Shown here one piece after another: positions 1 through 64,000 of a stretch of 64,000 nt of DNA (position 1 is the first letter of the stretch; each line of letters starts with the position of its first letter). The translations under genes and the position numbers were made by a program. The notes below the pieces were generated by a model. The model searched no databases. It was not told where the DNA came from and was given only the letters and a program-made list of their open reading frames with translations. This stretch comes from Candidatus Thorarchaeota archaeon (lineage in GTDB: Archaea > Asgardarchaeota > Thorarchaeia > Thorarchaeales > Thorarchaeaceae). The stretch lies in NCBI GenBank assembly GCA_963726195.1, contig CAVSBO010000016.1, forward strand, positions 225,675 through 289,674. Reading direction: 5' to 3'.

Positions 1-1091
1 CATCCTCAGGTAGAGGTTAATCGCTGCGTTGAGCTGCCTGTCTATCTTCAGCCCACAGTTCCCGCACTCGAAGACCGCTCCTGTTCTTAGGTCTTTGTTT
101 ACCCACCCGCATCTGGAGCACTTCTTCGAGGTAAACTGCGGAGACAACTCTTCAACAGCGCCACCTTCCGCAACCCGTTCTCATGATCCCGCGCCAGTCC
201 GTTCTCGCCAACCTACGGTTCCACGTTCTCGAACGCGTGTATATCTTCTCCTTTCTCAGTGCCTCGAAGCCGCTCCTCCTCGAGAACACACGAATCGCTC
301 TCGCAATCTCAACCTGATGCTTCCTCGCACGGTTCCTTTCCCTTCTCGCTGTATTTTGTGAGGACTCTCTTCATCCTCTTACACTTCGAAGCCTTTCTCT
401 GCACGCTGCGCCTTTTCTCGAAGCTCGATATGTGGGTCGACACGAGTCTCCTCGTGTCTATCTTCACCCACCCTGTCTCAGGGCTGTAACCATCCAGGGA
501 TAGCATGTTCGAGTCCCAAGCTACCGCCTCAGCAGTTTTTTTCTCCTCCTCTTCTGCCACATGGATGGGCAGGTATATTCTATCGGGCGTGATGACGGGT
601 TCGCCCAAGCCCACGGAGGATACATTGTCGGGCAGCTTGAAGTAACGTCGGGAGAGGTCGATATAGGCGAACTCGCGTGGCCTCAGGGTGATCCTGAGTG
701 TGTCCCCCTCAAGTTTGAGAAGGGTCTGCTTGACCCGCAAAAAGAATCTCCCCGAATGTGGACATTCCCTTCTTCTCTCGCCCTTGTCATAGTTTCTTTT
801 CCACGAAGCCATAATACTGAAGGCGGTCTTCATGGCGGAGTCAATCCAGTGAGCGGCATAGCGCCACTCTTCCAAGCATTTGTTTCTCAGCTCCCGCTTG
901 AAGGCGTTGTCCTTCCTGTACTTGGGGTAGAGCCTGTACTGCTTCTTTCCTTTGATCTGGTGCTTCTTCCACTCTGTCGTCTGCCAGATGCACTGCAGCA
1001 TAGTGTTGAGGATGGTATTGTAGCCAGCCATTAGACCGTTGAGTGCTTCGCCCTGGTTATGGCTGAGTGAATAGGTCTTTAGCGCTTTCAA
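1..1091 (-). pseudogene. tnpB: TnpB RNA-guided nuclease, two frameshifts (about 340 and 175)
   Basis: TTG at 1091 after AGGAGGT; RuvC-I AWDSN; in shifted frames TSKKCSRCG...FECGNCGLKIDRQLNAAINLYLRM (Zn finger + RuvC-III). Confidence 0.85.
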
Positions 1092-1178
1092 CGACCTCCT
1101 CGTACTCGTGGCTCCTGAGACCGTAGGGTGCACACCTGAGAGAATACAGGCTTCTTTCAGTGTGTAAAGTCTTCCAGG
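1057..1178 (-). pseudogene. tnpA: IS607 TnpA serine recombinase remnant
   Basis: RLYTLKEACILSGVHPT (MerR-like HTH) joined out of frame to YGLRSHEYEEVVESAKDLFTQP*; catalytic core absent. Confidence 0.7.
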
Positions 1179-1233
1179 TCTACCTGAATTTGTATGACCT
1201 ATACCTATGTAAACCCATATAGACCGGAACTGT

Positions 1234-1533
1234 TTACGAGGCGTCCTTAGAGACCGGGGCTTCTGTTCGAGCGCCCAACACGACCTCCAAGTGCAGAAAG
1301 CTTGCACTCAAGCGCTCAAAGTTGGTCGGAACAGTAAACTCGCCTACCCCCAACGAGTTCAATGCGGTTTCAACTTTGGCTGTGGTCAGCTTGAAGTTAT
1401 CCTCGGATTTGAAAGCGATTAGAACTCGCTCGTGCTCCTGATCGGGCATCTTGAAGACTGAGTGTACGGGAATGCCGAGGTCTCTCAGGCCAGACTTGAT
1501 CTTGGACTCGATTGCATCCATTTCTGTAACCAT
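1234..1533 (-). CDS. Hypothetical protein (about 100 aa)
   Basis: Protein-like ORF; start trimmed to the ATG downstream of tRNA-Tyr. Confidence 0.6.
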   Translation of the reverse strand: MVTEMDAIESKIKSGLRDLGIPVHSVFKMPDQEHERVLIAFKSEDNFKLTTAKVETALNSLGVGEFTVPTNFERLSASFLHLEVVLGARTEAPVSKDAS

Positions 1534-1618
1534 CCGGTATGCAGTACGGTAAGAAGACACTAAAACTGCTGTAATAGTAGTGTAATACTCTAGGCCAAGT
1601 CTGAAGAAACAGAAATCG

Positions 1619-1695
1619 TGGTCGGGATGGCCGGATTTGAACCGGCAACCAATGGATCTACAGTCCATAGCTCTGCCAGATTGAGCTACATCCCG
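1619..1695 (-). tRNA. tRNA-Tyr(GTA)
   Basis: Cloverleaf CGGGATG/CATCCCG, loop CTGTAGA, GTTCAAATC, C1:G72, encoded CCA. Confidence 0.95.
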
Positions 1696-1845
1696 TCAAT
1701 GGATAGCCGGCCTCGGTGCGGATAAAAACGTTACTCAGTCGACTGCCACTTTGCCAGCAGCATCTTCAGTACATGACATGTTTTCGGAATCTTTGAAAGG
1801 TGCAACATATCAATTGGCAACAGAGCGAGCCAAGGAGGTGCGTCT

Positions 1846-4038
1846 CTGCCATCAAGACCGATTGAAGTCTTCTTTCCAATCGTTGAAATCAACAAGATTG
1901 CGGAAAGGGAGTCAACGGGCTTCGGCAGACGACACTATCGCCCTGTGTACGTAATACACAAGTGGTGGGCGCGAAGACTTGGCTCCGTCTTCCGTGCAAT
2001 ACTTCTGTATTCTCTTGCAGACAGCAGGTTGACAGAGTGGAATCAGAACCCCAGTGACCTGTGGGCATTCTATTCCCGTGACACACGTTTGAGCGGAAAG
2101 GTCGTTCTTGACCCGATGATGGGCGGAGGCACAACTGTCGTCGAAGCACTCAGGCTAGGATGCAAAGTCATAGGAGGAGACTTGAACCCCGTCTCTTGGT
2201 TTGTGGTGAAGAAGGAGATTGAGCAAATTGATACGAAGGTACTCAGGGACAGTCTCGTGAAGCTGGACAATGACCTCGGAAGTGAACTCCGTAAATACTA
2301 CAGGACTACGTGTCCTGAATGCGGCGGCAGTGCGGAAGCAATCTATTACTTCCATTGCAAAGAACTCGAGTGTGCAAATTGCAGCTCGAAGATTCCTTTA
2401 ATGCGAGATTTCTTTCTGACAAGATCCTCTAGGAGGACAGGGGACATCGTAGTCTGTCCAAACTGTTGGAGCGTCTTCGAAACGGCTGATGCATCGGCAC
2501 CGGCCAGATGCGCGAAATGCGGAACCCGATTCACTGCAAGAGGGATATCTTTCACTTCGGGACAGGAGTTCCTTTGTCCTAAACCAGGTTGTAGACCCAC
2601 ACGAATCGTCGAGGCCATTAGACGACAAGGTCGGCCTAAGGAACGAATGTATGCTATCGAGTTCTATTGCAGCGTATGTGATCAGACTGACAACCCAAGA
2701 CTGATGCACGGTAGAGGATACAAGGCTCCTGATGCTGCTGACCAAAGACTCTTGAAAGAAGCAGAAAGGGAGTTCGAAAGCGAAGCAGACCGACTGCCAA
2801 TCCCCGATGTTCTCATCCCCCAAGGAGTAGAGACCAGACGTGTCTTGAACCATGGATATGTGAGATTCAATGATCTGTTTAATGCAAGACAACTGCTCAA
2901 TCTCGGAAAGATATACAGGTGGATTCTGAGTGTTGAAGACTGGAATCTCAAAGAGTTTCTTGTACTGGCTTTCTCAAATTGCCTGAAGTACAACAATATG
3001 TTGTGCAAGTTCAATGGAACTAGGGGCTTCATAACCGACATCTTCAGAACTCACTCCTATTCTCCTTCGATGACTCCGGTTGAGAGCAACTGTTATGATA
3101 CAGCAAAAGGACGGGGGCCCTTCACGGCTTTCGTCAGGCTTGTAATTGAAGGAAAGGACTACTGCGCGGCCCCGTTTGAAAGGATAGTTGAAGGTGCTAC
3201 CATGAAAACGGTCCACTTCAGCACGCCGATTAAGAGCGAACTGGCGTTGGACTACAATGATTTTCGGGAGAATAAGCAGGCAATGTTGATTTGCGGCTCC
3301 TCAGTGAATATCGCCATTCCGGACAGCGCCGTAGATGCTGTTGTCACAGACCCTCCGTATGCGGGTAACGTGATGTATTCAGAGCTATCGAATTTCTTCT
3401 ATGTATGGTTGCGCATGGCTCTAAAATCCAAGTATCCTTGGTTCGAAAGTGAGACAGTTCCATGGGAAGAAGAAGTGATCTCTAACAAGATTCAGCAAAA
3501 GGGAGAGAAGGAGTTTCTTCGAGGACTCACTGGCGTCCTTGCTGAGGCCAACCGTACTCTGAAATCGGACGGTGTTCTCGTTTTCACATTTCATCACAGA
3601 AATCTCAACGAATGGGTTTCGGTGCTTCAGGCTGTGTTAGATTCTGGCTTCTCCGTGACTGCAGCATACCCGGTGAGAAGCGAGATGGAAGCCTCTACTC
3701 ACTTACGGCTAACCAACAGCATCAAGTATGATATTATTCTCGTATGCCGGAAAAGAGAGATGCAAAGCTATTCCAAGACTTGGTCTTCAGTGAAAAAGTC
3801 CATCGACAGAGCATCGAAAGAGGTTGTGACTATGCTCAAGACAGGAGGGGAGAAACCAACCCCGCTTGAGATACACATAATGACACTTGGAAAGTGTCTG
3901 GAGTGCTACTCGAAGTACTATCCTAATGTGTTCCATAACGGAAACAAAGTCACTGCAGAGGAAACTCTTCGTTCAATCAGTGCTGCTTCGGAATTGACTA
4001 CTCTGCACAATGGACTTCAAAGGAATGCGGAGACCTGA
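1846..4038 (+). CDS. DUF1156-type adenine DNA methyltransferase with Zn ribbons
   Basis: HKWWARR, VLDPMMGGGT (motif I), several CxxC, TDPPY (motif IV); frame extends upstream (PIEVFFPIVEINKIAERES) to a CTG preceded by GGAGGTG. Confidence 0.85.
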   Translation: MPSRPIEVFFPIVEINKIAERESTGFGRRHYRPVYVIHKWWARRLGSVFRAILLYSLADSRLTEWNQNPSDLWAFYSRDTRLSGKVVLDPMMGGGTTVVEALRLGCKVIGGDLNPVSWFVVKKEIEQIDTKVLRDSLVKLDNDLGSELRKYYRTTCPECGGSAEAIYYFHCKELECANCSSKIPLMRDFFLTRSSRRTGDIVVCPNCWSVFETADASAPARCAKCGTRFTARGISFTSGQEFLCPKPGCRPTRIVEAIRRQGRPKERMYAIEFYCSVCDQTDNPRLMHGRGYKAPDAADQRLLKEAEREFESEADRLPIPDVLIPQGVETRRVLNHGYVRFNDLFNARQLLNLGKIYRWILSVEDWNLKEFLVLAFSNCLKYNNMLCKFNGTRGFITDIFRTHSYSPSMTPVESNCYDTAKGRGPFTAFVRLVIEGKDYCAAPFERIVEGATMKTVHFSTPIKSELALDYNDFRENKQAMLICGSSVNIAIPDSAVDAVVTDPPYAGNVMYSELSNFFYVWLRMALKSKYPWFESETVPWEEEVISNKIQQKGEKEFLRGLTGVLAEANRTLKSDGVLVFTFHHRNLNEWVSVLQAVLDSGFSVTAAYPVRSEMEASTHLRLTNSIKYDIILVCRKREMQSYSKTWSSVKKSIDRASKEVVTMLKTGGEKPTPLEIHIMTLGKCLECYSKYYPNVFHNGNKVTAEETLRSISAASELTTLHNGLQRNAET

Positions 4039-4835
4039 GGAAGTAAGCCGAGTGCCAGTGCAAAGCAGAGGATAGTGAAGCCTGCCGAGATGATGAGCAA
4101 CGCCCAGTCGCTTGGACGCCAGCGCGTGGTGCGCAGGTACGTTCTCTTATCACTATAGCCAAAACCTCTACCGGTCATTGAGAGAGAGAGACTGTCAACC
4201 CTTGACAGGGCCGACACGAGTAGAGGAAAGAAAGTGTAACGTACGCTTCTGAGTATCTTGTGAATGCCGCCCACCTCAAGCGAAATACCTCTGGATTGCT
4301 GAGCCATCCGAACGATATTGTTCTCAGAATCGAATAGCGGGAGAAACCTTAGCGCTATGACCAGTGAGAATGAATACCTGTAGGGAATCCCAATCTTGGT
4401 CAGAGAGTAAGCAAGCAGCGTCGGGTCCGTGACCGAGACGAAGAGCATGCTGGAGAACACGATTACGAGAAATCTCACTACTATGTCTAAACCTCTTTCC
4501 ATGCCGAAATCGGTCACCGGGAAGAATGGACCAAAACTGCCTATTTGAGGCAACAGATAGAAGAGCGTTGAGCCATTTGCTATCACAACAATCTGTAGCA
4601 AGAACATCAGCGCCGCGAATGTGAGAATGAACTTCGTCCGACCTCTTGTCACCTTAAGCGGAACGTGCGAGAGCTTGAAACACACGAGAATGGAGAGAAG
4701 CACAAGTGCACTTAGTCGCCAGCTCGGGTAAACTACGATAGCAACTGCTAGAAATATGAGCGCACAAAGCTTCATCGCCGGATTCAAACGGTGAAGTGCT
4801 GTGTTCCTTTCGACGTATCCGATGCGTGAAGCCAA
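4017..4835 (-). CDS. ecfT: ECF transporter T component
   Basis: LHRLNP, TM helices, LRFLP, QSRG and GRGF motifs. Confidence 0.9.
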   Translation of the reverse strand: MASRIGYVERNTALHRLNPAMKLCALIFLAVAIVVYPSWRLSALVLLSILVCFKLSHVPLKVTRGRTKFILTFAALMFLLQIVVIANGSTLFYLLPQIGSFGPFFPVTDFGMERGLDIVVRFLVIVFSSMLFVSVTDPTLLAYSLTKIGIPYRYSFSLVIALRFLPLFDSENNIVRMAQQSRGISLEVGGIHKILRSVRYTFFPLLVSALSRVDSLSLSMTGRGFGYSDKRTYLRTTRWRPSDWALLIISAGFTILCFALALGLLPQVSAFL

Positions 4836-6290
4836 TTAGGATGCCACCTCGTCAAGACTGTATTCATGTCGTCCAATTTGCTCAAGTCTGCGAAAGACCG
4901 ACTCGGGGCGACCGTCCAACAACAACAAGCCATTGTCTAAGAAGATCACTCGGTTGCAATACTGTGCTGTGAAAGAGAGATTGTGAGTTGCCACGACACA
5001 GGCCCCACCTGTCTGGGCCCTTTCCGTGATCGTATTCGTGATGAACCTTCTGCCATGCTCGTCCTGTCCTATGAAAGGCTCATCAAACAAATACAGCTCG
5101 GGATCATGAATAACGGCCGAGCAGACGTTGAGACGCCGTTTCTGCCCGTGACTCAACGCGAAAGGGTTTCTATACTTCAGTTCTGCAAGACCGGCCTCGT
5201 CCAGACGTTTCTCATCGCGCTCGGTTGAATGACTCCGATTGAGACCCAGAACATCGAGCGTGAGAAGATACTCCTTCGAGACAGTCTGCTCGAATATCTG
5301 GTTGTTCGGGTTTTGAAATACTACTGCGACTCTTTTGGCCACGCCTTTCTTCGAAAGCCCATTGACTGGATTGGTTCCCAAGCAAACCTGTCCCTCCGAT
5401 GGATTGAGTAATCCACCCAATAGATAAAGAAGTGTTGTCTTCCCGGAGCCGTTGTCGCCCATCAGCGCGACTACCTCTCCACGATGGACTGCCAAAGTGA
5501 CTCTCTGAATCACTCGCCTGTCTGTGTAAGCGAAACTGACATTGGTCATTGAAGCGATGACTTCGGTCTCGATTGGTGCAGAGGAACGGTCCACGGGCTG
5601 GCCAGCTCCTTGGACAGTGTCTTTCGCCCATGGAGACAATCTGCCCTCGGACAACGATAGAACGCGATCCACTACTGGCAGGAATGCCCCAAGATTGTGC
5701 TCAATGCATAAGACACCGAGGTTCTTTTTCTTCAGCTCGACCAGTATCTGCCTGAGCTGAAGAATGCCTTTCGGATCGAGACTTGATGAGGGCTCATCTA
5801 GGATTAGATAATCAGGCTGACATGCAAGCATCGAAGCTATTACAATCCGCTGTTTCTCTCCGCCAGACAAAGCGTAAGTTTGACGCCCAGCAAGATGTGT
5901 TGAACCGATTGAAGCGAGGGATGAATCAACCAAACGGGTCATGGTTTCAGGGTCGACTAGGTAGTTCTCAGGTCCGAAAGCTATCTCGTCATTGACAGTG
6001 AGAGCGCAGATTTGGCTCTCGGGATCCTGCTGAATGAGCGCAACCTTCCGAGCAATCTCGGCCATCGGGAGAGAATCGGCATCGTTGCCGTCAATGGACA
6101 GGCTACCAGAGCACTCGCCACGAATGAGTCTTGGTATGAACCCGCAGAGGAACTTCACTAATGTTGACTTTCCAGAACCGGTTGGGCCCGTAACCAAGAG
6201 TATTTCGCCCGGTCGAAGTGTCAAGTCTACAGAACGAAGCACTGGTTGTACTCCATCATAGGAAAAGGTGATACGACGCGCTTCAAGCAT
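4836..6290 (-). CDS. ECF transporter fused double ATPase (EcfA-A')
   Basis: Two Walker A (GPTGSGKS, GDNGSGKT), LSGGEKQR and LSHGQKRR, QDPESQ and QNPNNQ. Confidence 0.9.
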   Translation of the reverse strand: MLEARRITFSYDGVQPVLRSVDLTLRPGEILLVTGPTGSGKSTLVKFLCGFIPRLIRGECSGSLSIDGNDADSLPMAEIARKVALIQQDPESQICALTVNDEIAFGPENYLVDPETMTRLVDSSLASIGSTHLAGRQTYALSGGEKQRIVIASMLACQPDYLILDEPSSSLDPKGILQLRQILVELKKKNLGVLCIEHNLGAFLPVVDRVLSLSEGRLSPWAKDTVQGAGQPVDRSSAPIETEVIASMTNVSFAYTDRRVIQRVTLAVHRGEVVALMGDNGSGKTTLLYLLGGLLNPSEGQVCLGTNPVNGLSKKGVAKRVAVVFQNPNNQIFEQTVSKEYLLTLDVLGLNRSHSTERDEKRLDEAGLAELKYRNPFALSHGQKRRLNVCSAVIHDPELYLFDEPFIGQDEHGRRFITNTITERAQTGGACVVATHNLSFTAQYCNRVIFLDNGLLLLDGRPESVFRRLEQIGRHEYSLDEVAS

Positions 6291-6302
6291 GGACGTTCTC
6301 GC

Positions 6303-7367
6303 CTAGTACACTCTAAGAGTGACGACTTGTTTCACCCACATCGAACCTGCATAGTTCCCGGCTATTAGCCAGAGACCAGTCTCGCCCTTTGACAGTAACA
6401 GGTGCGTGTCAGCAAGGACCGCACTTAAGTTGAAATTCACAGTATAGCCGTCGTGCGCAATTACGGTCAACATGGAAGCCGCCGACTCAGGACTGGCTTT
6501 GGCTAAGATTAAGCTCAAAAGAACCCCTGTGTAGTTCGCGGGACCTATGTGGGTTGATGTGCCATTCAGCTCCGCTACTATCGTAACCTGCTGGTTGGTG
6601 AACGCAGAGTATGTGAAGGTGTATGGATTTGCAACGAGCCCAGTGACATCACATGAGTATGGGTCTGGCAGTGTCTTCATCACAAACACGACATAGAATG
6701 TCGAACCAACGGTCAGGAAGAGAATCATTGCTATGGCTGGAAGATTCCGAATCCTTCTCTTCGGCGTGGGCGTTAGAGCCGGTATCACAGATTCAGACAC
6801 AGGAACAATGACGCTCGTATCATAGAGGAACTGCATAGTCTCCCACGCAAAATAGCCGCCGAAGATAACGCCAGAACAGAAGGCCAGTACTGTGATGAGG
6901 AACAGATAGATTGGGGGAACGACTGAGAAATAGAGGAATTGCAGTACCCATACATTGGAGGCGGAGGAGATACCAGCAAAAAGCCACCACGTAAGCTTCG
7001 ATCCGACTCCTGCACGGGATGGGCTTCCTCCAAAGGTGGCACCCACGTCAACAATCGCTCCTTGGATGAGAGACACTAACACAACAACAATACCATGTGT
7101 ACTGCCCGTGAGAAACTCGACAAAGCCCTTGAGAAGACCTCCTGCCGTTCCGACTCCTTTCTTCGGTACCGCCAGTCTGATTAATGCTATCCAGAAAACG
7201 TGGAGCCCCGCCATGAACTGACCCGCTCCAAATGGTACTCCTAGGCCGGCGTTTATGAGATTGCCAAGATAGCCTACGAATGTGCTCAGAGCACCGCCGA
7301 GAGAGGCCAGAACAGCGACCATGACGATTTCACGGGTCATCTGCGCAGTTGAACGGTCGAGAATCAC
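6303..7367 (-). CDS. ECF S component fused to a molybdopterin-oxidoreductase-like domain
   Basis: About 6-7 TM helices, then YTGVLL...AHDGY...WVKQVVTLRV. Confidence 0.7.
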   Translation of the reverse strand: MILDRSTAQMTREIVMVAVLASLGGALSTFVGYLGNLINAGLGVPFGAGQFMAGLHVFWIALIRLAVPKKGVGTAGGLLKGFVEFLTGSTHGIVVVLVSLIQGAIVDVGATFGGSPSRAGVGSKLTWWLFAGISSASNVWVLQFLYFSVVPPIYLFLITVLAFCSGVIFGGYFAWETMQFLYDTSVIVPVSESVIPALTPTPKRRIRNLPAIAMILFLTVGSTFYVVFVMKTLPDPYSCDVTGLVANPYTFTYSAFTNQQVTIVAELNGTSTHIGPANYTGVLLSLILAKASPESAASMLTVIAHDGYTVNFNLSAVLADTHLLLSKGETGLWLIAGNYAGSMWVKQVVTLRVY

Positions 7368-8911
7368 CCTTGGATCACCTCGATCAGTATTACATATCTC
7401 ACCCAGAGCGAACCTGCGGACGGGTAGTAATGAAAGCCTAGTCCCGGAACCGAAGTGGCTAAGCAGTCATCGTTACCATAAGCACCATCGGGTGCAAGCA
7501 TTACGATTCTCGGACCGTCTTGCCAAGTTGGAACCGATGTCCCGTTGAACTCATACGCGAGTATCATGTCTCCCTGCAGTGCGTGCCAAGAACCATTAGG
7601 AAAGACATTCCAGTAGGAGTACTGTCTCTCGTAGCCATCATATGCTGATACAGAAAGCAATTCGCTGGTTGTCATCCCACCAATGATGTCGAGCAAATCA
7701 GCTACTCTGACCCCCTTGTATGAGCCTTGCCCGCCCCAGTTGCCATATTGATTTTGGAACGACGACAAACCCGTAATGCTTGGTAGTCCTGCCAAATCCT
7801 CGACCGAAACCGTTACGCTCTCTGAAGTACCTTCGACCGTGACAGTACCAAGGCCTAGAACTGGAGGACTCAGCTGCACAACATTCGTCGTGAGATTAGA
7901 CCCTTGGAGCGTGACGTTGATGAAATGATACAATCCTCCTTGCGAGCTAGGAGATATGCCCGCGCCGGCACCTCCTGTTATTACGTAGCGCACACCGTTG
8001 CGAATGGTTTCGTTAAATATGTGAATGTGACCAGCGAATACTATGTTAACACCTGAAGTCTCGAACAGATTCATCAACCGTTCTGCTGTCGTGCTGTTGG
8101 ATAGCGTATGATTCTCCCCGGGACGGGGGTCAAACGGAGGAATATGCGTGAATACTATTTTCCATTCTGCTGAGGATCCAGTGATGTCCTTGGCTAGCCA
8201 ACTCAGGGCCTCCTCCGAAACATTACCCCTAGAAGTGTCGAGGATTGTAAAGTGTGCAGGACCAGAATCAAATGAATAACTGGACGGACCAAAGTGTCGA
8301 AGATATCTCACGTCACCGCCCATTCGTATGTCGTGGTTTCCAGCAGTAGCGAGCAAAGGTATCGTCAGGTTGTGAAGTGCCTGTACGAAACTGACATACT
8401 GTGTTTCTTGGCCAAAGGGCGTAATATCTCCGCAGTGGAACAGGAAATCGGGTCTGTCCTTATTGGCAGAGGACACAATCCGTTCTACTCCGCCTTGATA
8501 GCCCTGCGAATCACCGAAGACGTAGAATCTAACGGAATCTGACGGAGTGTGACGTAGATTCAACTGAGCTTGGAGCGCGGTCGTACGTATTTCGAAGATT
8601 TCAGAACTATATCCGACCGCAACAGCAGTGACTTGCGCATCTGATTCTGCGACCGCTCTCTCAGTGTCTATGTTGGTGATGTTGATTCTGAACAAGCCAA
8701 CGCCGGACTGGGAGTTCCACACCAGCGTAATGTTCACGCTGAGGCCCATAGCGCGGACAACCGCAGAATCGCTTGAGTTTTCAACCAAGTACCCCCCTTT
8801 GACCGAGATGGTAGGGGGTTCCCTTATGTTTTGAAGAAGAGATACGCCGACTGCGAAGCCTGCGGCTATTAGTACCAACGAGAGTGCAAGCACTGTCGCT
8901 CTACGATTCAT
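7364..8911 (-). CDS. Secreted or anchored calcineurin-like metallophosphoesterase with C-terminal molybdopterin-oxidoreductase-like domain
   Basis: N-terminal signal; GDSQG, GDI, GNHD, HIP, GHIH; YKGV..ADLL..AYDGY..LAYEFNG..GPR..WVRYV. Confidence 0.8.
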   Translation of the reverse strand: MNRRATVLALSLVLIAAGFAVGVSLLQNIREPPTISVKGGYLVENSSDSAVVRAMGLSVNITLVWNSQSGVGLFRINITNIDTERAVAESDAQVTAVAVGYSSEIFEIRTTALQAQLNLRHTPSDSVRFYVFGDSQGYQGGVERIVSSANKDRPDFLFHCGDITPFGQETQYVSFVQALHNLTIPLLATAGNHDIRMGGDVRYLRHFGPSSYSFDSGPAHFTILDTSRGNVSEEALSWLAKDITGSSAEWKIVFTHIPPFDPRPGENHTLSNSTTAERLMNLFETSGVNIVFAGHIHIFNETIRNGVRYVITGGAGAGISPSSQGGLYHFINVTLQGSNLTTNVVQLSPPVLGLGTVTVEGTSESVTVSVEDLAGLPSITGLSSFQNQYGNWGGQGSYKGVRVADLLDIIGGMTTSELLSVSAYDGYERQYSYWNVFPNGSWHALQGDMILAYEFNGTSVPTWQDGPRIVMLAPDGAYGNDDCLATSVPGLGFHYYPSAGSLWVRYVILIEVIQG

Positions 8912-9022
8912 CCAAGGCGGTCTCCGTTAGCCTTACTGATATGCTCAACCGAACATATCAGTGCGGAGATGGTAATAAGAAGATTAGGGAGAGGCAGCCA
9001 AAGACCATCTGATGGCAGTGAC

Positions 9023-9808
9023 TCAGTCAATGGGAATCCCAAACTGAGAGACCTTCTTCGCAAGAAGAAGGAGGCTGTCGTCTCTGCGCCAGCGAGCAGT
9101 TTCCTTCAGGGCACTAGAAACTGTTTGAGCGAATAATCCATCAATACCTGTGCTGCGAGCCTCGCCCTTGAGAGCCAAGTAGTGCTCAAGTAAGCGCCAA
9201 GCCAATGCCCTCTTTCTATTGTCAAAGATCGGTGCCGTGTCGAGCAGACTGGCCGCGATACCACCTATATCTAAAACCCATTCGCCGGGTCGGGACTCTT
9301 CGAAGTCTAGACCGTAGAGTTCTGCGTCGCTATAGATGAAGTTTCTAAGCTTTGCATCGCCCTTGATGAGGTTGTTTGCAGTGTGATACTTGTAATACCA
9401 CTGAGCCAGTGCATCAATTAGTCCGGGGTCGAAGGTCCGGTTAATTCTTTCAACCAGAAGCTCCCCTGATATGAACGACATCAGTATCACGCCTTGTTCG
9501 CCAGCAAGAACCTCTGGCACATTGAGGCCACGATCACGACAGGTTCTGAGAATTTGCAGCTCTTTTTCAAAGCGGTCAGTGACAAACAGCTTTGCGACCA
9601 CGTCAATTGGAGGAGTTCTTCTCCTGCCTCCGATTCTGAGTTGAAGAACGACGTTCTTTCTGCTTTCGAAACGTCGGGCAACTCCCACCTTGATGGTGGC
9701 ACCGAACTCGTGCTTCAAGAGAATCTCAAGCGTAGTTAGACGGCCCGGGTCAAGCTTGGTGCCGTCGACCCCCGTCAAGTCGCCGTTCAATCCCTTTAGG
9801 AGACTCAT
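9023..9808 (-). CDS. Bud32/RIO/Kdo-like kinase-fold protein
   Basis: VVAK, GLNVPEV, GDAKLRNF, LDFEE. Confidence 0.7.
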   Translation of the reverse strand: MSLLKGLNGDLTGVDGTKLDPGRLTTLEILLKHEFGATIKVGVARRFESRKNVVLQLRIGGRRRTPPIDVVAKLFVTDRFEKELQILRTCRDRGLNVPEVLAGEQGVILMSFISGELLVERINRTFDPGLIDALAQWYYKYHTANNLIKGDAKLRNFIYSDAELYGLDFEESRPGEWVLDIGGIAASLLDTAPIFDNRKRALAWRLLEHYLALKGEARSTGIDGLFAQTVSSALKETARWRRDDSLLLLAKKVSQFGIPID

Positions 9809-9893
9809 AGCGCATGGCCATCACTTCCCCGCGTCTATTAGCGTATCGACTGGACCAAACAGGTTTAATGGTCAATGCCAAGCAACCGACAAC

Positions 9894-10115
9894 ATGAAAA
9901 TGACGGACGGAGTCCGCAATTCGGAAAGGAGCAAGCAGCGCTGCACATGCACGTATACGGGCTGTCCAAGACAAGGCTATTGCTGTGATTGCCTTCAGTA
10001 TCACTAGAAGAATCATGAACTTCCGGGATGTCTCTTCCCGCCTGAAGCTGAGAAAACCTACGACCGCTCCCTCGAACATTTCCTAGAAATCTGGGGAAGG
10101 AAATCTAAGAAATGA
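9894..10115 (+). CDS. Small Cys-rich DUF6485-like protein interrupted by in-frame TAG (10005-10007)
   Basis: CTCTYTGCPRQGYCCDCLQYH*KNHELPGCLFPPEAEKTYDRSLEHF, same frame on both sides of the TAG. Confidence 0.7.
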
Positions 10116-10187
10116 AACATGTGCTTCCGGTTCTTCGGGGAATCAGGTGTAAAAGCCTTAAGGAGCTGGTTTTCATGAACCACAAAG

Positions 10188-10265
10188 GGGCGCGTAGTCT
10201 AGCCTGGACAAGGCACGAGCCTTCGGAGTTCGATGTCGCCGGTTCAAATCCGGCCGCGCCCGCCA
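10188..10265 (+). tRNA. tRNA-Arg(TCG)
   Basis: GGGCGCG/CGCGCCC stem, loop CTTCGGA, encoded CCA. Confidence 0.95.
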
Positions 10266-10327
10266 CTCACTCCTCAGCCTATTGGACCTTTCTGTAGATT
10301 CTGCCTTGAAACGTACAACCCAAACTG

Positions 10328-11395
10328 CTAATCGCACGAAATTGGTCTCGCGCTCCTTGAGGCCTGTGTTCCGAAGAGTCGTTTCATCTTTTCTTCGTTC
10401 GGTCTACGTAAAACTCCCCTGTCAGTGATTATTGCCGAGATGAGTTCGGGAGGCGTTATGTCGAATGCAGGATTGTATACCTTCGCTGTCGGTACAGTCA
10501 CATACTGACCGTTTATTATGCGAACCTCGTCCGGGTGGCGCTCCTCAATCTTCACATCTTCGGTTCTGCTGGCCATATCAACTGTCGAGCTCGGAGCTGC
10601 CACGTAGAAAGGTATCTTGTGATAGTTGGCAGTGATTGCCATTGTGTAGGTGCCAATCTTGTTTGTCACATGACCTGTTCTCAGTATCCGATCCGCACCT
10701 ACAACACAACAGTTCACTCGTCTTTGCTGAAACACTGTACCAATCATTCCATCAGTAATCAAAGTGGTGTCTATGCCGTCTTGCATGAATTCGAAGACTG
10801 TCAGCCTCGCACCCTGTTGCCTTGGACGCGTTTCTGCAGCATAGACCTTGATGTTCCCGTACTTCTCATTTGCAACTCGGATGACAGCACCGACAGTGCC
10901 AAGGTGAACAGTTGCCAGCGATCCTGCATTGCAGATGGTCTGAATCGTCCAGCCCGATTTGATGAGCGGGAGCGCATTCTCGCCAATGCGTCTGCACATT
11001 CGTATGTCTTCTTCGGCAATCTCTTTTGCCTCATCTATTAGGACCTTGATTATGTCATCCACACTCCCCTTCACTGTCTCTGCAAGTTGCAGCATTCGAT
11101 TCGTTGCCCAAGTCAGGTTCACAGCAGTCGGACGTACATTCAACGTCGAAGCTGCATGCTTCAGGAACCTAACCAATTCTGCTTTCGAATCTGCGTGGCT
11201 TTCTAGTGCGGCCAGTGCCATTCCCATGCCTGCCGCCGCGCCGATAGCAGGCGCGCCCCTAATCTCCATGACCTGAATCGCCTGCGCTATCCGTTCATGC
11301 TCCGAGGTGGTTATGTGCTCTATCACTAGAGGAAGCTTCGTCTGGTCTACGTAGCGGACCGTGTTATCATCTAGCCACTCTATCGTTCGAAACAT
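10328..11395 (-). CDS. mtnA: Methylthioribose-1-phosphate isomerase (eIF2B family)
   Basis: DQTKLP, IRGAPAIG, RPTAVNL, CNAGSLAT, ETRP, GADRI, NKIGT; start set at MFRTIEW. Confidence 0.9.
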   Translation of the reverse strand: MFRTIEWLDDNTVRYVDQTKLPLVIEHITTSEHERIAQAIQVMEIRGAPAIGAAAGMGMALAALESHADSKAELVRFLKHAASTLNVRPTAVNLTWATNRMLQLAETVKGSVDDIIKVLIDEAKEIAEEDIRMCRRIGENALPLIKSGWTIQTICNAGSLATVHLGTVGAVIRVANEKYGNIKVYAAETRPRQQGARLTVFEFMQDGIDTTLITDGMIGTVFQQRRVNCCVVGADRILRTGHVTNKIGTYTMAITANYHKIPFYVAAPSSTVDMASRTEDVKIEERHPDEVRIINGQYVTVPTAKVYNPAFDITPPELISAIITDRGVLRRPNEEKMKRLFGTQASRSARPISCD

Positions 11396-11897
11396 CTCTG
11401 GAGTCTCCCAAGTGCTGTTGCAGAACTCTTCTGAGGATTCTAATAACTCTCTGAGCAGCGTCATGTATCTCCGGAGTCAACCCTTCACCAAAGGCAATGC
11501 TCTTTGGCTGCACACCCAGAAGGATTGTCTTACCTCGAGTCTCCTGCTCCAAGTACATCATCAGCAACGACAAAGGCATACTGTGTGTGCTTATGGCAAC
11601 GCCACCTATTCTCTCCTTTGTAATTAAATCAATGTGAGCTGCAGGCTTGCCCATGTCAGCCGCATCCACCATTATTACCCGCTCGGCGCCGAACTCAGCC
11701 AAGGGATGTGCAAAAGCTTCCGGAACAGAGCCGACATTCTCCACCATCAGGTCAGGATGGTTTATGTTCAATTCTTCGGTAACGAATGGACCTAGGCCAT
11801 CATCTGTTCTCAAGTCATTTCCTATCCCGAGGACTGCCACACGTCTGGCCCCGGAGATGAACTTCCTGAGGCCTTCTTCTAGCGCGCTTTCTGTCAC
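11367..11897 (-). CDS. hycI: Hydrogenase maturation protease
   Basis: GIGNDLRTDDGLG, VPE, VDAA, STHSMPL. Confidence 0.9.
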   Translation of the reverse strand: MTESALEEGLRKFISGARRVAVLGIGNDLRTDDGLGPFVTEELNINHPDLMVENVGSVPEAFAHPLAEFGAERVIMVDAADMGKPAAHIDLITKERIGGVAISTHSMPLSLLMMYLEQETRGKTILLGVQPKSIAFGEGLTPEIHDAAQRVIRILRRVLQQHLGDSRDVSNDRVAR

Positions 11898-12000
11898 AGA
11901 CTCACTGGCCCGGAGACTAACTTGGATCCCTGATATGTGCCTCGACGAAGTACAACGAACTGTTCCGATAGAACATATAACTATGTGTAGTTACATATAG

Positions 12001-12208
12001 ATGAACATGGAACGCCTTTACTCTCCTAGACAAGCATCCAAGTTGCTCGGGGTCTGCGTTTGGATTTGACCTCATTCAACTTGTCTTCAAGAACTGTGGG
12101 ACCGACGTCGAAACGATGTTTGAGGGGAGAGTATATGGACGGAGGAGTCACAAGACTAAGGAACTCATCCAAGCAGTTAGGGAGGTGGTACAATCACCGC
12201 CACGATGA
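12001..12208 (+). pseudogene. tnpA: IS607 TnpA remnant with internal deletions
   Basis: MERLYSPRQASKLLGV (HTH), then shifted frame FGFDLIQLVFKNCGTDVE and RVYGRRSHKTKELIQAV. Confidence 0.8.
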
Positions 12209-13531
12209 TGGCCACCCGCCTTGGGAAGCATCATAGGTGGAAGACCAAAGAAGCCGAGAAGAGAACTATCGCAGTGAAGTACCAGCCCTCGGACAACATT
12301 CTCAAGTACCTCCGAGATATGAGAGAAGCTTTGACGGGGCCTTGGCCCACGCATACGCCTTGGCTCGAAGCGACAACAACCTACTTGTGCCGAATCCAGT
12401 CGCACTAAGAAGAAAGGTAAAGCCGTGGTTCGACTTGCAGTACGGACAGTACGCGAAGCACCACGTTAACCCAGTGTGCAGAACTGCTGTGGCTCTGCTC
12501 AGGTCGTATAGGAAGAAACACAAGAAGCTCGCTGTACCTCGAGTCAGGAGGCTCGCCATGAGGATTGACTCGGAGTTATTCCGTGTCTGCGAGACTCGTG
12601 ATGGGACTGTGACTGTGAGGTTGACCTTGAAGCCCTTCACCTACGAGTATATCACGTTCACCCCAAGCCACAAGAAGTGGGGCGAATACAGCAAAGGGGG
12701 CGGTAAGCGAGCTCCTGCTGACCGACAGAAGGCTCTGCATCACCTTCACCGTGGGGTCTGATGGCGGGAAGCCTCTCGGAAGGCGGTTCGCGGGCTCAGA
12801 CCTCAACTTCCAAAGCGTAGACTCCACGGCCTTCAGCGACGGCAAATTGGAGCCGCTCCGCACCGAGTTCCTCACCAGGATAGTCAGAGTTCAGAACGAC
12901 TTCTCAAGAAGACGTAGAAGACTCCAGCTGCATGTCAAGAACCCGAAGAAGAGGGTAAGGAAGCTGAAGTGAGACGAGGGGCAGACAGAGAAACAGGGTC
13001 AGAGACATCCTTCAGAAGATGTCGACCAAGATCGTCCGAGAGAACCCTGACATATCATTCGTCTTCGAGGATCTGAAAGGCATAAGGAGAGGCGGAGAGA
13101 AGCAGGATACGACGAGAAGCAGCAGAAAGCTAAGGACCTATTTGAACCGATGGCCATACAGAATGTTCCAAAACATGGTAGAATACAAGAGCCAGTGCAG
13201 ACCGATTTACGTTAGCCCGAGAGGGACCTCTTCGAAGTGTCCTGTCTGCGGTGGAGAATTAAAGCACCCAGCTTGGGCTATGAGTCGCTGCAGCACCTGT
13301 GGCGTGGACTACGACAGAGACAGGCTCGCCAGCTTGGCGATACTCCAACGTGGCCTGCACCTTTGCGGCCAACCGTTTGCCGTAAGTGCGGGTGCCTCTT
13401 GGCAGCACATGAGGAATGAATACCTGTACACTCCCAGAGAGACCAAGGCTGGAAGAGCAGGTGGGACTGAACAGGCTGCCAACGTACCGAATAGAAGCGC
13501 GGACAACTTTCATGATTTTCCACGTTTCTAG
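12205..13531 (+). pseudogene. tnpB: TnpB with three frameshifts (about 12340, 12700, 12970)
   Basis: GSDLN (RuvC-I), VFEDL (RuvC-II), EYKS, TSSKCPVCG..CSTCG..DRD. Confidence 0.85.
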
Positions 13532-13569
13532 AAACGGTTTTTCTCGAATCGGCGGAGGTCCTGCCTTAC

Positions 13570-13910
13570 TAGGGTTGTTGTCTGCATAGTCCTTGATAGG
13601 CAATAGGACTTGAGGCTTCATCAGTTCATCGAGATGACTCACGAGTTCATCGATATCTCGGGTCTCCGCCCCTATCAAGGGCAACCCAGCCGGGAGCACC
13701 ACAGCATCGAACCACGACACTTCCAGTGAAACTCCTCTCTTCTTTGGGTAGACCTGAAGTCGATTGCCAACCCGCATGGGCACCCAAAGGCTTCTCAGCT
13801 CTAAGGGACCTGTTGGTTGCCCCGTACGTGCTGTAGTGCTTCGTTGCCCATGCCGGGTTCACTTCGATTGTTTTGGTCTTATTCTTCGCGAGCTTGTGGA
13901 GCCATGCCCG
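13570..13910 (-). pseudogene. Degenerate 3' remnant of a third TnpB
   Basis: IEVNPAWATKHYSTYGATNRSLRAEK then shifted FGCPCGLAID, resembling a decayed TnpB Zn finger. Confidence 0.45.
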
Positions 13911-13976
13911 TCCTAATCACGATGCGCGACTATTTATGCCACTCGCAAAAAAGAGCTGTTACGAAGGCGAGACTGG

Positions 13977-14609
13977 TTGCCCGATAAAGATGGCGAGAAC
14001 CCAGAGTCTGAGGACACGGAAAACGCCGAAGACGAGGAAGTCGCAGAGGAGCCCGCGGAACTGCAGGAAGAACCAGCGGAAGCCATATTCTATGATGGAT
14101 ACGGCTGCATTTCTGGTGGTGATGCCGATAGAATATCGCAGGAAGGCTTCTACGGCACCAGATTAGATGATGGCAGACTACAACTTGACCCTGTTGAAAT
14201 GCTTCATCTTCTCGAAAGGAAGAGAATTATCATGAAGTCGGCTGCTGGGGAACTGATTGAAGCGAGACAGATAGTGGACGAACTCACGAAAGGCGATCCT
14301 GACCTCTGGACCCGCTATCTCGTTTTTAGGGACCTTAGAAGCAGAGGCTATGCAGTACGCCAAGGTTTCGGTGGCGGAATCGGTTTCAGGGTCTATGCAA
14401 GAGGCGACAGGCCGAGCACAGCTACGGCCAATCAGCTTGTGTACGTTCTTAAAGAAGGAGAACCGATATCGCTTCAGGACTTGGACATGGTCACTGAAGC
14501 AGCCTCCGCTGCACGCAAGAAGCTCGTGTTTGCGCTTGTCGACCAGAATGGTGAAGTGAATTTCTATAAGGTATCACGCGCGACCTTACGAAATCGAGCC
14601 GGTGATTAG
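13977..14609 (+). CDS. endA: tRNA splicing endonuclease subunit, probably structural
   Basis: LDPVEMLHL, YLVFRDLRSRGY, FRVY, VDQNGEVNFY; acidic N-terminal tail. Confidence 0.85.
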   Translation: MPDKDGENPESEDTENAEDEEVAEEPAELQEEPAEAIFYDGYGCISGGDADRISQEGFYGTRLDDGRLQLDPVEMLHLLERKRIIMKSAAGELIEARQIVDELTKGDPDLWTRYLVFRDLRSRGYAVRQGFGGGIGFRVYARGDRPSTATANQLVYVLKEGEPISLQDLDMVTEAASAARKKLVFALVDQNGEVNFYKVSRATLRNRAGD

Positions 14610-16278
14610 TGATGTCGAATAACGTCATTGTACTTGATACTAGCGTGGTCATAGACGGGTGGGTATCGCACCAAGTAGAATCAGGGGACTACAAGGGATA
14701 CCGGATCGTGGTCCCGAACGTTGTGCTCGCCGAGATTGAGCACATGGCGAACCAGAAAAGAGACGTAGGGAAACTTGGGCTCAATGAACTCGAACGGCTC
14801 AGATCTCTCGCTGATAATGGTACCATTACGCTGGAATTCATGGGTGATAGACCGTCTGTTGGCCAAGTCCATGATGCAGACAGAGGAGAACTGGATGCGT
14901 TGGTTCGCGATACTGCCTCAGAGCTTGGAGCAACCTTGGTGACTTCGGACAATGTCCAAGCAGCCGCAGGCCGCGTCATGGGACTTGAGGTAGTCGTGAT
15001 TGCTAAGAAGCGTTCTGTTTCCATAGTTACGCTTGAGGAATTCTTCGATGATCGCACTATGAGCGTTCATCTCGTGGAGAACAATCCGCCTCGAGCAAAA
15101 AGAGGGGAACCCGGAGATTGGGAATTGGTCGACTTGTCAGACCATGTTCTCACCTTCGAAGAACTGGATCAACTCAGCTAACACAATTCTCGAAAGGGCA
15201 CGGCAGGACAGAGCATCATTCATAGAAATCGAGGAATTCGGTGCGACCGTCGTTCAGCTCAGAAACTATCGTATCGCCATTGCTCGTCCGCCTTTCAGTG
15301 ACAAGATGGAGATATCGGCGATTCGTCCTATTACTAAGCTCGACATCGACTATTACGATCTGAGTCCGAAACTCATGAATAGGCTAGAAAGCCGTGCCGA
15401 AGGCATTCTCATCTCGGGCTCGCCTGGATCTGGAAAGAGTACGTTTGCAGCTGCACTCGCGGAATTCTACAGTAAGAAGGGAAATGTTGTCAAAACGTTG
15501 GAGCAGCCTCGAGACCTTCAGGTATCTGATGATATTGTTCAGTATGCACCACTTGATAGGAGTATGGAGAAGACTGCAGACATCCTTTTGTTAGTTCGGC
15601 CAGACTATGTCGTATACGACGAATTGCGCAAGAGACTCTGACTTTGAAGTGTACTCGGACCTCAGGTCCGCAGGCGTTGGCATGGTGGGAGTAGTACACG
15701 CTGGATCTGCTATCGACGCGATACAGCGTCTGATACTTGGAGGGCGAGTTGAGCTGGGCCAACTTCCAAGCACTGTGGACACTGTTTTGCATATAGAGGC
15801 GGGACGTATCGCGAAGGTTGCCTCTCTGTCTCTGAAAGTCAAGCTTCCAACAGGCATGAGCAGCCAACAGAGAGACCTAGCTAGACCCGTCGTCGAAGTC
15901 CGTGATTTTGAGCATGGAGTCCTCGAGTACGAGATATTCACTTTCGGTGGAGAGAAAGTGGTTGTTCCCGTCCACGCCGAGACTCGGCCTGTCGCAGGTC
16001 GACCGAGAGGGACGTATGAACGTGGAACACCGGGAGAGAGCGTACCAATACAAGTAAGCTACTCACACAAGAAAGTGACAGTGTACGTGGGAAAGAAATA
16101 CATCAAGACGCGGCTGGATATCTTTGCTAATGACCAGTACCTTCTCACAACCGTCACGGGGAGGAATGGCGAGGCATCAATACGAATCAAGACGAGACAG
16201 GGTAGCGCGTTGGTAGATGCCTTGGAAGAGAATGCAACACTCACAGCCAAGGTGGCGCCGCCAGCAGAAATCGAGTAG
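14609..16278 (+). CDS. PINA: PIN domain + ATPase + KH-like, two apparent frameshifts (about 15178 and 15630)
   Basis: VLDTSVVIDG, GSPGSGKST, LLLVRPDY, YDELR, GMVGVVHA spread over three ORFs. Confidence 0.85.
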
Positions 16279-16362
16279 GATTGCGACTTAACTGGTTTTC
16301 TGCCTCAATATCCATCTAGGACTTCAAAAGCTTTAACAGTCTGCCACAAGCTCAGTCGCTTT

Positions 16363-16473
16363 GGGCCCGTGGCTTAGCATGGACTCGCAAGGATTCGTAG
16401 TCCTCTGAGATGCTCATAAAGCACCAGCCTCCTAAGTTGGTTATCGCGCGTTCGAATCGCGCCGGGCCCGCCA
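16363..16473 (+). tRNA. tRNA-Arg(CCT) with 33-nt D-loop intron (16383-16415)
   Basis: GGGCCCG stem, loop CTCCTAA; BHB with GCAT/ATGC helix and GGA/TCA bulges; CCA. Confidence 0.9.
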
Positions 16474-17166
16474 CTACTTGGACTGTTTCTTCAACACGTA
16501 GGATTTGGTTGCTGTGCCGACATGCACTTCGTTGGCCATACCCACGAAAAGACCGGTCTCTACAACACCAGGAATCATCTTCAGATCTCTCGACATACCT
16601 GCCAAATCGCTAACGGGTTTCGAGAACTTGAGGTCAAGAATGAAATTGCCATTGTCGGTCACGACTGGGCCAATCTTGCCTTGGGATTCACGCACCGATG
16701 AGGCTATACCCATCTTGTCAATCCTCTTTCTGACGAACCCAAGCGAAAAAGGCAAGACTTCAATTGGAACTGGAAACTTGACTCCAAGATTATCCACCAG
16801 CTTCGACTCGTCAACGATTATCACGAGTTTCTCGGAGGCTGCGGCGACTATTTTCTCCTGAAAGAGAGCTCCTCCACCGCCTTTCGTGAGGTTCAGTTGT
16901 TTATCAACCTCGTCAGCTCCGTCAACAGTAAGCAACAGCTCGGGATAGAGATCGAGATTGGTCAGAGGTATTCTGTATTCGACCGCAAGTCGGTAGGCTT
17001 GATATGAAGTCGGGACAACTGATACCTTCGTCTTCCCTTCGGAGACTTGACGACCGAGCTCCTTCGCAAAGAGAGCTACGGTTGAGCCACTCCCAAGCCC
17101 CATTGCACCTTCCTTTGGAACTAGTTTCAGTGCGCTCCTAGCCGCATTCGCCTTTGCCTCTGACAA
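16474..17166 (-). CDS. rpiA: Ribose-5-phosphate isomerase A
   Basis: GLGSGSTV, DGADEV, KGGGGAL, TDNGN, PGVVETGLF. Confidence 0.95.
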   Translation of the reverse strand: MSEAKANAARSALKLVPKEGAMGLGSGSTVALFAKELGRQVSEGKTKVSVVPTSYQAYRLAVEYRIPLTNLDLYPELLLTVDGADEVDKQLNLTKGGGGALFQEKIVAAASEKLVIIVDESKLVDNLGVKFPVPIEVLPFSLGFVRKRIDKMGIASSVRESQGKIGPVVTDNGNFILDLKFSKPVSDLAGMSRDLKMIPGVVETGLFVGMANEVHVGTATKSYVLKKQSK

Positions 17167-17271
17167 TTCCGTTCGGATGTCTCCACAGGCTGTAAAGACC
17201 ACACTTGCCCATCCGCTCAATAAGGCTTCCGAGAGGGCCAGTTTCAGCCCTAGGCGAACAGATGTCACACG

Positions 17272-17484
17272 CTAAGTGGTCCCACAACATTCTGTCGCGC
17301 ACTCGGAGGAATTGTTCTTTGGTCGCCAGTAGACGGCCCATAGACCTTCATCGTCTCTGGAGATAACCACATGTAGGCGGCTCCTTAACGATCGTGCCAT
17401 CATGACGGCTTCTCTGCTGGTCGCAAATACGTTGGCTAGTCTGTAGACTTGACCGCCTACTATGTGCCATTTCTCAGCATGCAT
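17272..17484 (-). CDS. Small hypothetical protein
   Basis: 70-aa ORF filling an intergenic gap. Confidence 0.5.
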   Translation of the reverse strand: MHAEKWHIVGGQVYRLANVFATSREAVMMARSLRSRLHVVISRDDEGLWAVYWRPKNNSSECATECCGTT

Positions 17485-17659
17485 GCTATAATGTGGCTCA
17501 TTTGCCTAATAACCGGGCAAGACCGGTTTTGTGCGAATACCCGTCGTCTATTATTAGAAAAGCTGCAATCACAGTCTTTCGATTCTCGGTCAATTGAAGA
17601 GCCGAAATCACCAGTATCCGGTCTCTCCAGTTGCTTCGCAAGTGCCCGAAACAGACTGT

Positions 17660-18634
17660 CTATTCGCCCATGAGGGCCCTTAGCCGCTCCATCTCGGCCA
17701 GCATCTCGGACTGAAGCGAACTCTTGGCAGCTCCTGCAGCTGCAGGTGGTCGACTGCTCGGGGCAGTGCTAGGACCAGCAGCTTGAGACGCAGCACCTGG
17801 AGGACCAGCTGGCATTGTCGGTGCCCCAGAGGGTGGGCCACCTGCGCTAGGAACTGCAGCTGGCGAAACTCCCACCGGCGGACCTCCCATTGGCGGACCT
17901 CCTGCTGGGGCGCCTCCCGAAGGTGCGCCTCCTGATGGCGGACCACCAGATGGTGGACCTCCTGCTGGGGGACCTCCCGAAGACGGGCCTCCCGATGGCG
18001 GACCACCGGATGGTGGACCTCCCGAGGGCGGACCTGCAGGAACCTTAGATCCGAGCTTTGGGCCTGATGGCCGACCCGGGGCGGGCATTCCCACATTTGT
18101 CGGTCCTGCGGTCTCTGTTTCTGCTTCTACGGTCGTGCCAGACATGGCCTCTAGTTTTCTCAGATAATCGGAACGAGCCTTGTCCACAGCCGACGATGTT
18201 GCCATCACTTCTCTAAGCTCTTCATCTTTCGCAATTGCCGTCCGCACGGCATCAAGTCTGGCTTGGTAGACTTCGGCTATCTTGCTCTTTGTTGCTTCGT
18301 CAATCTCGCCCTGCTGAACGAAGTAATCGGCTGCAGATATCGCCTGCTGAATTGCGTTCTCTTCGATTTTCAGGAATACAAGAGCAGTGGCGGGCGTTTT
18401 GATGAACTTGAGCTTCTTTGCCCCTGCAATCCCCGCCGATACGTCACCTGTGGATGCAATGATTCTTGTGGCACCATCAGGTAGTCCCTTGCCGCCCGTT
18501 TGCATACGACGTATTAGAAACAGGATGATACCGACAAAAATCACCGTGTAGATTATGAAGAATACTCCTGTACCTATGGGATCTATTAGATAGTTGAAGA
18601 TGTCATCAATCCATGTCAGGATTACGCTCTGCAT
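17660..18634 (-). CDS. Single-pass membrane protein with Gly/Pro-rich region and C-terminal amphipathic helix
   Basis: TM at aa 22-41, helical domain, (GGPPS)n, terminal SLQSEMLAEMERLRALM. Confidence 0.85.
   Translation of the reverse strand: MQSVILTWIDDIFNYLIDPIGTGVFFIIYTVIFVGIILFLIRRMQTGGKGLPDGATRIIASTGDVSAGIAGAKKLKFIKTPATALVFLKIEENAIQQAISAADYFVQQGEIDEATKSKIAEVYQARLDAVRTAIAKDEELREVMATSSAVDKARSDYLRKLEAMSGTTVEAETETAGPTNVGMPAPGRPSGPKLGSKVPAGPPSGGPPSGGPPSGGPSSGGPPAGGPPSGGPPSGGAPSGGAPAGGPPMGGPPVGVSPAAVPSAGGPPSGAPTMPAGPPGAASQAAGPSTAPSSRPPAAAGAAKSSLQSEMLAEMERLRALMGE
17876..18037 (-). repeat. About 11 degenerate 15-bp coding repeats (GGPP[S/A/M])
   Basis: Visible in both DNA and protein; third positions diverged. 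Confidence 0.85.
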
Positions 18635-18949
18635 CCGGTATCACCTTGTGGCAGCTGTTCAGGGCAGCCGTATTCTGTGTGATATTTGAGTCTTCTCTTG
18701 AATATTGTTTCTTTGTATCACACACGTGACGCTGCCTGTTTCTGGCCAAGCAGCGTCAATTCCTTATGTCTACATGAGGACTCATAAAGATGTTCTTGAT
18801 GTGCATCGGTCGGACGGCCGTTATCGACCAGTAAACCGGACTATTGTCTGAGCAGTACGGCTGCCACAAGAACGTTCTCGTCCAGAATGCCTTAAATCTG
18901 GGACAAGAAGCCGTCAAGAAGGGATTGTATTACGAGCCTGCTTGACCCG

Positions 18950-19474
18950 TTGACAACGCACTACACTCTGAGCGGGAAGGTGTGGAAAGTCGGAATTGGT
19001 GACATGACAGACCAGACGGGAAATATAGTCGGGTCTGTTAAACGAAAGACGCTGCCCACGGGAGCTAAGATTCAACTCACTGATTCCGACAATGCCGTTC
19101 TTTGTGAGATGCGTAGAAGAACCTTGGGCTTGAGTTCTGTCTATGATATTACAGATGCAGCTAGAAGCCAGTTGGCCAGAGTGAGGAAAACAGCAGTCGA
19201 GCTGAACGGTTCCACGAGAATGTACAATCCAAGTCGCAAGGAACTGCTCAAAGCGACAGGCGGTACAATGAGGTGGGAGTTCATCATAAGCAACTCCAAG
19301 AAAAAGAATAGAATCTGTGCGACCATTAGAAAAGTTGGCAATTGGGAACGGACGCCCGTATCCCGCCCGGATTTGGATGAAAGATACGTTATCGATATTG
19401 AGGATCTTGAGGCGGATAGACTCCTGCTACTTGCTTATGCCATAGTGATCACTGATGACAGTCACACTGTGTAG
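18950..19474 (+). CDS. LURP-one/scramblase (Tubby-C-like) family protein
   Basis: Repeated beta pattern (TDQTGNIVGSVKRK..), C-terminal DRLLLLAYAIVITD. Confidence 0.6.
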   Translation: MTTHYTLSGKVWKVGIGDMTDQTGNIVGSVKRKTLPTGAKIQLTDSDNAVLCEMRRRTLGLSSVYDITDAARSQLARVRKTAVELNGSTRMYNPSRKELLKATGGTMRWEFIISNSKKKNRICATIRKVGNWERTPVSRPDLDERYVIDIEDLEADRLLLLAYAIVITDDSHTV

Positions 19475-19642
19475 AACAACGGTGACTGTATGAGAATTCG
19501 TGAAGTGAATTGAGGTGAACTTCCGAAGGAACGAAGCGTAAGAACATAGATGTCATGCGTTCTCATTGGCGAAAACTCCAGTCATTCCTGTAATCATGAT
19601 AAACGTTTATTAGAGAACTTGGTCGGCTTTCAGCCAAGTCAA

Positions 19643-19754
19643 GCCTCGGTGGCTTAGGGGTTATAGCATCCGCCTTGTAAGCTTCGCAGCAGGAGTACAA
19701 CCTGCAAGCCAGAAAAGCGGAAGGTCGCGAGTTCAAGACTCGCCCGAGGCTCCA
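19643..19754 (+). tRNA. tRNA-Thr(TGT) with 37/38 intron (about 19680-19715)
   Basis: GCCTCGG/CCGAGGC stem, TCCGC CTTGTA^A GCGGA, CCA. Confidence 0.9.
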
Positions 19755-19859
19755 CTTCTTCTTGTGCACGAGCTAGACTCGTTGAACATATCACTCTTAG
19801 AAAAAGGCTGGAGACCGGAGGGAGAGCACTGTCAGCCCATCCGGCCTAAGATAAGGCAA

Positions 19860-21068
19860 TCACTTCATTCTCTTTGCTGCGGCCTCGAGTGCAGCAACGA
19901 GTTCAAGCTTTTTGCCCGTCAGGAAATTGATGGTTGCACCGCCGCCGGTGCTTATGTGTGTGATTTTGCCTGCGACACCCTTCATCTGTGCAACGGCTCC
20001 CATGTGACCTCCGCCAACTATTGTGACACCTTTGCACTTTACGATCGCGTCGAGTACTCTCTCAGTACCAGCAGCGAAGAGTGCTTTCTCGAAGTATCCC
20101 ATAGGTCCGTTGGCGAAGACGACAGCCGACTGTGTAATCGTCTTGCCAAACTTGTCAGTTGTTAGGGACCCAATGTCCAAGAAAGGAGCACCCTTCATCT
20201 GATCAAGTTTGCATTCAACACGCTTTCCATCCCTCTCGACAGCGGCGTCAACTGGCAGACCTATGACCTTCGGATACTTGTCAAGAAGCTGCTTGGCGAT
20301 TGTTAGTGATGATTCATAGCCTTTGACTGATGACACGTAATCCTTTGGTATGCTTCCCTGTGCAACAAGGAACAGTGTTCCAACGAGACCGCCCAGAAGC
20401 GCATTGTCCACTCGATTGGTAGCGAGCAGCTTCTGGAGTGTCTGGACCTTATCTTCCACTTTTGCTCCACCAAGGACCAGAGTCCATGGGTGCTTGTCTG
20501 TTGCAGTGGCAGCGGTCAGGGTGCGTATCTCCTTCTCCACTAGTCGTCCTGCGACTGAAGGAAGAACCGCGGTGAAGCCGACAATCGATGGCTGAGCCCT
20601 GTGTGCTGCACCAAAGGCATCGTTGACAAAGAGATCGAAGAGAGGGTAGAGCTCCTGTACGATTGGTTCCTTTGCCATCTCCTCAGGAGTACCTGTTTTC
20701 ATCTCACCTTCGAAGTATCGTGTGTTCTGCAGAACAAGCACTTCACCGACCTTCACCTTCTTGATTGCATCTTTTGCCTTCTGACCGAAGATGTCATCGA
20801 CGAAGCTTGCTTTGAGTCCGTTCTTTTTCAGAACGTCTGTATGCTTCTCCAACGAAGTGAAGTCCTCATCACCAGGACGACCTTGGTGTGCCATGAGGAC
20901 GACCTTGCTTTTGGCTAACTCTTTCAGCGTTGGAAGAGCGGCGATTATTCTTGAATCATCAAGGATTGCTTTCGTCTTCGGGTCCAAGGAGGAATTGAGG
21001 TCGGCGCGCACGAGCACGCGCTTCCCTGCATACTGTACGTCGTTAAGAGTCTTGAATGGCAGTGACAA
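19860..21068 (-). CDS. pgk: Phosphoglycerate kinase
   Basis: RADLN, HQGRPG, NDAFGAAHR, LGGAKV, NGPMG, STGGGA. Confidence 0.95.
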   Translation of the reverse strand: MSLPFKTLNDVQYAGKRVLVRADLNSSLDPKTKAILDDSRIIAALPTLKELAKSKVVLMAHQGRPGDEDFTSLEKHTDVLKKNGLKASFVDDIFGQKAKDAIKKVKVGEVLVLQNTRYFEGEMKTGTPEEMAKEPIVQELYPLFDLFVNDAFGAAHRAQPSIVGFTAVLPSVAGRLVEKEIRTLTAATATDKHPWTLVLGGAKVEDKVQTLQKLLATNRVDNALLGGLVGTLFLVAQGSIPKDYVSSVKGYESSLTIAKQLLDKYPKVIGLPVDAAVERDGKRVECKLDQMKGAPFLDIGSLTTDKFGKTITQSAVVFANGPMGYFEKALFAAGTERVLDAIVKCKGVTIVGGGHMGAVAQMKGVAGKITHISTGGGATINFLTGKKLELVAALEAAAKRMK

Positions 21069-21176
21069 TTCTGTTTCCCCAAGAGCCTTGTTAGTTACTC
21101 GGAATATAGATATTGCCATAAGAACGGAGTGCTTGGCTGAGTCCGAGATTCCCAGCCTGTTGGAATAGTCCTGTCG

Positions 21177-21318
21177 TGGTGCCGCAGGGGGGATTCGAGC
21201 CCCCGACTTCGAGATTGCTCAACTGGCTTGGGGGTTGAGACTTGATGACCCCATGTGTACCCCGATTAGTTCGGGGAGATTATGAGTCTCGCGCCCTAGC
21301 CGACTAGGCCACTGCGGC
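21177..21318 (-). tRNA. tRNA-Met(CAT), probably elongator, with 65-nt 37/38 intron (21216-21280)
   Basis: GCCGCAG/CTGCGGC stem, CGAGA CTCATA^A TCTCG, CCA; T-loop CTCGAAT (C54). Confidence 0.9.
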
Positions 21319-21483
21319 ATGGCTTTTCATTTGGTTGGTTCGGCAAGCATTTGTGATTCATTATTAAACCTAGCTGGAAGGACAGGATTCTGTGATAAGC
21401 TGAATGACTCTGCGGTCTTCTAAGCAAACACGTGAATGACTAGGTGAGAAATCATGTCACCAATCTTTGTCAGTAAATGACTG

Positions 21484-23400
21484 CTATTCCCTGAGTACTC
21501 GCTTGACTTCTACAGAGAGTAGCTCTTTGACCATCTTCCCGTCAAGGCGTCCTCGAATTTCCTTCATTGCGATGCCCATGAGACCGCTAATCGAGTCCTC
21601 ACCCTGTTCCCTAACGAAGTCGCGCCGCTCGTTGACAATGCGTTGGATAGTCGATCGGGCCTCCTTTTGGCTCATCGTACCCATTCGAGAGGTAGCGAGC
21701 AACTCTTCAAGACTGAGTTTGGTGTTGCTAGCGAGTTCCGTCAAGAGCGCAGGAATTCCTTCTGGTGCTATCTTGCCCTCTGATACCGCTTGAAAAACAG
21801 ACTGTAGATGCCCTTCATCAAGACCATCGACAGCTACACCGTCCCTCTGAAGGCTCACCATTGTATTCTCTAGTGTGGTTGCAACCAGCTTGGGAGAAAC
21901 CGAAGAGCCCTTTACAATCTTCTCGAACAAATCGAGATTAGTTGATCGTACCATCTGTGAGGCCATCTCTCCACTAAGAGAATAGTCTCTCACGAATCTT
22001 TGCTCTTTGCTCTCTAGGGTCTCGGGCATATTCTGGGCGATTGTCTTAAGGTGTGACACAGCGATTTTGACTGGTCGTACATCGGTCTCGGGGTACATCC
22101 TCTGCGCCCCGGGCCGCGGCCGGGCGTACTTCGATGTTCCAGCTGGAAGAGGCATTCGAGTCTCAGGGATTACTCCGTCTAGGGCTGCGCGAGCTCGCTC
22201 GATAACTGCTTTCAGAGCGTCAATACAGTTCTTCTTGGAAGCCGCAACAATGACGACTGCATCAACGTTGTCTGCATTCAGAGACTCTCGCAGTTTTGCA
22301 ACATCAGAAGATGTGATTCCGTAATTGGGCAATTCATCTGTGTGAAAAATGCCTCCGACCCCGCCCCAAAACTTGGCATAGTCGGATAGTTCCGTACCGA
22401 ATCTCCGCTCTGGCTGCAGCTCCTGTCCAACCAAGCCAGCGAAGCCAGGAAGTACGACTCCAAGAACGACGCCGCCAGACGCGAGAGCACTCTTGATAAC
22501 CTTGGATTCGGTATTGACAAAGATTTTGCTGATATCTTTGGGTGTCTGCTCAAACCTGTCAGAAGTGATGTCTCTCTGATGAAGCGTCTCCTGTATTCTC
22601 ACTAGCCCTTCTTGTCTCTGGACCTCATATTGAACAAGCGCGCTAAGCATATCGAGCTGCTGGAACCCCTTGATTTCAATCACTTTTCCGCCTTTGATTG
22701 ACACGTTGACATCTTGTCTGATAGAACCCAGGCCACGCTTTACCCGACCAGTGGACCTTAGGAGCATACCAATGGCAAGGGCTACTTCTTGGGCTTCTCT
22801 GGGTGAGCCTATGTCAGGGGCTGTCGCGATTTCGATTAGTGGAACGCCGAGACGATCGAGACGGTATACTGTAGTGTTAGCCTTGTCGTCGTCTGCTATC
22901 TTCCTTGCTGCATCCTCCTCAAGACAAATGGTCTGAATGCCAATTGTCTTCTCGCCCACAATGATGCCGCCACCATTCGCTACCACCGCAGTGCGCTGGA
23001 AACCGGTTGTATTGCTTCCGTCTATCACAATCTTTCTCATCGTGTGCACTTCATGGACAGGGACCGACTTCAGAAGACTCGCCATTGTCAGACATATGTC
23101 GATAGCTTCCGGGTTCAGGTCATGAGGCGGCTCCTCATCAGCCTCAACAAGACACGTGGTCGTATCGTAATACTCGTAATAGAAGCTCTTCTGCTTTTGA
23201 AACTCGAAGAGCGCCGCTGGGTCGATTTCGCCCATTTCACTCCTTGCAGGTCTCAATCGTCTGACTAAACGTCCGTTGGGCTCGTCCTCCCGCACAACAG
23301 GGGGACAACTACAGAACAGCTTCCGGTTGCTCTCAAGCTGCTGGTGTAACTCCAGACCAACCTTCAAACCGATTGCTCTGTAATGATCCTGAGACTCCAG
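21484..23400 (-). CDS. gatE: Glu-tRNA(Gln) amidotransferase subunit E
   Basis: GLELHQQL, DEEPPH, DGSNTTGFQRT, LEEDAAR, RMYPETD; probable CTG start 8 nt after AGGAGGT. Confidence 0.95.
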   Translation of the reverse strand: MESQDHYRAIGLKVGLELHQQLESNRKLFCSCPPVVREDEPNGRLVRRLRPARSEMGEIDPAALFEFQKQKSFYYEYYDTTTCLVEADEEPPHDLNPEAIDICLTMASLLKSVPVHEVHTMRKIVIDGSNTTGFQRTAVVANGGGIIVGEKTIGIQTICLEEDAARKIADDDKANTTVYRLDRLGVPLIEIATAPDIGSPREAQEVALAIGMLLRSTGRVKRGLGSIRQDVNVSIKGGKVIEIKGFQQLDMLSALVQYEVQRQEGLVRIQETLHQRDITSDRFEQTPKDISKIFVNTESKVIKSALASGGVVLGVVLPGFAGLVGQELQPERRFGTELSDYAKFWGGVGGIFHTDELPNYGITSSDVAKLRESLNADNVDAVVIVAASKKNCIDALKAVIERARAALDGVIPETRMPLPAGTSKYARPRPGAQRMYPETDVRPVKIAVSHLKTIAQNMPETLESKEQRFVRDYSLSGEMASQMVRSTNLDLFEKIVKGSSVSPKLVATTLENTMVSLQRDGVAVDGLDEGHLQSVFQAVSEGKIAPEGIPALLTELASNTKLSLEELLATSRMGTMSQKEARSTIQRIVNERRDFVREQGEDSISGLMGIAMKEIRGRLDGKMVKELLSVEVKRVLRE

Positions 23401-23401
23401 C

Positions 23402-24787
23402 TCAATCGACCTCCTTGCGGCCGACTTCCGCGGAGAGTTCTGTTCTCGTTCCAATTTCTCCAGCAATGTTTTGCGTCATTGCCGCCTTGACCTCTTCAGA
23501 ATCCTTCTTGTTTGCTAGAAGCCACATCAGTTTGGCAAGGGCGGTCTCAGACAGCATGTCTTCACAGGGTATTACTCCCATCTGCAACATCTCGACGCCG
23601 GGACGATATACATTCATGTTCACTCGTCCCCAAATGCATTGACTTGTCATGACAATGACGACTCCGGCATCAATTGCCTTCTTCAGAGATGGATGAATTC
23701 GTTCGGGTGCATGGCCGAGACCAGTCCCCTCTATTACAATCCCTCTGTATTCCGTATCTACCAGACTATCGATAATACCAGTGCTGATTCCCGGATAGGT
23801 CTTGACAAGTGCTACTTTGTCGTCGAAGCTCGGCTTCAAGCGGAGCTTTCTCTTTGTATCACGACGAGAGATTGGAGGAGATATCTCTGTGATTCCTGTA
23901 GAATCGAATTTGAACAAGGGTGGACAGTTGACCGACTGGAATGCGTCTCGTCTGCTCGTATGGCATTTGCGCACACGAGTGCCCCTGTGGGCAAGAATGT
24001 AACTATCGTCCGATTCGCCATGCATTGCAAGCATGACCTCAGCTGCGTCAGTCCTGCACGCCAGCTCTGTCGCACCTATAAGATTCAACGCAGCGTCGGA
24101 TGATGGTCTGTCTGATGATCTCTGTGAGCCCACTAGTACAATTGGCACCGGCAGCTCTTGTAGAGCGAATGCCATTGCAGCGGAAGTCACTCCAAGTGTG
24201 TCTGTCCCATGAGGTATGACTACTCCATCGACTCCTTGCTTAATCTCTGAGGCAATGGCCTTCGCGATTGCTGTCCAGTCCTGCGGGTGAATATTCTCGG
24301 AAAGAACGCTCATGACTACTTTCGCACGAACGTTTGCGTGATTCTTCAGTTCTGGTACTGTATCGTACAAATCGTCTGCAGTGAGCGCGGGATTGACGGC
24401 ACCGGTGACGTAGTCAACTCTGCTCGCGATAGTTCCTCCTGTACTTAGAACGGCCACAGTAGGAAGACTTGGCGTGTCAGTTATTGCGGTCCTCTGGACA
24501 GGGCGGCCTCGTGCCGGCGCTTTCTGAACTAAGCGAACCTTTGCTTGGGCGTCAATGCGAACTCCGACATTGTACCCACTGTCTAGTTTGATCACAGCAT
24601 GGTCGACGTCGGTCCCAATCTGCGCACGAGGCATGAGTATGCCAGAGACTTCCCTGTCCTTCAGGGAAACCGTGATTCTGTCTCCAATCTGAGCATTAAC
24701 TTCAGAGAGTTTACTAAGAACAAGACCGCTATATCCAGAGTCCTGCAAGCTCAATGCTGGCTCACCTTCAGTCGTAGCACCTGACAC
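23402..24787 (-). CDS. gatD: Glu-tRNA(Gln) amidotransferase subunit D
   Basis: KLDSGYNVG, STGGTIASRVDY, HGTDT, SQRSSDRPSSD. Confidence 0.95.
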   Translation of the reverse strand: MSGATTEGEPALSLQDSGYSGLVLSKLSEVNAQIGDRITVSLKDREVSGILMPRAQIGTDVDHAVIKLDSGYNVGVRIDAQAKVRLVQKAPARGRPVQRTAITDTPSLPTVAVLSTGGTIASRVDYVTGAVNPALTADDLYDTVPELKNHANVRAKVVMSVLSENIHPQDWTAIAKAIASEIKQGVDGVVIPHGTDTLGVTSAAMAFALQELPVPIVLVGSQRSSDRPSSDAALNLIGATELACRTDAAEVMLAMHGESDDSYILAHRGTRVRKCHTSRRDAFQSVNCPPLFKFDSTGITEISPPISRRDTKRKLRLKPSFDDKVALVKTYPGISTGIIDSLVDTEYRGIVIEGTGLGHAPERIHPSLKKAIDAGVVIVMTSQCIWGRVNMNVYRPGVEMLQMGVIPCEDMLSETALAKLMWLLANKKDSEEVKAAMTQNIAGEIGTRTELSAEVGRKEVD

Positions 24788-24993
24788 CTCGTGGCAGTCA
24801 TAAATCTTCGCTCTCGAGCTGCAATCTCACGGACATCTGAGTGCTTGGTTGGGAAAGGTGGATGCTTATACAATACGCAAGACAGCGTGTTCTTATGATG
24901 ACGATTCCCGCAGAGGATGCCATTGCTTCGATTAGCGTGTTTGCACATTTCTCACTCGGAAGACCGAGGAATGCTTTGTCAGAAGAGTCCGCC

Positions 24994-26322
24994 CTAAGAT
25001 TGCTGTTTCAGATACTTTTCCTGCAGGGCTCTGCTTATCCCGTTCTTCTTGATGATTTCACGATATATGTAGGCGCTCTCGCGAGGAGTCCGTCTGAGAG
25101 TTGAGTAGTCCACTCCAACTAGCCCAAAATGACTGCTTAGCCCTTCAGCCCATTCAAAGTTGTCAGTCAGACTCCAGACTATGTAACCTTGGACATTAAC
25201 CCCATCCTGGATTGCACGATGAACCTGTTGAAGATGAGTTACGATATACCTGCATCGGAGGGAATCGTCCAAAGTGCCAATCCCATTCTCTGTCATAAAC
25301 AGGGGCTTTTTCCACCTGTCCCAGAAGGACTTGATTACCGGATAGTAGCCCTGCGGATAGACCTCCCAATCAAGACCCTCACATCTTTCCAAGTTTGGAT
25401 CCTTGGGCGGCATCTCGCCGGCCATGAAGTCAAGCTCCGAAGATACACGCATACGGCTGTAATAGTTGACACCGATGAAATCTGCAGAATTCTCAAGAGG
25501 CGCATAATGGCTGCCGTCACCAGCTGGCTCAGGAATTGTCGCGGTCACGACACCCTTCAGCCACATTTGGTTGTACAGGTCATCTAGGTAATGAGCAAGT
25601 TCAATGTCTGCAGTATTTCTCGGATTGTAGGGCTCAAAGCATGATACGCTTAGAACTGGGGCAATCTGAGGCTGCGGCACGCCGAGGTCGGTGTACGCGT
25701 CACGAATACTCGTTGCAGTTAGCCCATGGGCCATGAGTAGATGTTTCCCCGCTGTGAGAGCCTTGCCATAGTCGGTTATACCGGGAGGAAACCCGCCAAA
25801 CAAGTAGCCATCAGCCACGACCACCATGGGTTCATTTATGACGTTCCAGATGACGTCATATTCTGACAATGCGGCTGCAATCTTGCGACAGTATGGGACA
25901 AATTCCTCAGGGCTCTTAGGATTGAGCCAAGCATCAGCATCGCGGAACCAGATAGGATTGGTGAAATGGTGGAGGGTCACCATTGGTCGAATGCCACGAT
26001 CTACAAGTGCCTTTGTCACGGCACGATAGTGATCTATCTCTCTTTCATTCCATTTCCCGCGCTGTGGTTCAACTCTGCTCCATTCAACAGAAAAACGATG
26101 AACTTGGTGACCTAGCTCCTTTGCAAGGTCGAAATCCTCTTCATACAAGTGATAGTGGTCGCAAGCCACACTTGAATTCGTGCCATCCTTAATCTTTCCT
26201 GGTATCTTCTCCCAATCGGTCCAATCGTTGTGATTTCCGCCCTCAGTTTGATGAGCCGAGGCGGCACTACCCCAGAGAAATCCCTTTGGAAACTTGAGAG
26301 TGCTGTATCCCATGTATGTCAC
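24994..26322 (-). CDS. Glycoside hydrolase family 1
   Basis: FLWG..SAHQTEG, INEP, TENG, DNFEW. Confidence 0.95.
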   Translation of the reverse strand: MTYMGYSTLKFPKGFLWGSAASAHQTEGGNHNDWTDWEKIPGKIKDGTNSSVACDHYHLYEEDFDLAKELGHQVHRFSVEWSRVEPQRGKWNEREIDHYRAVTKALVDRGIRPMVTLHHFTNPIWFRDADAWLNPKSPEEFVPYCRKIAAALSEYDVIWNVINEPMVVVADGYLFGGFPPGITDYGKALTAGKHLLMAHGLTATSIRDAYTDLGVPQPQIAPVLSVSCFEPYNPRNTADIELAHYLDDLYNQMWLKGVVTATIPEPAGDGSHYAPLENSADFIGVNYYSRMRVSSELDFMAGEMPPKDPNLERCEGLDWEVYPQGYYPVIKSFWDRWKKPLFMTENGIGTLDDSLRCRYIVTHLQQVHRAIQDGVNVQGYIVWSLTDNFEWAEGLSSHFGLVGVDYSTLRRTPRESAYIYREIIKKNGISRALQEKYLKQQS

Positions 26323-26385
26323 AACAAGTGACCAACATAGGACATGATGATAACTCTATCCAGACCTTCGCCGTCAGCAAGAGGT

Positions 26386-26507
26386 TGGTGCGGGAGGTGG
26401 GATTCGAACCCACGAACCCCTTCGGGAGAGGATGTCCTATGGCATGACCCCATGTCTTTGGCGCGATCTTAAGTCCTCCGCCTTTGACCTAACTTGGCAA
26501 CTCCCGC
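26386..26507 (-). tRNA. tRNA-Leu(TAA) with 34-nt 37/38 intron (26434-26467)
   Basis: GCGGGAG stem, GAGGA CTTAAG^A TCCTC, variable arm, CCA. Confidence 0.92.
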
Positions 26508-26588
26508 ACTGCGGATTCGTAGCCGTTCGGCAACGGAAATGCATCCAGTTATAATCTTAAGGTACCGAATAAAGAAAGCGTACGTGCA

Positions 26589-26666
26589 TGGTGGGGCGGA
26601 CGAGGTTTGAACTCGTGACCTACTCGGTGTAAGCGAGTCATCATGGCCGGGCTAGACTACCGCCCC
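26589..26666 (-). tRNA. tRNA-Val(TAC)
   Basis: GGGGCGG stem, loop CTTACAC, CCA. Confidence 0.95.
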
Positions 26667-26799
26667 GCAAGCCAGTCATCTTAGCATTGCGATTAAAAAC
26701 GTTGTGAGAACTTGATTTCTAAAGATTCGAACTTGGATTCCCCTTTGGCGGAGTTCTCTCGGTAACTCTAGTTGGAAAGGTCCGTATTCCGCCAGCAGT

Positions 26800-27473
26800 T
26801 CAGATGCGTATTGCCGTCACATGAAATTCCTGGCGAGAATCATCGAGAACCACAGAACCCACATCTGTGAATCCCAGATTGCAAACACGGTCCGTTAGTA
26901 GTGACATAGCAGAGGGCGTAGTCTTCGATTTGAAGGCCGCAATCAATCGCCCACCATGTCTGAGGAGAGGGGAGAACCTTTCAATCAGAAATGCTGTTCC
27001 CTGTGGGTCCGTGGTCACGTCAACCAAAAGCAAATCTAGTTCGCTCTTGCCGAAGAGAGAGAAGGGTCGATCTTGAAGGCGTCTTCCATTACTATAGATA
27101 GATTCGAGTTGGCACTGGCCAGCAGCAGAAGCGCATCTTTGAACCGCTCAGAGATTTCGATGCCCTTCGCGATAGCGCCTTTTTCAAGTACGTATTCGAG
27201 AAAACCTCCTGCTGAGCTCCCAATGTCTAGTACGGTCTTACCACTGGAGACCAGATTTCCCCCAAGAAGATTGTCGAGATGACTTAGCTTGTCGTAGCCC
27301 ATCAGAACGTCTGAGACTCCGGAAACGGTTATTGACTCCGTGCCGTTCACTTGGGTTGAGGGCTTGGCCAACTTTCCATTGACAGTGATGAGGCCTTCAC
27401 GAATGGCCCTTTTCGCTGTCTGCCGAGATCGGAATCGTCCGGTCTCGACAAGCCATACATCAAGTCTCGGCAT
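26800..27473 (-). CDS. S4 + FtsJ-like RNA methyltransferase (TlyA-like), frameshift at about 27060
   Basis: RLDVWLVE..SR..AK (S4), LDIGSSAGGF, continued in the next frame (LLLVDVT). Confidence 0.8.
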
Positions 27474-28233
27474 GTGCTTTTCCTCGGACCTCTCGCGGTA
27501 TGAACAAGTGCATAGGCACGCCTCTCAGATAGGGACCAATGGCTGCAACTATGCCTGATGCGCGTGTCGACCGTTTGCAGACCAGGGAATACTCAAACTT
27601 ACCAAGTTGCTCGACAGCGAAGATGTCCTGCGCATGCCCGGATTTTGACAAGCTTCTATCAATCATTTCTCTGCTTGAGCCCAACAGAATCAGACGCTCA
27701 TGGTCGTCAGATATCCATTTCTCAACGCGTTGTAGAAATGATTCATGGAACTCAGCCTCGATCGTGAGAGCAGTAATGTCAGATTTAGCTATGAGTATAC
27801 TGACAGGCAGGTTGTCTACGAGAAGAAGTGCGTCTCCTATTGCCCTAGCAGGTCTCTTTTGCATGTTGAACTGTGAACGAACACGGAAGAGCGGAACGAG
27901 AGCGTCTACTCTTTGAGGTTGACGTATGCCTAGGTCTACGTAGACGCCATAGCCCACCTTACCTACGTCAACAAGCCACCCTTGGTAAGGAGTTCCAATA
28001 GTTAGATTCTGTAGTCTCGGAACGAGCCCGTACTCCTTCGCCAAGACGTTAGCAAGAAAGTCCTGATCTTCCCCTGCAAAGTCTACGGTGACTAAGCCGG
28101 TCTCGTCCTTATCTAGTGCTCTGAAAGTGACATTGAGACCCTTTGCTAAGTCGGAGACCTCTGTCGACAACGCATTCAAGAGCCTCTGTCTATACGGGCC
28201 ATATACTCTGACAGGCAAGGTCACTCGTGTCAA
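27460..28233 (-). CDS. DUF2110 family protein
   Basis: LVDVGKVGYGVYVDLG; position downstream of tfe. Confidence 0.7.
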   Translation of the reverse strand: MTRVTLPVRVYGPYRQRLLNALSTEVSDLAKGLNVTFRALDKDETGLVTVDFAGEDQDFLANVLAKEYGLVPRLQNLTIGTPYQGWLVDVGKVGYGVYVDLGIRQPQRVDALVPLFRVRSQFNMQKRPARAIGDALLLVDNLPVSILIAKSDITALTIEAEFHESFLQRVEKWISDDHERLILLGSSREMIDRSLSKSGHAQDIFAVEQLGKFEYSLVCKRSTRASGIVAAIGPYLRGVPMHLFIPREVRGKAHAET

Positions 28234-28326
28234 TCAATTACCTCCGCAGTTATGGTTGCAAAACGGAAATCAATGAATAGTTGGCAAAACGTCCATGGCA
28301 ATCAGCCTCGTTTTTGAAGTGAGATT

Positions 28327-28863
28327 CTACGTTGGAGTACTAGCCTCAAGATCGGCCTTCAGCTCCTCTACCCGCTTCCGCAGGAAGCTGATTGCTCTTG
28401 CATTATCTACGTACTCAAGTTGCTGGTTGCATGCTGGACATCGAAAAGAGAGATTCATCGCTTCCTCGAACGGGACCGGGGAAGAATCGCGATTCACGCA
28501 TGCATAGAGGTCGTTGTTTGTCTCGTGTTCCAATCTCTGTTCGAGAAGACTGAGAACAAGCCTCTTCTTGTGGTTAACTAGGGCCTGCGCCTTTTTCGGG
28601 TCAATACGCCAGTAGTACAGGAACCAGCCCGTATTCGTGTCACGAATCCTTCGGTAGGACGCCAAGTGATTATCGTGAAGCTTGTAGAGAATCCTGCGTA
28701 CGACATTGAGTTTCAGACCTGTCTTTGTGGCTATTTCTTCGTCTGTGGTCTCATCGGCATTCACAAGAACCGTCGCCACATCTACTCCTTCCTTGCCTGC
28801 AATCTCTTCAACCACAAGACGGAACAAGTCATGATTGATTGATTGTGTCATCGAAGCGGTCAC
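28327..28863 (-). CDS. tfe: Transcription factor E
   Basis: TDEEIA, VRRILYKL, GWFLYYW, FRCPAC. Confidence 0.95.
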   Translation of the reverse strand: MTASMTQSINHDLFRLVVEEIAGKEGVDVATVLVNADETTDEEIATKTGLKLNVVRRILYKLHDNHLASYRRIRDTNTGWFLYYWRIDPKKAQALVNHKKRLVLSLLEQRLEHETNNDLYACVNRDSSPVPFEEAMNLSFRCPACNQQLEYVDNARAISFLRKRVEELKADLEASTPT

Positions 28864-29059
28864 CCAGTGGAGAGACTAGCTGGTTGAATGGAGTATTGAA
28901 AAGATACACGAATTAACCTGTACAATACTATTATAGTACATATTCTATATATTAGCTTCGTGTTGAAGATGCTGCTGCCCGTTCGGCGGATGAATGTGCC
29001 CAATTCTGAAGGCTACTATTCTTGAGGCTTAACACAGCAAGACTCTGTTTTGAGGCCCC

Positions 29060-29650
29060 TCATGCCTTTTGCGATTTCTTGCGTTTTACCTTCACGACAT
29101 CGCCCAGTGTTGCGGTATCCTGAGACCTGTCCTGATCGTGCACAACGGGGGCCGCGCCGATGGGCTCTAGGAGAGAAATGCCAAGCTCCCGTTCCAAGCC
29201 TCTGATGACCTTCTCTACGGGTTTCAGACGACCGGCTTCTATGCTTTGGAGCGTTGAGATGCGTTCTCCGACTTTCTGAGCGAGCTGTTCTTGCGATATC
29301 TTCGCCTTTTGTCTCGCCGTACGTATTATGACGGCATAGTTCTCCACAAGTATCATTTCGTCCAAGGTCACTGGGCGCTTCGGCGGCGGCTTGGGCTTCG
29401 GAGGTACAAATACGGGCTGTTTGCGTGCCGGAACAGTCGTAGGACGAACTGTAGGTGCAGGCCGTTCTGGACTAGGCAACCAGGAGGGCCTCACGGCCAT
29501 CTTGCTGGCTCTTGCACTCTTTGCCGTGCTCTCAGTTTTGCTTCCAAAGCGATCCGCACACTCAGGACATAGAACCATTGACGCTCCTTCTATTGTGACG
29601 CTCCTGCCCGGTCCCTTCATGTCCCGACCACAGAGTTCGCAGCTTGGCAG
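29060..29650 (-). CDS. mbf1: Archaeal multiprotein bridging factor aMBF1
   Basis: CELCG..CPEC Zn ribbon + Cro HTH (SQEQLA..IEAG); needs a CTG start at 29650. Confidence 0.9.
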   Translation of the reverse strand: MPSCELCGRDMKGPGRSVTIEGASMVLCPECADRFGSKTESTAKSARASKMAVRPSWLPSPERPAPTVRPTTVPARKQPVFVPPKPKPPPKRPVTLDEMILVENYAVIIRTARQKAKISQEQLAQKVGERISTLQSIEAGRLKPVEKVIRGLERELGISLLEPIGAAPVVHDQDRSQDTATLGDVVKVKRKKSQKA

Positions 29651-29715
29651 AGGAATCCCTCATTACGCACAAGACCTGTTCCGACTTGATAAAGATTGCC
29701 GACTGACGATAGCAA

Positions 29716-29943
29716 GTGACAGCGAACTTCGGCGAAACAGGCGACACGGAGCCGTCCAAGGATACTGTCGTGATTGAAGTATCAAAGGAAACAGCCAAGG
29801 CACATACCCTAGACTACGGGTCTGTGGCCAGGGAGGTTGTTGAACGTCTAAGCGGTTTGAACGTCAGTGACGATACGATAAACAGAACCATTGACCTCGC
29901 AATTGAGGCCCTGAGAAAAGAGGACTTCGACGTCTCTGAATGA
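29716..29943 (+). CDS. Small acidic hypothetical protein
   Basis: 75-aa ORF upstream of pan. Confidence 0.5.
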   Translation: MTANFGETGDTEPSKDTVVIEVSKETAKAHTLDYGSVAREVVERLSGLNVSDDTINRTIDLAIEALRKEDFDVSE

Positions 29944-30061
29944 CAGAATCGCGCTAAAGACCATCTTCCATGCCAAAGGCAACTTGCTAGCCACTTATGA
30001 CAGGGAGGGGTCAAGAATGCTTAAAACCGGAGCAGCCTATCTCTGTCCGAGGTGTCTTTGA

Positions 30062-31264
30062 TTGCCAGGGAGCACGGAGGCGAAAAAGGAAGAAACCATT
30101 GATGACAGCACTTATGCACAGACATATACGAGACATCTAGAACGCCGGCTTCGAGCATTGGATACCGAGAAGCAGATACTTCAGGCGGAACGTAGTAGGC
30201 TGGAGAAAGAGGCCCAAACGCTCAGGACGGAACTCGAGAAGCTCAGGCAGTCGCCCCTGATAACTGCCACTGTGCTTGAGATGCTAGAAGATGGGAGAGC
30301 CGTTGTAAGGAGCTCCACCGGACCAAACTTCGTTGTGCATGTCGCCTCATCAGTCCCCAAGGAAAAGCTGCAGCCAGGTATGCGTGTTGCACTCAATCAG
30401 CGCTCCTTCGCCGTAACTCAGGACCTGCCGGCGCCGAAAGACCCTATGATAAGGGCCATGGAAGTAGAAGAGAAGCCCTTAGTCTCATACGCAGAGATAG
30501 GCGGCCTAAAGGAGCAGATGCGTGAAATAAGAGAGACTGTAGAACTTCCTCTGCTCAAACCCGATTTGTTCAAGCAGGTTGGCATAGAACCTCCGAAGGG
30601 CGTACTGTTGACGGGTCCGCCAGGCACTGGAAAGACTCTTTGTGCTAGAGCAGTGGCTCATGAGACTAAGGCGACGTTCATCCGAGTCATTGGATCGGAA
30701 CTGGTCCAGAAGTTTATTGGTGAAGGCGCGAGACTCGTCAGAGAGATTTTCCTGCATGCTAAGGAGAAAGCACCCGCTATCATATTCGTGGATGAGCTTG
30801 ATGCTGTCGGTTCTCAAAGACTGGATATTGCCACTTCTGGTGACAGAGAGGTTCAGAGAACACTGATGCAGCTTCTGAGCGAGCTCGATGGCTTTGAGAA
30901 CCGGGGCCAAGTGGCAGTACTTGGAGCCACAAACCGTCCCGACATTCTGGATCCGGCATTATTGCGACCGGGCCGATTTGACAGAATCATCGAGTTTCCA
31001 CTTCCTGACGACGTTGGAAGACTGGAGATCCTCAAGATTCACACCAGAGGAATGAATGTCGAGCCGAATATCGACTACAATCAGATGGTATATTCGACAC
31101 AGGGTAAGACTGGAGCGGATATCAAGGTCATCTGTACAGAGGCAGGAATGTTTGCCATACGTGACGACAGGGTCTGCGTTACACAGGACGACTTCCGCCG
31201 AGCCGTAGCCAAGCTACTAGGGCGCGCAGGCGGCGATAAAGTCCCGACTGGAATCTACTGCTAG
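30062..31264 (+). CDS. pan: Proteasome-activating nucleotidase
   Basis: Coiled coil, [22 protein letters not shown]-terminal HbYX (IYC). Confidence 0.97.
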
Positions 31265-31345
31265 ACTCTCCGGAGAGAATTGGAGTCTTGACAAAGCAGG
31301 ACTCTGTCAACTGCCAAGAGCCAGACCCCGGTCTGTGTTGAGACA

Positions 31346-32173
31346 ATGCGATACCGGAATTACCTGCAAACAAAGCTAGATGGCGCGTCCCTTGACGGGA
31401 TTAAACTCCCTGCGGGTTTTCAAATCGTAGGACATGTTGCCCTAGTACATCTAGATGAAAGACTGTGGCAGTATGCTGGCCAAATTGGCGAGCTGACGAT
31501 GGAGTATAATCGAAGAGTCAAGTCCGTGGCTATCAGATATGGGCCAACAGAAGGAGTGACGCGCAAACCTGCATACAAGGTCGTTGCAGGAGACCTCAAC
31601 ACGGTCACCACATTCACGGAAGCTGGGATCAGATTCATGCTCGACCCTCTCGTTGTCACATTCTCCAGAGGAAATAGACAGGAGCGGATGAGGCTATCAT
31701 CCATTGTGAGACACGGGGAAACTGTGGTTGATATGTTTGCATGTGTGGGACAGTTCGCATTGCCGGTTGCCATTGGAAAGAGCGCGCGGGTATTTGCCAT
31801 AGAGATTGACCCTATTGCGTACAACTTCCTTCTTCGGAACATAGAACTGAACAAGCTCGAGAGCAAGGTGGTACCCATATTGGGTGACTGCAGGGAGGTT
31901 CATCCACTGGCCGTGGCTGACAGGGTTATCATGGGGTACCTTCATGATACAACCGCATATCTGCCAGCCGCACTAGAGACGCTGTCTAGGAAGGGTGGGA
32001 CAGTCCACATGCATATTGCTTCTCCGCTGAAAGCTATCACCTCATTGAGAGATGTGATCTCGTCCAAGGCGGCAGAGAAAGGTTTCCGTGCAAATACAGT
32101 GGCACGCAAAATCAAGACTTACTCTCCAGGAGTCGAGCATCTGGCATTCGATATCAGATTGATGCCGAGCTGA
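31346..32173 (+). CDS. Trm5/Taw2 (Met10+-like) tRNA modification transferase
   Basis: FSRGN..ER, VVDMFACVGQF, ADRVIMG. Confidence 0.85.
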   Translation: MRYRNYLQTKLDGASLDGIKLPAGFQIVGHVALVHLDERLWQYAGQIGELTMEYNRRVKSVAIRYGPTEGVTRKPAYKVVAGDLNTVTTFTEAGIRFMLDPLVVTFSRGNRQERMRLSSIVRHGETVVDMFACVGQFALPVAIGKSARVFAIEIDPIAYNFLLRNIELNKLESKVVPILGDCREVHPLAVADRVIMGYLHDTTAYLPAALETLSRKGGTVHMHIASPLKAITSLRDVISSKAAEKGFRANTVARKIKTYSPGVEHLAFDIRLMPS

Positions 32174-32281
32174 ATCAGAGACCGTGTGAGCGCAATCATT
32201 TTATCCACTGCCAAGCACCAACAGGGATGAAGCAGAAGCTCAGCCCGCTGCAATCATCCGAAGTCACCAGAGGTTAGTAAT

Positions 32282-32671
32282 ATGGGATTCAGAGGAATGT
32301 CACCCAGACAACTCGAACGAATGATGAAGAAGATGGGTATTGAGCAAAAGGAGCTTGAAGGCGTAAAGGAAGTTGTGATCCGTTTCGCTGACAAGGAGTG
32401 GGTTATTGACAAGGCACAGGTCGTGATGATCAAACAGGCCGGTGTTGATTCCTATCAGGTGACTGGTCCAAGGAGAGAACGTGAACTAGGCAAGACCAGT
32501 CCAGAGAAAGAAGCTGGAGGGGTTCCTCAGAAAAAGGTGACCGACATTCCTGTGGAGGATGCAGCACTTGTTGCAAGCCAGACCGGGACCACTATTGAAG
32601 CTGCGATGGAAGCGTTGAAAGAGAATGACGGAGACTTGGCTGCTGCAATACTGAAGCTGCGACGTGGCTAG
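32282..32671 (+). CDS. nac: Nascent polypeptide-associated complex protein
   Basis: PRQLERMMKKMG, YQVTG, UBA-like GDLAAAI. Confidence 0.95.
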   Translation: MGFRGMSPRQLERMMKKMGIEQKELEGVKEVVIRFADKEWVIDKAQVVMIKQAGVDSYQVTGPRRERELGKTSPEKEAGGVPQKKVTDIPVEDAALVASQTGTTIEAAMEALKENDGDLAAAILKLRRG

Positions 32672-32721
32672 ATTCGAAAGACCGTAATGTGTGTAATACA
32701 ATACAAGATATGAAGAGAGCA

Positions 32722-33363
32722 CTAGGTCTCTTGAGCCTTTTCCTTCAACCGCTCCTTGACCATTTTTATCCTGTAGAAATCCTCGCGTTCTCTTTCTTCC
32801 AGAGCAAGTTTGACAAAACGAGCAGTAGCGTCAAGACGAGGTATCACGACGGTCTCAAGAGCAGAGACCCTTCTCTTGGTTCTTTCAATTTCCAGAGCGA
32901 GCCGTTTTACGCTAGACTCTATTTCTGCCAAACGAGTTATGGTTCGGAGTGCATCCCGAAACTTGGAGCTCATCACATCGAGCTTCGCGCTGGAGTCGGG
33001 TAACGAATATGGAAGCTCGGGGTTCTCCTGCTGGACCGACAGCACGGGCACTCGAACTCCCATGGTGGACCTGGTGGAGATTGTGAGATCGGCGCGCATC
33101 CTACTTGCGTATGCGAATTCCACAACACGTGATGGGCCCATTATCATCTTGGCTTGCGTCAATGCAGAATAGGCCTCCTTCAGAGTTGCGTTCACCTTTT
33201 CGCGAGCGTCCTTGATTTCGGCTATGGCATTGAAGAACTCCATGATCAATGAGTCGCGCTTCTCCCTCAACAGCTTGTGACCACGCTCGGCAAGAGCCAT
33301 TCTGTTCTTGAGAGCCAGTAGCTCCATCCGTGTTGTCTTCGTTCCTGGCAGGATCTTGCTCAT
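32722..33363 (-). CDS. atpD: A/V-type ATP synthase subunit D
   Basis: TRMEL, GHKLLREKRD, TKRRVSALE..IP, LEERERE. Confidence 0.95.
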   Translation of the reverse strand: MSKILPGTKTTRMELLALKNRMALAERGHKLLREKRDSLIMEFFNAIAEIKDAREKVNATLKEAYSALTQAKMIMGPSRVVEFAYASRMRADLTISTRSTMGVRVPVLSVQQENPELPYSLPDSSAKLDVMSSKFRDALRTITRLAEIESSVKRLALEIERTKRRVSALETVVIPRLDATARFVKLALEEREREDFYRIKMVKERLKEKAQET

Positions 33364-33447
33364 CGTTCCTCACGCTCGTAAGAGGTATGTATGTTGTCTT
33401 GATGTTACTCGTTATGAATCGGAACACGCAAGCCAGTCATCTGACGG

Positions 33448-33726
33448 TCAGGTGAACGTGAATATGATGGCACTAAAAAGAACCCCGAAGACACATGCAA
33501 ACAACCAGTTGATGAGATATCTGTCAACCCCGGCGGGATTCTCATCAATCTGGCCGGTCACGGCCAATGTCGTCAGCGATATGAATAGGAATGCGAAGGG
33601 GAGCGAAATGGTCTTGCTCGTCAGTGATGCATTTCTAAGCACGATTAGCCCAATGAGTGCACAAAGTATCACGAATGAGATGATCATCAATGAATCCAGT
33701 ACACGTCGAATCTGTTCTACGTCCAT
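33448..33726 (-). CDS. Small 3-TM membrane protein
   Basis: Three hydrophobic segments. Confidence 0.6.
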   Translation of the reverse strand: MDVEQIRRVLDSLMIISFVILCALIGLIVLRNASLTSKTISLPFAFLFISLTTLAVTGQIDENPAGVDRYLINWLFACVFGVLFSAIIFTFT

Positions 33727-34035
33727 TTCGTTGTTCTCCTATGACGAGCCCATGCGCGACTCTTAGGCCTTGGTCCTCGACCTCTCTGTAAGGCTGAAAA
33801 AGGTTATGCCGGACTAGCAATTGGTTTCGTATTCAGACAACATTGTCATGCCCCTTTTGACTCGAACGGTAATCATGCCAGAATGATGGCTTCTTTCGGT
33901 AGATGCAGTATTGTCAATCGATTGCGTTAGGATTGCTTGATTCTCATCATTAGTTAGAGTCACTCTGAACACGCTGACCGCACAGACTTATTACAGCGGG
34001 AAGGGCTGTCCAGGTCGGTATTACGAGCATTACTT

Positions 34036-35049
34036 ATGATACCAAGAAACGCAACAGCGGAAGGTGTGAACGCCATGGCCATTGCCATATACGAAAGTGC
34101 ATTGATACGTCACTTCAACACCCGTAAGGAAGCATTGCGCGCTTGGGAGGAGAAGATTGGCTGTCGTTCGTCTCCTTTCAGAGGCTTCAAGATGCCTGAC
34201 TCCCGCCTTTACATCGAGCAACCGGATTTCTTGGATAGCATTGTCGATTTGGTCCTGACAAACGAGCGGCACATATTCATCCGCGGGCCGATAGGCTCTG
34301 GTAAGAGCACGCTCATGTTGCTGGCGCTCAGAGACCTCCCAACACTCGTGGACCGAAGAGGCAACAGATTCATCGTGGGCTATGTAGGAATGAGTGGACT
34401 GTACGAAAAACAGATGGCTTCAGCAATCGCAGATGCGCTAAGAGTGAAGTACAAGAGATCATGGGAAACTAACGAGATCATAGAGGCAGTGTCTGTTGAA
34501 TCTGTACGAAGATACACAGACGAGAAGTCTAGGACTGCGTTGTTCATTGAGGATGTAGCCGACAATCAAGAGGCCGCATTTCACAAAATCCGGTACTTGG
34601 CAGATTTACCGACCGAAGAAATGAAGGAAAGCTACAAGGGAGCATTAGACGAACCGATTGTGACCCTTATCATGAGTGGAACGACGGAATATTGGAACGC
34701 GATGCTGAACTATCTACCTCAGATAGCTGATAGAACGGAGCCATTGGATGTTCCCGCATTTGACAATCAGAAAGCAAAGGAGTTCATTGCTAGGCGGATT
34801 GCTTACGCACAAGGGAAGATAGATGTCTTTGACAAAGATAGTTTCGAGATCTACCCGTTCACAGACAAATCGATAGAGTTGATTAATGCGGCTGCCAAGG
34901 GGAACCCACGTGATATTCGTATGCTGGCACGTGGATGTGAACAGGTTGCAGCTGACGAATTCAGCAAGAGCGGAGATCCCGCGGTGACTCTGAATATCGC
35001 AGAACTCGTCACCGAGGCATATGCCGCGATATTGAAGGAGGTGCACTAG
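34036..35049 (+). CDS. ExeA/GspA-like AAA+ ATPase
   Basis: SPF, GPIGSGKST, Walker B FIEDV, YPFT..I...AKGNPR. Confidence 0.8.
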   Translation: MIPRNATAEGVNAMAIAIYESALIRHFNTRKEALRAWEEKIGCRSSPFRGFKMPDSRLYIEQPDFLDSIVDLVLTNERHIFIRGPIGSGKSTLMLLALRDLPTLVDRRGNRFIVGYVGMSGLYEKQMASAIADALRVKYKRSWETNEIIEAVSVESVRRYTDEKSRTALFIEDVADNQEAAFHKIRYLADLPTEEMKESYKGALDEPIVTLIMSGTTEYWNAMLNYLPQIADRTEPLDVPAFDNQKAKEFIARRIAYAQGKIDVFDKDSFEIYPFTDKSIELINAAAKGNPRDIRMLARGCEQVAADEFSKSGDPAVTLNIAELVTEAYAAILKEVH

Positions 35050-35403
35050 TTGAGCGTACTCGGAAAGTATCGACGTGAGACAGGCAGAGAAGACGAACAG
35101 AAGACAGAGAGTACTGCAAAGACCCGTGAAGTTCAGAGGGCGGATGTCGAGAGGAAGAGAGAAGGTTTGGTTAAACAGATAGAGGCTGTACCAAACAACG
35201 AACGCAAAAGCCCGATTGTTTCGTTCTCCATTCCGACCGATCTGAGGGCTTGTCTACAAGCAATAAGGAAGGACAAGTCAATCAATCTGAGTATGTGGGT
35301 TGAAAAACAGCTCCGAGAAGCAGTACTCGATGAGTTTCCGGGCATGGCAGAAAAAATACCTGCAAGGCTGAAATATCATGCGTCACAAGAGTCATACTTG
35401 TAA
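35050..35403 (+). CDS. Small protein with probable ribbon-helix-helix domain
   Basis: Abuts the ATPase stop; IVSFSIPTDL..L...INLSMWVEKQLREAV. Confidence 0.6.
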   Translation: MSVLGKYRRETGREDEQKTESTAKTREVQRADVERKREGLVKQIEAVPNNERKSPIVSFSIPTDLRACLQAIRKDKSINLSMWVEKQLREAVLDEFPGMAEKIPARLKYHASQESYL

Positions 35404-35441
35404 TACCAGGTCATGATGTACGACTCCCAGTGGCTAGATTG

Positions 35442-36848
35442 TCAACTCACATCGTGAACGGCATGTCTACGAGATTCTGCATACTCCGCTGCACGAGCCA
35501 AACACAATGCTGCCAAGGCCGGATCGTCGTAACATGGTATCCGATTGGATTCCAGAAGACCCTTTCCTGGCTCGCCCACATCCCCGGCCAACCACACTCC
35601 AGCAATTGGTTTTTGGACTCCCGCGGCCCGCAAACCTTCGAGCACGCCTTCGGCATGCTCAACCTGAGTCATACCCGCGAACGTGGGTACGACACATATC
35701 TCCAAGAGCATGTCAACGCCGGGGTCCGTGAGTGCTTGTTCAGTCGCAATGCGATACTCCCACCTTCCGCCTGTTGCTACTAGGTCGATTGGGTTCTCAA
35801 TAGATGCTAATGGTGAAAGACCCCTCCTCAGCTCTTGGCGCGTCTTGTTGGACAGTACTGACATTTTGAGACCCAGATCAGAGACCGCATCAGCAGCCAA
35901 TACACCGGCTCCTCCTGTATTAGTGATAATACAAACATTGCGACCGTGTGGCAGAGGTTGGAAATCGAAGATTTTGCACACCTCGAATAAACTATCCAGC
36001 GTGGGAGCAGTGACACAACCGGCTTGCCGAAGCATCCCAGCAAAGACCCCTGTAGACGCAGCCAGCGAGCCTGTGTGCGACTTCACAGCCCTGTTGCCGA
36101 TCTCGCTCCGACCTCCCTTGAGCACGACAACGGGCTTTTTTCTCGAGGCATTGTGAAGTGATTCGTAGAATGGCCGACCTTCTTTGATGCCTTCGATGTA
36201 GACCGCGATCACTGTGGTATCTTCATCTTCTCTGAAGTAGTCCAGGATCTCGCCCATGCCGACGTCGGCCGCATTGCCGATGCTTGCAAACTTGCTTAGG
36301 CCGGTCTTCCTTGCGCGGGTGGTGTAGATGCTTGCTCCTCCAAGGGCGCCGCTCTGAGAAACGAATGCAATGTTACCGCGCTCGGGCATAATAGTGAAAG
36401 TGCCATTGAATAGTCTGCTGTTGGATACACCGACACAGTTTGGGCCCATAATCCTCACATTCGCATCTCTTGCGGCTCTAACGAGGGAATCTTCCAGCTT
36501 GGCACCTTCTGCACCGGTCTCACTGAACCCACCGGACATCACAATGGCGCAATGAGCTCCAGACTTCCCGATATCAGGAATCAGGCCCGGACAGTTTTTC
36601 GCTTCTATCGCAACAATGACCAGATCGACTTTCTCAGGCAGCTCGGTCAAGCTTGAGTATGTCTCAATACCCATGATTTGACTCTGAGTGCGAGAGATGG
36701 GATAGACCCTGATTGCTGAGCTGACCAGATTCATCATTATCGAATTGCCCAGTTTCTTGGGGTCGGCGGAGGCACCAACCAATGCAACAGCATGAGGATT
36801 GAAGAAGGAATCTAACTCTGTAGTTGAGTCTTTCCGATTGGTGGCCAC
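35442..36848 (-). CDS. acdA: ADP-forming acyl-CoA synthetase alpha subunit
   Basis: VGAS, GPNC, SQSGA, SHTGSLA, GGAGVLAAD, NPID. Confidence 0.9.
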   Translation of the reverse strand: MATNRKDSTTELDSFFNPHAVALVGASADPKKLGNSIMMNLVSSAIRVYPISRTQSQIMGIETYSSLTELPEKVDLVIVAIEAKNCPGLIPDIGKSGAHCAIVMSGGFSETGAEGAKLEDSLVRAARDANVRIMGPNCVGVSNSRLFNGTFTIMPERGNIAFVSQSGALGGASIYTTRARKTGLSKFASIGNAADVGMGEILDYFREDEDTTVIAVYIEGIKEGRPFYESLHNASRKKPVVVLKGGRSEIGNRAVKSHTGSLAASTGVFAGMLRQAGCVTAPTLDSLFEVCKIFDFQPLPHGRNVCIITNTGGAGVLAADAVSDLGLKMSVLSNKTRQELRRGLSPLASIENPIDLVATGGRWEYRIATEQALTDPGVDMLLEICVVPTFAGMTQVEHAEGVLEGLRAAGVQKPIAGVWLAGDVGEPGKGLLESNRIPCYDDPALAALCLARAAEYAESRRHAVHDVS

Positions 36849-36914
36849 AGTGGAACTCGGTAGAGTGTTCGATTTATGTGTAACGTGTAGAGCAAAAGAA
36901 ACAGGTGGAGAGGC

Positions 36915-38177
36915 CTACTCTGAATGATACCATTCCGGCAGGCCGCGAGGCATTTCTCGGTACACGTTTCTCAACCGTCCGCGGTTGTGGCGTTCCGAAT
37001 GCATTGTCTGACTAATGAGTTGTCGTGCTTCGGGGCACTTCTTGGCTATGTTGCAGAGAGCAGACAACGATGTGCCCACCAATTCCTTTGATACAGCCTC
37101 GCATATGATATCGATAAGTACAGACGCTGCGGATTCGTGATAGAAGCTCCCTAAGGCTGTAATGGCCAAGCTCGATATGCGGCTGTCTTCTTCCCGGGCA
37201 AGCTTCCCTAGTGTCGGTACTGATTCTAGTGCCCTTACTACAACATGATTGCTAGTACTCTGTACCAGTTGACGATAGGCGTCGCTGGATTCGGCTCCTT
37301 GATAAGAGGCAATGGAGGCATAGAGCATCGCATTCAACGTGGGAACTGAGTATCTGCTGCCGAGTGCGCGTAGTACTTCTCCGTCTTGATCAATGATTGA
37401 TCTCAGCAAACTTCTGAAAACTTCGTTGGAGGGCTTTTGGTTTTCTGAACAGCCGAACCGCAGACTTGGTTTTTCAGAAGCCTCTCCCACCAGACGACTC
37501 TGTAATGTTTGTATTACGAAAAATACATCCCCTCTCATCTGTCCGGAATCGAGCCCCTTGACGCCCAGTTCCGACAAGACCATGCGGCCAGTTTCAGTAA
37601 GCCAAAGCTTCCCTAGGTCCAGCTTTCCTTCAGTTACAAGATCGTTGATTATCTTGGCCTCGGCACTTCTTGCTTTCTCAAGAAGAAGTGTCATTGACCT
37701 AGAAAAGCTTGCGTTGGGGAAATCGAAAAAGAGTGTGTCGCCCGATGAGAGCTGGTCTTCTCCTAGCTCCTCAGTTCGTTGTGCAAATCGAGAAGCGGCA
37801 GATGCCGAGGATTCTTCATCTTCTAGCTCGTCCAGGAGTGTCATAGTGTCGCAGTTAACCGGTTCAAGTCCGGTACAGGAAAACAGCTCAAATACCATCT
37901 CTCGATACTTCATTGGTTCCAAGGGGGTATGGTAACCGCCAGGTCGCATCGGAATCGGGTAATCCTCGCGATATGCTCTGCGAAGACAGTCTAGGGCAAC
38001 CGACCAGCCCTCCTTCTGCTCCACGACGGCTAGGAAGTCTACTAGGTCGCGTCCTCTTCTCTCTGCTATGGTATTCGAAATCTCTTGTATTCTCTCCTTG
38101 TCTTCTGCCTCCTTTGCACGCTCCGCACTTGCTTTGAGAATCCAGCTATGACCATCATCTTCGGCCAACGTGACCAC
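36915..38177 (-). CDS. Hypothetical protein with C-terminal HEAT-like repeats
   Basis: Long ORF; AITALGSF..SAASVL, SLSALCNI. Confidence 0.65.
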   Translation of the reverse strand: MVTLAEDDGHSWILKASAERAKEAEDKERIQEISNTIAERRGRDLVDFLAVVEQKEGWSVALDCLRRAYREDYPIPMRPGGYHTPLEPMKYREMVFELFSCTGLEPVNCDTMTLLDELEDEESSASAASRFAQRTEELGEDQLSSGDTLFFDFPNASFSRSMTLLLEKARSAEAKIINDLVTEGKLDLGKLWLTETGRMVLSELGVKGLDSGQMRGDVFFVIQTLQSRLVGEASEKPSLRFGCSENQKPSNEVFRSLLRSIIDQDGEVLRALGSRYSVPTLNAMLYASIASYQGAESSDAYRQLVQSTSNHVVVRALESVPTLGKLAREEDSRISSLAITALGSFYHESAASVLIDIICEAVSKELVGTSLSALCNIAKKCPEARQLISQTMHSERHNRGRLRNVYREMPRGLPEWYHSE

Positions 38178-38718
38178 TACAAGGAGTTATAATTCAACTA
38201 GTGTTCGCCTCTTAAACGAATAAGACTTTGTCTCACATTGCTTGTTGTCAGTTGGGCATTTTGGGCAGAGAGGTTTTCCGTTCCGTGGGAAATGCCACAG
38301 GACAGCAGTTCCCTCGGGTCGCAGCCATGACATTTCGGCCTGATTGACAGGATTCCTTTCGCTCGGTTTTCTGCTTTTTCAATGTCAATAATGCCCAATC
38401 CCGTTGTGAGCATTGTTGAACCTGGAATTCCGTGACAGAAGCTGCCGTTCTAGGATTAGAACTATGTATCCTTGTACCAAGTGTAATATCGAGTGTGTCG
38501 TGCCAATAACGGTGAGCGAACAACTCATGCATTCGACTCCCATTGTCTGTCAAAGGGATCTCTATCTCCTCAAATACGCATACCTCTAGGGTTGACCGAT
38601 GAAGGCAGCGGTCAAGTCGCTTGCACCTGTGGTCGTTCATTCCGATGTTGACTATTGACGGCATGACACACTCGAGTTGATTTTGTGACGAGACTGTCTC
38701 TCGATTTGGCGCCATCTT

Positions 38719-39282
38719 TCAATGAGAAGCCACGTCTTCTTTGCGACGTGAGAGCTCGGACTTCAATGTAAGGGGTGACACTAGATTCTCCAGTGCTGCG
38801 ACCACGGCTCTCTCAGCGATTCTATAGCTCTCATGATCCTCGTTGCTGAGGTCGGCCTTTCCAGCCAACGCGTCACGGATGCGCCTATAGTCTCCTATTC
38901 TTCCGGCGATTTCCTCGAAAGGTCTGAAAACGGTGAAATCAAAGAAGCCCAGATAGGAGAGGAGAAGCATTGTATAGAGACACTGTGTGACATTCTTTCG
39001 CGCTTGTCTTAGAGTTCTGTTGAAAGCACCTCGTGTAACTCCTCTGGCCTTTGGACTCTTCCTAGATCTAAGAGAGGCCTTCTTGTCGTAAGGTATGTGC
39101 GTGCCATAGCTGTCTTCAACGATTAGGTCAATCAAGAGAGTTTCTAGCTGAGCACTCGTCAGACTTGAGCCTCGCAGCAATGCTCTAAGAATCGGTTCCC
39201 TTAGGACCTGACTAGCACGCGAAGAAATGGTCCCCATTGGCCTAGTCTTCGTCTCACTTGCTCTGGACTCCATATTGTGCAA
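38719..39282 (-). CDS. Archaeal hypothetical protein, possible HTH
   Basis: LTSAQLETL..GVTRGAFNRTLRQAR..YTMLLLSYLG. Confidence 0.65.
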   Translation of the reverse strand: MHNMESRASETKTRPMGTISSRASQVLREPILRALLRGSSLTSAQLETLLIDLIVEDSYGTHIPYDKKASLRSRKSPKARGVTRGAFNRTLRQARKNVTQCLYTMLLLSYLGFFDFTVFRPFEEIAGRIGDYRRIRDALAGKADLSNEDHESYRIAERAVVAALENLVSPLTLKSELSRRKEDVASH

Positions 39283-39598
39283 CCCCTACAATGATTATCT
39301 GTCTTGACTTACAATACCATAATTCTCGAAGCGGGCATATATCTCCGATTCCGAACAGAAGCGTTTTGGTAGAGTATCTACAGATGAATTGTCGTAGCCC
39401 TTTGACGGATACGGTTTTGTATACAAGCATGAACCATCAAAGCGGTGTAAAGCCTTTCTGGGCGCTTGTGGTTTGAGGCCCTTTCCAGCAGGCGTCGCTC
39501 TGCTTTGGTGAGGCGACCTGATGGCGGCTAATGCCGAGAGTATTGATGGCGTGCATCCATATGATTAGTGCATAAGGAAGACGATAACTTGGTTTCAT

Positions 39599-40027
39599 TC
39601 ATCTATTCGTCAATGCCCACTCCGAGTCCGGGCGGACAGGCACAAAACTAAGTATGATATTCCCTCTGATATCGTCAAACTTGAAAACGCCGAGCAGTCT
39701 GGCTCCGCCAGGAGTATCCCATTCAAGCCGACCTCTGCTAACATAGTATTGGAAGACATCTCTGCAGTGTTTTCTGACTTGCATGAACAGGTTACGATAG
39801 TGTCTTCGCTGCGAAGGCCGGATGCCCCACCTTGCCAGAATGAAGCGGTTCGCCAAGCCATTACTCGAGATCAGGATAGGCCTTCTTCCTGTGGGTTCCA
39901 CAAGAATCGACTTGCTAAGAGCGTCTTTCAGGCACTCTGGTATCGAAGCCAGTATGGAGGGGGTGGGTTCTGGTGCCCCCATGAAAGTTGACTCGGATTC
40001 AATCGTCGGGCACATATCGCAAATCAA
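39599..40027 (-). CDS. Hypothetical protein
   Basis: 142-aa ORF. Confidence 0.55.
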   Translation of the reverse strand: MICDMCPTIESESTFMGAPEPTPSILASIPECLKDALSKSILVEPTGRRPILISSNGLANRFILARWGIRPSQRRHYRNLFMQVRKHCRDVFQYYVSRGRLEWDTPGGARLLGVFKFDDIRGNIILSFVPVRPDSEWALTNR

Positions 40028-40223
40028 TGCTTAGTCCCATACGAGACTTATGAGCGCCTATATAATGAATTACTTAGGTTGCGTGTTCTTCTTTGTTGAC
40101 GTGTATTACAACACATACTGGTAATACTGCACTACGATCCGACTTTATGAGCGCAGAAACCATGTTGCCAGTTCACTGACTTAATATCACAAAACGGTTT
40201 GGTGTGCGAACAGGTCCGAGGAC

Positions 40224-42593
40224 TTGAAACAAAGGGCAGACATCCGCATTACCGGTGTCGTTCAGGGAGTCGGTTTTCGCCCCTTTGTGTACGGTCTCGC
40301 GAAGGAGTTCAATCTGCTTGGGTATGTTCTAAACCTAGGAAACGCCGGAGTGCAAGTGGTGCTGGAAGGCCGCCGGATGGACATTGAGGGCCTAATTCGT
40401 GAAGTCAGGTCTAGAGCACCACCCATTTCGCGAATAGACGCAATTAATGTCGATTGGGCCGATGCAACGGATGAGTTCACCGACTTCGCAATTGAGAGAT
40501 CCGTGGATGCGAGAAAGGAAACGTCTGGTCTCGACATGCCTCCAGATGTCGCGATGTGTGAGGATTGTGTAGCTGATTTGTTGAACCCCGCTTCTCGTTG
40601 GTACCTGTATCCTTTCGCCTCATGTTCTGTCTGCGGTCCTAGGTTCTCGACAATCGCCAGACTTCCTTACGACCGACCAAATACAACCATGACTGACTTT
40701 CCTCTATGTAATTCATGTAATACAGAGTACTACAACCCCAGCGATCGCCGATACTATGCGCAGACGATTGCATGCCCACTATGCGGGCCAAGCTATCGCT
40801 TGCTGAGTGCTTCAGGCAAGTTAGAGGAAGTCCCTGACCCAGTAGCTATGGCGGCGAAACTAGTAAAGACCGGAAAGATAGGAGCGTTCCAGGGGATATC
40901 AGGTACACATTTAGTCACGATGACTAGCAAACCAACGGCGATTCAAGAACTTAGAAAGAGAAAGAGAAGACTCCGTCGGCCATTTGCGATAATGGTCAGA
41001 GACCTAGAGACCCTGAGAAATCAATTCTCCGTGTCATCGCAAGAGATGGATTTGCTTTCTTCTTGGCGAAGACCGATTGTACTGGTCAAGAAGAGGAATG
41101 ATTCGAAAGAAGCTGACAAGCATTGTTCGAATACTACGCGGGGGATACCCGCTGAGTGTCTGGACTTGATATCTCCGAGTTTAGACACGGTTGGTGTCAT
41201 GCTACCATACTCAGGCCTGCATCATCTTCTGTTCCATTACTTGGATGAGCCAGCACTCGTGATGACAAGTGCCAATCCAACTGGCTTGCCCATGTACATC
41301 GATCCTGAAGTTATCATTTCTGAGCTGAAGGGGATAGCTGATCTCTTCTTGGTTCATAATAGGAGAATCGAGCAGAGAGCAGACGATTCTGTGATTAAGT
41401 TCCTGCTGAATGGTCCTGTCTTCATCCGAAGAGCTCGCGGCTACGTTCCAGAGCCAATCACAGTGAATGGCCTCTCAAGAGAACCCAATGTGGTCGCAGT
41501 GGGGTCGGAAGAGAGAGCGACTGGAGCAGTTCTTAGAGCTGGCAAGGTTTACCAGACTCAGCACATAGGGGATACGAACAGGGCAGAGAATATCGATTTT
41601 CTTTGGGATGCCTTGAGTCACCTATCGAAGGTTCTTGGATTGACGGGATTTGATGGTGTTGCTTGTGATCTACATCCAGAGTTCCTTAGCAGCGAACTCG
41701 CAAGGAAGGTCTCGACTGAACAAGGAATACCGATGTTTCCCGTCCAACACCATCACGCTCATCTTGCAGCCCTGCTCGCAGACTCGGGTCTCCCCGTTAA
41801 TACCACTATTGCGTGTATTACGATTGATGGATTTGGATATGCGCCCGGTGGTGAGTCATGGGGCGGAGACGTTCTGGTGGGCAACACCCTCAAGGTCACA
41901 AGAGCAGGAGGATTGAGACGCCAGACTTACTCAGGTGGCGACTTGTCTGCTATCTACAGTACGAGAGCGCTTCTGGGAATACTCGGTGATTCCGTCGACG
42001 ATGTTGACATTTCTCATTTGATAGGAAAGGCACGGATTGCGCCGGGTGTCATGGCTACTAGCAGCAACCTGTCGATGCTTTCTGAAACGCGAAGACGCGG
42101 TGTTAACATCTTGCATAGCACAAGTGCAGGCAGGTTTCTTGATGCTGTGTCAGCTGCTCTTGGTTTATGCTTCGAGAACGACTATGACGGGGAATGCCCG
42201 ATGCAGTTGGAGGCGGTCGCTCGAGAAACAGACTTCAGGATTAACATGGAGCGTACTCGCGAAGAATGGGCCGTGCTAGATACGACAGAAGCACTGCGGG
42301 AAGTGTTGCGACTTAAGAGGGAGAGCGTCCCAACAAGCGAGATCGCTTATGCGGCCCAGTGGTATCTGGGTGAGTCGTTAGCGGCTATTGCCTGCGCAAT
42401 CTCAATGGAGAAAGGAATCGAGTTTGTGGGAGTCTCCGGGGGCGTTGCGGTTAACAGAATCATCATGCAGGCTATCTCTAGCAGAGTAAAGAATGAAGGG
42501 CTCAAGTTGTTAGTTCATAAGAATGTGCCGCCCGGTGATGGCGGGGTCTCTGTCGGGCAGACTGTTGTTTCGGCATCGAGACTGAATCAGTGA
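40224..42593 (+). CDS. hypF: Carbamoyltransferase HypF
   Basis: GVVQGVGFRPF, CxxCGPR, LPYDR, QHHHAH, PPGDGG. Confidence 0.97.
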   Translation: MKQRADIRITGVVQGVGFRPFVYGLAKEFNLLGYVLNLGNAGVQVVLEGRRMDIEGLIREVRSRAPPISRIDAINVDWADATDEFTDFAIERSVDARKETSGLDMPPDVAMCEDCVADLLNPASRWYLYPFASCSVCGPRFSTIARLPYDRPNTTMTDFPLCNSCNTEYYNPSDRRYYAQTIACPLCGPSYRLLSASGKLEEVPDPVAMAAKLVKTGKIGAFQGISGTHLVTMTSKPTAIQELRKRKRRLRRPFAIMVRDLETLRNQFSVSSQEMDLLSSWRRPIVLVKKRNDSKEADKHCSNTTRGIPAECLDLISPSLDTVGVMLPYSGLHHLLFHYLDEPALVMTSANPTGLPMYIDPEVIISELKGIADLFLVHNRRIEQRADDSVIKFLLNGPVFIRRARGYVPEPITVNGLSREPNVVAVGSEERATGAVLRAGKVYQTQHIGDTNRAENIDFLWDALSHLSKVLGLTGFDGVACDLHPEFLSSELARKVSTEQGIPMFPVQHHHAHLAALLADSGLPVNTTIACITIDGFGYAPGGESWGGDVLVGNTLKVTRAGGLRRQTYSGGDLSAIYSTRALLGILGDSVDDVDISHLIGKARIAPGVMATSSNLSMLSETRRRGVNILHSTSAGRFLDAVSAALGLCFENDYDGECPMQLEAVARETDFRINMERTREEWAVLDTTEALREVLRLKRESVPTSEIAYAAQWYLGESLAAIACAISMEKGIEFVGVSGGVAVNRIIMQAISSRVKNEGLKLLVHKNVPPGDGGVSVGQTVVSASRLNQ

Positions 42594-42639
42594 TGGAAAA
42601 GGATGACCTAGTCCATTCTGTTGAAATGATTTGGGGCTT

Positions 42640-43266
42640 TCATTCTCGTAACATTGCCTCCATCTGTTCAAAGCCCAAATCGAATGCGGCGGAGTTCATT
42701 TGTTGGAATTGTCGTGGTACGGTATCGTACAGAGATTGCAGGGCGGAATCCTTGGTTATTGGTACAAGATGCGTGCCGATTACTGCACCCAACATCACCA
42801 TGTTCAATGAATTGAGACTCCCGGCCTTCTCTGCAAGCTCCATCGCATCGAACTCAATCACGTCAGGAGTGAATTGCTTTATTGCATTCACAATAGTGTC
42901 GTGATCTGGATACGTTGCTTGGTCCATCGAGACAGCCACTGGCATCAAGGTATAGGAACTCATGATTATGTGACCGGTCGGGGCGACCAGATGGACTTCA
43001 CGCAGAGTCTCGATTGGTTCAAAACCTACGAGAAGCTGGGCGGTTCCTGAATCAATGATAGGACCCTTTGCATGTTCCCCTATTCTAATTGTGCAGAGAA
43101 CATGACCACCCCGTTGGGCCATGCCGTGTATCTCACCGACTCTAACATTATGGCCATCCAGCGTGGCTGCTTTTGCCAGCACCTCTGCAAGAGTTAGCAC
43201 ACCTTGGCCGCCTACCCCACTGACTGCCACATTCGTGACTTCCACTGTATTACGAACAATACGCAT
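42640..43266 (-). CDS. iorB: Indolepyruvate:ferredoxin oxidoreductase beta subunit
   Basis: GVGGQG, EIHGMAQRGG, NMVMLGA. Confidence 0.93.
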   Translation of the reverse strand: MRIVRNTVEVTNVAVSGVGGQGVLTLAEVLAKAATLDGHNVRVGEIHGMAQRGGHVLCTIRIGEHAKGPIIDSGTAQLLVGFEPIETLREVHLVAPTGHIIMSSYTLMPVAVSMDQATYPDHDTIVNAIKQFTPDVIEFDAMELAEKAGSLNSLNMVMLGAVIGTHLVPITKDSALQSLYDTVPRQFQQMNSAAFDLGFEQMEAMLRE

Positions 43267-43269
43267 CCT

Positions 43270-45158
43270 TCAATCCTCCCGGCCTATGGCACCTTGAGGA
43301 CAGACAGCCGCACAGGTACCACATTCGTTGCACGAAGTCTCATCAATCACGGCCTTGTTCGTGTCAGAATCAAAATACATGGCCGGACATGAAAGCCGAT
43401 GCAGACATCGTTTACAGGCGTTACACAGCTCTGGGTCGACGTGGTAGGGATGAGGTGGAGTTCCAGCTTGTTGCCTATCGATTGCTGCAAGGAGTGCGCA
43501 TGGTTCTCTGGACACCAACACGGCTGGTTGTTTGTTTTCTTTTGCCCATGTAACCATTTCTCGGATCTCTGACACAAGGGCGGCCATGGAACCAAACGGT
43601 TGTACCATTCTTACGTAGTTCACACCCAATCCCTTGCACACATCAACTATGTCTATAGGACTGACCTTCTCTTGCATCCCAGTGAGACCTGTGCCAGGAT
43701 GCGGCTGGTGCCCTGTCATCGCCGTGGTGCGGTTGTCGAGCACGACCACGCTGATTGGGTGCCTGTTGTACACCGCATCAACTATGCCCGGAAGACCTGA
43801 TGCGAAAAATGTGCTATCGCCAATTGTGGCCACGACGTCCTGACCAGTAACTCGTGCTATTCCACACGCAGTAGTGACAGAGGATCCCATGTCAAACAGT
43901 ATGTCGGCCGTCTCGAGAGGAGGAGCAATGCTTAGTGTATAGCAGCCTATGTCGGATGGGTAAATCGCCTTTCCCCTAGTGGCGACTCGAATTGCATAGT
44001 ATGTTGCTCTATGGGGACAGCCAGCGCACAGCAGTGGCGGTCGGGGCGGCAATGGGGGCAATTTCTCAGCTTTCGAGTCTATTTGTTCCCAGTTAATAGG
44101 TGTATTACGATTCAGAATCTTGGCCAATCCCTCTATCACAGTCCTAGGAGTGTATTCGTAGGTCCTAGGGAAGTAGCCTTGTTCCTTGCCCAGAATCGTG
44201 ACCGCTATGCTATCGAGCTGTGCGATTCCGCGCACTTGAGTTTCCAAGAAAGGTTCCAACTCTTCTAGTACTACTACCTTTGTGTGGTCTCGCAAGAAGT
44301 CAGAGATTTTCGTTGCGGCAGAGGGTGAGTCATTCCCAGTTTTAGTATCTCGGCTTCTAACCCGAGACTTGAGATTGCTTCAATGGCATAGTTGAAGGCC
44401 ACTCCACTGGTGATTAAGCCAAGCTCCCCTTCACCGGTTCTGTAATTCAGGGGTGTTTGCTCGGATATTCCCCTGGCCTTCTCGATTTGCTGTAGTAACC
44501 AAGGATGCCGTTTGTAGGCCACCGACGGAATGGGCACAAATCTGAATGGGTCTTTCATAAATTCGACAGTTGAGATGCGGTCTGGAATCGGGCCTAGCTC
44601 TACTGGGGCTCTTGAGTGACTGACACGAGTAGTTGTGCGATATAGCACAGGAAGCTCAACTTTCTCAGATATGTCAAAGGCTTCGATAAGCATGGATTTA
44701 GCTTCCGTGGGATCAGAAGGCTCAATCATTGGTGTGTTGGCCATCAGAGCGTAATAGCGCGAATCGTTCTCGTTTTGCGAGCTCCACATGCTTGGGTCGT
44801 CTGCGACTACTACTACCATGCCGCCGCGTACACCCACGTATGCAAGCGAAAGAAATGGGTCAGCTGCTACGTTTAATCCTGGACCTTTGCAGGCAATCAT
44901 TGATCTCACTCCAGCGACTGCGGCGGCTCCGGCAACCTCCATTGCGACCTTTTCGTTTGTGCTGAATTCGAAGTAGAAATTGGGAATGCGTGGCGCGATA
45001 GCTGTCAAGTTGTTCCCGATCTCACTACTCGGTGTGCCAGGGTATACTGCTACCAGACGTACGCCTGCTTCCAGCACGCCGCGAGCTATCGCCTCATTGC
45101 CAAGAAGGAGCATTCTCTTCCCGGGATTGTCTTCAAGCAGTTCGGTTGGTTTGGTCAA
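43270..45158 (-). CDS. iorA: Indolepyruvate:ferredoxin oxidoreductase alpha subunit, frameshift at about 44310
   Basis: LGNEAIARG, YPGTPSSEI, NEKVA; CAGCPHR, DIGCY, GDSTF, ferredoxin motifs. Confidence 0.93.
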
Positions 45159-45301
45159 TGTATCACGCGCCCCATTGAGGACTGGTCCCAGAACTGCTCG
45201 GGCAGAAGACTGTGTATCTGTTTTATGGTATAGAGAACAAAGATGCACAGGACGATTCAGACAAAAACACACATCCCCTGAACAACACACGGTCTCGTGA
45301 C

Positions 45302-45319
45302 TTAGAACACGTGTTCCAA
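45302..45319. repeat. Palindrome copy 1 TTAGAACACGTGTTCCAA
   Basis: 17/18 match to copy 2. Confidence 0.9.
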
Positions 45320-45370
45320 CACACCAGCTTGATGATCAGTGGGTTGGGTGTGCCCAGACGTTCTGGTTAC

Positions 45371-45532
45371 TCCCCTCTGCTTCCACTGGAACATATGGAA
45401 AGAGATGTTGTATCGCGATAATACTACTATTACAAAATAAAATAGATGACATTCCGCTTACGAAACGAGTATTTATACTTATCGTCAAATATCGAACCAA
45501 TAAAGGATTCGCTCCACTGGAAGCAACGGGGT
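45371..45532. promoter_or_regulatory. Putative replication origin: inverted ORBs flanking an AT-rich unwinding element
   Basis: GTTCCAGTGGAAGCAGAGGGGA (- strand, 45371-45392) and GCTCCACTGGAAGCAACGGGGT (+, 45511-45532); about 118 bp AT-rich spacer. Confidence 0.75.
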
Positions 45533-45539
45533 CTAGGGT

Positions 45540-45557
45540 TTGGAACACGTGTTCCAA
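45540..45557. repeat. Palindrome copy 2 TTGGAACACGTGTTCCAA (perfect)
   Basis: Perfect 18-bp palindrome. Confidence 0.95.
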
Positions 45558-45560
45558 GTC

Positions 45561-45851
45561 CTAGTTCAGTTCCTTATTGACTTCAAACTTCTTAGTGATC
45601 AGTATGTCTTGGTATGATTCGAACAGTGCTTCAAATGCGCCCCTGTGCTCTGGGGGTACCAGTATCGCAGATGCAGTCACAGCAGTAGACCCCGAGCACT
45701 GCTCCAGCAAGCCCGGTTTCCGTTTCTCCCTGTAGCCCCCTTTGGTCTTCCACGAATACGCGAATCCGTAGAGCTCCTTTGTGAAAGACACTCTCCTAGC
45801 GTTCGCCTCACGTGCCCGCTTGCAATCGTATAGGTACAGATAGTAAACCAA
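45561..45851 (-). CDS. Small basic protein, possible Cas2/VapD-like ferredoxin fold
   Basis: YLYLYD..RRVSFTKELYG..PGLL..SAILVP; TTG start assumed. Confidence 0.65.
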   Translation of the reverse strand: MVYYLYLYDCKRAREANARRVSFTKELYGFAYSWKTKGGYREKRKPGLLEQCSGSTAVTASAILVPPEHRGAFEALFESYQDILITKKFEVNKELN

Positions 45852-45866
45852 GGCGATCCCGCATTC

Positions 45867-45884
45867 TTGGAACACGTGTTCCTG
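45867..45884. repeat. Palindrome copy 3 TTGGAACACGTGTTCCTG
   Basis: 16/18 match to copy 2; 15 bp upstream of the small gene start. Confidence 0.9.
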
Positions 45885-46010
45885 TTTCAGTTCGAGTATT
45901 ACAAAACCGTGTATATGAAAAGCTTAAAGCGAGAGCGACTGGTCGCTAGCGGCATCCGGCGACACCAACTATGAGCATCAGTACATCGATTTACACGAGG
46001 AGGGATCTCC

Positions 46011-47324
46011 GTGAATGTAATCGGCCTGAGAAAAGAGGAGAAACCTTTCGAAACGCGCGTTCCGGTAATACCGGAGCATGTTGCCATGCTCAAGAGCAGA
46101 CATGACATCAAGTTCATAGTGGAACCGAGCGAACAACGCGCATTCAAAGCCGATGAGTACAAGAAAGTCAAGGCTCAGCTACTACCCCTGAAGGGCAGTT
46201 CCGCACAGGTTGTCTTAGGAATAAAAGAGATGCCTAACGATTTCTTCGAGCCTGGCAAGGCATATGTCTTCTTCAGTCATACCATAAAGGGACAGCCGCA
46301 CAACATGGCCATGCTGAGAAGCATCATAGCGGCAAAGGCGACGCTAATAGATTATGAGCGGATAGTAGACGACAAGGGCAAAAGGCTCATCTACTTTGGA
46401 AACTGGGCTGGAATGGCTGGCCTGTCCGACACACTCTATATCTTGGGACGCCGTCTCGAGCTCGAACACATAAGACCAAACCCTTTCAACCACATGAAGC
46501 GTGCACTCGAGTGCAAGGACCTTTCAGAGCTGAAGGATGCATTTACAGCACTAGCGAATCAAATAGTGATTGACGGGTTGCCAAAGCAACTATGTCCTTT
46601 TGTTGTCGGTTTCGCTGGATACGGGAACGTTTCTCGAGGAGCGCAAGAACTCTTCGACATACTTCCTCACGAATCGATCGAACCAGACGACCTAGCACAC
46701 ATAACGTCGCAACGCAACGTTCTGTACAAGTGCGTCTTCAAAGAGGAGCACATGGTCAAGCCAATCGACCCAACTGCCAACTTCGATCTTCAGGACTACT
46801 ACAATCATGGCAAAGCGAAGTACAAGGCTGTCTTTGATCGCTATATTCCGTACCTCACGGTGCTGTTGAATTGTATTTACTGGTCCGACAAGTATCCTCG
46901 CTTGGTGACAAAGGACTTTGTCAAGGTGCACTGGAAGGACAAGAACCGAAGGCTGCGTGTCATAGGTGACATTTCGTGCGACATCGAGGGTGCAATTGAA
47001 TTCACACTTGAAGCAACCACCCCTGCAGAACCAGCTTTCACTTACCTCGTCAAGCAAGACCGAATCGTTAACGGCATATCTGGAGAAGGACCGGTTGTGA
47101 TGGCAGTAGATAATCTGCCTTCTGAGCTCCCAAGAGAATCATCAACCTCATTCAGTGCCTCTCTTCTTGACTATATTCCGTCACTTGCAGACGCAGATTT
47201 CACCGTACGCTTCGACGAACTTGACCTACCCCGGGAACTAAAGGATGCAGTAATCGTATACCAAGGCAGTCTTACTAAGAACTATGAATACCTTCGAGAG
47301 CACACAGAACATACAGGAGAATAG
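46011..47324 (+). CDS. Lysine-ketoglutarate reductase-like protein (LKR half of AASS)
   Basis: GLRKE..ETRVP, GIKE, FFSHTIKGQ, LIDYE, GYGNVSRGA, DISCD, VDNLP. Confidence 0.88.
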   Translation: MNVIGLRKEEKPFETRVPVIPEHVAMLKSRHDIKFIVEPSEQRAFKADEYKKVKAQLLPLKGSSAQVVLGIKEMPNDFFEPGKAYVFFSHTIKGQPHNMAMLRSIIAAKATLIDYERIVDDKGKRLIYFGNWAGMAGLSDTLYILGRRLELEHIRPNPFNHMKRALECKDLSELKDAFTALANQIVIDGLPKQLCPFVVGFAGYGNVSRGAQELFDILPHESIEPDDLAHITSQRNVLYKCVFKEEHMVKPIDPTANFDLQDYYNHGKAKYKAVFDRYIPYLTVLLNCIYWSDKYPRLVTKDFVKVHWKDKNRRLRVIGDISCDIEGAIEFTLEATTPAEPAFTYLVKQDRIVNGISGEGPVVMAVDNLPSELPRESSTSFSASLLDYIPSLADADFTVRFDELDLPRELKDAVIVYQGSLTKNYEYLREHTEHTGE

Positions 47325-47327
47325 AAC

Positions 47328-48644
47328 ATGAAGACCGTACTCTGTCTGGGCGCAGGATTAGTGTCTCAACCCTACATCGAATACATATCAAAACATGGAT
47401 TCCATTTGGTCGTAGCCAGTAGAACCAAGAGCAAAATAGAGACCATGACTCAGGGTTTCAAGAACACTGAAGCTGTGTCGTTTGACATTAACACAGATGA
47501 CAAATTACTCGATAATCTAACTTCCAAGACTGACTTGGTCTGTTCCTTACTACCATTCATCTACCACGTCAAAGCTGCTAAAGTTGCGGTCAAGTATCAC
47601 AAGCCGTTCTGCACCACTTCCTACATATCTGACGAAATGAAAGCCTTAAACAAACAGGCGGTTGACGCGGGCATTCCTCTTCTAAACGAGTGCGGCGTTG
47701 ATCCAGGCATTGACCACATGAGCGCTATGAAAATCATAAACCACATTCATCAAAACCAAGGCAAGATAACGTCTTTCATCTCTTACACAGGAGGTCTCCC
47801 TGCACCTGATGCAAACAACAACCCGTTCGGTTACAAGGTCTCTTGGACCCCCAGAGGAGTCTTGTTGGCGGGCCGAAATGACGCTCATTTCGTCAGAGAT
47901 AAGAAAGAAGTGGTTATTCCCGGACCAGACCTCTTTGACAGCTACCAAATGACCGAAATACCTGGAGCAGGCAAGTTCGAGGTTTATCCAAATCGTGACA
48001 GCGTGTCATATATCGACATCTACGGTATTCCTGAAACGGAGACGATGCTAAGGGGCACTCTCAGGTATGCAGGCTGGTGTGCAACTCTTAAGAAAATCGC
48101 TGACTTGGGTCTCCTGAGTATCGAAGAACAGTCCTTCGGCAATCTGACTTACCGGCAGATGATGAGCAAGCTAGTTTCTTCCAAGGACTCTGACATTGTC
48201 AGAGCTGTTGCATCAGCCGTCAAGCTTTCTCCCACCGATCCTATAATAGTACGACTTCAGTGGTTAGGACTATTCTCAGATGAGAAAATCCCGTCTGGTA
48301 CTCCCACAAGACTGGATGCACTCTGCCATCTATTCGAAGAGAAAATGCAGTACGCTCCCGGGGAACGCGATATGATAGTAATGCACCACGAGATCACAGC
48401 CAAGTTTCCTAGCCGCAAGGAGAGAATCACATCAACACTTGTAGACTATGGCATACCTCATGGAGACAGTTCAATGTCCAGAACAGTCACATTGCCTGTC
48501 GCCATAGCCAGTCGGTTGATTCTGGAAGGAAAGATTCCGCTAACAGGCGTCCTAAGACCCACTTTGCCACAAATATACGAGCCGATCCTCAACGAACTTA
48601 CAACGCTAGGCATCAAATTCGTTGAAAAGACAACACGCCTTTGA
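47328..48644 (+). CDS. Saccharopine dehydrogenase (glutamate-forming)
   Basis: LGAGLVS, TTSY, NECGVDPGIDH, GGLPAP, YPNRDS, RGTLRY, SMSRTV. Confidence 0.92.
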   Translation: MKTVLCLGAGLVSQPYIEYISKHGFHLVVASRTKSKIETMTQGFKNTEAVSFDINTDDKLLDNLTSKTDLVCSLLPFIYHVKAAKVAVKYHKPFCTTSYISDEMKALNKQAVDAGIPLLNECGVDPGIDHMSAMKIINHIHQNQGKITSFISYTGGLPAPDANNNPFGYKVSWTPRGVLLAGRNDAHFVRDKKEVVIPGPDLFDSYQMTEIPGAGKFEVYPNRDSVSYIDIYGIPETETMLRGTLRYAGWCATLKKIADLGLLSIEEQSFGNLTYRQMMSKLVSSKDSDIVRAVASAVKLSPTDPIIVRLQWLGLFSDEKIPSGTPTRLDALCHLFEEKMQYAPGERDMIVMHHEITAKFPSRKERITSTLVDYGIPHGDSSMSRTVTLPVAIASRLILEGKIPLTGVLRPTLPQIYEPILNELTTLGIKFVEKTTRL

Positions 48645-48698
48645 GCTCAAGACATATGACCGTTTGGGATGTAACAACACACCCAAGGCTCGGGTCGT

Positions 48699-49334
48699 CT
48701 ATCCTCTGAGACGTATCTGTATCGCTTCCAGCACGGCTTCGGCGCGCCGCGATTCCTGCTGGACCTCTTCGAGTTCGGTCTTCAGACGATAGCTATAGCC
48801 TGAGCGGCTTCCGTATCTCTCGAGATGCCCATTGCCACTATTCCACATTCTTCCAAGGTAAGTACAAGCAGTGCTCTTAGGCAACTCTTCATTGAACGCA
48901 CTTTGGTAGATTTCTGCAACATCTACTGACGAGAACTTGCCGTGTTTGAAGGAAGCATATATGATAACACGCATCTTCTCGTAATTACTCAGGGACTCAA
49001 AATGCCAATCATCAGCATGGCTTGCGGTCTCCTCGACAGCAGAAGTGAAAGTGTAGCCAGTACTAGTCTCCAAAAAGACTCTGAACTTATCCAGCATTTC
49101 TTCTGACGTGCCCTTTAATTGAAGACTGGACTCCTCGCTCGTCGATTCATCCACTACTACGATCTTCAAATCAAACGGTGACTCAGTTAGCGCGAGGATC
49201 TTCTTGAAGCGAGCAAGGGCCTCATCAGGTTTGACATACTTGCACTGGAAAACCTCACGAAGTCCCGGGCCTGAACTGTACGTGAACTCGTACACATAGT
49301 TTGTTCTCGCTTCATCACCCAACGGTATCACCAA
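48699..49334 (-). CDS. Hypothetical protein with C-terminal winged-helix-like domain
   Basis: FSSVDVAEIYQ..STACTYLGRM..LERYG..YRL. Confidence 0.65.
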   Translation of the reverse strand: MVIPLGDEARTNYVYEFTYSSGPGLREVFQCKYVKPDEALARFKKILALTESPFDLKIVVVDESTSEESSLQLKGTSEEMLDKFRVFLETSTGYTFTSAVEETASHADDWHFESLSNYEKMRVIIYASFKHGKFSSVDVAEIYQSAFNEELPKSTACTYLGRMWNSGNGHLERYGSRSGYSYRLKTELEEVQQESRRAEAVLEAIQIRLRG

Positions 49335-49631
49335 ACTGGCTTGTCTAACAGACGGACATGTTCACAAATCGTTTCCTTTCGCGAGTAGATAAGTGTGAGT
49401 ATGTGAATTGCTAATACCATAGTAAGTAGAACATGATGCGCATTATCAGAACCGGCTACCGACAGGCTAGACCTAGCACCAGAATCAGGCATTAGATGCC
49501 CCCAGTTGTCTATCAAAGCACCGATATCAGCACAACGTTCTCAAATCGTCTGTCTTCCAACTTTTCCAACATTCACTGGCCGGATACTTCTGTGAATATC
49601 GATACAACATATGATAGGTGTTGTATCTGTT

Positions 49632-49652
49632 TTCCACTGGCAGCGGAGGGGT
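49632..49652 (+). promoter_or_regulatory. Isolated ORB-like box TTCCACTGGCAGCGGAGGGGT
   Basis: Close match to the two ORBs at 45.4-45.5 kb including the G-string; intergenic. Confidence 0.55.
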
Positions 49653-49798
49653 GGTCTTATTTACAGTATCGAACGCCTCTATGCTTGGCTCAAGGCCCAA
49701 ACGGTACGATATGCACCCTTATTCCCGGACACCATTCACAGAAAGCGCGCCATTCACAGGAATCTGTTGTGAATGTGTGTTATTGCCATAAACTCCAT

Positions 49799-50827
49799 TC
49801 ACGCCTGAGGTACCATGTAGTCGCCCGCTTGTTCGCCCAAGACCAGTTGAGTAAACTCCTCGCCTGTGTTGTCAACACGGACTCCTTCTGCTCTCCCTCT
49901 GGCTTCGATTATCATTCCCTGTTCTGCCTGCTCAGTGAATCTTCCTCGATAACTCATTATGACCCTCAGTCTGGAATCCTCCTCGCACTCGACGTGGTAC
50001 GTGCAAGGCGTGAAAATGCAGTCCTGATTATCGATAATCCTAGCTCGAACAGTTCGTATTCCTTCGTTGACAAATGATAGGTCTTCATGCGAGTACACCC
50101 TCTCCTCAGGCAATTTGACATTCCGTACAAAGAAGTCGTATGACTCAAATTCGCCTTGGAGTACTTTCTTCGCCTCGATGCTTCTCAGGGCTCGCCACCA
50201 TTCGTTCTCCTTTCCCCACCTGAATGCAACGTGCTTGTCAAGCTTCATTCCAGAATAGCGCTTGACTCCCGGCAGCTTTTCATGGCTTCGCAGAAGACTG
50301 AAGAGTCTCCGTGCAGACAGAGATCCGTACACTGCTAAATCAATGTCCGAGCTATTAATCGACAATCCCGCGAGCTGAGACCCTGTAACACCGATACTTG
50401 ACCAGTCTAATCCGGCCTTGTCCACAAACAGTCGCGCCAGTTTCACTGATGCTCTTTGCAGGTCGTCAAGATGCTTGCCCATGTCTCTCATCTGGTTCAA
50501 ACAAGTAACGGGATTCAGCACAAACGCAATGCGGCTCATTGGCACGCTTTGCAGAATTCGTCCATGCCTCTCATCGTACCATAGATATTCTGGATGCTTC
50601 TCGGCGAGATACATCTCGCGTTCCTGCAACGAGTAAATCTTCTTGTACCTAACACCGCTCGCCGAACATCGGTCGCCATTCTTGCTTGGCATATACCGAA
50701 GATACGCAATTACACGATCCGCAGGATGTGCCTCGCCCTTCACTTCGAATATGAAATCATCATCTGTGACAACGAAGTAGCCTTCGAGAAAATCGACGCC
50801 CGACTGCATACACTCACAATCCAACAC
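49799..50827 (-). CDS. Predicted nucleotidyltransferase (COG1665-like)
   Basis: FEVKG..HP..AYLRY, GVTGS..SDIDL, SYRGRF.EQA. Confidence 0.75.
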   Translation of the reverse strand: MLDCECMQSGVDFLEGYFVVTDDDFIFEVKGEAHPADRVIAYLRYMPSKNGDRCSASGVRYKKIYSLQEREMYLAEKHPEYLWYDERHGRILQSVPMSRIAFVLNPVTCLNQMRDMGKHLDDLQRASVKLARLFVDKAGLDWSSIGVTGSQLAGLSINSSDIDLAVYGSLSARRLFSLLRSHEKLPGVKRYSGMKLDKHVAFRWGKENEWWRALRSIEAKKVLQGEFESYDFFVRNVKLPEERVYSHEDLSFVNEGIRTVRARIIDNQDCIFTPCTYHVECEEDSRLRVIMSYRGRFTEQAEQGMIIEARGRAEGVRVDNTGEEFTQLVLGEQAGDYMVPQA

Positions 50828-50865
50828 TGGATGATGTTAAAAGCCTGTACATCGAAGCCTCCCCC

Positions 50866-52081
50866 ATGACAGCCATGCTCGATGTGAAATCTGATTTTGG
50901 CGTCTATGATATCTACCCCGATCTTGCATACTTTGATTCAGCCAGCACAACTCTCGTTCCCAAGAAAGCTATCAAGGCCACCACCATTTTCCTAAACACG
51001 TGTACCGTATCGTCTCGCCGGGGTGCATACAAATTGGCTGTCATGGGCAGTACTCTCGTTGAAAATACCCGTTCATCGCTAGTCTGATTTCATGAACACG
51101 GAAAACTCGCAGATTTCCTTTCATGGGTCAATCCCTGCAGCAGTGGCATCAATTGCCTACGGATATGATTGGCATGGAGAAGAAAGAGATCGCATTGCAA
51201 TTGCTCAGAGCGAAGAACACTCAGTACTCACCGCACTGCTTAGGGTAGCTGAAGTCCTGGGTCTCCATGTCGATGTAATTCCCATCGATAACACAGGATT
51301 GCTACAGACCGAACAGCTCAAGGTGCTGGCAAATCGTAGGACCGGGATAGTTGCAGTTGGACACATCACCACCGGTGTTGGCATTCGAAACCCGACCAAC
51401 GAAGCTGCAGAGATTGCTCACGAAAACGGAGCGATACTCCTAACCGATGCCACTCGATCTATTGGCACTGCCAGCATTTCCCCCCAATCACTTGGAGCCG
51501 ATGTTCTCTTTTTCTCAGGTAACATCGGCCTCATGGGTCCTCCTGGCCTTGCAGTACAATGGATAGACAAGGCATTAGGCGCAAAATTGTCACCCGGAGT
51601 AATTGGAGGGTCGGCAGTAGCAAACGTCACGCCATCATCTTATGACATTGCCATGCAGCCAGACAAATTCGAACCAGGAACCATCAATGTACCTGCGATT
51701 GTCGGTCTGGGAGCTGCCATCGACTACCTTCGCACCCTTTATTCAAGAGGATTCGCCAATCATATGAAGGCTCTATCTCGATACATGCTAGAACGGCTCA
51801 CGAGTATCGATGATATCGTTCTCTACGGTCTACCTGATGAGAGTTCAACAATCTTCGGCTTCAACATCGGTGAGAACCGTGGAATCAGCTGTCATGACGT
51901 CTCACTATTCCTAGACCAGTCCAACGTGGCGGTCAGGAGCGGTCTTCTTTGCGCTCACCCCCTTGTTCGTCTTCTTGCTAGTGAAGGCATCGTGCAAGCG
52001 TCGCTTCATGCGTACAATTCATTGGATGATGTCGATCGACTTGCACACTCGCTGAAGCTCATACGCGAGCAACTGCTGTGA
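50866..52081 (+). CDS. SufS-like class V aminotransferase-fold protein, frameshift at about 51083
   Basis: YFDSASTT, RGAY, KFEPGT, RSGLLCAHP; PLP lysine motif altered (SGNIG). Confidence 0.8.
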
Positions 52082-52102
52082 ATGAGACCCGCTTGGGCCG
52101 AA

Positions 52103-52363
52103 TTATCCCAATGCGAAAGACGGGGGATACATGACGAAGTACTGGATTACAACCCCAAGCAGAATGCCACTCAGGACAAGCTGTTTTCCTTTCGACGCGT
52201 TCACTTCGGTGAACCAAAGAATCGCCCCTGAAAGCACAACAATGATAGCCGAAATCCGGCCGACAAGCATCAAGAAAGCCCATATCTCAGAGAGGTGTTC
52301 AGCTATAACATTCGCAAAGTCCACCAAAGGGCTCAGAATCCAATACAGCATAGCATCTTCCAC
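52103..52363 (-). CDS. Small 2-TM protein
   Basis: Two hydrophobic helices separated by SKGK. Confidence 0.6.
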   Translation of the reverse strand: MEDAMLYWILSPLVDFANVIAEHLSEIWAFLMLVGRISAIIVVLSGAILWFTEVNASKGKQLVLSGILLGVVIQYFVMYPPSFALG

Positions 52364-52397
52364 GAACGATTATTCAGTTGATAGGGATTTAAACCCG

Positions 52398-54221
52398 CTA
52401 AAGGACCGTCACAGATTTAGCGAGATTACGAGGTTTGTCGGGGTCGTAGCCTTTCCTGAGGGCAACGTAGTAACTAAAGAGCTGCAGCGGGACAACAAAC
52501 GGCATGGGTGAGAATTCCGATTCAACTCCTGGGGGTATTTCAAAAACATGATTCGAGAGGCTAGAGATTTCTTGGTCCTCTTTCTCAACAACGGAAATAA
52601 TCGATGCTCCTCTCGCCTTCATCTCCATTATATTTCCAATCATTCGATTTCTTGTTGTGTCTCTGGGCACAACGCAGACCACAGGATAGCCATCTTGCAC
52701 AAGTGCAATAGGCCCATGTTTCGATTGACCCGCAGAGTACCCCTCTGCATGATTGTAAGCTATCTCTTTCAGCTTTAAGGCTCCCTCATTTGCAGTGGCC
52801 ACGGACACGCCCCTCCCAAGGAACAAGAAGCTTGGCTGATCATAGAACATGCCGGCCAATGTCCTTGCTCGTTCTTCGTTTCTCGCTATGACTTCAGACA
52901 CGATGTCAGCGACTCTAGCAAGCCCCTCCCGCTTTCTCACGATAGTGTCTCGCTCAATGTGTCCGTTTGCTTCCGCCAAGGCCAATGCAATCTGGGCCAA
53001 GGCAGCAAGCTGCACCATGAAAGTCTTCGTTGCAGCAACGCCGATCTCCGGCCCAGCCTGCGTTATGATGGTATGGTCCGCACATTGTGTTATTGAACTC
53101 CCTACCACATTCGTAACTGCAATCACTTTCGCACCTAGATGTTTAGCATACTTCGCTGCCGCAATAGTGTCTGTTGTCTCTCCCGATTGCGTAATTGTCA
53201 TTATGCAGTCATCTTTGGAAAGTGTATCGTAGATGCTGTCCTGAAAATCGCTGGCAAGCTCACATATCGGTACTACTCCGCCAAGCGAACCAAACATGTG
53301 CCGCCCTGCCATGGCGGCGTGACTAGAGGTTCCCATTGCTACCATGTACACTCTATTCGCACTTCGAACAATATCGGCCGCCTTAACGATTGGCTCCTTG
53401 CGGAGTCTCAGCGTATTCTTGATTGCTTCAGGCTGTTCATGTATCTCCTTAAGCATGAAGTGAGGAAAGCCCCCCTTCTGGGCTTGATCCGCAGTCCAGC
53501 TTACCTTGATGCTTTCGCGCTCCACTCTCACTCCATCTGCGAGCTTCTCGATTTCCACTCCACTCGCAGAGAGACTGGCTATCTCTCCATCCAGAAGAAG
53601 GACCATGTTGTTTGTCATTGGCAGAAACGCAGGAATATCTGAACTGATGTAGTGTACTCCCTCCTGCGTGCCAATCACTAGCGGATTACCATCTCTCACG
53701 CCACATATCTTGTCCGGTTCTCTGGTTGTCATGGCTACTATTGCATAAGTACCCTCTATGCTCAGAGCGACTCTCCTGAGAGCTCCCTTAAGGTCGAATC
53801 CCTCATTCATATATTCCTCAATCATATGAGGAATGACTTCCGTATCAGTGTCAGAATTGAATACATGCCCCCTTCCTTTGAGCTCACTTCTCAGTTCCAA
53901 GAAATTGTCTATCACACCATTGTGCACGACGGCTATCTCATCATTACAGTCGAAATGCGGGTGCGAGTTCAACATTGAAGGAATTCCATGTGTGGCCCAT
54001 CTGGTATGCCCAATCCCTATTGATCCCGGAAGATCATCGAGATTGAGTCTCTTGTGGACTTCATCAATCTTGCCTTTCTCTTTCTTTATGTACAGACGCC
54101 CGTTCGCAATCGTAGTTTCTCCAACTGAATCATAGCCTCTGTATTCTAGCCTCTTCAAAGCCTGATGAAGGAACGGAGCCACCTCTCCTCGTTCTTGAAC
54201 CACACCGATTATTCCGCACAT
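52398..54221 (-). CDS. glmS: Glutamine--fructose-6-phosphate transaminase
   Basis: MCGIIG, LEYRGYDS, HTRWATHG, QSGET, PRNLAKSVTV. Confidence 0.97.
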   Translation of the reverse strand: MCGIIGVVQERGEVAPFLHQALKRLEYRGYDSVGETTIANGRLYIKKEKGKIDEVHKRLNLDDLPGSIGIGHTRWATHGIPSMLNSHPHFDCNDEIAVVHNGVIDNFLELRSELKGRGHVFNSDTDTEVIPHMIEEYMNEGFDLKGALRRVALSIEGTYAIVAMTTREPDKICGVRDGNPLVIGTQEGVHYISSDIPAFLPMTNNMVLLLDGEIASLSASGVEIEKLADGVRVERESIKVSWTADQAQKGGFPHFMLKEIHEQPEAIKNTLRLRKEPIVKAADIVRSANRVYMVAMGTSSHAAMAGRHMFGSLGGVVPICELASDFQDSIYDTLSKDDCIMTITQSGETTDTIAAAKYAKHLGAKVIAVTNVVGSSITQCADHTIITQAGPEIGVAATKTFMVQLAALAQIALALAEANGHIERDTIVRKREGLARVADIVSEVIARNEERARTLAGMFYDQPSFLFLGRGVSVATANEGALKLKEIAYNHAEGYSAGQSKHGPIALVQDGYPVVCVVPRDTTRNRMIGNIMEMKARGASIISVVEKEDQEISSLSNHVFEIPPGVESEFSPMPFVVPLQLFSYYVALRKGYDPDKPRNLAKSVTVL

Positions 54222-54323
54222 GATTCTTGCCTCTATGAGGAACGTCAGCCCCATGTACGCTCCGGTGACCAGACACCTTCTACCTTACAAAGTGACATGC
54301 TTTCGAGATAAGGCTTGGTAATG

Positions 54324-54635
54324 TCAACCTGTAAGCTCAATCTCAATATACACAGAATCAGGTATCTTCACACGCATTATCTGCCGGATTGCACGTTCAT
54401 CTGCATCGATGTCAATAAGCCGCTTGTGTATCCTCATTTCCCACTTGTCCCAAGATTCGGATCCTTGGCCACAGGGTGTCTTCCGAGTAGGAACAATCAT
54501 TCGACGTGTGGGAAGTGGGATTGGACCAGCCATCCGTACTCCTGTCTTGCGGGTTATTCGCTTGATTTGATTGCATACACCATCGAGGTACTCGGTACTG
54601 GTACTCGATAGTCGAATCCTAGCTCTCTGAGTCAT
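54324..54635 (-). CDS. rps10: Ribosomal protein uS10
   Basis: [31 protein letters not shown]. Confidence 0.97.
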
Positions 54636-54887
54636 GTGAATATCTACCCCGCTTGAGGAGACATCTTCGGCAACCACCCTCGAACCGGATAAAAAGGTTG
54701 CTTTGCATCCAGCGTGCTTGCCAAAACCATCTCCATAACTCACACTGGCCATCCTTCTCTTCTGTCATCACCGCGGAACTGTCACAACAACTGATTCTAT
54801 CATGGCCCGGAAACCACATGTCAATGGCAGACGGCAATGATAATCTCCATAAGAGCCCTCTTCGGAGGTCTTTGCCAGGCTATTCCA

Positions 54888-55682
54888 TTGTATCGTGTAA
54901 CGGTTGTCAAGCTCGGAGGTTCCGTCATCACTCACAAGAGTGCCTCTCCTCCCAGATTGAATTACCAGGCAGTGAAACGCATAGTACTGGAACTCAGAGC
55001 GCACAAGAATCAGCTAGTCATCGTTCTCGGTGGCGGAGCACACGGGCATCAAGCAGCCCATCAGTTTGGTTATGGAGACCCGGCAACTTCCAAGGAGCGC
55101 CTTCTGGAGGGTATCCCCTCAATACGTCACAATATGACAACACTGTCACTGCAAATCGAGCACATGATGCAAAACGCCGGGATTCCCACGGTTGTGTTTT
55201 CGCCATTCTCTTTTGTATTACTACATGATGGTTCAGTGTCCAACTTTCCAACAGAGCTGATTCGGAGGGCAATTCAGTCAGGACTAACAGTGGTGACTCA
55301 CGGCGATGTGTGTTTTGATGATGTCCGTGGTGCATCTATTCTCAGTGGTGACACAATCCTTGTGCATCTAGCAGAGAACCTCAATGCAGAATCCGTCTAC
55401 ATCGGAACGGATGTTGATGGCGTATACGAGACAGACCCCAAAGACAATCCAGATGCCCGGATTATTCCTGTCATTGACAAAACAAACATGAATCAAGTAC
55501 TACGCGGGGCTAGTTCATCAAAAGCCACCGATGTAACGGGTGGAATGGCAGCCAAACTAGCTGATTTGGTCAAGCTTGCAGGCAAGAAAAGGGAAATTGC
55601 TATATTCAACTTGTCAATAGCCGGCCGTCTCGAAGACTTGTTTTCTCGAAAACCTGTCGTTTGCACAAGAATTGAGCTCTAA
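54888..55682 (+). CDS. ipk: Isopentenyl phosphate kinase
   Basis: KLGGSVITHK, GGGAHGH, HGDV, SGD, DVTGGM. Confidence 0.88.
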   Translation: MYRVTVVKLGGSVITHKSASPPRLNYQAVKRIVLELRAHKNQLVIVLGGGAHGHQAAHQFGYGDPATSKERLLEGIPSIRHNMTTLSLQIEHMMQNAGIPTVVFSPFSFVLLHDGSVSNFPTELIRRAIQSGLTVVTHGDVCFDDVRGASILSGDTILVHLAENLNAESVYIGTDVDGVYETDPKDNPDARIIPVIDKTNMNQVLRGASSSKATDVTGGMAAKLADLVKLAGKKREIAIFNLSIAGRLEDLFSRKPVVCTRIEL

Positions 55683-55724
55683 GTCTTCTGAAAAGACGGG
55701 AATCTAGTCGGAATGAAAACCGCG

Positions 55725-58700
55725 TCATCTACGAACTCTGGTATCTCCAACACTCCTGCCTCGTCGTACGATGCTTTGAAGGTCTTCCATTTCGCATATC
55801 TCCAGGTTTGCTGGCTTGGCCGTATCATTATCCAGATACTCAGTCGCTGGTAAGATACAGACTGCCCGAGTGGCCTTGCAGGCTCTGCACACGACCTCGT
55901 TATCGAGCTGCAAAAGAATGTCGAGCTGATCTTGGCTAGGAAAGACAGCGTAAGACTTCCCTGCAGCACACAAGTCATAACATCCATGCCCCTTTGCAAT
56001 TGGCTCATTGAGCTTCAACAACTGAGATTCAAGGGCCCCCACAGCGGTCCTCTTCAATTCCCTGATAGCTGAGCGACCAACCACCCATAACCCCTCTTCC
56101 AAGCCCGAGAACACTCCGCTATTCTTCACCCTCACTGCAACCAGTCTACCATCTCCCAACAGCTCTGTCAAGGCATGCTTGCCTTCGGTCACACTCAATG
56201 GAACTGACCTTGCCTTTACTGATTGAAGAGCTGTCGTCTCAATGAATTCTAACAACGTATTCCATCTGGTCTTGCCATCTGACAAATCCACAAAGTCTTG
56301 TATGACACCAAACCACAAACGCAACTGCATCGAAGAAGAGGACTCAGGGCTATCCTCGACTGTTTCATTCTTCGACGTGATTTCCACTTCGTCTCTATCA
56401 GTCTCCGAAGCATCTGTCATTGATTCCAGCATCTCGTTCGACTTGCCTTTTTGAAGATGGGTCTCTATCATCTTGTCAAGCGAACTTGGGAATGCTGAAA
56501 TAACACTCACTGCATCATACTCGTCGTTCCTATCCATTAGCTCTCTCAACTTGGCAGCAGCAACGCTTCCTCTGACTATCACAAACAGCTCTGTCACACC
56601 ATTTCCCATTGTACTCATTTGGTATCTGATTCTTTCAAGGACGCCCTCTATCGATGATGCTTTCAGATGCTCAGGAACTATGAGAATCGCCTTGTCGTCG
56701 ACGATCATGACTTGACTGCCGAGGCGATCGCTTTGCTCTGAGCTTAGAGACCGCCCCAAACGTGCTGAAATATAACCTGCAATTGCTTCTCTTACGGCAT
56801 CACACCCTCTCCCGGGCAACGTGAAAAGAACCCCACCTTCGACAAGTGGCAGTGATTCGCGCTCGATGGACCCCAAAGACACAAGCTCCTGAATCAGTTC
56901 AGCTACGTCGTCGTTCCTGATACTTGGGTTGAAGGCAGTCAGCAGATTCTGCAATTCCTCCTTCGAAGCCACATCGTGCGAAGCAAGGAATGCCACCGCC
57001 CGATTCGCCAATTCGCCTAGGCCATCGAATACGGCCCCGCGATGCTCAACAGCGGTAGCACCGCCCACGGGCCTCTCCGTCTGCCCTGCAGGAGCATTGC
57101 TTACAATAGGTGATTGCGGCGACCGTGCATATGTCTGTTCAGATGCCGCATACTCTCGGTTCCAATCTAGGGTCTCTGCAAGCTCGTTCTGTTCAACCAA
57201 TTCCATTTGTGGCGTGCCTACGAAAGGTTCGGTTGCTAGCTCAAACGTATCGGTCTCGGGTGTCACGATTAGTGCCCTCCCCACCTTCAGCATCCTCAGA
57301 TAGCGCTCCTGCGCTTCATTGAGAGACATGAATCTGGCCCCAACAGAGCTATCATAAGGAAGTCTGAATGTGACTTTCGTGGCAGTGTTGGCCAGGATGT
57401 TCGACGAGATGTCAGGCCTAGTCGAAACAACAATCACCCCTTGACCAGTGGCTCTCTGTAGCATTACCATTGATTCGCCTGTCGTTACATCTGCCCGCTG
57501 ATTGCCTGGTATAGCTTTCAGGGACGAGATTGTTCGCCTCCTCAAGCACTACAACATGATTGAGCTGTGCTGTTATCCCACGTCTCATTGCGCTATCAAA
57601 GATACGTTTGGCAACAAGGTTGTACAGGAGACGGGCTGCGTCCATACCTCCTGTGCGAGCAACGTACCGAAGGTCGAATACCACACGTTTGCTCAGCAAA
57701 CTCGATATACTCATCGAATGCGGCCCACCCGCTAGTATTGAACCCAATGGCTCACGAATGAGCACTTCTAAACGGTTCAGCAATGCATCTCTCGTCATAG
57801 CACCAGTCCGGTCATTGTCAGCAAGCTCATTGATTTTTTCAATCAATATACGCACGGAGTTGCCACGATTCAACGTCTTTGCGGTCTCAAGAATTGCATC
57901 TCTCAGAAGCTTCTCCATGGCAGGTGAAAGCTCTGTTGAAGTGCCCATCTCCCTTAGAAGTTCCTTCAAGATGACAAACGTTGCGTGAGCCTGTTTTTCC
58001 CTTGTGTCTGCGTCAGGATCCAGGAGGTCCATTGCGAAAGAGGGGTCAAGCCCTGGACGAAAAATCATTACTTCCTGATTGCCTATATTTGCCAAATCGC
58101 TGTATTCAGAACCCTTCAAATCGAAAACCCACCAGGGTACCTCAGTCTTCATGCTTAGTTCGGCCATCAAGCGCTTGACAAGCGATGTCTTTCCGGTACC
58201 TGTGGAACCAATGACTGCAACATGCTCTCTCAACCATTCTTTCTTCAATCCTGCTTTGTTGAGTAGATGTCCTCCATAGACTGTCCATCCTATTTGCAAC
58301 TCGTTGTCCACAAGTTCTCTCGGAGGCACGTAGAAATCAGGAATCTGCGCGGCCGTGACAACGGGGATGCTCTGTACCGGTGTGTTGACAAAGGCCACCA
58401 ATCTCGATACATGTATTCTCTGCTGGCTTAGATGGCGTCTTGAAAGCAACCTACAAGCAGTTTTGCCGCTAATGTCTCTTTCCGCTATTGACATCTTGCC
58501 GTCTCCGCCCCAAACTGAGAAGGCAAGCCCCTTCAATCCCTCCTTAGCAGCTCTCAGTCCGGCTGAGTCATTGGCAGTAACCACGACATAGACGCTCGCC
58601 TCAAACCATCCCTCGTCGGCTTGCATCTGTTCGTACTGTCTCAACAAATCCTTCTTCACAACTTGGTCTTCAAGCGAATCCTCTCGCTTCTTCTCTCTTC

Positions 58701-59577
58701 CATGTATGGATTTCCACTCCGCTTCCAGCTTCCTCTTCTTCTTTCCCGCCCTCGCAGCTGAAAACACACACGTTAGAGCCAGTGAATAGCCCTGTTTCAG
58801 GCCCGTAGAAAGAAATGTGCCAATTTGGGATGTGGACTCCGAAGGTGCAACCCGAGGATTACCAGAGAGTACCATTGCTGACTTACACTGCATTCTTTCT
58901 TCTGCAATCGAATGTTCTGTCCCAACTATTTTGCCACTGAATGATAGCGCCGCTTTTTCTAACTCACCACCTTTCAGCTGCCGAAGTTCGACATTGTTAA
59001 GAGATGCCGACAGAATCGCTTCTGCTCTCGTTGCTTCTCTCCTCAGAGTATCTCCCATTTCCGTGATAGAGTGGCCCATTATGCTAATGAACACCCGAAG
59101 AAACGGTTCATCTCTGACCAGCCCAACTTCATATGCCATGGTGACGCGACTATCCATCCCTGCTCGAAGTGCCAGCAACATGGTCGTGTTGTACCTTGGC
59201 CTGTTACTTGCATCCTGCTCCACTGAGCCGGGGACCGACATCATCTCGAGGCAACAAGCCGCAATGGCCCGACTTCCGATGCGGACGACGTAGAACTCAT
59301 CTTCCAGCACGAAGGAAACATGCTCTGTTAGCATCTTCTTGAATGCAATGACGACACCACAACAGATTGGGAAAGCGCAAATGCATATTTCAACGACCGC
59401 TTTCGATGGAACAATGGGCTGCTTGATAATACCTGCAATAGGAAGAACATACACTGCGACGAAATAGAGCAGACAGAGCTGTATTCCGACAAGCTGTGCT
59501 ACTCTTGCCCGATGCCACCATATCGATTCTTCGCAGCCAGCCGAATACTCATCCTGATGTAATTCATGGGTCCTCAT
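55725..59577 (-). CDS. Large membrane-anchored HerA/VirB4-like ATPase, frameshift at about 57500
   Basis: 2 N-terminal TMs; HVAVIGSTGTGKT, VFDLKGSEY, LEEANN, QRATGQG..STRP..ILANT; long C-terminal extension. Confidence 0.8.
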
Positions 59578-59906
59578 GCAGTGCTATCACCGCTGTCTAG
59601 ATCAGAGCGCTTCTGTTCTACGCCGCCGGGGTCCCCTCCTTGTGCTCTGGTCTGCCATATGAACTCCCCCGCATCTATTACATAGAAGTCCACGGGCCCA
59701 CATTCTTTGCCCCAGACTCAGCCCTGCGAGAATCTTGCCAACTGCAACTTCTAGGAGGTTAAAAGATTCAAATCAGCAAGTTCCAGTATGATGGTTCGCA
59801 GTGACAAGCAGAGTCAATCATTCATGAGTTGCAAGTGGATTTACTCCGCGCTCTCCGTCGCAAACCGAACCACAGGAGAACCGGGTTAGGAGGAACGTGA
59901 AGTAGG

Positions 59907-61879
59907 ATGCATCCGTGGAGGAACGCCCGCCTTCTGTTGGGTGTAACATTGCTTGCTCTCGCACTCCTATTCTGCTTCACCGTGAACAGGACTTCTGCCG
60001 AAGAGGGTATGATTGCTTGTCGAGGTGAGAGCATAACCATAGGTGCTACACTTTTACAGAATGGCACTTACGGTGATCCTGTTCCGGACCAGCGAATTGA
60101 GTTCTTCGAACAGACACACAATGTGTACTTGGGTTCTGTGCTAACGAATCCGAGTGGCGTAGCCACAATTCAATGGAACATACCGATGAGCCAACCTCTT
60201 GGTGTCAGTATTGTCAATGCGACATTTCCTGGTAATCAATCGCTAGCCCTTAGTCCATCGTGCGAGTGGGCTGTCATTACAATTCTATCACACACGGGAA
60301 TCAGTATTCATGTCGACAAAGATGCCCTTGCTCCCGGCGATATGCTTACACTCACGGCAACACTCCTCAATGACAAAGGAGATGCATTACCAAATGCATG
60401 CATTGCCGTATTCTGTGGTACAACGCAACTTGAGTCCGGAACGACAAATGCTTCCGGTCAAGTCCACTTCGCCATCAATTGCAACAGCACTTGGGAGCAA
60501 CTTGGGACGAATCGTATCAGGGTCTTTCACGAACGGGAAATGTCCACTTTCAGCGAGACAGCCGAGGCCCTTTTCAACGTCTCCATCCAGCAACTTCCGA
60601 GCACTCTGATATTAGTGGAACCTCCCAAGGATCCAATCAAGCTAAATGACAACTTGCAGTCATACGTGCTTCTTATGACCAACGGTATAGCCACGTCTGG
60701 CGTCCAGCTCGAGATTTTGCTCGATAGCACGTCGTTGGCTTTCGCCTCGACTAACCAGTCCGGGATCGCATTAGTTTGTGTTAGCATTGATTCTAGGTTC
60801 TCCTTGGGTTCCCATGAGTTAGCCGTCACGTACCTAGGCACTCCACGATATGCTTCTTCCCTTCTAAAGGTCCAGATAGACATCGTCAGTCCGTCTCTTG
60901 TTAGAGTCATCCTACCGGCTCCTATGACGACTGGCACACATGCGAACATCACAGTCGAATTGAGTGACTTGCTTGGTCGCCCATTATCGGGGGCTTGGCT
61001 AAGACTACACGACTTGACCACTAACCAGACAATCATTCAACAGGCTCCCCCAAGTACCACCTTAGTTTACATTAATCTTCAGGTCCTTGGGAGGGAGGGC
61101 GCAAGAGCTTTGTTCTCGATATCCTAGGCAATGAATACATTCTAAACAGAAGCTGCGCATTCGGTACAGTAATATGGGTGCGCCCCGAGTTCGATGTGGT
61201 ATACTCTGACATCATGGGCTATGCTTCTCCCGGTCAGGAATTCCTTATGGAGTTACACTTGGCCGATTCAGAACGCGACTATGCTAACACGCCCGTGGAC
61301 GTGCGTAATGAGAACGTGTCCGAGGTAACTATGCACACGAATCAAAGCGGCATCATTAGCATCCGCTTTTCGGCTCCCGAAGCGTCTGGCATGCTGAGAC
61401 TATCCTTCATCTATCGCGGCAATGCTAGTGAATACCGACTATTCGCGTCTGTCTGCTACGCAGTTGTTGTCACGGAGAGTATGCCAGTAACGATGAAACT
61501 GTATGACTATCAATTGATATCGCCGCTGCAACAAATCCATGTCCGACTTATGCTTCGTGCGCTGAATGGGTCGCTCTTGACTGGCGTCTTAATGAACTAT
61601 GAATGGTTGTCCACCAGAGGATCCATTTTGAGTGGAAGGGGTGGAATCGCCGACCTCTATCTTTCATTTCCCAATCAGCCCGGTTCTTTCAACTTATCAT
61701 ATTGGATCGATTCTTCCCGTTTTCTGCTTTTCAGTACAGGTTATACCATAATCAGTCTGAATTCAGTCGATGTCTCCTCAATAGAGGGCGCAGGCGTTGT
61801 CGGCTTCGCTGTAAGCGCCTGTCTTTCTGTACTTGCTGTTAGCATTCCTCCCGCGAGAAGGAAATATCTGCTAGACTGA
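59907..61879 (+). CDS. Large secreted Ig-like-repeat surface protein with C-terminal TM, frameshift at about 61110
   Basis: Signal peptide, repeated TN.SG motifs, many NxS/T sites, terminal TM + RRK. Confidence 0.75.
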
Positions 61880-61887
61880 TAGTCTGA

Positions 61888-61997
61888 TGGTGCTCCGGCC
61901 GGGATTTGAACCCGGGTCTGAGGATCGAGAGTCCCCAATGCTGGGCCGGACTACAAACGGTCGCAATGTGAGTTAGACTCAATGCGCCTACCGGAGC
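61888..61997 (-). tRNA. tRNA-Glu(CTC) with 32-nt intron at position 10/11 (61956-61987)
   Basis: GCTCCGG stem, loop CTCTCGA; BHB with CGGT/ACCG helix and AGG/TTT bulges; CCA. Confidence 0.9.
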
Positions 61998-62159
61998 CTT
62001 GGTCGTTCCAGCCCGGAGCGGGGCTCCACCCTTTGCTCCGCAAATAAGCCTTTCTCTGAACCGATTGGCCGAATCCCCGCTTCTCGGAAATGGGCGGCTC
62101 TTGTTCTCTAAACCGGTCTCAAGAATATCTGCAGCTGCTGGCAATTACAAGACTGAAAA

Positions 62160-62366
62160 TCAAGGCGTAAGCAGCCCTGTCAGGCCGTTCCAGCTGTTCT
62201 GGAGGAGCTGAAAGAGACTGTTCACAACATTTTGCGCCCAGCCCGTGGCTTCAAGGATCACTGCGATAATTATCGAAACCGTAACCACGGCAAGACCCAG
62301 CAACAAGCTCTCCTCTACGAGTGGTCCTCCCTTGGTATCACTCTTCAGCTTTGCTCGTGTTCTCAT
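62160..62366 (-). CDS. Flp-like type IV pilin
   Basis: Class III signal peptide ..DTKG|GPLVE followed by a hydrophobic helix. Confidence 0.65.
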   Translation of the reverse strand: MRTRAKLKSDTKGGPLVEESLLLGLAVVTVSIIIAVILEATGWAQNVVNSLFQLLQNSWNGLTGLLTP

Positions 62367-62537
62367 CAAGTTCGTACCCAATGTTACATGTCTTCTGATT
62401 CCTATTTTAAGTCCCACCGACATTCGTATGCTTCCGGACGAGGTGTCTGCGATGCTTCAAGTGGCCGAATGCGCATCGTCCTTGTCTGACGTCTCAAACA
62501 AGTTGCTACTCAGTACGCTGAAAAGAAACAAACCTTA

Positions 62538-64000
62538 CTATCTTCTGGCGACGTAAGCAAAGGGATGACCGAATTCCCATATCCTTTCTCCGATGGGTAC
62601 AGTCTCCACGGTGTTCGATTCATACGACATCTTGGCAAATTCATCAATCAATGCTTCGTAGGCAGCCACATGGCTATCTGCACCTTGTTCTTGAGCGCGT
62701 AAAGTGAATGCCCCATCTCTGGCCCATCCTGATTCTTCAGACGATGTCTTGTCAATCGTAAACACTCTGTTCAAGCCAGCAAAACTGACCAAGCCGTCGC
62801 TAACACTCCTCCTAATCTCAACGATTTCCTTCACTTGGCGTCTCGACTCTCCAGGAATTGGTCTCTCAAGTGTGACAATCACGTCCATGAGCGCGATGCT
62901 TGACCTGTCGATTCCATGATTCAATGTCCAACGAGATACAAGGCTTGATGCAGAGTCGCTGTGACATGTTTGAATTGAACGAAGACCCGCAGCAATTGCT
63001 TGAAACAAAGCATGACTATGTTCCGCTGTTTGGATTTCTCCCAGAATCAGGTAGTCGGGTGATCTATGAAGGCTCTTGACAATTTCAGTGCTCTTATCGA
63101 ATTTCGGCTCAGTTTCATCAAGTGGGTCGACTCTGTACCTCACTTGATGACGGTCACCGAGGTCTCTGCTCTCGACGGCATCCTCGACATAGATTTTCCT
63201 CCAGGCTCGCGGCGTGCTCATATCCAAGGAGTTTAGAAGAGTTGTCTTGCCTGATCCTGGTCCTCCAGTTATTGTGATATTGAACCTAGCACAGACCGCC
63301 AACACAAGCAAGGCTGCAGCTTCGATAGTGAGTGTGCCATTGCGGATTAGGTCGCATATTGAATACGGATTAGTCCGTGCACGTCGAATTTCGAGATGCA
63401 TCCCGTCCACACTTAGCGGGGGCAGACAAAGTGAAAACCGGAGATTTGAATCAAACAGCTTCAAGTCAGTTTTCAGTGAGGGGTTGTGTCTGTCCAAGTG
63501 CAGATTGCTTTCACCTCTAATAAGAGTCACAATTCGCTCAGCATCTTCTTCTTCGAGGCTGACCATAGTGCTACATCGACCAAGACGCCGATGGTCGAAA
63601 TACATCGGACTATGAGGCCTATCTAGATACACTTCCTCGACTTCGTCATCCAATAGAACCGGGAATAATGAACATAGAGCACTTGAATGGTGTCCTACTA
63701 TCTCAGCGATTCTGGCTTTCGTAGTGCTACCAATCTCTGGCAATGTATCCGAAATCCTTTGGGCAGTATGAATAGAGACCAGTTTCAGTCTCTCTGTGAG
63801 ATTCGTTCTACAAGCATTTGGGACTTCCATAAACCGATTGTTCTCTTTGCATAGCCTGTCGACGAGGGCAAGCTCAAGGGGTGTTTTGACATGGGGGACA
63901 GCCCTATGAATGATGAATGGGCTTGAAGCGTTCTTGTAGTATAGAGAACAAGTAAGGTCCGACGGGATACACTTCAATGAGAATCCTCCCATTTGTCTTG
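62538..64000 (-). CDS. TadA/CpaF/VirB11-family secretion ATPase, N-terminus outside the window
   Basis: DDEVEEV, GGPGSGKTT, VEDAVE, PDYLILGEI, TCHS. Confidence 0.85.
   Translation of the reverse strand, partial: RQMGGFSLKCIPSDLTCSLYYKNASSPFIIHRAVPHVKTPLELALVDRLCKENNRFMEVPNACRTNLTERLKLVSIHTAQRISDTLPEIGSTTKARIAEIVGHHSSALCSLFPVLLDDEVEEVYLDRPHSPMYFDHRRLGRCSTMVSLEEEDAERIVTLIRGESNLHLDRHNPSLKTDLKLFDSNLRFSLCLPPLSVDGMHLEIRRARTNPYSICDLIRNGTLTIEAAALLVLAVCARFNITITGGPGSGKTTLLNSLDMSTPRAWRKIYVEDAVESRDLGDRHQVRYRVDPLDETEPKFDKSTEIVKSLHRSPDYLILGEIQTAEHSHALFQAIAAGLRSIQTCHSDSASSLVSRWTLNHGIDRSSIALMDVIVTLERPIPGESRRQVKEIVEIRRSVSDGLVSFAGLNRVFTIDKTSSEESGWARDGAFTLRAQEQGADSHVAAYEALIDEFAKMSYESNTVETVPIGERIWEFGHPFAYVARR

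Follow-up and report, generated by a model that had tools for sequence, protein, structure and literature searches.

Why should three copies of one 18-bp palindrome be distributed around an origin-like element and a small gene in a Thorarchaeota archaeon, and could the product of that gene be the protein that reads them? Asgard archaea are, among known prokaryotes, those most closely related to eukaryotes, and as far as we are aware their replication origins have not been mapped. We addressed this question in a 64-kb stretch of Thorarchaeota DNA, hereafter called the window, as well as in the rest of the genome and in related genomes.

The palindrome, TTRGAACACGTGTTCYAA, was found at positions 45302, 45540, and 45867 of the window. 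A scan allowing up to 3 mismatches returned exactly 3 matches, compared to 0.01 expected by chance, and this number was reached in 0 of 100 shuffled sequences. The three sites named in the original prediction were thus borne out, and its statement that the motif is absent elsewhere in the window is also correct; three further copies lie on other contigs of the genome (C4:232775, C14:6658, and C15:117360).

None of the three copies is assigned to a strand. Copy 1 (TTAGAACACGTGTTCCAA, 45302 to 45319) represents the origin-distal flank; it is located 52 bp outside the left origin recognition box (ORB) and precedes the iorA start by more than 100 bp. Copy 2 (TTGGAACACGTGTTCCAA, 45540 to 45557) is a perfect palindrome located 8 bp outside the G-string of the right ORB, and it ends 3 bp from the stop codon (45561 to 45563, minus strand) of a gene encoding a 96-aa protein. 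Copy 3 (TTGGAACACGTGTTCCTG, 45867 to 45884) lies in the 5' region of the same gene, 15 bp upstream of its TTG start codon (45851 to 45849). The small gene is therefore bracketed by copies 2 and 3 as tightly as had been described. In addition, copies 1 and 2 had been proposed to form, with a GAC/GTC extension, a 21-bp inverted repeat. This repeat is present at 20 of the 21 positions, but the sister genome does not share the extension, which is thus probably not meaningful.

We then considered the element enclosed by copies 1 and 2. Archaeal origins are AT-rich regions flanked by ORBs, and G-string elements have been described (PMC4010727). Here, two inverted ORBs, each combining a TCCAnTGGA dyad with a G-string, surround an AT-rich spacer. 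The left ORB (CCCCTCTGCTTCCACTGGAA, 45372 to 45391) is on the minus strand, where it reads TTCCAGTGGAAGCAGAGGGG, and its G-string points away from the spacer, while the right ORB (CTCCACTGGAAGCAACGGGG, 45512 to 45531, plus strand) matches both the dyad and the G-string. The spacer (45394 to 45510, no strand) is 117 bp long and 69% AT, compared to 50% AT for the whole window, and is a candidate DNA unwinding element. The ORB-AT-ORB arrangement is therefore real. Only four ORB and G-string matches were found in the 2.9-Mb genome, two of them at this locus and one beside another palindrome, and the same layout recurs in related loci. Judging from these elements, the locus is predicted to be an ORB-type chromosomal replication origin of this archaeon.

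The predicted origin resembles the Orc1/Cdc6-bound oriC1 of Sulfolobus/Saccharolobus and oriC of Pyrococcus, in that inverted TCCAnTGGA ORBs with G-strings are placed around an AT-rich element. However, unlike these ORB-type origins, it has no orc1/cdc6 gene next to it, the Cdc6_C matches in the genome being confined to contig C10, and it harbors an additional palindrome on both outer flanks and an attached small gene. We found no description in the literature of a flanking palindrome or of an attached small gene at an ORB-type oriC. Along the 290-kb contig, the cumulative GC skew was noisy and showed no clear extremum at the origin site.

The small gene (45561 to 45851, minus strand) belongs to an unannotated Asgard family. 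Since most of its homologues are 95 to 97 aa long, the TTG start is favored over a GTG at 45875. No significant sequence match to the 96-aa protein was found in Pfam, NCBIfam, or the PDB, and a Pfam search with the protein and 39 homologues gave no match at an E value of 10 or below. An exhaustive profile search recovered only 15 clusters at 50% identity, among whose members a 321-aa protein is without a Pfam domain. Cluster P0116 was discarded as a spurious repeat protein. P0117, a marginal relative (E = 6e-4), was left out of the family because the small unknown genes among which it is clustered are accompanied by neither an ORB nor a palindrome.

The AF2 model of the protein (pLDDT 92) consists of a single ferredoxin-like domain with the order beta-alpha-beta-beta-(beta-beta)-alpha-beta. 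Its N-terminal half is strongly basic and conserved: the mean charge is +8.8 in this half and -5.8 in the C-terminal half, and conservation is concentrated in helix 1 and strand 2. The protein contains the helix motif NARRVxFTKELYG and an invariant Y8-D9. Foldseek searches with the model against the PDB and BFVD returned nothing at an E value of 0.001 or below. In the ESM Atlas, TM scores of 0.77 to 0.84 were obtained with unannotated archaeal proteins of 88 to 102 aa and with half of ~190-aa proteins carrying NTP_transf_2 domains, from which no function follows. The structural neighbors of the model are generic ferredoxin-like domains, and the fold is not a classical DNA-binding one.

The gene had been labeled Cas2/VapD-like. 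It could accordingly encode a solitary nuclease or toxin of this type, with the palindromes being its substrate or what is left of the repeats of a degenerate module, either CRISPR-like or of the toxin-antitoxin kind. The order of secondary structure elements is indeed the same (beta-alpha-beta-beta-alpha-beta), with Y-D ending strand 1, and the model gave structural Z scores of 6.2 to 7.3 with Cas2 and 6.5 to 7.0 with VapD. However, these scores are inseparable from those of dozens of unrelated ferredoxin-like folds, the top match, at 8.0 to 8.2, being no more than 1 to 2 Z units away and the matches including many unrelated ferredoxin-like domains. Because Cas2 and VapD are tied with so many other folds, the label is unproven. 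Furthermore, a genome-wide search with the PF09827 (CRISPR_Cas2) profile found no match in this genome (G000), and an hhalign comparison with 25 Asgard Cas2 proteins gave a probability of 0.3%. No cas1, CRISPR array, or antitoxin partner was found beside the gene, whose neighbors are iorA/iorB and AlaDH-like/saccharopine dehydrogenase genes; the gene is also single-copy, vertically conserved, and fixed in its chromosomal position. We thus consider a Cas2/VapD-type nuclease or toxin to be very improbable.

If the palindrome were an operator of the small gene, it would be expected close to its promoter. Indeed, copy 3 lies in the gene's own 5' region, downstream of two TATA-like AT stretches read from the sequence (TTTTCATATA and TTTTGTAATA, 45897 to 45921, minus strand). 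Either of these stretches would put the transcription start at or just before copy 3, and this copy is a candidate autoregulatory operator of the gene. A sigma-70 promoter scan returned nothing useful, the sigma-70 model being irrelevant to archaea.

Genome-wide counts link the palindrome to the gene. Six copies are present in this 2.9-Mb genome, and the 10-bp core of the palindrome occurs only 6 times, each time in the full 18-mer context. Related genomes harbor 1 to 27 copies, mostly intergenic. In a sample of 81 genomes, the mean number of palindromes was 5.8 in genomes carrying the gene, compared to the background level of ~1.0 in genomes devoid of it, the latter mean leaving out one genome of family f21 in which the gene was not found. 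Within f1, the family of the present genome, the exact 12-mer was found 1 to 15 times per genome versus 0 to 1 time for a reversed control. In the complete 3.6-Mb genome G060, the only two palindromes both flank the small gene.

The remaining palindromes are mainly located in promoters. Of the 36 sites that f1 has outside the origin, 24 are intergenic, as are 15 of the 16 sampled in f21, mostly at 40 to 150 bp from a start codon. Two non-origin targets are recurrent, namely, the MetRS upstream region and a second ORB-bearing promoter. The latter belongs to a conserved locus, found in at least 9 genomes, that comprises a palindrome, a TATA-like stretch, a single ORB, and a gene (gene B). No Pfam family matches gene B, for which only 7 homologues were found, and orthologues of the f1 genes at this second locus were not found beside the f21 palindrome sites. 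The original prediction named two observations that would speak against it, namely, a palindrome common at unrelated promoters, as for an ordinary regulon operator, and homologues that are never close to ORBs or palindromes. On the first point, the motif is operator-like elsewhere (second ORB locus, MetRS, and others); on the second, homologues do adjoin ORBs and the palindrome. Since other promoters carry the palindrome as an ordinary operator too, the factor binding it would be a regulator of a small regulon rather than a factor dedicated to the origin.

The co-occurrence of palindrome, ORBs, and gene, which had been proposed as a check, was confirmed in several distant Asgard families and in about 22 of the 24 f1 loci, where the order is palindrome, gene, palindrome, ORB, AT, ORB, palindrome. 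Considering each site separately in f1, a palindrome was found upstream of the gene in 21/24 loci, near the stop codon (0 to 75 bp) in 22/24, and distally, 180 to 380 bp beyond the stop, in 23/24. The upstream copy is also present in f19 and f21 and the stop-proximal copy in f2, f7, f19, and f21; f2 harbors the variant GAACATATGTTC at the equivalent positions. The gene itself is single-copy in 23 of the 24 f1 genomes and was found in six other families. Among the five more distant families mapped, it adjoins ORBs in at least three, and the flanking genes differ there. In f3, f7, and f21, an ORB or ORB-like pair is what the gene's 3' end is turned toward, while in f16 and f19 the boxes near the gene are degenerate or were covered only in part. 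Additionally, in f16 the small gene is divergent beside orc1/cdc6, and the palindromes are located 550 to 830 bp from it, beyond another gene. No homologue of the gene that follows the origin in f7 and f21 was found in the present genome.

This constancy bears on the suggestion that the palindromes are site-specific recombination sites, with the origin and the gene being cassettes that can be inverted or excised. Repeated identical sites do bracket two adjacent segments. However, order and orientation are the same in 41/41 mapped loci, no inverted or emptied form being seen, and no recombinase gene is found in the flanks. The sites are, moreover, perfect palindromes without an asymmetric core, and the same motif occurs singly at many promoters, including unrelated ones. 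We therefore find this suggestion unsupported and regard it as extremely unlikely.

The iorA-origin-gene-AlaDH-like neighborhood is syntenic throughout f1 and f2, indicating that much of the conservation at the family level is due to shared descent. The palindromes could thus be mere transcriptional operators of the small gene or iorA, their proximity to the origin being an accident of conserved gene order without any effect on replication. This would be in line with the fixed order in f1 and f2, with the behavior of the motif as an ordinary operator elsewhere, and with the presence of promoters in archaeal origins, which are intergenic. It does not account for copy 2, which sits 8 bp from an ORB on the 3' side of the gene, a place without a promoter that could be regulated. 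Among the three copies, the one next to the stop codon and the ORB is conserved most widely (f1, f2, f7, f19, and f21). Furthermore, the module formed by gene, palindrome, and ORB persists amid wholly different flanking genes, and a second, independent pairing of palindrome and ORB exists. Operators without a role at the origin appear improbable to us.

Family f3 differs from the others in that the gene is tightly beside ORBs without any palindrome. A replacement dyad was looked for in f3 and not found, and the helix-1 residues of the f3 protein resemble those of the palindrome-bearing families. The link between gene and origin is therefore wider than the link between gene and palindrome. This would be explained if the palindrome served as operator for some other, unlinked transcription factor regulating the small gene and a few further genes, and if the small protein had another origin-linked job, for instance, as a Cas2-like nucleic acid-binding or nuclease subunit or as a partner of Orc1 or MCM. 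The fold of the protein, which is not a standard DNA-reading fold, and the invariant Y-D closing strand 1, which recalls the metal-binding aspartate of Cas2, would both fit such a job. On the other hand, enrichment of the palindrome tracks gene presence from family to family, and the sole two sites of G060 bracket it; a regulator with one gene as its sole conserved target is usually the product of that gene. In addition, no alternative candidate was identified: LexA DNA-binding and S24 peptidase domains gave no hit over the cut-off in this genome, leaving no LexA-like rival binder. We consider an unlinked factor to be unlikely, although it deserves to be kept in mind.

The best-supported reading is the one in which a dimeric, possibly autoregulated product of the enclosed gene binds both origin flanks. 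Gene, palindromes, and ORBs travel together, the palindrome is enriched only in gene-carrying genomes, and the G060 sites flank the gene. The palindrome is, however, not restricted to the origin, f3 has the gene and ORBs without it, no clean covariation was seen between residues of the protein and the palindrome's central dinucleotide, and binding is deduced from sequence comparisons. Taking these points together, we see about an even chance that the 96-aa protein is an autoregulated dimeric palindrome binder that acts on a small regulon as well as at the flanks of the origin. The ferredoxin-like domain would dimerize, and the palindrome would be read by the basic N-terminal half, through helix 1 and the beta2-beta3 hairpin. 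Binding at copy 3 would repress the gene's own promoter, while binding at copies 1 and 2 would bring the protein right next to Orc1 at either side of the origin, where firing may be either helped or blocked. The second ORB-carrying promoter, the MetRS upstream region, and lineage-specific promoters would be further targets, and a small regulon would in this way be linked to replication initiation.

More tentatively, and as a possibility rather than an expectation, we propose that several Asgard families share an undescribed origin-accessory factor, a 96-aa ferredoxin-like dimer that would bind 18-bp palindromes (TTRGAACAYRTGTTCYAA) outside the Orc1 boxes, autoregulate, and link a small regulon, with MetRS and an ORB-bearing promoter among its members, to how Orc1-dependent initiation is controlled. 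We found no description in the literature of a sequence-specific accessory factor for any ORB-type archaeal origin. For Thorarchaeota and several further Asgard families, the locus provides an origin prediction that is both concrete and conserved. It also provides a defined cis-element and a small, easily expressed candidate protein, so that the idea can be tested in vitro without culturing the organism. Binding of the protein beside Orc1 would represent a new layer of archaeal initiation control and would show the ferredoxin-like fold in a new DNA-binding role. If the protein does not bind, the palindrome would still mark a conserved small regulon, with its regulator still to be found.

A non-Orc protein encoded beside the origin that it serves is known from Sulfolobus oriC3, where this protein is WhiP (PMC4010727). 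The comparison with WhiP made in the original prediction holds at the conceptual level only, because the small protein is neither winged-helix nor Cdt1-like. Indeed, WhiP is a Cdt1-related winged-helix initiator acting at an origin without ORBs, whereas the present locus has classical ORBs and a 96-aa ferredoxin-like protein in whose model no winged-helix domain is found. Some bacterial regulators have sites in oriC in addition to a regulon, e.g., CtrA at the Caulobacter origin. By analogy, the factor proposed here would be a single autoregulating protein whose operators lie at promoters as well as within or next to the origin, although the two differ in the domain of life, in the fold (here not a response regulator), and in the initiator (here Orc1, in the CtrA system DnaA). 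The DNA-binding domains of papillomavirus E2 and EBNA1 are dimeric and ferredoxin-like, read origin-flanking palindromes with helix 1, and also regulate transcription. They may serve as an analogy of mechanism only. The top structural matches do not include them, and none of the fold-search lists for the 96-aa model contained E2, EBNA1, or Rep-type origin binders.

Finally, the 12-bp core of the palindrome fits the consensus of the Gram-positive LexA "Cheo" box (GAAC-N4-GTTC). As no LexA DNA-binding or S24 peptidase domain passed the cut-off in this genome, we take this resemblance to be convergent. The exact 12-mer appears in a review on the SOS response of S. aureus (PMC11442139).

Within the window, TTGGAACACGTGTTCCAA was found at exactly three places (45302-45319, 45540-45557 and 45867-45884, hereafter copies 1 to 3) when up to three mismatches were allowed, versus 0.01 matches expected from shuffles. 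Copies 2 and 3 enclose a small gene, a 96-aa open reading frame on the minus strand (45561-45851): copy 2 lies 3 bp past its stop codon, and copy 3 lies upstream, 15 bp from its TTG start codon. Copies 1 and 2 surround an inverted pair of origin recognition boxes (ORBs), with CCCCTCTGCTTCCACTGGAA on the left (45372-45391) and CTCCACTGGAAGCAACGGGG on the right (45512-45531), both harboring the dyad and G-string typical of archaeal ORBs. The original prediction was thus accurate as to the number of palindromes and the geometry of both brackets. The 117-bp spacer between the boxes is 69% AT, compared to a window average of 50%. Archaeal origins are AT-rich regions with ORBs at their flanks (PMC4010727), and we regard this region as a highly probable ORB-type origin. 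Cumulative GC skew along the contig was uninformative in this respect. The GAC/GTC extension said to turn copies 1 and 2 into a 21-bp inverted repeat is present (20 of 21 positions) but absent from the sister genome, and we therefore placed no weight on it.

The 2.9-Mb source assembly contains just six instances of the 10-bp core AACACGTGTT, every one within the full 18-mer, and three of these are the copies in the window. One of the others (C4:232775-232792; L001:1501-1518) falls between the methionyl-tRNA synthetase (MetRS) gene and a ubiquitin-like (Ub-Mut7C) gene, in their divergent promoter. Another, with one mismatch (C15:117360-117377; L004:1501-1518), falls within the coding region of an Fpg/Nei DNA glycosylase gene, and the sister genome (G002) keeps it at the same place. 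The last, at C14:6658, belongs to a second locus combining palindrome and ORB (C14:6519-6675; L003:1362-1521), found in at least nine genomes of the family in a fixed order: a ferritin-like gene ends, the palindrome and then a TATA-like stretch follow, and a single ORB with G-string precedes the start codon of an unannotated ~126-aa gene, which gene callers stretch across the ORB to 155 aa. The ORB with G-string has four matches in the assembly, two at the origin and one 140 bp from the C14 palindrome. Palindrome and Orc1 box thus form two independent pairings. Since both Cdc6_C matches are on contig C10 (C10:63496 and C10:105906), no initiator gene adjoins the origin; neither an ORB nor a palindrome was detected on C10. 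The match at C10:105906 sits in an open frame of just 110 aa.

The small gene is single copy in 23 of 24 sampled genomes of the home family (f1). We counted palindromes at 24 family loci, each oriented on the small gene, and found one upstream of the start codon in 21, one 0 to 75 bp past the stop codon in 22, and a further one 180 to 380 bp past the stop codon in 23. The ORBs are located between the stop-proximal and the distal palindromes, with about 23 to 82 bp from ORB to palindrome, indicating that the order is conserved and the exact phasing is not. In f1 and in family f2, where AGAACATATGTTCT stands at both sides of the ORB pair, the module is invariably flanked by iorA at one end and by an AlaDH-like gene at the opposite end, and part of this conservation is therefore due to shared descent.

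More telling are the distant families, with 35 to 45% protein identity and wholly different flanking genes. The homologues carry the source names Candidatus Thorarchaeota or Promethearchaeota, and one distant branch is Candidatus Jordarchaeales (f7). There, one or two palindromes are found at the stop codon of the small gene. Beyond them, L028, the locus read completely, has an ORB and then an ORB-like box, separated by AT-rich sequence. In families f19 and f21, the gene stands between two palindromes; in f21, two ORB-like boxes enclosing AT-rich sequence come next, and in the f19 locus a degenerate left box is the sole ORB trace within the part viewed. In f16 (L109 of genome G063, flipped, 2002-4200), the small gene is divergent from an adjoining orc1/cdc6 gene, and a small winged-helix gene precedes two palindromes that enclose AT-rich sequence with degenerate ORBs. 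The three f3 loci harbor an ORB pair 6 to 12 bp (two loci) or 192 bp (one locus) from the small gene, and no palindrome, whether intact, degenerate, or substituted, was found in them. The predicted association of palindrome, ORBs, and gene thus recurs in the home family and in distant ones, with f3 lacking the palindrome. Beyond the origin, f7 (L028, flipped, 3575-3991) and f21 (L132, 2160-2507) share a conserved gene of roughly 115 to 140 aa (motif ...LAxAL..GDRK.AI...); no homologue was found in the source assembly.

In all 41 loci, the 3' end of the small gene is directed toward the ORBs, or toward the downstream palindromes where no ORB was found. This bears on the proposal that the palindromes are recombination sites making cassettes of the origin and the gene: beyond the repetition of the sites nothing speaks in its favor, and not one of the 41 loci showed an inverted or emptied arrangement.

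Across 81 genomes of the phylum, the small gene was present in f1, f3, f7, f16, f19, and f21, and it was not found in 15 other families; because kin are not independent, co-occurrence was counted by families. GAACAYRTGTTC had a mean count of 5.8 in genomes bearing the gene, versus 0.6 for the reversed control, and of about 1.0 in genomes without it, leaving out one f21 genome (82% complete, 23 sites, no small-gene match). No family without the gene was enriched in the motif. It was found at the small gene or the origin in five of the seven families bearing the gene and 550 to 830 bp from the gene in a sixth, f16. Genome G060 (complete, 3.6 Mb) contains just two sites, located 106 bp upstream and 7 bp downstream of the small gene.

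Away from the origin, 24 of 36 sites in nine f1 genomes are intergenic, mostly 40 to 150 bp from a start codon. The two f21 genomes (G081 and G074) each harbor 25 to 27 matches to the 18-mer TTAGAACATATGTTCTAA when as many as two mismatches are tolerated (control, 0), and in G081 no fewer than 15 of these are perfect. Of 16 sampled sites (L124 to L139), two of which are at the small gene itself, 15 are intergenic. Among 22 family genomes, about 10 have a palindrome upstream of MetRS, as do both genomes of f21, while pyrF, histone deacetylase, transporters, and an ArsR-type regulator are lineage-specific targets. The targets in f21 include MetRS, pyrF, histone deacetylase, membrane proteins, and an ArsR-type regulator. 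These promoter-type sites indicate that the factor is a regulator with a small regulon. Occurrence at unrelated promoters, named in the original prediction as counting against it, thus applies in part; the factor's most conserved sites are at the origin and its own gene. Overall, a symmetric, sequence-specific DNA-binding protein very likely uses the palindrome as its operator.

The homologues of the small protein are mostly 95 to 97 aa long and start at the TTG position; the eight residues added by an upstream GTG are not conserved. The family is small: in a set of 1.8 billion representatives, its members form 15 clusters when grouped at 50% identity, and searches of Pfam, NCBIfam, and PDB sequences gave no match. 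The confident AlphaFold2 model (pLDDT 92; strand, helix, two strands, short helix, hairpin, helix, strand) predicts a sandwich of the ferredoxin-like type to which a hairpin is added. The best-conserved residues cluster in helix 1 (NARRVxFTKELYG) and strand 2, and the mean charge is +8.8 in the N-terminal half and -5.8 in the C-terminal half, a pattern compatible with a nucleic-acid-binding face. The best structural matches (Z 8.0 to 8.2) reflect the generic fold only, with Cas2 (Z 6.2 to 7.3) and VapD (6.5 to 7.0) interspersed with ribosomal S6, ACT/RAM, NikR-C, and carboxypeptidase pro-domains. The Cas2 profile did not match, and hhalign against 25 Asgard Cas2 proteins gave 0.3%, the N termini being nevertheless in the expected register. 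Hence, the Cas2/VapD-like label is a possibility rather than a finding. Closer shapes (TM about 0.8) were found in the ESM Atlas among unannotated archaeal proteins of 88 to 102 aa and as half of nucleotidyltransferase-domain proteins of about 190 aa; these matches imply no function.

In the literature searched, neither palindromes nor small genes were described as accompanying ORB-type origins, Asgard or other. The 12-bp core matches the Gram-positive LexA (Cheo) box GAAC-N4-GTTC, and the only appearances of the 12-mer in the literature searched are as this box or as part of unrelated primers. No LexA-like rival binder was found among the proteins of the source assembly, and we take the resemblance as convergent. 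The most economical reading, to which we lean modestly, is that the adjoining small protein binds the palindrome, given the bracket around its gene, the phyletic coupling, and the two sites of G060; arguments to the contrary are family f3 and the unconventional fold.

Another ORB-like box, the third, is found 4.2 kb from the origin (TTCCACTGGcagcggaGGGGtgg, 49634-49656). It lies on the upstream side of a gene for a 211-aa protein (48699-49334, minus strand), whose sole match is a weak one to OTU proteases rather than to a winged helix, and is preceded by the inverted repeat CGATACAACAT...GTTGTATC (49600-49656 with the box).

Follow-up and report, generated by a model that had tools for sequence, protein, structure and literature searches.

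The window analysed here, 64 kb in length, is the final part of contig C16 (positions 225675–289674) in the 2.9-Mb, 19-contig assembly of a Thorarchaeota genome that we call G000. Two ORB elements in inverted orientation lie in it at window positions 45371..45392 (ORB_L, - strand) and 45511..45532 (ORB_R, + strand), which on contig coordinates is C16:271046-271205, and the contig terminates 18.5 kb to the right of them. ORB_L reads GTTCCAGTGGAAGCAGAGGGGA (the reverse complement of 45371-45392) and ORB_R reads GCTCCACTGGAAGCAACGGGGT (45511-45532). In ORB_L the dyad TTCCAGTGGAA points toward the spacer and the G-string points outward, and ORB_R is its mirror image, again with an outward G-string, so the arrangement described in the original prediction is indeed the one present. 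A third, solitary box (ORB3; 49629..49656, + strand, oriented as ORB_R) is situated 4.1 kb to the right of the pair and about 300 bp upstream of a gene that encodes a wHTH protein (below); the locus contains in all three boxes composed of the dyad TTCCAnTGGAA and a G-string.

These boxes stand out from the rest of the genome by two measures. The pattern TTCCANTGGAAGCANNGGGG, allowing up to three mismatches, is matched three times in the window, where 0.19 matches are expected, and none of 100 shuffles reached three; the matches are ORB_L (no mismatches), ORB_R (one mismatch) and the ORB3 site (49632-49651), and the first two are the only matches with zero or one mismatch in the whole 2.9-Mb genome. 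In addition, a weight matrix was built from 44 sites of relatives, with G000 omitted, and scored over about 5.8 million positions of G000. ORB_L is the best match to this matrix (25.9 bits), and ORB_R, a partner that is conserved in relatives, and ORB3 are third and fourth with 19.5 and 18.0 bits, respectively; the fifth match scores 16.2 bits. The second-ranking match (C14:6519-6541, - strand, locus L131; 23.2 bits) lies on another contig, within the 5' end of a 160-aa ORF without a Pfam family. A copy of the palindrome described below is found 120 bp from that match, with a short AT-rich stretch in between, and the C14 site may be a second Orc1 target.

The DNA between the paired boxes is an AT-rich spacer of 118 bp (45393..45510; 69–70% A+T, in agreement with the length and composition first reported for it), which we presume to be the duplex-unwinding element. 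It includes the most AT-rich 115-bp stretch of the 64-kb window, in which the runner-up has 64% A+T. An alignment of 29 origins shows that the middle of the spacer has conserved blocks, namely a AAAATGGAGATAAA-like block, GCTTC..AAAC, and a TATA-like block, TATTTATACTT / TATTTATACTTTT; these could represent either a promoter that fires through an ORB or an origin element similar to the ucm of Sulfolobus. The single-strand fold of the locus mirrors the inverted ORBs only, and an Rfam search of window positions 44800-50200 returned no match.

An 18-bp palindrome is located on the outer side of each paired box, with a left copy, TTAGAACACGTGTTCCAA, at 45302..45319 (51 bp outside ORB_L) and a right copy, TTGGAACACGTGTTCCAA, at 45540..45557 (7 bp outside ORB_R); a third copy (45867..45882) is just upstream of the small gene that adjoins the pair. 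The consensus is TT(A/G)GAACACGTGTTC(C/T)AA, also given as TT(A/G)GAACACGTGTTCCAA, and its 12-mer core is present six times in the 2.9 Mb, three of these copies being at the ORB locus and the remaining ones at C14:6658, C4:232775 and C15:117360. The copies that flank the ORBs are kept in nearly all loci of the family, and 27 of the 29 paired loci have a copy 317–524 bp to the right of ORB_R; no such palindrome was found in the 20–40 kb fetched around the origins of G157, a member of the sister family, and G064. The 11-mer CGATACAACAT is present only twice in 2.9 Mb, at 45405-45415 (- strand) by ORB_L and at 49600-49610 (+ strand) by ORB3, in each case 14–21 nt on the 5' side of the box, and the copy at ORB3 belongs to a perfect inverted repeat. 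TGTAWTACA boxes are found at window positions 32692, 40102 and 40716, 5–13 kb to the left of the putative origin. They are three of the six copies in the genome, and with only three sites in the window they do not form an array beside it.

The conserved left neighbour of the ORB pair is a 2-oxoacid:ferredoxin oxidoreductase (OFOR) operon (42640..45290, - strand; assigned by Pfam), which is transcribed away from the boxes. To the right there is a small gene of 104 aa immediately beside the pair (45561..45875, - strand; no Pfam match, family unassigned), whose homologues also lie beside the ORB pair in G009 (57% identity), a relative from another genus, and in G157 (34% identity). It is followed by the LKR and SDH gene pair of the saccharopine pathway (46011..48644, + strand; assigned by Pfam) and then by an origin-linked gene (48699..49334, - strand) for a 211-aa protein that is called a "hypothetical protein" in Thorarchaeota. 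This protein has an N-terminal alpha/beta domain and a C-terminal wHTH, is about 70% identical across Thorarchaeota, and gives an AlphaFold2 model with a pLDDT of 81. Pfam returned only sub-threshold matches to OTU and DUF5611, a sequence search of the PDB gave nothing significant, and Foldseek found generic wHTH structures (MarR, ArsR, PadR, the Cdt1 C-terminal domain and ORC2), none of them at E<=0.001. Families f6, f8, f12, f13, f15 and f2 have shorter homologues whose genes are situated about 1 kb or less from ORBs, usually opposite orc1-1. The genes near the site are housekeeping genes, and no integrase, rep or viral genes were found among them. Farther to the right, 10–14 kb from the putative origin, a HerA/DUF87-type ATPase (719 aa; window 55725-59577, - strand) overlaps a 606-aa protein without a Pfam family.

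Strand composition and gene direction

Raw cumulative GC, AT and keto skews along C16 give no clean V. Since raw skews are dominated by gene orientation, orientation-corrected third-position skews were used instead; the skew at third codon positions was calculated gene by gene, the coding-strand mean was subtracted, and the values were referred to the + strand. The resulting GC3 skew is positive in eight of the nine genes checked to the left of the site (30–45 kb) and negative in 12 of the 13 genes to its right (45.5–64 kb), whatever their orientation, and its best change point on C16 (270456|272341) separates the genes on either side of the ORB pair. For the purine skew the 95% support interval, 213.6–273.7 kb, takes in the ORB pair (F=28.6, where permutations reached 18 at most). 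The best AT3 change point is at 235 kb (194–264 kb) and so narrowly misses the pair at 271.1 kb; the AT3 signal is about three times weaker than that of G009, and it is about zero over C16 203–290 kb. The original prediction had remarked by eye on a skew switch at this place with a GC sign opposite to the bacterial convention, and the GC3 values, positive on the left and negative on the right, are as it claimed. The other half of that remark, a change from T-rich to A-rich third positions, holds only for the genes that it named; on the large scale A exceeds T on the left and T exceeds A on the right. Because the GC sign is the one that would mark a terminus in bacteria, the reading of the site as an origin and not a terminus rests on the ORBs, the gene orientation and the AT sign.

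The switch is sharper in two relatives from other genera, in both of which it coincides exactly with the ORB pair. The AT3 and purine change point of G009 is 376898|379268 (F=934 and 720, respectively) and its ORB pair is at 378019-378137; that of G036 is 262635|264976 (F=300 and 247, respectively) and its ORB pair is at 263736-263850. The skew in these two genomes is a sharp inverted V of about three times the strength seen in G000. The three genomes are not independent tests, as the relatives share synteny. Genes in all three are preferentially directed away from the ORB pair (54–57% overall, and 60–73% within 50 kb). The single-contig relative G059 was left out of the whole-genome skew analysis as a possible concatenated MAG, given its completeness of 77% and the distance of about 1 Mb between its orc1-1 and the origin.

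A permutation-calibrated change-point test of the 11 contigs of G000 that are longer than 100 kb (2.79 Mb) found a significant sign change on C16 and C3 only. Cumulative AT3 is monotonic on every contig of this size except these two, with a broad maximum at 200–285 kb on C16 and a minimum at about 160 kb on C3. One origin and one terminus are expected to give exactly two polarity switches, as is found here, and the locus is very probably, to judge from these sequence features, the single origin of the chromosome. The switch at about 160 kb on C3 is of the opposite sign (F=61) and is likely to be the replication terminus. On the other contigs of G000 the T-rich strand, which is the strand leading away from the ORB pair, bears 53.4% of the genes (p=0.003). 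The leading strand thus appears to be T-rich at third positions, and near the origin also C-rich. Near the origin an excess of G over C is coupled with an excess of A over T on the same strand, whereas on the other contigs of G000 it is coupled with an excess of T over A.

Conservation of the locus and position of the initiator genes

Equivalent loci were collected from 30 genomes of the same family by way of the neighbouring LKR gene, a neighbour that is found in 51 of the 61 family genomes and in 15 of the 16 genera. In 29 of the 30 loci there is an ORB on the - strand, a spacer of 113–124 bp with 61–79% A+T and an ORB on the + strand, about 550 bp upstream of LKR; the sole exception is a truncated locus. 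The family ORB consensus, TTCCAGTGGAAATGAAGGGGT, is the canonical archaeal ORB. The boxes of genus g1, to which G000 belongs, are degenerate (15–26 bits, versus 22–43 bits in the other genera), and a search for relatives with a strict pattern of the G000 type found few of them, because relatives carry GAAAT or GAAAC in place of GAAGC; it was replaced by the LKR synteny search and the weight matrix. A box at about 4.1 kb, equivalent to ORB3, is also present in G009, G036 and G020. Colinearity with G009:C2 and G036:C43 extends for more than 200 kb, so that three genera share the region. More widely, the exact pattern TCCANTGGAAANNNNGGGGT is present in 72 of 151 sampled Asgard genomes, and the reversed control is present in none of the 151. 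The genome had been suspected to be that of an Asgard archaeon; homologues of the wHTH protein bear the name Candidatus Thorarchaeota, and this confirms the assignment of G000 to the Asgard (Thorarchaeota).

No orc1/cdc6 gene is present in the window, as had been noted at the outset, or on any other part of C16. The three TIGR02928 matches of G000 are an orc1-1 gene at C10:62584-63825 (418 bits), an orc1-2 gene at C10:105939-107076 (- strand; 244 bits, split over two frames) and a paralogue with a weak match on C3. The Orc1-1 protein is the cognate type of initiator for an oriC1 origin: it aligns over its full length, with about 50% identity and E=3e-101, with S. solfataricus Orc1-1 (2QBY_A) and A. 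pernix ORC1 (2V1U), the two proteins that have been crystallised on ORB DNA. It has intact Walker A and Walker B motifs, and a wing and recognition helix nearly identical to those of the two crystallised proteins; this full-length orthology fits the canonical sequence of the ORBs. The reading frame of orc1-2 is shifted near C10:106130, where the winged-helix domain begins, and three genomes of the same genus have an intact gene, so this frameshift, private to G000, may be an assembly error or a recent inactivation. Upstream of the two orc1 genes on C10 we found, in the way of ORBs, only a degenerate TTCCATCGGAAAC-like stretch before orc1-1, with no AT-rich element. A mini-ORB is present 66 bp upstream of orc1-1 in G009, and there is none at that place in G036.

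The genes of G009:C2 between 360 and 446 kb follow the order of C16 up to its last gene and then that of C10 from about 114.3 kb downward, and by this synteny C16 runs on into C10 in reverse. The terminal 5.8 kb of C10 (C10:114330-120138), at the junction with the end of C16, have no counterpart in G009 or G036, and are for that reason perhaps an insertion at an assembly break. Measured across the junction, the distance from the ORB pair is no less than 31.6 kb for orc1-2 and no less than 75 kb for orc1-1. Similar distances are seen in relatives: orc1-2 lies 21–24 kb beyond LKR in eight of nine relatives whose LKR and orc1-2 share a contig (G004 is the exception, with orc1-2 about 10 kb off on the other side), and orc1-1 is 64 kb away in G009 and 58 kb away in G036, which share the layout on one contig. 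The initiator genes, as placed by this synteny, are non-adjacent and yet within the origin-proximal few percent of the chromosome. The original prediction of an "initiator-uncoupled origin" stands as regards the ORB-type origin, but "uncoupled" overstates the case, as orc1-2 and then orc1-1 follow beyond the end of the contig.

Comparison with other families indicates how this layout arose. Among 30 ORB loci taken from other Asgard families, 16 have an orc1-1 orthologue at 1.5 kb or less, and many also have a homologue of the 211-aa gene. The initiator gene is 1–2 kb from the ORB pair, and in that sense directly adjacent to it, in G157 (sister family f2) and G064 (family f6), and at least five further Asgard families have it no more than 1.5 kb from an ORB. 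In G064 the order is ORB pair, wHTH gene (leftward), ORB and orc1-1 (rightward). In G157 it is orc1-1, ORB, wHTH gene, small 104-aa gene, ORB pair and the OFOR alpha gene, which there too abuts the pair, all in 3.7 kb. The family of G000 has the same relative order as G157 (OFOR, ORB pair, small gene, wHTH gene, ORB3) and differs in two respects: LKR-SDH separates the small gene from the wHTH gene, and ORB3 and orc1-1 are tens of kb apart. Since LKR-SDH is absent from the equivalent position in G157 and G064, it looks to have been inserted into the origin module. In both of these genomes the box equivalent to ORB3 is directly upstream of orc1-1, and ORB3 is most simply read as the box that formerly stood in front of that gene. 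Because G157 and G064 retain orc1-1 beside the ORBs, the unlinked state is derived and family-specific; the displacement of the initiator gene is, on this comparison of gene orders, a late rearrangement at the level of the family.

Interpretation of the locus

We interpret this locus as the chromosomal replication origin, of the oriC1 type, of the G000 Thorarchaeota genome, and would put the probability of this reading at roughly 85%. An ORB-type origin was what had been predicted, and the conserved inverted ORB pair, the AT-rich element, the polarity switch and the intact Orc1-1 all bear the prediction out. If it functions like oriC1 of Sulfolobus, one ATP-bound Orc1-1 monomer would occupy each ORB with fixed polarity, and the two inverted monomers would recruit MCM onto the AT-rich spacer; bidirectional replication of a single-origin chromosome would then proceed to a terminus near C3:160 kb. 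By the same analogy Orc1-1 would act in trans, its gene being 75 kb or more from the origin. It is more speculative that ORB3, once the promoter-proximal site of orc1-1, is now an auxiliary or regulatory Orc1 site, and that the palindromes, the 104-aa gene and the wHTH gene are accessory origin factors.

A bolder version of the origin reading, which we regard as doubtful, is that the origin, once freed from orc1-1, gained a control layer of its own consisting of the palindromes, the 104-aa protein and the wHTH protein. The wHTH protein would then be a new Asgard origin factor, and the leading strand would be pyrimidine-rich, unlike that of bacteria. Under that version the wHTH protein, which accompanies ORBs in at least seven Asgard families, might be functionally comparable to UBP or WhiP/Cdt1; the palindromes are family-specific and occupy fixed positions outside both ORBs.

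Several features of the locus could be read in other ways. The degenerate ORBs of genus g1, the low AT3 amplitude that falls to about zero over the end of C16 and the frame-shifted orc1-2 would be in keeping with a vestigial or dormant origin, active in the ancestor and in other genera, in a genome that now starts replication elsewhere or by recombination; Haloferax and Thermococcus are known to be able to grow without origins (PMC5663688, PMC5333045). We nonetheless consider this improbable: the GC3 and purine change points take in the ORB pair, Orc1-1 is intact, the orc1-2 frameshift is private to G000 and may not be real, and monotonic polarity on all other contigs of more than 100 kb, with two switches only, implies that replication has long had a fixed start and a fixed end. 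A very improbable reading is that the boxes are not an origin at all, and are instead transcription-control sites for an Orc1-family regulator of the OFOR operon or the small gene. Such a role would accord with the conserved TATA-like block in the spacer, the location of the site in the promoter region of the OFOR operon, the ORB-like box and palindrome at an unrelated gene start on C14 and the mini-ORB of G009, and Orc1-2 is a regulator at DNA-damage promoters in Sulfolobales (PMC9738581). The DDRE sites of Orc1-2 are single boxes at DNA-damage-response promoters with no paired DUE, however, whereas the site described here is paired, has metabolic neighbours and coincides with a polarity switch. 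Moreover, the paired inverted geometry, the fixed spacing and the AT-rich core are those of oriC1 (PMC12141716), the polarity flips exactly at the pair in two relatives, and the same pair adjoins orc1-1 in other families; in any case regulation could coexist with origin function.

Even less probable, in our view, is that replication terminates at the site, or that it is an origin belonging to an integrated plasmid or virus. A change of GC3 from positive on the left to negative on the right is the signature of a bacterial terminus, and the extra origins of archaea are thought to come from captured extrachromosomal elements (PMC4010727). At a terminus genes and forks should converge, but the genes here diverge from the site, the ORBs and the AT-rich element are initiator sites, and the switch of opposite sign is found on C3, which leaves this as the only origin-like switch in the genome. 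A captured origin should have mobile-element borders and a patchy distribution; instead there are no integrase, rep or viral genes nearby, three genera share a colinear region of more than 200 kb, and 15 of 16 genera have the locus.

A chromosomal origin of the oriC1 type would be expected biology and is not a new kind of system, and displaced initiator genes have precedent. In a literature search we found no paper that describes an Asgard replication origin at the level of sequence or ORBs, and our analysis would narrow the origin down to a 160-bp element for an entire Thorarchaeota family. It suggests that Thorarchaeota, which are relatives of eukaryotes, still have a classic Orc1-1/ORB origin, one per chromosome and bidirectional, and it offers a dated example of an origin that lost its linkage to the initiator gene. 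Defined DNA and protein reagents for the study of ORB binding and MCM loading in vitro are provided by the ORB pair and its Orc1-1. The wHTH protein is flagged as a conserved neighbour of the origin across Asgard families, and it is in the accessory elements (the palindromes, the small gene and the wHTH gene) that novelty may lie.

Comparison with known systems

Compositional skew points to one origin and one terminus in other Asgard genomes as well, although no such pattern was observed in Heimdall-, Loki- or Odinarchaeia (PMC11291895). Those reports identify no ORB or DUE sequence, whereas in G000 the switch is tied to a defined ORB pair and is clearest in the orientation-corrected third-position AT and purine skews. 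The solitary ORB3, 4.1 kb from the pair, calls to mind oriC2 of Haloarcula hispanica, which has extra ORBs away from its ORB-DUE-ORB core that have been proposed to be modulators (PMC4010727); there the extra ORBs form a cluster with a partly tested negative role, and ORB3 is a single box.

The closest parallel is with oriC1 of Sulfolobus and Saccharolobus. The ORB3-DUE-ORB2 unit of Sulfolobus is about 130 bp long and depends in vivo on both of its ORBs; MCM is recruited to its spacer by Orc1-1-ATP (PMC12141716). Both it and the element described here have two inverted ORBs around an AT-rich element within about 130–160 bp and boxes of the canonical consensus, and the Orc1-1 of G000 is about 50% identical to the crystallised ORB-bound protein. 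The family of G000 also has a conserved motif in mid-spacer, where Sulfolobus has the essential ucm (PMC12141716), although the blocks in G000 are not the same sequence as the ucm (ATTATACAAAC). UBP is said to occur only in Sulfolobales and Desulfurococcales. Further differences are the distance of at least 75 kb to orc1-1, the 18-bp palindromes outside the ORBs and the apparently single origin of the G000 chromosome, where Sulfolobus has three. At the level of sequence, the G000 element has every feature of oriC1 except adjacency to the initiator gene.

Such adjacency is typical but not mechanistically required. Reviews treat it as typical (PMC4010727), and in Aeropyrum pernix neither cdc6 gene adjoins the predicted origins (PMC5333045). 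The oriC1 of A. pernix, which is of the ORB type, is bound by Cdc6-1 and is unlinked from the initiator gene, is thus a precedent for the arrangement in G000, although it belongs to a different phylum and to a chromosome with two origins, and we liken the two by description and not by sequence. Unlike the case of A. pernix, the unlinking in Thorarchaeota can be dated to one family, since the sister family keeps the initiator gene beside its ORBs.
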